Part shown: positions 1 through 12,990 of the stretch, one piece after another | Layout: every line of letters begins with the position of its first letter | Position numbering within the stretch: the first letter of the stretch is position 1 | NCBI GenBank assembly: GCA_964549305.1 | Contig: CAZJVM010000066.1 | Location: forward strand, 1-12,990 | Reading direction: 5' to 3' | Source: an uncultured bacterium | Lineage (GTDB): Bacteria > Schekmanbacteria > GWA2-38-11 > J061 | Length of the DNA stretch: 12,990 bases | Translations under genes and position numbers: made by a program | The notes under the pieces: model-generated | The model's input: the letters and a program-made list of their open reading frames with translations, nothing else | What the model was told of the DNA's origin: nothing | Databases searched by the model: none

Positions 1-746
1 GATTCGATTCCATTAATACCCCTGATGCCGTAAACAGACTTCCTTCCGCCTGACCACATTATTCTTCTGGGTAAATATTCCTTTTCTTCTTTTATAGATG
101 TCTCCGTTTCCAATCCGTCGAGAAGCTTTTCAATCTGGGTTTTCTCTATCACTAAAGGCGCAGAAACAATCCCGTCACTGTCAACGAAAACCATTTTCCC
201 TTTGGGAATAATGACAAACGAAAGCTCTTCGTTTCTCTGACGACCTTCCACTTTAACCCTGCCTTCGAGGACAGCAACATTAGTTTCCTCTCGCTCATTT
301 ACCGAAACAATGAAATCTGTCCCTCTGACCGCGCATAATGCCGTAGGAGTTGAAATTTCAAAACTGCTTTTCTCACCTGTAATTTTTTTAACCATTATCC
401 GCACCTTACCCAAAATGAGATGCAGCAAATCTTTGCCATTCGAAACATTTTCAACTCTCTTTACAAAAGTAAACTTTGAAAGTTGCGCCACATTAATAAC
501 AGCGCCGTCGCTTACCAGCACCTTCGCATTTGACTTTTTACCCGTCACTAAATAGTCCCCTGCACAAAAGCGCTCTCTGATTTTAGGCGATTCACCTTCG
601 CTTCGCCCTTTTTTAAAAACATCTACATTTCCCTGAAAGCTTAAAAGGACACCTGTGATTTCAGAGGAATAAGAAGTATAATTATATAAAATTATATAAA
701 AAACGCAAATATAAAATGTAAAAAAAAGACGTAAATATTTTTTCAT
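1..746 (-). CDS. FecR-domain-containing exported/membrane protein (3' end runs off the window)
   Basis: Not in the ORF track. Manual translation from ATG at 746 stays open to the window edge: MKKYLRLFFTFYICVFYIILYNYTSYSSEITGVLLSFQGNVDV...GDYLVTGKKSNAKVLVSDGAVINV...LILGKVRIMV...FEISTPTALCAVRGTDFIVSV...TNVAVLEGRVKVEG. TPTA-x2-VRGTDF and VxVLEGxVxV are FecR-domain hallmarks. Basic/hydrophobic N-terminus. Confidence 0.85.
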   Translation of the reverse strand, partial: MKKYLRLFFTFYICVFYIILYNYTSYSSEITGVLLSFQGNVDVFKKGRSEGESPKIRERFCAGDYLVTGKKSNAKVLVSDGAVINVAQLSKFTFVKRVENVSNGKDLLHLILGKVRIMVKKITGEKSSFEISTPTALCAVRGTDFIVSVNEREETNVAVLEGRVKVEGRQRNEELSFVIIPKGKMVFVDSDGIVSAPLVIEKTQIEKLLDGLETETSIKEEKEYLPRRIMWSGGRKSVYGIRGINGIE

Positions 747-777
747 TATTTTTTAGATAAGACAGAAAAAGAGAGAA

Positions 778-2649
778 CTACAAAAGATCCTGCATTATTT
801 CAATGTCGCCGTTTTTCCTGTAATTGGCAACAACCTGAGAAACAATTATATTTTTTCTTTCTTCGATAATTTTCGCGCGAATGGATTGTTTTTTCGATTC
901 GAATTCTTTTTGGTCTATTTCATCCTTCCCCTTCAGCAAAACAATATAAGCGCCGTTTTGGCTAATTGAAAAATCCGCCCGCTTTTCTTCGCTGAGAGAA
1001 AAAACCAATGCCTTAAACTTCTCCCTGTCAATTGCATCTTCCGGCACTTCCCTTCTCAGAATTTTCCCGGTCGATTTAACTGCAATTTTATCTTTCTTCA
1101 CCACTTCATTTAATGACTTTCCTTCTTTAATCATCTTTACAACAGATGAAGCCTTTTTTTCCATAGCGCCGAACGCTCTTTCCTTCTTTAAATCAATCGC
1201 CACTTTGTCGGATACTTCCTCAAATGCGCCGTCGTGTGATGGTCTTTTCCCGAGAGTTTTTATAACGACAAAAAAAGGTCCAATATTTACCGGATTGCTT
1301 ACTTTGCCTTCATCGAGAGAATAGGCGGCATTAAAAAACTTTCCGCTGTTTGGAATACCCTCTATTGCCTTATTTCTGAATATGGTTTTTTTATTTATTT
1401 CCACTTTGTCATCTTTCGCGCCCTCTTCGATGAATTTCTTTATTTCCTTTGCCTTTGATAGAGCGAGTTCCTTCTCTTTTTTTCTTTCAAGACGGCGTTT
1501 AAGATTTTCACTGACATATTCAAAAGGTTTGACTTCTCCGGGGGAAAGTTTCTTTTCCACCGTTATTATGTGATAACCGAACGAAGACCTTACCAAATCG
1601 CTTATTTCTCCCTCATCCAACGCGAATGCGGCTTTTTCGAATTCAGGGTCCATTTCGCCCTTTCCGAAGAATCCAAGGTCGCCTCCTCTTGTTGTTGACA
1701 ATGGTTCATCTGAATAAAGCTTAGCAAGGTTTGTGAAATCTTTTCCTGCCTTTGCCTCTTTCAGTATTTTTTCCGCCTTTTTCTTGACCGCTTCTTCCTG
1801 AACGGGGTTATCATCAGGTTTGATTCTGAAAAGTATATGTCTTGCCTTGACTTTTTCGTCATCGACTTTAAATTCATCCTGATTCGAATCGTAATAGGAC
1901 TTTACCTCATCATCTGCAATCTTCGCGGAATTCATAAAATCATTTATTTCAATCTGCGCAAACTCCACATCGGCGGAATCTTCCACTTTGTACTTTGAGG
2001 TATTCTTCGTATAATAATCATTCAGCTCATCATCGGATACCTGAATGTCTTTCAGCAGTGAATCGATGGAAAAGAAAACATAATCCGCTTCCACTTTTTC
2101 GTTCTCCCCGATAAACTTCTGCATCAGTTCCCTATCGCTTACTACTGTGCAGTCTTCAAGCATCTTTCTTATCATATCGATACCGATTTCCTGCTTTTGG
2201 CCCGCGATAAAATCCTTGGGGTCGATTCTGTTGCGGTTGAGGACTGAAATCATCTGCCTTTTATCAAGGTTGCCGTTTTTGTCTTTGAAGACATCGTATG
2301 TCTTCAGTTTTTCCAGAAGGTCGTAATCGCTTGTTTTTATTCCCGTCTCTTCGAACACCTGCCTCATAAGCTCGCGCTCTACAAGCCTGTTTATGACCAT
2401 CTCCTTTATATTAATCTGCTTGAGGTACTGCTCGGCATTTTCCTTGAGTATATTCCTGATTTGATTTTCCGTCTGCATCAGCTCATTTTTGTACTGATTG
2501 TATGATATATTCACGCCGTTAACCTTTGCCACGGGAGGACCATCCCTGTCGTCACTGCCCATCACTCCGTAAAATGCTACAAAAGCGATAATTATTACCC
2601 ACAATATGGGCTGAAATTTCTTTGTGTTTCTTCTAAAATAATCAAACAT
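778..2649 (-). CDS. ppiD: PpiD-like periplasmic chaperone / parvulin peptidyl-prolyl isomerase with SurA N-terminal domain
   Basis: 623 aa. N-terminal membrane anchor (ILWVIIIAFVAFYGV), SurA_N-like VAKVNGVNIS, and a parvulin domain (KARHILF...FTNLAKLYSDEP...GGDLGFFGKGEMDPEFEKAAFAL...ISDLVRSSFGYHII). Size and architecture match PpiD. Confidence 0.85.
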   Translation of the reverse strand: MFDYFRRNTKKFQPILWVIIIAFVAFYGVMGSDDRDGPPVAKVNGVNISYNQYKNELMQTENQIRNILKENAEQYLKQINIKEMVINRLVERELMRQVFEETGIKTSDYDLLEKLKTYDVFKDKNGNLDKRQMISVLNRNRIDPKDFIAGQKQEIGIDMIRKMLEDCTVVSDRELMQKFIGENEKVEADYVFFSIDSLLKDIQVSDDELNDYYTKNTSKYKVEDSADVEFAQIEINDFMNSAKIADDEVKSYYDSNQDEFKVDDEKVKARHILFRIKPDDNPVQEEAVKKKAEKILKEAKAGKDFTNLAKLYSDEPLSTTRGGDLGFFGKGEMDPEFEKAAFALDEGEISDLVRSSFGYHIITVEKKLSPGEVKPFEYVSENLKRRLERKKEKELALSKAKEIKKFIEEGAKDDKVEINKKTIFRNKAIEGIPNSGKFFNAAYSLDEGKVSNPVNIGPFFVVIKTLGKRPSHDGAFEEVSDKVAIDLKKERAFGAMEKKASSVVKMIKEGKSLNEVVKKDKIAVKSTGKILRREVPEDAIDREKFKALVFSLSEEKRADFSISQNGAYIVLLKGKDEIDQKEFESKKQSIRAKIIEERKNIIVSQVVANYRKNGDIEIMQDLL

Positions 2650-4434
2650 TTATTTTGCGCTCCTTCTTAATTTTATTCCAAGCTCATTAAGCTGTTTCTC
2701 GCCCACGTCGGAAGGGGCGTTTGTCATCTGGCAAACTGCCTTCTGCGTTTTCGGAAAAGAAATAACTTCCCGTATGGAGCTTGCGCCTGCGAGTATCATC
2801 ACCAGTCTGTCCAGACCAAAGGCGATTCCTCCGTGAGGAGGCGCTCCGAACTGCAAAGCTTCGAGAAGAAAACCGAATTTCGCCCCCGCTTCCTCTTTCC
2901 CGATTCCCAAAGCATTGAACATCTTTTCCTGAACATCGTTGCGGTGAATTCTTATGCTTCCCCCGCCTACCTCCGAACCGTTCAGAACAAGGTCATATGC
3001 CTTCGCGCGAATCTTCGAAGGGTCTGTGTCGAGTAAAGGTATATCTTCATCTACGGGAGATGTAAAGGGATGATGCATTGCCACATACCTCTTTTCCTCG
3101 TCATTATATTCAAGAAGTGGAAAATCGGTAACCCACAGAAAATTATGTTTCTTTTGATCTATAAGCCCGAGATTATTTCCTATTTTCAACCTCAGGGCGG
3201 AAAGAGCGCGATAGACCACCTGCTTTTTATCTGCGACGATAAAGAGAGTATCGCCCGGTTCGGCGCCGAGTTTTTCCTTCATATTCTTTATTTCATCTTC
3301 ACTGAAGAATTTTACCACGGGAGACTGAAGATCTTTTTCAAGCACTTTTATCCATACAAGACCCTTAGCGCCCTCTCCCTTTACAAACTCCGTAAAATCA
3401 TCGAGCTCTTTTCTCGTCATTCCCGACGCGCCCTTTGCGTTGATGCCCGATATGAGTCCTTTACCGGAGATTACTCCCGAAAAAACCTTGAACTCCGATT
3501 TCTCAAAAACCTGCGTAAGATCAACAAGTTTCATATCAAACCTTGTATCCGGTTTATCGTTTCCGTAAGAGCTCATCGCTTCAGCATATGAAAGGCGCGG
3601 GAAAGGCGTCTCAATATCGATATGGGCAGATTCGGAAAAGACCGCCTTCATAAGCCCTTCCATAATCCTGTAAATATCCTCTCTTTCCACAAAGGACATC
3701 TCAACATCAATCTGCGTAAATTCAGGCTGTCTGTCGGCGCGAAGGTCTTCATCCCTGAAACATTTCACTATCTGATAGTATCTTTCAAATCCCGAAACCA
3801 TAAGTATCTGCTTGAAAAGCTGAGGAGATTGGGGAAGGGCAAAAAACTTTCCCCTGTTAACCCGGCTTGGCACCAGATAATCCCTTGCTCCTTCAGGCGT
3901 GCTCTTTGTAAGGAAAGGAGTTTCAATGTCAAGAAATCCTTCTTTATCAAAATAGCGGCGCACCGCTTTCGTCACATTGTAGCGAAGGATTATGTTTTTC
4001 TGAAGCGAAGGCCTTCTGAGGTCAAGATAGCGGTATTTAAGACGCACATCTTCGGCAACATTTATGTCGTCCTCAATCTGAAAGGGCGGAGTTTGCGCTG
4101 TGTTTAGTATTCTCAACTCCTCACCCACGACTTCTACTTCACCGGTTGGCATATTGGGGTTTGCCGTATCTCCCGGGCGAAGCCTCACTTTTCCTCTTAC
4201 AGCTATAACAAACTCCGACCGGAGCTTTTCAGCTTTGCCGTGAGAATCACTGTTCAATTCCTCGTCAAAAACAATCTGAGTTATTCCTTCCCTGTCGCGA
4301 AGGTCAATAAAAATAACTCCTCCGTGGTCACGTCTTCTCTGCACCCATCCCATCAATGTCACTTCCGCTTCATTATCCTTCGCGCTCAATATGCCGCAGG
4401 AATGAGTCCTCGTCAGTCCTTCAAGATTATCCAT
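2650..4434 (-). CDS. aspS: Aspartate--tRNA ligase (bacterial type, probably non-discriminating Asp/Asn)
   Basis: 594 aa. RTHSCG, GWVQRRRDHGGVIFIDLRD, RLKYRYLDLRR, TPEGARDY, ALPQSPQLFKQ, CFRDEDLRADRQPEFTQID, HHPFT, GGGSIRIH, GAPPHGGIAFGLDRL, FPKT. Confidence 0.99.
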   Translation of the reverse strand: MDNLEGLTRTHSCGILSAKDNEAEVTLMGWVQRRRDHGGVIFIDLRDREGITQIVFDEELNSDSHGKAEKLRSEFVIAVRGKVRLRPGDTANPNMPTGEVEVVGEELRILNTAQTPPFQIEDDINVAEDVRLKYRYLDLRRPSLQKNIILRYNVTKAVRRYFDKEGFLDIETPFLTKSTPEGARDYLVPSRVNRGKFFALPQSPQLFKQILMVSGFERYYQIVKCFRDEDLRADRQPEFTQIDVEMSFVEREDIYRIMEGLMKAVFSESAHIDIETPFPRLSYAEAMSSYGNDKPDTRFDMKLVDLTQVFEKSEFKVFSGVISGKGLISGINAKGASGMTRKELDDFTEFVKGEGAKGLVWIKVLEKDLQSPVVKFFSEDEIKNMKEKLGAEPGDTLFIVADKKQVVYRALSALRLKIGNNLGLIDQKKHNFLWVTDFPLLEYNDEEKRYVAMHHPFTSPVDEDIPLLDTDPSKIRAKAYDLVLNGSEVGGGSIRIHRNDVQEKMFNALGIGKEEAGAKFGFLLEALQFGAPPHGGIAFGLDRLVMILAGASSIREVISFPKTQKAVCQMTNAPSDVGEKQLNELGIKLRRSAK

Positions 4435-4481
4435 TCTAAATCACTCTCAGTTAAATGTAGTTAAAGATTTTAAGAGATGAG

Positions 4482-4511
4482 AGATTACAGTTTAAAAGGG
4501 CATATTGTCAA
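4482..4511 (-). promoter_or_regulatory. Putative sigma70 promoter for aspS-ppiD-fecR
   Basis: Minus strand: perfect -35 TTGACA (4511-4506), 18-nt spacer, -10-like TAATCT (4487-4482), about 48 nt upstream of the aspS ATG. Confidence 0.5.
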
Positions 4512-4568
4512 ACAAAAACTATTTCAAAAAAGGAGAAATAAATCCCACTGCATCTTGAGGGGCTAACT

Positions 4569-4597
4569 TTGACAAAGACGCGATAAAGAAGTAATAT
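4569..4597 (+). promoter_or_regulatory. Putative sigma70 promoter for the permuted iPGM gene
   Basis: Perfect -35 TTGACA (4569-4574), 17-nt spacer, -10-like TAATAT (4592-4597). GAGGGAG SD-like sequence at about 4621-4627 precedes ATG 4638. Confidence 0.65.
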
Positions 4598-4637
4598 TGC
4601 GGGAATTTTTTACATTAAAAGAGGGAGAAGCAGACAG

Positions 4638-6239
4638 ATGAGCAATAGTGAAAACAATAAAATATTTCCTATGAGCGAGGGCGTAAAATCCGCCTATGAC
4701 AGGGGTGAAGAAGACGAATCGATGAATCCCATAGTCCTCGAGGAAAATGGCATCCGTCCGGGAAAAATCGGTAATGAGGAGTATGTCATCTTTTACGACA
4801 TCAGGGGCGAAAGGGAAATCGAGCTTACAAAAAGTTTCATTGAAAAGGGATTCAGCGAATTCCCGAAAGAAGACAACCGCACCGCGAAATTCGTTACAAT
4901 GGTAGAGTACAGCAAGGACCTCGATGTGGATGTGGCATTTCCGCCTGAGGAGGAGATTGAAAATACACTATGCGAAGTAATAAGCAAAAACGGTCTGAAG
5001 CAGGCAAAGATTGTTGAAACCGAAAAAGCAGTGCATCTGAGCTATTTTTTGAACGGCAAAAGGAGCGAACCTTTTGAAGGTGAAGAGAGGATATTCATTC
5101 CTTCGCTTAAGGATATAAGCAATTATGATGACTATCCTGAAATGTGTATCGACAAAGTCACAGACACAGTGGAAAAATGCCTTTGTGAAGGAAAAAACAA
5201 TCTTGTAATAGCAAACTTCGCGAATGTTGATGTAGTGGGACATATAGAGAATGAATCAGCAGTAAAAAAAGCGGTCGAGGCAGTGGACAGGGCAATAGGA
5301 AAAGTCGTGGAATGCGCAGGCAAAAACGGCTATGCGAGCATCATAACGGCAGACCACGGAACTGTGGAAAAATGGCTTTATCCCGAAGGCACGGTAGATA
5401 CTGGACATACAAACAGTCCGGTACCATTCATAATAGTTTTTCCCGACAATGACTCCGGTAAACTGAAATTACAATTAAGGGAAGATGCTGAATTAAGCGA
5501 TGTGGCACCCACTGTTTTTGACCTGATGGACATTGATAAACCTTCCTCAATGACGGGAAAATCTATTATTGCGGAAAAGTCGAATTTATCAAAAGACCCT
5601 CGAAAAGTTCTTTTCCTCATATGTGACGGATGGGGATACAACGATAAATCCCAAGGCAACCTTATCGCGCAAAGCAAAACACCCAATATGGACAAGTTCA
5701 TGAAAAACTGTCCATTCACATCTATAATTTCATCAGGTAAGGCAGTTGGTATGCCCGCGGGCACTGTGGGAAATTCCGAAGTGGGACATCTTCATATCGG
5801 AGCGGGAAGAAGAATCTACTCCGACCGTTTGCGTATCGACAAGGCAATGGAAGACAACTCATTCTTCGAAAATGCAGCGTTCACCAAAGCGATGGAAGAA
5901 TCGATAAAAAACAATACCCCTCTTCATCTTCTCGGAATCGTTTCCTTTTACAGTTCACACGGTTCGATCACTGACCTTTTCGGACTGATGGAAATGGCAA
6001 AACAGAAAGGCGTAAAGGAAGTCTATATCCACTCCTTTTTGGGAAGACGCGGAGAAAGACCCGAAAGCGGCAGAAGATATATCAGGCAGGTTGAGGAAAA
6101 GGCGAAAGAACTTGGTGTGGGAAAACTCGTCGATGTTATGGGACGATTCTGGTCACTTGACCGCGAGGAAAACTGGGACAGAATCGAAAAAACATACCGC
6201 ACCCTCGCCTATCGTGAAGGCATAGCAGTAAAGGTTTAA
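4638..6239 (+). CDS. gpmI: 2,3-bisphosphoglycerate-independent phosphoglycerate mutase homologue (alkaline-phosphatase superfamily), circularly permuted
   Basis: All iPGM motifs are present but out of order. Residues ~12-311 carry AYDRGEEDE, IRGER, ETEKAVH, NFANVDVVGH, ITADHG, TGHTNSPVP, LSDVAPT, MTGKSII (canonical C-terminal part). Residues ~322-533 carry LFLICDGWG, KTPNMD, SGKAVGMP, GNSEVGHLHIGAGR, GRFWSLDRE-x-NWDRIEK (canonical N-terminal part). Confidence 0.9.
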   Translation: MSNSENNKIFPMSEGVKSAYDRGEEDESMNPIVLEENGIRPGKIGNEEYVIFYDIRGEREIELTKSFIEKGFSEFPKEDNRTAKFVTMVEYSKDLDVDVAFPPEEEIENTLCEVISKNGLKQAKIVETEKAVHLSYFLNGKRSEPFEGEERIFIPSLKDISNYDDYPEMCIDKVTDTVEKCLCEGKNNLVIANFANVDVVGHIENESAVKKAVEAVDRAIGKVVECAGKNGYASIITADHGTVEKWLYPEGTVDTGHTNSPVPFIIVFPDNDSGKLKLQLREDAELSDVAPTVFDLMDIDKPSSMTGKSIIAEKSNLSKDPRKVLFLICDGWGYNDKSQGNLIAQSKTPNMDKFMKNCPFTSIISSGKAVGMPAGTVGNSEVGHLHIGAGRRIYSDRLRIDKAMEDNSFFENAAFTKAMEESIKNNTPLHLLGIVSFYSSHGSITDLFGLMEMAKQKGVKEVYIHSFLGRRGERPESGRRYIRQVEEKAKELGVGKLVDVMGRFWSLDREENWDRIEKTYRTLAYREGIAVKV

Positions 6240-6300
6240 TTTAAAACATCATATTCATCTTACAAAACTTTCGGCTTTCTCCGTAAAAAAGGATTTTACA

Positions 6301-7134
6301 ATGGTTGCTAACAGGACACTCGCTTCTCTCTTAACGGCGCTCCTTCTCTTTTCCGCGTGCGTATTTATTGAGAAAGAAGCGCCACAGAAAAAGGAAGAAG
6401 CAAAGCTCACGAGTGCAGAAGAAGCGCAGGCACTCCTCAATGAGGGAGACGCGAATTACAAGGAAGGCAACTACGACCTTGCCATATCCGATTACAGCAA
6501 GGCAATAGAGATGGAACCCGGTCTTGCCGGGGCATACAACAATCGGGCAAGCGCATACAACATCAAAGGAGATTCCGCGCGCGCCATATCCGACTACACA
6601 AGGGCAATCGAGATAAATCCGGGTTACGCGTCGGCATACTACAACCGGGGCACGGTATACCAGCAGGGAGGCAAATACGACCTTGCAATCTTAGATTACG
6701 GCAGGGCAATCGAAATCAATCCTGATGACTGCGACGCATACTACAACCGGGGTCTAATCTACAGGAAAAAAAGAAATGACGAACTTGCCATAGCGGATTT
6801 TAACAATGCAGTCGAGATTAATCCAAAGCACGCTGACGCATTCTACAATCTGGGAATCATTTATGAAAAAAGAAACAGATATGACCTCGCTATATCCAGT
6901 TACGACAAAGTAATCGAAATTAATCCTCAAAACGCCAATGCATATCTGAACAGGGGAAATTCCTATTACAAGAAAGGCAAATACCAACTCGCCATATCAG
7001 ATTACAGCAAGGCAATCGAAATTAATCCTAAGAATGAGCAGGCATACTACAACCGAGGCACCGCTTACCAGACAATAGGCGAATACGACCTCGCCATATC
7101 AGACTTCGACAAGGCAATGGAGCTTAAGGAATAA
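6301..7134 (+). CDS. Tetratricopeptide repeat (TPR) lipoprotein
   Basis: 277 aa. Signal peptide ending in lipobox-like LFSA-C20, then seven 34-aa repeats of consensus AxAYyNRGxxYxxxgxYDLAIsDYxKAIEINP. AAGGA SD upstream. Confidence 0.92.
   Translation: MVANRTLASLLTALLLFSACVFIEKEAPQKKEEAKLTSAEEAQALLNEGDANYKEGNYDLAISDYSKAIEMEPGLAGAYNNRASAYNIKGDSARAISDYTRAIEINPGYASAYYNRGTVYQQGGKYDLAILDYGRAIEINPDDCDAYYNRGLIYRKKRNDELAIADFNNAVEINPKHADAFYNLGIIYEKRNRYDLAISSYDKVIEINPQNANAYLNRGNSYYKKGKYQLAISDYSKAIEINPKNEQAYYNRGTAYQTIGEYDLAISDFDKAMELKE
6424..7131 (+). repeat. Seven tandem 102-bp TPR-coding repeats
   Basis: 102-nt periodicity. For example gccatatccgattacagcaaggcaatagag (6481-6510) vs gccatatcagattacagcaaggcaatcgaa (6991-7020): 27/30 identical, 510 nt (5 x 102) apart. 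Confidence 0.85.
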
Positions 7135-7189
7135 TTACTCAATTCCGTTTCCCCGTGCTGCTCTCTCACCGCATGAACTGTTTTCACAG

Positions 7190-7210
7190 ACGGATTTTTA
7201 CCGAATCCGT
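7190..7210. terminator. Inverted repeat between convergent genes, possible terminator or mRNA-stabilising hairpin
   Basis: ACGGATT (7190-7196) / AATCCGT (7204-7210), 7-bp stem with 7-nt loop, 4 nt past the ccp stop. No U-tract on either strand, so it is weak as an intrinsic terminator. Confidence 0.35.
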
Positions 7211-7214
7211 AATG

Positions 7215-8255
7215 TCAATCAAGTTTGGGTCTGGGAGTCTTATCAGTAGGTTCAGGCAAAACCGGATATTCGATTTTCGGCTGTTTTCCTGTAGTCGTTT
7301 TCAGGAAAGATACTATTTTGCCCGCTTCTTCGCCGGTAACTGAATTGCCAAGCTGAATATCAGCCATTATCTTTACCGCTTCCTTCAAATCCCATACTCT
7401 GCCGGAATGAAAATAGGGCGCAGTGAGGGCGATATTTCTCAATGAAGGCGCCTTGAAGAAATACTTGTCGGGAAGCTTTCCGGTAATTTTATATCTTCCC
7501 GTATCCCCCGAAAGTATTGCCTCGGGCGGTTTCTTCGCGAGACCAAAGGGAAAATATCCCTCTCCTCCCATATTAATGCCATTGTGGCAGGCAGAGCATC
7601 CTTTGGTAATATACATTTCAAGACCTTCTCTTTCGCTCTTGCTTAGCGCCGATGCGTCGCCCTTCAGAAACAAATCAAACTTTGAATCAGGTGTGAGAAG
7701 AGTCGCCTCGAAAACTTCGATTGCCTTTGCCATATTGTCGAAAGAAACAGGGTCTTTCTCTTTGGGAAACGCTTTTTCGAAAGCGTCAATATAACCGGGC
7801 ATACTCTTAAGAGTCTTAATCACATCTTCCGGCTTGTTGTTCATCTCCACCGATGCCTGCACAGGTCCCTTCGCCTGCTCTTCAAGGTCCTTTGCCCTCC
7901 CGTCCCAGAATTGCGCCACATTGAAAACAGAGTTAAGCACCGTGGGCGCGTTTCTCTCACCGCGATTCCATCCGTGCCCGGTGGAAGTTTCCTGATAGTC
8001 CGCTCCGCCCAATCCAAGGTTGTGACAGGTGTTACAGCTTATAAGGGCGCTTGCCGAAAGGCGCGGTTCGAAAAAGAGCATTTTTCCAAGTTCCACTTTC
8101 GCGGGCGTGGCGTCGTTGCCTTCAATCGCGGAGGCGCGGTCGGGAATCACCTTGAAGAAATTCTGCGCCTTGTTCATCAATTCATCCTCGGCGTAAGAAA
8201 TCCCCGTTACAAGCAGAGCGGAAAATAAAAGCGCAAAAATAACAATTCTCTTCAT
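7215..8255 (-). CDS. ccp: Bacterial di-haem cytochrome c peroxidase (CcpA-type), periplasmic
   Basis: Sec signal (MKRIVIFALLFSALLVTGISYA), LGKMLFFEPRLS, two haem motifs CNTCH and CSACH, distal-His loop TSTGHGW, RNAPTV, QFWDGRA, QAKGP..EM, FKAPSLRN, APYFHSG, Met-ligand region KIMADIQLG. GGAGG SD (8268-8264) favours ATG 8255 over TTG 8258. Confidence 0.96.
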   Translation of the reverse strand: MKRIVIFALLFSALLVTGISYAEDELMNKAQNFFKVIPDRASAIEGNDATPAKVELGKMLFFEPRLSASALISCNTCHNLGLGGADYQETSTGHGWNRGERNAPTVLNSVFNVAQFWDGRAKDLEEQAKGPVQASVEMNNKPEDVIKTLKSMPGYIDAFEKAFPKEKDPVSFDNMAKAIEVFEATLLTPDSKFDLFLKGDASALSKSEREGLEMYITKGCSACHNGINMGGEGYFPFGLAKKPPEAILSGDTGRYKITGKLPDKYFFKAPSLRNIALTAPYFHSGRVWDLKEAVKIMADIQLGNSVTGEEAGKIVSFLKTTTGKQPKIEYPVLPEPTDKTPRPKLD

Positions 8256-8277
8256 CAACTTGTCCTCCCAATAAAAT

Positions 8278-10227
8278 TTAATTTATAACGGCTTTCAGCT
8301 TCTTCATCTCGGGAATTATTTCAGCCAATCCGAGCGTTTCGAGATTATCTTCCTTCTGTAATCCCGAAACGCTGTCCCATCCCCTGAGATTGTAATAATC
8401 GGTCATCATTTCATCAAACTCTTCCCTGTTCACAACACTTCCTTTTCTCGACACAAGGTTGCCGGAATTTCCGGGAAGCATAAATTCCGGATTGAACATT
8501 CCGAAAAATCCCGGAGACTCTTCAAAGGTTTCACTGTAATTGAATTCATTGAGAATATCATCCTCTCTGCCTCTTCGCCCTTCCCTGCACTGAATAGCCC
8601 GTTGAAGATTGAATGTTCTCTCACCGCTCAGATAGTATTTCGCCTCGTCGAAATTCTCGCCCGTAACCGCTGAAAGGAGGCGGCTTTCCAGGCAAGGGTC
8701 GCCGACCATATCCCCGGCGCCTTCGGCTACGGTAAGAGGAAAAAGGAAATCACAGACAACGAGATTTTCCTTTGCGTATTCTCTGTCCTGAATAATGCGT
8801 GCAACATCTGCCTTGCCCCGGAAGGAAGAGAAATCTACGGCATTTTCGCTTCCCCAGAATTTTTTTGCAACTTTCCGCATTACTTCCGTACTCACGGGGG
8901 ACATAGCTCCATTCGTGGCATACCACATAACCCACTTCATCATAGGCATACATATTTCGTGAAGCTGATTTATAATGCTCGTTGTTTCCGTTGCGTAAAA
9001 AACCGAGTTTGTAAGGAAAAATCTCGGATTGTAAAAGTTTGCATCCCTTCCGTTGGGCGTAAGGAAGCTTTCGATTATACCTGTGCAGGAATCCCCTATT
9101 TGCTTACCCGTCCTTACTGTGCCTTCCGCAAGCAAATCGCCCAACCCTTTGCGATTTATAATAATATCAACAAGATTTTCTATGAATTCAAGGCTTCCGA
9201 TTTCAGATAGCGGAATTCCGGTGTCTTTATCGTTCAAAATTCCTCTTTCACCGCACTTGTACAGAAAGCTGAGAATGCTTCCCATTTCGTGCGTATCGAG
9301 CCCGTTTCTGTTGCAAAGGGAAGTCGCTATGAATGTATTGGGAGTGGATTCACCCTTGTTATATTTCTGGTCCCACAAAAAATACATAAATGCCGACTGG
9401 CAGTTTTTTCTGTATTCCTCTCTGCCGGAAACATGTTTCAATATTCCTCTCGGACAACCTGCGGGACAGGCAGGACAAGGGGTCTTTTTTACTAGTTCGG
9501 TCCCCGCAGTCTCAAGTCCTATAAGCTCTCTGCCCTTTATGAGAGAACGGATGTACGCGTTTGTCTCCTTGAGTTCGTCGGGTTTCGCCACAAGCGGTTT
9601 CCCGCTCCCCTCTACGACTATCGCCTTAAGGTTTTTTGCCCCCATTACAGCGCCGAATCCCGCGCCCGCGCAGGCGCCTCTGTCACTCATAATTATGGAA
9701 AATCTGATCTTCCTTTCTCCCGCGGGACCTATGCAAAGCGCCTGTGAATTAACACCATGACTTTTCGCCAGAGCATCGAGAGTGTCATCGGTTTTTCTTC
9801 CCCACAATGCGCCGGCATCCTCAAATCTGATTTTGTCATCTTTGATATGTATATAGGAAGGTCTCTCCGATTTTCCCGTAATCACTATCCCGTCATATCC
9901 TGCCGATTTAAGTGAAATAGCGAAACTGCCTCCCACATTACCGTATGAAAACTGGTCCGGATATAAAAGCGGCGATTTGCCTCCAATCACCCATCTCGAA
10001 CCCGCGACAGCAGAAGTCCCTGCGAGAGGACCCGTCATAAGAATAAGAGGACTGTCGCGGTGAAGGGCATCCTTTCCCCTATCTGAATAATCCCAGTAAA
10101 TTTTTGAAAGGATTCCCCTGCCTCCCACGAATTTATCACAGTACTTATCAGTGGGGATTGTCTGAATATCTCCCGAGGAAAGATCAAGGGCTAAAATCCT
10201 GCCGCACCATCCGAAATATTTATCCAT
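8278..10227 (-). CDS. Aldehyde:ferredoxin oxidoreductase (AOR/WOR) family W/Mo-bis-pterin, [4Fe-4S] enzyme
   Basis: 649 aa. GWCGRILALDLSSG, VGGRG, TGPLAG, KSP, LKSAGYDGIVITGKS, LWG, CIGPAGE, GAVMGAKNLKAI, CPACPAGC plus late VVCDF (4Fe-4S ligands), CNRNGLD, RKGLGDLLAEG, GER, YYNLRGWD..G. Confidence 0.93.
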   Translation of the reverse strand: MDKYFGWCGRILALDLSSGDIQTIPTDKYCDKFVGGRGILSKIYWDYSDRGKDALHRDSPLILMTGPLAGTSAVAGSRWVIGGKSPLLYPDQFSYGNVGGSFAISLKSAGYDGIVITGKSERPSYIHIKDDKIRFEDAGALWGRKTDDTLDALAKSHGVNSQALCIGPAGERKIRFSIIMSDRGACAGAGFGAVMGAKNLKAIVVEGSGKPLVAKPDELKETNAYIRSLIKGRELIGLETAGTELVKKTPCPACPAGCPRGILKHVSGREEYRKNCQSAFMYFLWDQKYNKGESTPNTFIATSLCNRNGLDTHEMGSILSFLYKCGERGILNDKDTGIPLSEIGSLEFIENLVDIIINRKGLGDLLAEGTVRTGKQIGDSCTGIIESFLTPNGRDANFYNPRFFLTNSVFYATETTSIINQLHEICMPMMKWVMWYATNGAMSPVSTEVMRKVAKKFWGSENAVDFSSFRGKADVARIIQDREYAKENLVVCDFLFPLTVAEGAGDMVGDPCLESRLLSAVTGENFDEAKYYLSGERTFNLQRAIQCREGRRGREDDILNEFNYSETFEESPGFFGMFNPEFMLPGNSGNLVSRKGSVVNREEFDEMMTDYYNLRGWDSVSGLQKEDNLETLGLAEIIPEMKKLKAVIN

Positions 10228-10266
10228 TTCTCATCAACCTCGCACAATATAAAGGAGTTTGCTATT

Positions 10267-11238
10267 TCAGTAATGCACCGTTGGCGGCATTCCCATAAGG
10301 CGTATCGCTCCAAAGGGATGATTTCTCGCTCTTGCCATTTTAACGGCGCCGTCCTTCAGGAAAAGATACTCCATCCAATGGGCGCGCATCTCATTCATTC
10401 GAAGTTTATCCTTTCCGCTTTCCTCTTCATCTTTATGCTTCCTGACAATATCCGCGTATGATGACAGAAGGGTTTCCGCTCCTTCCTTCGCGATGCCCAT
10501 AGCCCGGGAAAGGTTGAGCATTTTGAGCTGTATTCCTGCGCCTGCGGAAAGAGGTTTTTCCCATTCTTCCATATTGTATTGCTTTTGAAGGCCCGCACTG
10601 AGCTTTTCGTGGTCATAGCCGTATTTTTCCGCCACAGCTTTCATTTTCTTCCTTACTCCTTCTATGACGTCTTCAGGAGTCGATGCGGGAAAGACATCAA
10701 AGTTCGTATTGATTATATCTTTGCGGGCATCGAGGCGCTCGATATTGAGATGCCCCATGGGAATCTTTGAAGAACGGGGAAATATTTCTACCTGTATAAC
10801 GCGTATATCCACAGGATCGCCTTCCTTTGCCAATCCTCTTTCAATCATAAATTCCGACGGTTTTTTATATTTTATGACTATCTCCGATACAGTCGCTTTC
10901 TCGAAAACACTGCCTCTTGAAACATTCACTTCGTGCCGGTATGAAGATTCGCTTCCCGAATCCTTTTCCTCTGACGGTGTCATATGGGTAAATGTTTTCT
11001 TTTCCCATTTCTCGCCGTTGAATTCCGAAATTACGCTGATAGCGCGGGCTTTGAAGGAGTCCATAAATTTGTCCGCTTGAAAGAGAAGATTGTCAGGCAT
11101 TTTTTTCACCTCTTGCGCCAAAGTTTCCGGTTGCGAGTAAGAAATCCCGAAAGATGCGCACACTAAAACAAAGAGCAACAGCAAAGGCGCTTTATCTAAA
11201 ATATTTTTTTTATTTTCCGCTGTTCTTCCAGTATTCAT
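10267..11238 (-). CDS. Divergent HemF (oxygen-dependent coproporphyrinogen III oxidase)-like protein with N-terminal signal/membrane segment; function unknown
   Basis: Collinear matches to HemF as I recall it: GSVFEKATVS ~ GGVFEQAGVN; EIFPRSSKIPMGHLN ~ VVHPHNPYVPTSHAN; FDVFP ~ FDLTP; SYADIVRKHK ~ AYLPIVERRK; MRAHWMEYLFLKD ~ RRGRYVEFNLVWD; MGMPPTVHY ~ MSMPPLVRW. Start uncertain: TTG 11253, ATG 11250, ATG 11238, or ATG 11100 (has a GAGGTG SD). Confidence 0.75.
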   Translation of the reverse strand: MNTGRTAENKKNILDKAPLLLLFVLVCASFGISYSQPETLAQEVKKMPDNLLFQADKFMDSFKARAISVISEFNGEKWEKKTFTHMTPSEEKDSGSESSYRHEVNVSRGSVFEKATVSEIVIKYKKPSEFMIERGLAKEGDPVDIRVIQVEIFPRSSKIPMGHLNIERLDARKDIINTNFDVFPASTPEDVIEGVRKKMKAVAEKYGYDHEKLSAGLQKQYNMEEWEKPLSAGAGIQLKMLNLSRAMGIAKEGAETLLSSYADIVRKHKDEEESGKDKLRMNEMRAHWMEYLFLKDGAVKMARARNHPFGAIRLMGMPPTVHY

Positions 11239-12691
11239 CCCATTTTTCATCAACTAATTTAAAGGACTCGGGAACCATTTTTTCCAGCTGAACCTTGCTT
11301 ATGAGAGGCCATTGCGCGGGTCCTCCCTCAATTGGAAGCTGTCTTGTGGCATCGATTACAATCTTGCTCGAAATACCTCTCTGCTTCATACTCGGGTCAA
11401 GCCCCATATTAAATGCCTGAGGTATAATCAGACTTGCCGGATGGGGTTGCCATCTCGTGGAAACCGCGTGAAGGACTTCAGTAATATTGGTAACATCCAC
11501 ATCGTCATCTACGACTATTATAATCTTCGACGTCCCCACTCCCAGCGCAATCTGCCCCGCAGTGATACCCATTCCGGGGAACCTCTTGCTGATGCTTAAA
11601 ATAGATATGCCTATAGCTTCCATTGGAGAATATAAATCCGTCATATAGGGAATGACCTGCTTAAGTTTGATATAGTTGCCAACCTGCCACGGCAGCATAT
11701 GGGATGTATAAGTCACTCCCGTGAAATTGTTGAATGTCCAGGGATTCTTTTTATGAGTTATCGCTTTCACATTCATATAATAGGTTTCGTGTTTTTTACC
11801 CATATAGCCGTACATTTCGCCGTAAGGTCCTTCCTCCTCCATCTCCGCGATGACGTCGCCTTCGATAATCATTTCCGCCTCCGCGGGTACCATAAGACTG
11901 CTTGTTTCGCATTTAACGAGTTCTACGGGTTTACCCTTTACACCCCCGGCATACTCTAACTCGTCTTCGCCCATATCTGCCACCTTGGTGCTTGCCATAG
12001 AATAGATTACGGGCTCAACCCCGAGAGCGATTGCCGCGGGAATCGATTTTTGCCCCTGCCTGACCGCTTTCATTATAAACTGCCAACCGTGCTGTCCCGG
12101 TTCGGTATTCATCCCTATCTTGTTTTTTCCCTTTACCTGCAACCTGTAAGTGCCCACATTTCGGCCAAGCTGAGGGTCTTCCATAAAAACCGAACCCGTG
12201 TTTATGTATTGGGCAACATCGCCGGGATTGTTCTTAAACCAGGGAAATTTATAGACATCAACATCATTTTCCTCTATTACAACCTCCTTGCAGGGAGGGT
12301 TGTCTCCGCTGAATTCAACGGGTTTGATTCTCTTCCATTTGCCGTTATTGTCAACGAAACCGATAAGTTTATCCATTACCGCCCTGTACATCGCGCCCGC
12401 GTCATCGGTAACATTTTCCACTCCAAACATCATCGCCGCGGTTTCCCATCCGCAGAATTGGTTGGAAATAACCGGACCTTCCATCAATTCGCCGTTGATT
12501 TTCACTTTTTCAAAAATAAGCGCGGGACAGCGGTCCGCGCCAAGTTTTTCAATCATTCTGTAGACAAAGGCAGTGCCTTCATATTTGTCCTGGTCAATCT
12601 CCGGAATTCTAAGCACCTTGCCTCTTTCCTCAAGAGCGTTTATATATTCCCGCATTGAATCGTAAGGACCCGTAGCTTTTACATTGCTCAT
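11210..12691 (-). CDS. UbiD-family prenylated-FMN-dependent (de)carboxylase
   Basis: SMREYINALEERG, FEKVK, PCKEVVI, RNVGTYRLQ, QHG, AEMIIEG, EGPYGEMYGY, IIIVVDDDVDV, LDPS, KIVIDAT. Start moved from 12811 (ORF track) to ATG 12691 because of a TAAGGAG SD at 12707-12701 and because homology begins there (493 aa). Substrate cannot be assigned. Confidence 0.95.
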   Translation of the reverse strand: MSNVKATGPYDSMREYINALEERGKVLRIPEIDQDKYEGTAFVYRMIEKLGADRCPALIFEKVKINGELMEGPVISNQFCGWETAAMMFGVENVTDDAGAMYRAVMDKLIGFVDNNGKWKRIKPVEFSGDNPPCKEVVIEENDVDVYKFPWFKNNPGDVAQYINTGSVFMEDPQLGRNVGTYRLQVKGKNKIGMNTEPGQHGWQFIMKAVRQGQKSIPAAIALGVEPVIYSMASTKVADMGEDELEYAGGVKGKPVELVKCETSSLMVPAEAEMIIEGDVIAEMEEEGPYGEMYGYMGKKHETYYMNVKAITHKKNPWTFNNFTGVTYTSHMLPWQVGNYIKLKQVIPYMTDLYSPMEAIGISILSISKRFPGMGITAGQIALGVGTSKIIIVVDDDVDVTNITEVLHAVSTRWQPHPASLIIPQAFNMGLDPSMKQRGISSKIVIDATRQLPIEGGPAQWPLISKVQLEKMVPESFKLVDEKWDEYWKNSGK

Positions 12692-12881
12692 AGAAAATAT
12701 CTCCTTAAAATTATGAATGTTGGAACGGTAAAACAAATCTTCCACTTTTGTAAATCTAAAAATCATATATGCAAAGTAAAAAAACATCAAATAACTATGC
12801 GATTTTTTCATTGGATTTAGTAAAAGGATGGTAAAGAATCAAGATATAAAATATTATTTTTGCTTAGAGTTATTATTTTTA

Positions 12882-12911
12882 AATATATTTAAATTATTTT
12901 TTTCAGGTCAA
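12882..12911 (-). promoter_or_regulatory. Candidate sigma70 promoter for the ubiD-like operon
   Basis: Minus strand TTGACC (12911-12906), 18-nt spacer, TATATT (12887-12882), in a very AT-rich intergenic region where chance matches are likely. Confidence 0.4.
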
Positions 12912-12990
12912 TGGGGAAGTTTTTATCCTTATTGAAAAATACAAACGTTTTTTTATTTGACAAATTGATACTCATACTATAAAAAACAGC

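Follow-up and report, generated by a model that had tools for sequence, protein, structure and literature searches.

The closest described systems to the protein analysed here are the canonical cofactor-independent phosphoglycerate mutases GpmI/GpmM (iPGM; TIGR01307; structures 1EJJ, 1O98, 2IFY and 4NWJ), with which it shares about 38-41% identity. The chain of these enzymes runs from a first part of the phosphatase domain over a hinge into the transferase domain, and over a second hinge into the second part of the phosphatase domain. Our protein has the same two domains, metal ligands, Ser nucleophile and Arg/Lys/His substrate residues, but differs by a permuted order, by LGRRGE in place of the pocket motif LDGRD and by about ten other substitutions, and its gene co-occurs with apgM, whereas canonical GpmI stands as the sole iPGM. 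The archaeal-type iPGMs, or apgM enzymes (TIGR00306, NF003160), belong to the same alkaline-phosphatase-like superfamily, are assigned the same nominal reaction and are found in the same genomes, yet they are about 400 aa long and carry a different inserted domain, PhosphMutase (PF10143); our protein gives a weak local match to TIGR00306 of 31.4 bits, far from the cut-off of 320. Phosphopentomutase (DeoB) has the phosphatase core in common (VIA Z of about 11 over model residues 106-318) but another cap domain and another substrate, and its NCBIfam score of 38 bits lies far under the cut-off. Natural circular permutation has a precedent in the eukaryotic and bacterial glutathione synthetases (PMC2876114), but their fold is unrelated, while the permutation reported here breaks open the domain inserted between the two hinges of the enzyme. 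Full-text literature searches turned up neither a description of a permuted iPGM nor a characterised enzyme from the permuted clade, in agreement with the original prediction, made from the DNA alone, which knew of no described natural example.

The gene and its permuted order

The gene lies in a stretch of 12,990 nt from an uncultured Schekmanbacteria bacterium (hereafter the window), at 4638..6239 on the + strand, as are all features given below, and runs from an ATG start over 533 codons to a stop. By its sequence, the ORF is of the Mn-dependent, bacterial cofactor-independent phosphoglycerate mutase type (GpmI/iPGM). A promoter and Shine-Dalgarno sequence of its own had been proposed, and candidates for both are present as pattern matches: a sigma-70-like site at 4569..4597 (TTGACA and TAATAT, 17 nt apart) reaches 10/12 on a consensus scan, in a region with 11 such sites where shuffled sequence gives an expectation of 3.6, and GAGGGAG, read from the sequence at 4621..4627, stands 10 nt ahead of the ATG at 4638. 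Since many homologues begin near M12 (nt 4671), this codon is a possible alternative start. In G008, a genome of the same genus, the permuted gene likewise follows aspS and precedes a TPR gene.

The window gene is a clean circular permutant of a bacterial-type iPGM. In a phmmer search of the PDB, its protein matches the Geobacillus iPGM 1EJJ (E 4e-114) in two stretches of swapped order: its residues 322-529 correspond to chain positions 4-211 (190.6 bits), and its residues 14-312 to positions 218-510 (194.1 bits). All 11 iPGM sequences matched align in two stretches. This swap is far beyond chance. Summed over two stretches, the TIGR01307 score (484.2 bits) exceeds the cut-off of 330.65, the best stretch being residues 8-311 against positions 209-504 of a profile of length 504. 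Two hits in swapped order had been named at the outset as support for the permutation, and both 1EJJ and TIGR01307 give them. The Pfam domains Metalloenzyme and iPGM_N likewise match in two stretches each, Metalloenzyme (PF01676) with 197.4 bits against a gathering score of 24.3, whereas the NF003897 (PRK05434) equivalog is not reached (403.4 bits against 862). When the genome is searched in six frames with TIGR01307, nt 4644-5570 correspond to profile positions 204-504 and nt 5604-6281 to positions 2-230, with scores of 277 and 211 bits, each of which alone falls below the cut-off.

The collinear order of phosphatase N-part, inserted transferase domain and phosphatase C-part is thus not found in the window protein, which starts with the second half of the transferase domain, passes over a hinge into phosphatase part 2, continues through the joined old termini into phosphatase part 1, and ends, after the other hinge, with the first half of the transferase domain. 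Residues 14-105 (nt 4677..4952; canonical ~218-310 in the alignment to 1EJJ) form the second half of the transferase, or substrate-binding, domain with R56 and R59 (canonical R261 and R264). We set the boundary near residue 105 because the phosphatase core, as aligned by VIA, starts at model residues 104-106. Residues 106-311 (nt 4953..5570; canonical ~311-510) are the C-terminal part of the alkaline-phosphatase-like domain and carry K130, D198, H202, D239, H240 and H257. They are followed by the junction between the former C-terminus and the former N-terminus, AEKSNLSKDP (residues 312-321, nt 5571..5600), which is the gap between the two aligned stretches. Residues 322-399 (nt 5601..5834; canonical ~4-81), with D330 (D12), the nucleophile S380 (S62) and H384, are the N-terminal part of the phosphatase domain, and residues 400-533 (nt 5835..6236; canonical ~82-215), at whose first residue the Pfam iPGM_N match starts, are the first half of the transferase domain up to the new C-terminus, with H441 (H123), LGRRGE at 468-473, R503 and R509.

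These results bear out most of what the original prediction had said of the architecture. Its motif coordinates are all correct in a regex check (RGER 56-59, ETEK 127-130, DVVGH 198-202, ADHG 238-241, GHT 256-258, MTGKSII 305-311, AEKSNLSKDP 312-321, DGWG 330-333, GNSEVGH 378-384, SSH 439-441 and GRFWSLDRE 502-510), the alignment to 1EJJ supports a continuous phosphatase domain and a split transferase domain, and the new termini, predicted at canonical residue ~210-215, locate to ~211/218. What had been called a linker does join the old termini at 312-321 (nt 5571-5600), but it essentially consists of the old C-tail and the old N-lead rather than of new sequence. The permutation spares both hinges and the complete catalytic set, and it interrupts the transferase domain within a surface loop (canonical ~211-218).

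The AlphaFold2 model of the window protein (pLDDT 91.5, pTM 0.86) has a two-domain fold like that of the solved iPGMs. VIA superposes model residues 10-312 on residues 214-510 of 1O98/1EJJ (Z 22.5 over 294 residues), and all Foldseek matches with an E-value of at most 0.001 are iPGM entries. Such sequential aligners cover one segment, and the placement of the other half comes from the sequence match of 190 bits.

Spread of the permuted form

The permuted arrangement is not a one-off but defines a large clade spanning several phyla. Among the best 120 database relatives listed, 119 align to the window protein in one collinear alignment over 95-100% of the query, with 54-80% identity. The same order, collinear over residues ~10-532, is present in 80/80 loci kept from 237 confirmed relatives in species-representative genomes. 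Closed sequences are among them (the Syntrophus buswellii chromosome; the complete genome NZ_CP175563.1), as are MAGs assembled to chromosome level. A two-half test on the ORFs in the loci classed 84 as permuted and 50 as canonical. A search for homologues of the same order, which had been suggested at the outset, uncovered a clade that includes Syntrophia, Anaerolineae and other Chloroflexota, Schekmanbacteria, Aminicenantes, Gemmatimonadota and others, many of them anaerobes.

It could be argued that the window gene itself is an assembly artefact or a decaying pseudogene, such as a mis-joined tandem repeat or a chimeric contig in a metagenome bin. No public contig spans nt 5546-5720 of the exact window sequence, the available contigs being short and of low depth: of the seven sequencing runs listed, four contain part of the stretch and none yields a contig bridging this interval, nor does any RNA run among the seven contain window sequence. 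However, the 80 permuted loci come from independent assemblies with closed chromosomes among them, the sister genomes G008 (80% identity) and G009 (71% identity) have the same order, the reading frame is uninterrupted over 533 codons with a mean column identity of 65% over 50 homologues, and the GC content of the gene (0.43) is like that of neighbouring sequence. We consider this reading effectively refuted and give it next to no weight.

The flanks of the 80 loci are housekeeping genes, which in Syntrophales encode an M23/LysM peptidase, PCMT, a macro domain protein, DciA and CarD, and no general functional clue emerges from gene context across them. In six Chloroflexota loci a His_Phos_1 gene lies directly downstream, beginning 9 nt after the match of the permuted gene in five of the six.

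Conserved catalytic residues and a changed pocket

The equivalents of D12, S62, H66, H123, R153, R185, R191, R261, R264, K336, D403, H407, D444, H445 and H462 all align in the window protein and, except for R153, are conserved to at least 95% in both the 208 permuted and the 178 canonical rows; R471, the R153 equivalent outside this list, is invariant in 50 permuted alignment rows. D12, S62, D403, H407, D444, H445 and H462 of 1EJJ, which we take to be the ligands of the two metals and the Ser nucleophile, correspond to D330, S380, D198, H202, D239, H240 and H257, each conserved to at least 95% in permuted and canonical rows alike. The residues H123, R153, D154, R185, R191, R261, R264 and K336 are said to bind phosphoglycerate, a list reportedly due to Jedrzejas in 2000, and the window protein keeps H441, R471, R503, R509, R56, R59 and K130 from it. 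The exception is D154, an Asp in 98% of the 178 canonical rows, whose equivalent is G472, followed by the invariant E473.

This difference is part of a signature of the clade to which the window gene belongs, in which LGRRGE replaces LDGRD and about ten further substitutions fall at positions conserved in canonical enzymes. D151/G152/D154 are changed to G/R/G, with the loss of two acidic residues and the gain of a basic one, and V122 to S, N447 to T and D263 to E, each of these changes being conserved in 94-99% of the 208 permuted rows. The metal ligands and the nucleophile, which the original prediction had called intact, are so, with the caveat of this changed pocket motif and of the other PGM candidates described below. 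A basal permuted subgroup (P0131, P0135, P0141 and P0283) has the full canonical signature, and two of its members, scanned with TIGR01307, score 653 and 620 bits.

Origin of the permuted form

The permuted order would most likely have arisen once. We propose that one in-frame tandem duplication, followed by loss of both outer ends, would have produced it, and that a large clade would have inherited it thereafter. In all but three of 213 permuted proteins (210), 18-24 residues separate the equivalents of S309 and D330, and canonical C-tails are mostly 2-7 and canonical N-leads mostly 9-15 residues long; a junction that approximates an old C-tail plus an old N-lead fits the prediction of duplication and subsequent truncation. 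Nine longer proteins matched at E ≤1e-20 and none has the tandem half order of an intermediate, a blank that is weak evidence. Descent of the permuted clade from a low-scoring class of collinear iPGMs (545-580 aa) was considered and rejected; the window protein matches typical canonical iPGMs with about 200 + 180 bits and this class with about 130 + 80 bits.

It is conceivable, if rather improbable in our estimation, that the order arose at least twice, by independent permutations at the same permissive loop, which would separate the subgroup with the canonical signature from the large LGRRGE/LDGRS clade; this is a matter of origin alone and fits both functional readings discussed below. In trees built on un-permuted sequences, with LG+G4 for the smaller row sets, each of the three free trees (FastTree with 386 rows, IQ-TREE quick with 38 and 77 rows) needs two order changes, and the small subgroup, fully canonical in signature, falls with or near the canonical P0223, P0171, P0262 and P0205 or is unresolved. 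However, holding all permuted rows together gives trees of higher likelihood than the free quick trees, by lnL 9.5 with 38 rows (p-AU 0.657) and by 63.5 with 77 rows (p-AU 0.906), and the starred branches of these two trees force one change only. Breakpoints and junction length are alike in all permuted subgroups, the two groups at issue sharing the breakpoint loop, with junctions of 20-21 and 18-22 residues. A single origin appears compatible with the un-permuted trees, which do not reject it.

Discussion

As a whole, a permutant of single origin that serves as a second phosphoglycerate mutase (PGM) strikes us as the likely explanation. As to function, we hold it moderately likely that the gene encodes a working iPGM-type mutase, probably for 3-phosphoglycerate and 2-phosphoglycerate, that is kept as a second enzyme. 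By homology, Ser380 at the two-metal centre would take up the phosphate of the substrate; the glycerate, held by Arg/Lys/His residues of the split transferase domain, would turn, and the phosphate would return to the other hydroxyl, thereby interconverting 3-phosphoglycerate and 2-phosphoglycerate. In its hosts, the permuted enzyme would act beside an NF003160-type apgM, which the genome of the window also has. As a link to PGM function we count two Chloroflexota genomes in which the gene belongs to an operon of sugar-acid type, together with HAD phosphatases, PRK-family kinases and an apgM. Two PGMs in one genome are known from E. coli (Foster 2010, PMC2964296). Typical canonical GpmI occurs in 67/151 genomes of each of two phylum samples, and the overlap of NF003160 with it is confined to 1/41 and 2/48 genomes in these samples. 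This near-exclusion, a point against our reading, suggests that the housekeeping PGM is NF003160, with the permuted gene as an extra.

The main rival, which we deem rather unlikely, is that the permuted clade, or at least its LGRRGE subgroup with the window gene, consists of neo-functionalised paralogues that apply the phosphoserine/two-metal chemistry to another small phospho-acid, or act as phosphatases, and that may work with the NF003160 apgM instead of duplicating it. Among the 32 permuted-bearing genomes examined, 31 have another PGM candidate, which is NF003160 apgM above cut-off in 23 and a collinear iPGM, a true dPGM or another apgM in eight; the remaining genome (G159) is too fragmentary to judge, so that the permuted gene is the sole candidate in none of the 31 judgeable genomes. 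In a natural metagenomic protein of 935 aa (P0286), a permuted iPGM is fused to an NF003160 apgM (597 bits), and in two genomes (G248 and G320) the permuted gene shares one tight operon with another copy of NF003160 and two genes resembling PRK-family kinases. These associations, and the clade-specific changes of the pocket, speak for a new role. On the other hand, the Arg/Lys/His equivalents on the list of phosphoglycerate-binding residues are all kept, E473 could stand in for Asp154, and the pocket of the basal permuted members is fully canonical. Neither apgM nor a PRK-like kinase lies within 3 kb at any of the 80 loci. Moreover, the permuted gene and typical canonical GpmI never occur together in either phylum sample (0/13 permuted-bearing genomes), as expected of isofunctional enzymes, but shared ancestry could give the same pattern. 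A more specific proposal, which we hold to be more doubtful still, is that the permuted clade provides no spare glycolytic PGM but has been re-tooled into a phosphomutase or phosphatase whose pocket (LGRRGE) is larger and more basic and whose partner is the NF003160 apgM. It is just as doubtful that the two would act on a different phospho-acid or carry out a two-step phosphoglycerate-related conversion. Such re-tooling would explain the near-obligate co-occurrence with apgM, the natural fusion and the operon in which a mutase-kinase pair is found twice.

Whichever substrate is used, the family presents a natural permutation in an enzyme of central metabolism whose catalysis needs hinge motion between domains, and this permutation has persisted and diversified across phyla. 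Since basal permuted members still hold the canonical active site, the change in topology and the drift of the pocket are separable. Given how steadily the gene is paired with NF003160 apgM, one may ask why these anaerobes have two iPGM-type enzymes. Relatives are named inconsistently, as 'alkaline phosphatase family protein', 'PglZ domain-containing protein', 'sulfatase-like hydrolase/transferase' or 'phosphoglycerate mutase'. Given these names, and half-scores that fall below the TIGR01307 cut-off in a six-frame search, the permuted gene may be missed or mislabelled when the metabolism of Syntrophia, Anaerolineae, Schekmanbacteria and others is reconstructed.

Domain order and fold of the permuted enzyme

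The single open frame at 4638–6239 (+) encodes 533 aa, in which the original prediction had seen a circular permutant of the bacterial-type cofactor-independent phosphoglycerate mutase (iPGM or GpmI); both the observation and its interpretation are upheld, and a regular-expression check places every motif then listed, including the junction peptide (residues 312–321, nt 5571–5600), at its correct position. A search of all PDB chain sequences finds the iPGM of Geobacillus stearothermophilus (1EJJ, 511 aa, E 4e-114), whose chain residues 4–211 align without gaps to query residues 322–529 (190.6 bits) and 218–510 to query residues 14–312 (194.1 bits), and each of the 11 iPGM sequences found in that search is matched in two stretches. 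The iPGM profile TIGR01307 scores 484.2 bits against a cut-off of 330.65, split over two stretches, and the Pfam families Metalloenzyme and iPGM_N match in two stretches apiece. A six-frame genome search places profile positions 204–504 on nt 4644–5570 and positions 2–230 on nt 5604–6281. That the gene is a real permutant is, in our judgement, practically certain. Its start codon is ambiguous within 4638–4673, many homologues having their first residue close to the M12 equivalent (nt 4671).

An AlphaFold2 model built on a 50-row alignment (pLDDT 91.5, pTM 0.86) retrieves with Foldseek only iPGM entries at E-values of 0.001 or below. These cover 229–317 aligned columns (292–317 except for 7TL8 with 229) at TM scores of 0.36–0.51, the low coverage and scores being those anticipated for a permutant under a sequential aligner. 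VIA-align superposes residues 214–510 of the canonical structures 1O98 and 1EJJ on model residues 10–312 (Z 22.5, 294 residues). Along the chain, the second half of the transferase domain (residues 14–105) is followed by the C-terminal part of the phosphatase domain (106–311), the junction (312–321), the N-terminal part of the phosphatase domain (322–399) and the first half of the transferase domain (400–533), and both hinges of the canonical enzyme are kept.

Active site conservation and drift of the substrate pocket

In 44 columns the permuted and canonical groups share the same residue at 95% conservation or more, among them the equivalents of D12, S62, H66, H123, R185, R191, R261, R264, K336, D403, H407, D444, H445 and H462, positions with catalytic or substrate-related roles in canonical iPGM. 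The metal ligands and nucleophile, predicted to be intact, are included (D12, S62, D403, H407, D444, H445 and H462). A further 14 columns are conserved within each group but differ in residue: the canonical pocket motif LDGRD reads LGRRGE in the clade of the window protein (residues 468–473; G469, R470 and G472 are changed), V122 and S124 correspond to S440 and G442, D263, M404 and N447 to E58, V199 and T242, and the others lie at window residues 203, 204, 246, 342, 395 and 434. Among 217 permuted proteins, mainly close relatives of the window protein, the pocket motif is GRRG in 206, DGRD in three, DGRS in three and NRHG in one, with four unmatched by the pattern. A basal permuted subgroup (proteins P0131, P0135, P0141 and P0283) retains the entire canonical signature, P0131 and P0283 scoring 653 and 620 bits with TIGR01307. 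Thus, the change of topology and the drift of the pocket are separable. P0283 (975 aa) also carries a C-terminal extension of about 380 aa.

Distribution of the permuted form

The swapped order recurs across several phyla. In a collection of 5.8 billion proteins, 119 of the 120 best listed relatives align collinearly in one piece over 95–100% of the query at 54–80% identity; the exception, P0004 (367 aa, 100% identical), is the window protein itself in a shorter version. Species-representative genomes hold 237 stretches encoding a relative, and all 80 loci kept from these give a one-piece match (query residues ~1–23 to 527–533, 50–57% identity), including those in the complete Syntrophus buswellii DM-2 genome (NZ_CP175563.1) and in Smithellaceae and Syntrophus MAGs assembled to chromosome level. 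Going by their labels, the 80 loci include Syntrophia (42), Chloroflexota (9), genomes labelled Myxococcota (9), 'Deltaproteobacteria' (7) and Gemmatimonadota (2), with one locus each from Eisenbacteria, Planctomycetota, Pseudomonadota, Zixibacteria and Thermoplasmatota. A two-half phmmer test of the ORFs at loci L013–L146, which overlap in part and enter two sister-genome genes twice, counted 84 permuted and 50 canonical. The small phylum of the window has the permuted gene in three of five genomes and a collinear iPGM in none of the five. In a genome of the same genus aspS, the permuted gene and the TPR gene follow one another in conserved order (83%, 80% and 60% identity), and the GC content of the gene (0.43) is like that of its surroundings. 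Public contigs from four runs contain parts of the window, nt 5546–5720, which include the junction, lying outside their coverage. Downstream, at 7215–12811 (−), are genes for a di-haem cytochrome c peroxidase (CCP/MauG), an aldehyde:ferredoxin oxidoreductase, a weak coproporphyrinogen-oxidase-like ORF and a UbiD-family decarboxylase, which are unrelated to the permutation.

A full-text search of the literature outside subscription journals found no paper on a permuted iPGM; the papers that mention circular permutation together with iPGM terms concern other proteins in the passages retrieved. Three archaeal-type iPGMs are described in S. aciditrophicus, the passages available making no mention of a permuted form (Foster et al., 2010, PMC2964296). 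The window gene belongs to a large and old clade of circularly permuted iPGMs that is, to all appearances, undescribed.

Origin of the permutation

A library of 50%-identity representatives yielded 10,601 matches at E ≤0.001 and 1,809 at E ≤1e-30. The best 150 comprise 10 full-length permuted proteins collinear with the query (35–51% identity), 5 fragments and 135 canonical proteins matching in two swapped stretches. For trees, each protein was cut into its two matched segments and re-set in canonical order. A FastTree phylogeny of 386 rows (208 permuted, 178 canonical) requires two changes of order, the permuted rows forming a clade of 205 (support 99) and a second of 3, and quick IQ-TREE searches (LG+G4) on 38 and 77 rows also require two. 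In the 77-row tree a single clade of 16 rows (SH-aLRT 99) unites the LGRRGE and LDGRS subgroups; the four canonical-signature permutants have no resolved position on its backbone. The free searches were short, and holding all permuted rows together raised the likelihood above them by 9.5 lnL for 38 rows (p-AU 0.657) and 63.5 lnL for 77 rows (p-AU 0.906). Thus, the trees of highest likelihood obtained have a single permuted clade, which the AU test does not reject, and the permuted form probably arose once.

The linker of about 10 aa proposed to join the old termini stands as to peptide and position; it corresponds approximately to the former C-terminal tail and N-terminal lead put together. 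Of 213 permuted proteins, 210 have a distance of 18–24 residues (most often 21) between the equivalents of S309 and D330, across the junction, and canonical proteins mostly have 2–7 residues after that serine and 9–15 before that aspartate. Such a length is what an in-frame tandem duplication followed by truncation would be predicted to leave; none of nine longer relatives is a tandem-duplicate intermediate. Some iPGM fusions keep the canonical order. P0284, P0287, P0288 and P0289 (1,719–1,726 aa) join enolase, iPGM and PEP-utilising (PPDK/PEP synthase-like) domains, placing three consecutive steps of lower glycolysis on one chain, and P0199 (683 aa) bears a C-terminal rubrerythrin/ferritin-like domain (Pfam Rubrerythrin, 616–666).

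Co-occurring mutases and possible function

A six-frame search of the window's genome, which is 100% complete and in 169 contigs, finds no collinear iPGM. The genome encodes one archaeal-type iPGM (apgM) of the type recognized by profile NF003160 (583.5 bits, cut-off 468) and one His_Phos_1 protein nearest to alpha-ribazole phosphatase (CobC; 154.7 bits, below the cut-off of 162.9). Another apgM-like gene (G000:C18:40695-44867, within 183–3943) is flanked by the genes for homoserine dehydrogenase and aspartate kinase; it scores 546 bits with TIGR02535 ('proposed homoserine kinase') and probably encodes a threonine-pathway enzyme rather than a mutase. Among 32 permuted-bearing genomes, 23 have an NF003160 apgM scoring above cut-off. 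The remaining nine comprise five with a low-scoring collinear iPGM (414–430 bits; G002, G004, G054, G126 and G164), G163 with a typical canonical GpmI, G170 with a true dPGM, G171 with an archaeal apgM, and G159, which is too fragmentary for a call. The lower-scoring collinear class (L127–L141, for example G002:C1:2587799-2589358; frames of 545–580 aa, TIGR01307 375–448 bits) is found alongside the permuted gene in Smithellaceae and elsewhere, and the window protein is closer to typical GpmI than to this class.

Two evenly drawn samples of 151 genomes each, from the phylum of Syntrophus and from Chloroflexota, were cross-tabulated, the counts standing without statistics as relatives are not independent. 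Typical canonical GpmI occurs in 67/151 genomes of each (in Chloroflexota including the unpublished G317; 66/150 without it), lower-scoring collinear iPGM in 16/151 of the Syntrophus phylum (Chloroflexota were given no separate count), and NF003160 apgM above cut-off in 41/151 and 48/151, respectively. A collinear iPGM accompanies NF003160 apgM in only 1/41 and 2/48 of these genomes, a near-exclusion that fits non-orthologous displacement of the housekeeping mutase. The permuted gene, present in 9/151 and 4/151 genomes, accompanies typical canonical GpmI in 0/9 and 0/4 and NF003160 apgM in 6/9 and 4/4.

A link between the two mutases is hinted at elsewhere. A metagenomic protein, P0286 (935 aa, 5 member sequences), fuses an LDGRS-like permuted iPGM (residues 13–521) to a full NF003160-type apgM (537–935, 597 bits). 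Two related Chloroflexota (G248 and G320) share one layout (L147, G248:C1:868500-877500, 1368–9001, and L148): a LacI regulator on the opposite strand, two HAD hydrolases, the permuted iPGM, a PRK-family kinase-like gene (397 aa), an NF003160 apgM that is the second copy in the genome, another PRK-family kinase-like gene (396 aa) and an RpiR regulator, with gaps of 0–4 nt inside the four-gene core. This amounts to a mutase–kinase gene pair, twice. The glycerate 3-kinase of plants is a member of the PRK/uridine-kinase family; should the kinases encoded here form phosphoglycerate, the operon would be consistent with that compound as substrate, which we offer as a lead only. Neither apgM nor PRK-like kinase genes occur within 3 kb of the permuted gene at any of the 80 loci. 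In six Chloroflexota loci the permuted gene is followed directly downstream by a His_Phos_1 gene whose nearest model, at 184 bits and short of the cut-off, is the putative phosphomutase family MSMEG_4193. Counted from where the tblastn match of the permuted gene ends, the His_Phos_1 gene begins at a distance of 9 nt in L013 (4578–5204), L018, L022, L027 and L073 and of 35 nt in L080; in L013 it overlaps the called permuted ORF by 4 nt.

The co-occurrence pattern cuts both ways. The steady company of another presumed mutase fits an accessory or different role, and a shifted role for the window enzyme, possibly exercised jointly with the NF003160 apgM, is conceivable if somewhat doubtful. The exclusion of the permuted gene from genomes with canonical GpmI fits an isofunctional enzyme. 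More probably than not, the window enzyme still interconverts 3PG and 2PG.

Follow-up and report, generated by a model that had tools for sequence, protein, structure and literature searches.

The question raised by this locus is whether four neighbouring genes in a Schekmanbacteria-related genome serve one undescribed pathway, as proposed in a preliminary description of the DNA. In the 12,990-nt window (the whole stretch of DNA analysed) four minus-strand open reading frames are present at the positions first assigned to them, and the family names given then (UbiD, HemF-like, AOR and di-haem cytochrome c peroxidase, CCP) were all matched by Pfam or NCBIfam profiles. That the four genes share a strand is a real observation, but in itself it is no signal (the chance is 1 in 8 under random orientation). 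The reading we favour, and regard as reasonably probable, is that the four co-oriented genes make up a lineage-specific string with no demonstrable common pathway, each product working as its family does; the lack of functional coupling among the products is an inference, and synteny was assessed by proxy.

The string begins with the gene for a UbiD-family, prFMN-type (de)carboxylase of 493 aa (11210..12691, minus strand), whose start at ATG 12691, with AGGAG upstream, agrees with the end coordinate given previously. The HemF-like gene follows (10267..11100, minus strand, 277 aa). Its start is most likely ATG 11100, which has GAGGTG plus 6 nt directly upstream; exactly 277 aa are found in 21 of the 29 relatives, and the start aligns to the window methionine in 22 of the 25 aligned relatives. 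The real gap between the two genes is therefore most likely 109 nt (11101..11209, minus strand) with no overlap, and the overlap or near abutment reported earlier appears only with the longest open reading frame (TTG 11253). The spacer, which in the HemF-like frame reads as a signal-peptide-like extension, is probably not translated; it holds no terminator-like or promoter-like site and folds no better than shuffled sequences (z +1.62). The other two distances stand as first measured: 39 nt from the HemF-like stop to the ATG of the AOR-family gene (8278..10227, minus strand, 649 aa), and 22 nt from the AOR stop to the peroxidase gene if that starts at ATG 8255 (19 nt with TTG 8258, i.e., 7215..8258, minus strand, 347 aa). 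The string ends at a convergent spacer (7135..7214) with a weak fold (z -0.95), beyond which lies a plus-strand TPR gene. In codon usage the four genes are similar to the AspRS gene of the same window (cosine 0.92-0.95).

The 299 nt upstream of ubiD (12692..12990, minus strand) are AT-rich (22.4% G+C versus about 46% in the genes) and contain the best sigma-70-like site (12911-12882, 10/12 matches), although promoter-like sites over the whole region show no excess (13 versus 9.9 +/- 3.4 in shuffles). This is likely the promoter region of ubiD and possibly the promoter of the whole gene string. Terminator-like sites were sought in all three intergenic spacers and none was found; co-transcription of the four genes is thus plausible, and they would probably be read from the AT-rich region. 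Genes on one transcript are often related in function. The short spacers (39 and 19-22 nt) and the lack of terminator-like sites, which fit one transcript, speak against the uncoupled reading, as do three cytoplasmic products with a loose (hetero)aromatic/tetrapyrrole theme. The same spacing favours a first alternative, which we consider quite improbable: a single undescribed route, to which the cytoplasmic genes and perhaps ccp belong, would have as its substrate an acid or aldehyde that is heteroaromatic or derived from a pyrrole or tetrapyrrole; the HemF-like protein would bind this substrate while the AOR and UbiD proteins alter its carbonyl or carboxyl group.

The UbiD-family protein has the three-domain architecture of its family (PF01977, PF20696 and PF20695, all above gathering scores; TIGR00148, 273.5 bits versus a cut-off of 244.85). 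Aligned to 7ae4, it keeps the E..R..E motif (the arginine of GTYR and both glutamates of EGPxGE), as the catalytic E(D)-R-E motif is defined in the available part of PMC8379154. Among 8000 candidates scored, 921 were relatives at E<=1e-60; the best of them, named Ca. Schekmanbacteria, is 85% identical, and it is partial and at a contig end, hence uninformative for neighbourhood. In a tree with four references, none of them of the menaquinone type, the window protein and 26 relatives formed one clade (100/100 support) that excluded all four (VdcC, the E. coli-type UbiD of Kosakonia and a Pcd-like protein among them). All NCBIfam equivalogs remained below cut-off: 255.4 versus 650 bits for VdcC (NF041204), 146.3 versus 788 bits for the E. 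coli-type UbiD, and 186.9 versus 495.9 bits for the SCO4490-type menaquinone enzyme. A quinone-pathway decarboxylase was rejected on these scores and on the exclusion of the Kosakonia UbiD from the 27-member clade, and the grouping with housekeeping enzymes of quinone synthesis that would have told against the earlier proposal did not appear; VdcC was rejected on its score and because no vdcB or vdcD lies beside the gene. By sequence, the protein is a member of a large uncharacterised clade. It would act in the cytoplasm with prFMN as cofactor, reversibly decarboxylating an aromatic, heteroaromatic or acrylic acid, and it would need a UbiX encoded elsewhere, as no ubiX occurs within the 12,990-nt window. 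Its nearest solved structures are VdcC (7ae4, 8.3e-50) and HmfF (6h6v/6h6x, about 4e-43), i.e., aromatic and heteroaromatic acid decarboxylases, which counts in favour of the single route.

The HemF-like protein is far rarer and more divergent. It only just passes PF01218 (32.1 bits versus a gathering score of 31.8), but its AF2 model (pLDDT 93.4, pTM 0.91) matched 2qt8 in Foldseek (3.5e-12, TM 0.81), and the model lets us assign the coproporphyrinogen-oxidase fold with confidence. The tetrapyrrole-binding fold of the preliminary description was thereby borne out, and all known structural relatives of the fold bind a cyclic or linear tetrapyrrole, a further point for the single route. Only 30 matches were found in 5.8 billion proteins (a cut-off of E<=1e-3 gave 85 among 1.84 billion representatives); the nearest (P0006, 72%) is a 193-aa fragment, and the window protein is the earliest-branching member of this rare 277-aa family. 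It retains 14 of the 38 canonical invariant columns (1 of 6 arginines, 1 of 3 histidines). His117, Asn119 and Asp135, the equivalents of human His258, Asn260 and Asp282, do not vary among the family members (22 of 22); the catalytic roles of these three follow the available portion of preprint 10.64898/2026.07.02.735896. Substrate-recognition positions are altered (Arg262 to Glu121, Ser244 to Gln103). A role as coproporphyrinogen III oxidase is unlikely (34.6 versus 297 bits for the equivalog NF003727, far under its cut-off; five of the six invariant arginines lost). The protein would be cofactor-free, with the catalytic His/Asn/Asp equivalents kept and nearly all carboxylate-binding arginines lost, and its ligand is probably tetrapyrrole-like and less rich in free carboxylates than coproporphyrinogen III. 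That a paralogue of HemF can take a different substrate has a precedent in HemF2 of the tolyporphin cluster, as described in the available text of PMC10548856, and this too may be counted for the single route.

The AOR-family protein, a W/Mo-bis-pyranopterin and [4Fe-4S] large subunit, carries both AFOR domains (N-terminal PF02730, 4.9e-62; C-terminal PF01314, 3e-47) and has 1246 relatives at E<=1e-60 among 8000 scored. Five cysteines are invariant in 28 sequences: Cys251, Cys254, Cys258 and Cys492, which constitute the [4Fe-4S] cluster set, and Cys276, which aligns with BamB Cys322 (profile alignment to 4z3w) and with the cysteine of E. coli YdhV. The second shell of aldehyde oxidisers is given, in the accessible parts of PMC12096430 and PMC13328260, as Thr243, Glu313, Tyr427 and His448 (PfAOR numbering). 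Where Glu313 would be expected (18 residues after the third cluster Cys) stands Cys276, a Tyr427 equivalent is present, and Thr243 and His448 fall in a non-aligning region. Since the Glu313 equivalent is absent, the aldehyde-to-acid step proposed earlier is doubtful, which weighs against the single route, whereas the low-potential reduction suggested in the same description gains support from the BamB/YdhV-type cysteine. By its residues, the protein is unlikely to be an aldehyde oxidoreductase of the classical kind. The gene has no neighbour for a small ferredoxin-like subunit, and no ferredoxin-like or Hdr-like genes were found in the 12,990-nt window; the protein would act as a solitary large subunit with its metal probably ligated by cysteine as in BamB/YdhV, and one aligned residue together with the literature makes it more likely a ferredoxin-linked reductase than an aldehyde oxidiser.

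From this cysteine, invariant in the AOR clade, a second alternative arises, in which UbiD and the Cys-type W/Mo enzyme form a module for anaerobic aromatic-acid (de)carboxylation and low-potential reduction with the HemF-like protein and ccp as passengers. We judge it unlikely. The sole known reaction of a Cys-ligated family member is aromatic ring reduction (available text of PMC12096430), which suits such a module; however, the ubiD and AOR genes are non-adjacent in the window, both BamC-I and the Zn/proton-conduit segment, which BamB requires, are missing here, and the window has neither a CoA ligase nor a small ferredoxin-like subunit.

The peroxidase is the best defined of the four products. 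It has a signal-like N-terminal segment and two CxxCH motifs (CNTCH and CSACH in the translation), matches PF03150 at 1.1e-58, and aligns with Geobacter CcpA (3hq6) at E 3.2e-147 over residues 10-346. As judged from these matches it is a canonical periplasmic di-haem CcpA, and the expectation that it would be exported and reduce H2O2 in the periplasm is well founded. Canonical and exported, it tells against a single route. It also invites a third alternative, that of an oxygen/peroxide-exposure unit of an anaerobe, where CcpA would remove H2O2, an O2-using HemF-type enzyme would replace a failed radical-SAM tetrapyrrole step, and the other two proteins would be co-regulated bystanders. In E. 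coli, hemF and ccp are both OxyR-responsive, which agrees with this proposal, as does the presence of counterparts to the catalytic His, Asn and Asp of the O2-dependent oxidase. The probability is nevertheless low: coproporphyrinogen III is an unlikely substrate for a protein with the equivalog score and arginine losses given above, neither a regulator gene nor a recognisable operator turned up, and W/Mo AOR-family enzymes (PMC12096430) and prFMN enzymes (PMC8379154) are, in the available parts of these sources, generally oxygen-sensitive.

Linkage in other genomes was approached by a proxy, in which equal sizes of the longest contig per 90% cluster were sought, using the best 120 of the 921 UbiD and of the 1246 AOR relatives. 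By this proxy none of the 29 HemF-like relatives (contigs >=5 kb, i.e., at least 5 kb, for 10 of them) shared a contig size with a UbiD or AOR relative among the best 120 of each; as far as the proxy reaches, the conserved synteny on which the preliminary description had staked its proposal did not appear. In the neighbourhood of one distant HemF-like relative (L001) no ubiD, AOR or ccp was present; that gene adjoins genes for an FDBR-like protein and for a member of the geranylgeranyl-reductase family, which counts for the single route. Between the UbiD and AOR lists about one chance size match is expected, and one credible match was obtained among the 119 non-self entries per list: a 23,205-nt longest contig common to a UbiD relative (P0081, 60%) and an AOR relative (P0256, 59%). 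Because of this shared size, recurrent UbiD-AOR linkage is still conceivable; a chance match at 23,205 nt is unlikely, which favours the UbiD and W/Mo module, but a single credible match in lists of this length counts against it. Two further matches, 2301 and 2162, are too short for both genes (3,165/3,429 nt needed) and were dismissed as chance. Two UbiD relatives (68% and 63%) lie on one Schekmanbacteria contig of 613,962 nt, a size that had no match among the HemF-like relatives or the best 120 AOR relatives.

The families also differ in size by thirty-fold or more (about a thousand close relatives each for UbiD and AOR versus 30 for the HemF-like protein); the UbiD and AOR clades are far larger, and those enzymes therefore normally work without the HemF-like protein. 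A literature search found no publication on such a UbiD/HemF-like/AOR/peroxidase cluster, and the words UbiD, decarboxylase, coproporphyrinogen and peroxidase occur nowhere in a paper on WOR neighbourhoods. With the canonical CcpA, the size gap, the 0/29 contig matches and the L001 context, the claim of one pathway for all four products was not supported, and we retain the uncoupled string as the preferred reading. There is a slender chance, which we mention as speculation, that the three genes with cytoplasmic products form an anaerobic module peculiar to the lineage, in which the Arg-depleted HemF-like/bilin-reductase fold would hold a pyrrolic or tetrapyrrole-derived substrate, the solitary Cys-ligated W/Mo enzyme would supply it with low-potential electrons and a new clade of UbiD would remove or add a carboxyl group. 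The electron-delivery step can be likened to BamB chemistry or to the ferredoxin that feeds cofactor-free bilin reductases. If true, tetrapyrroles or heteroaromatics would be transformed here in a new way, and a Cys-type WOR other than BamB would have a function for the first time.

Comparison with known systems places each product at a different distance from its characterised relatives. The UbiD-family protein shares the E..R..E motif with VdcC/BsdC and HmfF, its nearest structures, but is about 30% identical to them and falls in a separate clade; unlike the vdcBCD locus of P. megaterium, the window has no small Zn-ribbon ORF, vdcD or vdcB/ubiX-like gene beside ubiD. The HemF-like protein resembles HemF/CPOX in fold (TM 0.77-0.82 to the full-length Leishmania, Klebsiella, human, Acinetobacter and yeast enzymes; hhalign probability 99%) and in the equivalents of human His258, Asn260, Asp282 and Asp400, whereas it is 18% identical, has its C-terminus about 20 residues earlier and belongs to a separate clade (SH-aLRT 99, branch of 1.21 to the canonical enzymes). 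HemF2 of the tolyporphin cluster is likened to it by the description in the available source.

The AOR-family protein has in common with BamB and YdhV the AOR/WOR two-domain architecture, the C-x2-C-x3-C...C cluster motif and the cysteine at the metal-ligand (Cys322) position, and its best NCBIfam model is that of YdhV (an E. coli Mo protein of WOR clade 41, Class V), with which it is 29% identical (260.6 versus 868 bits). In contrast to E. coli ydhYVWXUT, no YdhY-type ferredoxin, Tat-signal WorS or membrane subunit lies beside the gene (the last two belong to Class V as defined in the available text of PMC13328260, section 13). From BamB, the W subunit of class II benzoyl-CoA reductase, it differs in having no BamC-I partners in the window and in the absence of the Zn/proton-conduit segment (Glu251, His255, Glu257, His260; BamB 232-298 faces only 234-250). 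With P. furiosus AOR/FOR it shares a very similar N-terminal domain and the Tyr427 equivalent, and its clade profile gave the best solved-structure matches there (FOR 1.5e-85, AOR 9.7e-80), whereas Cys276 stands for Glu313 and no alignment is obtained in the middle of the protein (about residues 400-515). The peroxidase is the closest of all to a known protein: it matches Geobacter sulfurreducens CcpA/MacA over the full length (3.2e-147 and 5.4e-142), with no notable difference.

The four consecutive minus-strand ORFs of the string (window positions 7215-12691) lie where the preliminary description had placed them, and their family names were confirmed with Pfam and NCBIfam; all four are genuine genes, and their names are correct at the level of the family. 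In the direction of transcription, they comprise a UbiD-family ORF (11210-12811, start ATG 12691; three Pfam domains, TIGR00148 273.5 bits, above the cut-off of 244.85), a HemF-like ORF (10267-11253; NF003727 34.6 bits against 297), an ORF of the AOR family (8278-10227; PF02730, 4.9e-62; PF01314, 3e-47) and a di-haem cytochrome c peroxidase ORF, ccp (7215-8258; PF03150, 1.1e-58). The Pfam assignment of the HemF-like ORF to coproporphyrinogen oxidase (PF01218) is barely above threshold (32.1 vs 31.8 bits). The ubiD start is preceded by AGGAG, and the extension of the ORF beyond it is a by-product of the AT-rich leader. The entry for the same ubiD in the protein collection (P0058) begins at an internal Met and, at only 324 aa, looks like a truncated gene call.

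ATG 11100 is the most likely start of the HemF-like gene, judging from the GAGGTG 6 nt 5' of it and from its relatives, 22 of the 25 aligned starting at this Met and 21 of the 29 found being exactly 277 aa long. This start gives spacers of 109, 39 and 19-22 nt. The supposed overlap of ubiD and the HemF-like gene is thus likely a gap of 109 nt, and the distances from the HemF-like gene to the AOR gene and from there to ccp are as previously described. The 51 in-frame codons 5' of this start (11101-11253, minus strand) resemble a good signal peptide (basic N-terminus, hydrophobic stretch of 16 residues, cleavage-like site of small residues); no ribosome-binding site was found before them, and they are absent from the aligned relatives. 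A 328-aa protein with this N-terminus (periplasmic, beside CcpA) was rejected as the main reading because the aligned relatives begin at the internal Met, the one start of the two that is preceded by a ribosome-binding site. Two distant relatives in the protein collection (P0154, 423 aa; P0194, 461 aa) carry N-terminal signal- or anchor-like segments and extra domains.

Co-transcription of the four genes is plausible, and the string may well be a single transcript: the 299 nt 5' of ubiD (22.4% G+C) contain the top-scoring promoter-like site, none of the three spacers has a terminator-like site, and no structure was predicted in the 109-nt spacer (fold z +1.62). A further promoter-like site with an extended -10 TG (8342-8315, minus strand), located within the 3' end of the AOR coding sequence some 57 nt before ccp begins, might give ccp a transcript of its own. 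No Rfam match was found anywhere in the window. Recent horizontal transfer of the string was considered but not favoured, the codon usage of all four genes being that of the housekeeping genes of the window.

The preliminary description had gone further and read the string as one undescribed pathway operon. This common pathway gained no support from any test run, including linkage estimated by a size proxy. A scan of genomes for the HemF-like gene gave two relatives from 40 pattern matches, one of which (L002), scoring 389 bits, is a canonical HemF in unrelated surroundings. The other (L001, 2864-13753, on the contig of an uncultured deltaproteobacterial MAG) is a 251-aa protein, 25-27% identical to that of the window, whose gene directly follows a bilin-reductase-like ORF (PF05996, 6.8e-18). 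Behind a TetR gene, the co-oriented string at this locus encodes a flavodoxin-domain protein, a geranylgeranyl-reductase-family flavoprotein, an amidohydrolase-2 protein and several FAD-linked oxidases or fragments of them, with no ubiD, AOR or ccp gene among them; it is a possible candidate for a tetrapyrrole- or bilin-related cluster.

For the size proxy, the listed longest contigs (one per 90% cluster, with relatives down to about 47-50% identity) were matched by size among the 30 HemF-like hits and the best 120 hits each of UbiD and AOR. Apart from the window's own entry, on a contig of 20,097 nt, none of the 29 HemF-like relatives shared a contig by this measure with the best 120 UbiD or AOR hits; ten of them are on contigs of at least 5 kb, the longest of 310,547 nt. 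A Schekmanbacteria contig of 613,962 nt with two UbiD relatives is missing from the HemF-like list and from the best 120 AOR hits. Independently of this, family sizes show that members of the UbiD and AOR clades function without the HemF-like protein in nearly all hosts, since the HemF-like family is rare (30 matches at E<=1e-3 in 5.8 billion clusters) and relatives at E<=1e-60 among 8000 candidates scored number 921 for UbiD and 1246 for AOR. A pathway of all four genes, or of three, is very improbable. Between the best 120 UbiD and best 120 AOR hits, three contig sizes were in common (2301, 2162 and 23,205 nt), about one chance match being expected. The two smaller ones were dismissed as chance matches because the two genes would occupy 3,165 and 3,429 nt between them, too much for either contig to accommodate (the 2162-nt entries also come from different sources), and the 23,205-nt contig is credible as a shared one, within the limits of a size match. 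With this one contig in its favour, a functional pair of UbiD and AOR is still unlikely. No paper on such a gene combination was found, judging by titles and abstract openings, and searches of plasmids by tblastn gave no HemF-like relative and no close relative of UbiD (<=30% identity) or AOR (identity up to about 30%).

The UbiD protein is closest in solved structures to a VdcC-type phenolic acid decarboxylase (7ae4, 8.3e-50), followed by HmfF (6h6v/6h6x, about 4e-43) and E. coli UbiD (about 1.4e-35); Fdc1, AroY, PA0254 and phthaloyl-CoA decarboxylase are further away. The catalytic Arg and both Glu of the motif, as described in the available part of PMC8379154, are kept in the alignment to 7ae4, and every NCBIfam equivalog model scores far under its cut-off. 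The top relative (85% identity) is named Candidatus Schekmanbacteria. A maximum-likelihood tree combined the window protein with 26 relatives from the list of 120; its references were four genes annotated on plasmids, namely P. megaterium vdcC, Kosakonia ubiD and a pair from A. aromaticum EbN1, and included no menaquinone-type, Fdc1, AroY, HmfF or HudA sequence. The window protein and its relatives formed a single clade (100/100 support) with all references outside, on long branches whose order is not fixed by the tree. A grouping with a housekeeping enzyme, which would have spoken against a new pathway, was thus not seen, Kosakonia ubiD being among the sequences outside. Neither ubiX nor vdcD is present in the 12,990-nt window.

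Along its whole length the ccp product aligns with CcpA of Geobacter sulfurreducens (3hq6, E 3.2e-147), and MacA matches nearly as well (E 5.4e-142); two CxxCH motifs and a hydrophobic segment at the N-terminus are present. By these features it is an ordinary exported H2O2 reductase, and as such it is unlikely to take part in a cytoplasmic pathway for small molecules. That the genes of the string are functionally unrelated neighbours, plausibly co-transcribed as they are, is the explanation we consider reasonably probable. As the pathway is not upheld on present evidence, the main value of the finding is in annotation, and what stays of interest is a pair of divergent proteins from known families, an arginine-poor HemF-like protein and a Cys-type solitary AOR-family subunit, both of which merit expert attention.

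Elsewhere in the window (4638-6239, plus strand) we observed a gene for a circularly permuted cofactor-independent phosphoglycerate mutase of 533 aa, residues 322-529 of which correspond to residues 4-211 of the Geobacillus stearothermophilus enzyme (1ejj) and residues 14-312 to 218-510. The permutation is also seen in the Pfam and NCBIfam matches, a ribosome-binding site of its own precedes the gene, and no DNA repeats hinting at an assembly artefact were found there. A literature search gave no report of a circularly permuted enzyme of this kind.

The homology of the HemF-like protein to HemF is secure from profile comparison (hhalign probability 99%, identity 18%). Among 1.84 billion representatives, its profile found 85 matches at E<=1e-3, of which 33 reached 1e-10 and 5 reached 1e-30. 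The AlphaFold model (45 sequences; pLDDT 93.4, pTM 0.91) resembles full-length coproporphyrinogen oxidases (TM 0.77-0.82) more than ferredoxin-dependent bilin reductases and red chlorophyll catabolite reductase (TM about 0.45-0.57), a fold kinship noted in the accessible text of PMC10151467. In a 45-sequence tree, 22 family members formed one clade (SH-aLRT 99), in which the window copy branches first, separated by a branch of 1.21 from nine canonical HemFs (NCBIfam score >= 297); among the 38 columns invariant in these nine, 14 are retained in at least 20 of the 22. Equivalents of human His258, Asn260, Asp282 and Asp400 are retained, whereas Arg262 is replaced by Glu, Ser244 by Gln and the first His of the HP motif by Phe (the latter two positions mapped by inference from spacing), and five of the six invariant canonical arginines are altered. 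With the catalytic pair kept and the carboxylate-binding arginines lost (residue roles as in the portion seen of preprint 10.64898/2026.07.02.735896), the ligand would probably be a different, less acidic one of tetrapyrrole type. A precedent for such a substrate shift is HemF2 of the tolyporphin cluster, as outlined in part of PMC10548856, a review that was the only pertinent paper in a literature search on HemF-like proteins. A rare 277-aa family with a confident fold and arginine loss thus points to another tetrapyrrole-type substrate, in hosts that are likely anaerobes.

The AOR-family protein (top non-self relative 62% identical) was compared with structures through a profile of 28 relatives, the best matches being P. 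furiosus FOR and AOR, mainly via the N-terminal domain; residues ~400-515 did not align to either. A 535-aa collection entry (P0234), 99% identical over 511 residues before a frameshift-like divergence, represents either a strain nearly identical to this one or an error of sequencing in a different assembly. The cluster cysteines 251, 254, 258 and 492 are invariant in the profile, as is Cys276, which follows the third cluster cysteine at a distance of 18 residues, the spacing of Glu313 in P. furiosus AOR. Cys276 stands opposite Cys322 of BamB (profile alignment to 4z3w) and is an invariant column in the alignment with E. coli YdhV (sequence from an annotated record). According to the sections available of a 2025 review (PMC12096430), Cys322 ligates the tungsten of BamB and occurs in all BamB and YdhV sequences and in no other family member, and aldehyde-oxidising members retain Thr243, Glu313, Tyr427 and His448. 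In the accessible part of the WOR classification paper (PMC13328260), no activity is known for YdhV-type enzymes, one such subunit failed to oxidise any of 46 aldehydes, and BamB is the sole member known to use a non-aldehyde substrate. From one aligned residue and this literature, the window protein is probably a solitary Cys-type large subunit, predicted not to oxidise aldehydes. It stands for a large clade of such subunits, worth a specialist look; if the Cys rule holds as worded in that portion of PMC12096430, many gene products labelled "aldehyde ferredoxin oxidoreductase" probably do not oxidise aldehydes. The protein itself is neither BamB nor YdhV: YdhV is 29% identical to it (260.6 vs 868 bits), the BamB segment bearing the Zn and proton-conduit residues is missing, and, unlike in the BamB and YdhV systems, its gene stands without adjoining partner subunits.

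Follow-up and report, generated by a model that had tools for sequence, protein, structure and literature searches.

A HemF-fold protein with replaced substrate-binding arginines, encoded between UbiD-family and AOR-family genes

What does a protein with the fold of the coproporphyrinogen III oxidase HemF do when the conserved arginines of HemF are replaced, and when its gene lies between those of a UbiD-family decarboxylase and a tungsten/molybdopterin oxidoreductase? The question is raised by a gene in the window, as the whole 12,990-nucleotide stretch of DNA analysed here is called. An initial annotation, made from the sequence alone, had described the gene product as a HemF-family member that has lost its coproporphyrinogen-binding residues and has been repurposed. 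The features considered here are:

11210..12811, minus strand: UbiD-family (prFMN-type) decarboxylase gene, immediately upstream of the HemF-fold gene (PF01977 192.7 bits, UbiD_C, UbiD_N)
11101..11253, minus strand: upstream part of the program-made open reading frame, 51 codons, signal-peptide-like, judged to be non-coding spacer and the 3' end of the UbiD gene
11107..11114, minus strand: Shine-Dalgarno-like AAGAGGTG, read from the sequence, 6 nt ahead of the ATG of the HemF-fold gene
10267..11100, minus strand: HemF-fold gene encoding 277 residues, with the ATG at 11100 as the true start and the stop codon included
8278..10227, minus strand: AOR-family tungsten/molybdopterin oxidoreductase gene, called AOR-X here, 39 nt downstream of the HemF-fold gene (AFOR_N 209.7 bits, AFOR_C 162.1 bits)
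7215..8258, minus strand: di-haem cytochrome c peroxidase/MauG-family gene, 19 nt downstream of AOR-X (PF03150 198.5 bits)

Start, conservation, and fold of the protein

The program-made open reading frame spans positions 10267..11253, starts with TTG, and encodes 328 residues, the first of which resemble a signal peptide. This resemblance is an artefact, because the homologues start later, AAGAGGTG precedes the internal ATG, and the DNA upstream of it is not conserved. Twenty-three of the 30 homologues are exactly 277 residues long and begin at the methionine of position 11100. The 110 nt between the stop codon of the UbiD gene and this ATG have low identity to the corresponding region of a genome of the same genus (G001), with indels of 19, 6, and 12 nt; the coding DNA on either side is conserved between G001 and the genome of the window (G000). 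In a genome from another genus (G002), the open frame of the orthologue is just 282 residues long. A periplasmic protein with a signal peptide, as the 328-residue frame would imply, was dropped because of the shared start of the homologues and the frame-breaking indels upstream of it. Since the signal-peptide look is an artefact, the protein is predicted to be soluble and cytoplasmic.

Orthologues 45–51% identical to the protein have a mean column identity of 73%, and their alignment contains about 50 invariant positions together with many nearly invariant ones, many of them polar. Comparison with the G001 orthologue yields a pN of 0.20 and a pS of 0.75, the latter being saturated. Judged from these substitution patterns, the gene is alive and under purifying selection. 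The orthologue group is rare: 30 proteins match at E ≤ 1e-3 in a collection of 5.8 billion proteins, and 30 match among 1.84 billion cluster representatives, three of which reach 1e-30. The best 30 Atlas clusters all carry PF01218 (30/30). Where homologues have public names, they are called 'coproporphyrinogen III oxidase', by transfer only. A pattern scan of the genome contigs returned two distant loci only, with 24–25% identity.

The match of the protein to Pfam PF01218 (Coprogen_oxidas) scores 32.9 bits (E 3.4e-8), a borderline pass of the gathering threshold of 31.8, and spans residues 14–277, which correspond to profile positions 7–270 of 295. A single-sequence phmmer search of the PDB returned no HemF among its 18 matches at E ≤ 10; the kinship to HemF is visible by profiles and structure only. 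A profile of 21 orthologues finds coproporphyrinogen oxidases in the PDB as all nine of its matches at E ≤ 1, the best at 6.2e-5. The AlphaFold2 model built from a 38-sequence alignment has a pLDDT of 93.4 and a pTM of 0.91. In a Foldseek search with this model, HemF structures rank at the top (E 1e-11, TM 0.74–0.82) and are followed by PcyA, PebB, PebA, and RCCR at a TM of about 0.5. The model has the α/β/α-sandwich that defines the HemF fold, and the protein is predicted to keep this sandwich whole together with its substrate cleft. The initial annotation had made the HemF family and fold call and had named the PF01218 search and the structural comparison with HemF, PcyA, and RCCR as its checks; both bear the call out. 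Against the HemF equivalog NCBIfam NF003727, however, the protein scores 35.4 bits, far below the curated cut-off of 297, whereas 13 of 13 canonical HemFs used as a control score 307–465 bits.

Replaced residues and position within the family

The motifs of HemF were located in the protein by aligning the orthologue profile with Leishmania HemF and a paralogue with Klebsiella HemF, and from a family alignment. The HPxNP motif reads F107-P-R-S110-S, with F107 in place of the histidine. The S-H-x-N-x-R motif reads G-H117-L-N119-I-E121, and an arginine, R122, follows one position further on; if the β-strand is regular, the side chain of R122 would point to the other face of the strand because of this shift. 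GGGxDLTP is represented by N-T-N133-F-D135-V-F-P, RRGRYxEFNL by M-R239-A-H241-W-M-E244-Y-L, and RxxxRGxGG by W180-E-K-P-L184-S-A-G-A-G189, in which W180 and L184 stand in place of both arginines. DRGT reads D250-G-A-V, with G251 in place of the arginine. The last motif of the chain is PPTVHY, and HemF continues for about 25 residues beyond this point (profile position 270 of 295). H117, N119, D135 of the central sheet, and D250, the aspartate of DRGT, are retained and are candidates for the catalytic residues of HemF.

In human CPO, the arginine of S-H-x-N-x-R is R262, which binds a carboxylate, and the Asp-Arg pair of DRGT is D400 and R401. E121 occupies the arginine position of HxNxR invariantly in the 21 orthologues, and the replacements at all arginine positions of HxNxR, RxxxRG, and DRGT are likewise invariant or nearly so. 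The site is therefore a fixed alternative and not the product of decay. The motif readings of the initial annotation (FPRSS, HLNIE(R), NTNFDVFP, DGAV, and no recognisable RGxGG) all agree with the alignments, and its view that the protein is not a working coproporphyrinogen oxidase gains support from the NF003727 score and from the replaced arginines. Together, sequence, profile, structure, and phylogeny support the family call and the reading that the protein is no working HemF, and it is predicted not to be a coproporphyrinogen III oxidase.

The gene has paralogues. The genome of the window (2.94 Mb, 100% complete by markers) contains nine PF01218 matches, seven of which are above the cut-off at 33–141 bits; none of these nine HemF-like genes is a canonical HemF, as their NF003727 scores are 26–161 bits against 297. 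All five species genomes of the phylum carry HemF-like genes (9, 6, 7, 3, and 2 matches), and no PF01218 match was found in 36 other sampled genomes. Several of the HemF-like homologues are publicly named Candidatus Schekmanbacteria. Some of the paralogues carry signal peptides, and the gene of paralogue C8 lies beside that of a TonB-dependent receptor.

The relationships were examined in a quick maximum-likelihood tree of 50 rows: 10 proteins of the type found in the window, 13 canonical HemFs, eight paralogues from the same genome, and 19 other short forms. Support values are SH-aLRT only, midpoint rooting serves for drawing, and the sample of canonical HemFs was chosen by similarity to one paralogue. 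Proteins of the window type form a clade with a support of 99, and of 95 when joined by P0033 and P0036, one of which is from Dehalococcoidia. The canonical HemFs form a single long-stemmed clade (100) in the opposite half, beside short forms of the C30 type. In the half that includes the protein from the window, most of the rows outside the orthologue group (11 of 15) have a glutamate at the arginine position of HxNxR; it is missing from P0042, P0054, and P0049 and from paralogues C34, C8, and C82. The HemF half has an arginine there. According to the family alignment, the arginine of DRGT is hardly found outside canonical HemF. The short Glu clade is defined here by a length of about 250–280 residues, a PPxVxF/Y end, glutamate at the arginine position of HxNxR, and a position apart from canonical HemF; the alignment and the tree place the protein within it on every count.

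The alignment with sequences resembling ferredoxin-dependent bilin reductases (FDBR-like) is too distant for them to root the tree. The initial annotation held that the substrate residues had been lost. Such a loss presumes descent from a working HemF, which the midpoint-rooted tree does not support: the clade of the protein sits in the Glu half, far from the HemF clade. The protein may instead belong to an old sister lineage, apart from canonical HemF. Of the proposed repurposing of a HemF-family member, the membership of the family and the distinctness from HemF itself stand, and a loss from a working HemF gains no support.

Neighbouring genes and the haem pathway

The UbiD, HemF-fold, AOR-X, and peroxidase genes share one strand and are separated by 109, 39, and 19 nt, the peroxidase gene being the last of the putative string. 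A consensus scan placed a promoter-like site upstream of the UbiD gene, and the sole terminator-like hairpin near a junction is weak and lies at positions 8218–8202, where the peroxidase gene has already begun. Read from these signals, the HemF-fold gene is probably co-transcribed with those of UbiD and AOR-X. The UbiD protein scores 273.5 bits against TIGR00148 (cut-off 244.85) and is encoded by one of four UbiD genes in the genome; the best PDB match of AOR-X is 1aor (E 1.4e-58).

The neighbourhood differs between lineages. In G001, the UbiD, HemF-like, and peroxidase genes stand in a row without AOR, and the peroxidase gene directly follows the HemF-like one; in G002, AOR-X adjoins the orthologue divergently and there is no UbiD gene. 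Neither AOR nor UbiD domains were found in the scanned neighbours at 11 metagenome loci of orthologues with 47–54% identity, many of which are on short contigs. The neighbours there encode Kelch proteins, α/β-hydrolases, an O-methyltransferase, and second HemF-like proteins, and at four loci, including an identical pair, the gene of a TIGR04076 protein duplicated in tandem overlaps the 3' end of the orthologue.

AOR-X belongs to a divergent subclade of proteins of about 650 residues, which comprises the window copy (C66) and those on C86, C34, and C30 of the same genome together with the G002 neighbour, at 41–56% identity; C251-x2-C254-x3-C258 is invariant among them. Genes of this subclade adjoin HemF-like genes three times: in the window, at C30, where the paralogue most like HemF is encoded, and at the G002 orthologue. 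The C25 paralogue is three genes away from a canonical AOR, with genes for a Fer4_16/HEAT protein and a ferredoxin in between, and at C101 an AOR gene is directly followed by an FDBR/RCCR-like gene. The genome has 13 AOR genes among about 2559 genes in all. Of its nine HemF-like genes, chance would place 0.09 next to an AOR gene, and two are found there (Poisson P about 0.004); of the 25 members of the HemF/FDBR fold, three are found there where 0.25 would be expected (P about 0.002). These P-values overstate the association, because paralogous pairs are not independent events. Seen from the other side, a HemF-like neighbour is present for one of the four UbiD genes and two of the 13 AOR genes, and the small gene next to AOR-X differs from one AOR-X paralogue to another, being HemF-like, DUF169, or PNPOx-like. 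AOR-X has 3947 homologues at E ≤ 1e-30 among 8000 candidates scored. Because these are far commoner than the 30 homologues of the HemF-fold protein, the latter cannot be an obligate partner of AOR.

More broadly, seven of the nine HemF-like paralogues have low-potential redox genes next to them or close by: AOR, ferredoxin, Fer4_16/HEAT, NIR_SIR/Fer4, DUF362, radical SAM, and flavin reductase. At C9, a HemF-like gene lies next to an FDBR-like gene and a NIR_SIR/Fer4 gene. A related HemF-like subfamily of about 250 residues adjoins FDBR-like and FAD_binding_3 genes at L045, L047, L048, and L001, and Flavodoxin_5 genes are also present next to it at L048 and L001. The initial annotation had considered an oxygen-dependent HemF next to a typically oxygen-labile AOR odd. 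The adjacency itself exceeds chance and recurs in G002. The oddness is a soft argument, because the genome has a COX1-family oxidase gene and the string itself includes the di-haem peroxidase gene; given the COX1-family gene, the organism may carry out O2-dependent chemistry.

The genome encodes URO-D family proteins (best 324.6 bits), and the 154.8 bits of its best HemN match fall short of the cut-off of 325. Neither ChdC nor an AhbA/B-type domain was found in it, and its best ferrochelatase match reaches just 28.5 bits. Nevertheless, it encodes c-type cytochromes as well as the COX1-family protein. Judged by profile matches, haem synthesis in this genome has no recognisable continuation beyond coproporphyrinogen. 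This gap leaves room for one of the HemF-like paralogues to be an enzyme that acts on coproporphyrinogen. The C30-type paralogue, which scores 161 bits against NF003727, keeps the arginine of HxNxR, RxxxRG, and RRGRWVEFNL, and lies closest to canonical HemF in the phylogeny; for a coproporphyrinogen enzyme, it is a far better candidate than the protein from the window.

Possible functions and relation to known systems

The explanation that fits best, with a probability of roughly 55%, is that the protein is a cofactor-free enzyme, and less likely a binder, which takes part in a low-potential pathway together with UbiD and AOR and accepts in the HemF cleft a pyrrolic or aromatic compound with few carboxylates. 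This substrate would be planar and electron-rich, pyrrolic or phenolic, with fewer carboxylates than coproporphyrinogen, and the retained His/Asp acid–base pair would act on it within the cleft. A low-potential pathway of aldehyde/acid interconversion and decarboxylation is suggested by the probable co-transcription with the UbiD and AOR genes. In such a pathway, AOR would interconvert an aromatic or heteroaromatic aldehyde and the acid, UbiD would remove CO2, and the HemF-fold protein would perform a side-chain or ring step.

That the protein is a non-catalytic carrier, sensor, or other ligand-binding protein, holding a tetrapyrrole-like or aromatic compound to buffer it or hand it to partners, is unlikely but deserves to be taken seriously. 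In all the characterised relatives (structures of HemF, FDBR, and RCCR), this fold holds tetrapyrroles, cyclic or linear; the protein lacks the arginines that anchor the substrate, and the differing neighbours are what would be expected of a generic binder. The signal peptides of some paralogues and the receptor gene beside C8 also agree with binding. However, the histidine, asparagine, and aspartate of the central sheet, and many polar residues besides, are invariant at about 50% identity, which catalysis explains better. A role in maturation, such as the oxidative maturation of the prFMN of UbiD or the handling of the AOR pterin, is hardly to be expected. It would account for the HemF-like genes next to UbiD in G000 and G001 and next to AOR-X in G000 and G002, as well as for the different small neighbours of the AOR-X paralogues; however, most UbiD and AOR genes of the genome have no HemF-like neighbour, AOR-X is widespread without the family, and the scanned metagenome loci of orthologues are free of UbiD and AOR.

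Two further readings tie the protein to known activities of its relatives. It is improbable that it is a cofactor-free reductase resembling the bilin reductases, supplied by a ferredoxin that the neighbouring AOR would reduce. The genome has 17 Fe_bilin_red matches, 13 of them above the cut-off, with its FDBR-like genes scoring 39–144 bits, and a broad alignment of short HemF-like proteins aligns with 16 of its own FDBR-like proteins over 172 columns (hhalign Prob 92.5%, E 4.8e-7). The narrow orthologue profile, by contrast, aligns with them only weakly (Prob 12.7%, E 0.0023; no significant link), and the protein itself has no match to Fe_bilin_red (PF05996, cut-off 31 bits) at E ≤ 1. With the PcyA numbering checked on the H88Q chain and carried over through the hhalign alignment (Prob 92.5%), E76, H88, and D105 of PcyA fall, in this distant alignment, on S72, Q103, and N119, none of which is an acid or a histidine that could donate a proton; a mechanism of the FDBR type through the same residues is therefore unsupported. 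A resemblance of E105, H117, and D135 to the PcyA triad in spacing (12 and 18 against 12 and 17) was dropped on account of the same mapping. It is more improbable still that the protein is a variant coproporphyrinogen III oxidase or decarboxylase, working with O2 or another acceptor, which fills the gap in the haem pathway. The passed PF01218 gathering score, the retained H117, N119, D135, and D250, and the lack of canonical HemF, above-cut-off HemN, ChdC, and AhbA/B in a genome that encodes haem proteins would agree with it, as would the peroxidase gene in the string, since HemF makes H2O2. Against it stand 35 bits versus 297, the reversal of charge at the arginine of HxNxR, the absence of the other three conserved arginines, and the C30 type as the better candidate for such a task.

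Apart from HemF, RCCR, and the bilin reductases, no user of this fold is known to have been characterised. A broader reading, doubtful at present, is that the HemF/bilin-reductase fold is untied from oxygen. Each genome of this small candidate phylum would then encode some two dozen cofactor-free enzymes that arose by a radiation of the fold and convert pyrrolic or aromatic acids in low-potential, anaerobic reactions linked to AOR and ferredoxin. The protein, UbiD, and AOR-X would form one such module, and the canonical O2-dependent HemF would be a late offshoot of this radiation instead of its ancestor. Such chemistry could degrade or salvage tetrapyrroles, or it could replace the missing late haem steps without O2. 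Two papers hold the sequence similarity of CPOX and FDBR to be statistically non-significant and describe the known enzymes of the fold as all O2-dependent (PMC10151467, PMC13446030); one of them, from 2023, proposes that the group of CPOX, bilin reductases, and RCCR arose together with oxygen (PMC10151467). The non-photosynthetic genome of the window would offer a counter-example to such a tie, open to laboratory testing. It combines 13 AOR genes with nine HemF-like genes and 17 bilin-reductase-like matches, no match to the haem oxygenase family was found in it, its HemF-like and FDBR-like families align significantly at the profile level, and some of its HemF-like genes are repeatedly adjacent to AOR.

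Should the family prove to be an anaerobic enzyme with a new substrate, the known chemistry of the fold would be widened, the history of the fold re-rooted, and the public 'coproporphyrinogen III oxidase' names corrected; if the protein only binds, the value is modest and mainly one of annotation. Of more interest than the single protein is the wider picture, in which HemF-like and FDBR-like proteins have radiated across the phylum, next to AOR genes and in genomes that lack haem oxygenase. No description of the short HemF-like family, or of a link to AOR, emerged from the literature searched.

Among the known systems, HemF/CPOX (PF01218; NF003727; PDB 1vju, 8t7w, 2aex, and 1tkl) shares the fold and the collinear motifs with the protein. 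It differs from the protein, which lacks the histidine of HPxNP, the arginine of HxNxR (glutamate instead), both arginines of RxxxRG, and the arginine of DRGT, ends about 25 residues earlier at PPTVHY, and falls in a separate clade. HemF2 of the tolyporphin cluster is described as a non-canonical HemF of moderate similarity to HemF; it removes the carboxyl groups from the propionates of rings C and D and is thus a precedent for a member of the family with changed substrate specificity (PMC10548856). In this comparison by description only, HemF2 is still a porphyrinogen propionate decarboxylase, whereas the protein from the window lacks the carboxylate-binding arginines (PMC10548856). To the FDBRs (PcyA, PebA, PebB, and HY2; PF05996), pre-PcyA, and RCCR the protein is structurally much less close than to HemF. 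It belongs with uncharacterised short proteins of anaerobes that are labelled 'coproporphyrinogen III oxidase family', such as MCX8125598.1 from a Dehalococcoidia MAG and proteins of Candidatus Schekmanbacteria MAGs, which are 248–290 residues long, finish in PPxVxF/Y, and match PF01218 weakly.

Gene string around the AOR gene

The window's AOR gene belongs to a divergent subclade of about 650-residue proteins (AOR-X) and lies between the HemF-like gene and that of the di-haem peroxidase. Homologues of its product are 648–650 residues long; therefore, the start of the public gene call P0059, the database copy of just 535 residues (79% of the 649-residue reading frame), appears to have been placed too late. 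The corresponding gene string of genome G001, from the same genus, lacks an AOR gene between the HemF-like and peroxidase genes, and the latter begins 116 nucleotides past the former.

Window 8278–10227, minus strand: AOR gene, 649-residue reading frame; database copy P0059 shorter
L051 (G001:C216) 1–3633: UbiD, HemF-like and peroxidase genes, in this order, without AOR
Window 4638–6239, plus strand: cofactor-independent phosphoglycerate mutase, 533 residues (alignment to 1ejj, Pfam)

The phosphoglycerate mutase is circularly permuted. Its residues 322–529 align with residues 4–211 of 1ejj, and its residues 14–312 with residues 218–510. The reversed domain order is also present in the Pfam matches, and a reading frame of 532 residues occupies the syntenic position in G001.

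Recurring neighbours of the HemF-like genes

A Cys-rich protein with two TIGR04076 repeats is encoded directly downstream of orthologues of the window's HemF-like gene in four metagenome loci (L036, L038, L043 and L046), counting both L036 and L038, which are identical. The two genes overlap in L036, L038 and L043. G000, the window's own genome, encodes homologues of this protein on contigs C17, C97 and C82, one of them 3 kb away from the HemF-like gene of C82. DUF169 genes adjoin an AOR-X gene (C34), a gene resembling ferredoxin-dependent bilin reductases (FDBR-like; C5) and a HemF-like gene (C8).

L036 6801–7517; L038 4630–5346; L043 419–1186; L046 223–888: two-repeat TIGR04076 protein
L070 1231–1944; L067 1814–2530; L028 6236–7204: DUF169 genes
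L028 (G000:C8) 1393–10293: possible uptake or processing locus
L033 (G000:C25) 7020–11248: gene string for a HemF-like protein (261 residues), Fer4_16/HEAT protein (371), ferredoxin (161) and canonical AOR (595)

L028, possibly an uptake or processing locus, includes a TonB-dependent receptor, a 603-residue unknown protein, a metallo-beta-lactamase, a DUF362 protein and a DUF169 domain fused to a protochlorophyllide-reductase-like tail; its HemF-like protein has a signal-peptide-like N-terminus. The Fer4_16/HEAT protein of L033 has domains of the epoxyqueuosine-reductase type.

Tetrapyrrole-related genes of G000

Late steps of haem synthesis are not recognisable in the sequence of G000, although it encodes c-type cytochromes and a COX1-family gene. 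URO-D scores 324.6 bits, the HemN match (154.8 bits) is below the cut-off of 325, and the ferrochelatase match scores no more than 28.5 bits. Neither ChdC nor an AhbA/B-type domain was found in the whole genome, which also has no haem oxygenase family match.

In this 2.9-Mb genome, 13 genes belong to the AOR family; Fe_bilin_red has 17 matches, of which 13 exceed the cut-off.

L064 (G000:C101) 84–1928: AOR gene of a subclade other than AOR-X
L064 (G000:C101) 1950–2648: 232-residue protein matching both Fe_bilin_red and RCC_reductase, 21 nucleotides after the AOR gene
L059 (G000:C7) 11974–16892: FDBR-like gene locus

Near the L059 FDBR-like gene are those of ThyX, a UbiX-type flavoprotein, an FMN reductase and a 550-residue URO-D/B12-binding fusion with a methyltransferase-corrinoid type of architecture.

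Relationship to bilin reductases

The FDBR-like genes of G000 genuinely belong to the FDBR family, with PebB as their top PDB hit (E = 1e-38). Profile–profile alignment links the short HemF-like and FDBR-like families: the broad HemF-like alignment matched 16 FDBR-like proteins of G000 over 172 columns (hhalign probability 92.5%, E = 4.8e-7). In published work, sequence similarity between HemF-type coproporphyrinogen oxidases and FDBRs is called non-significant (PMC10151467, PMC13446030).
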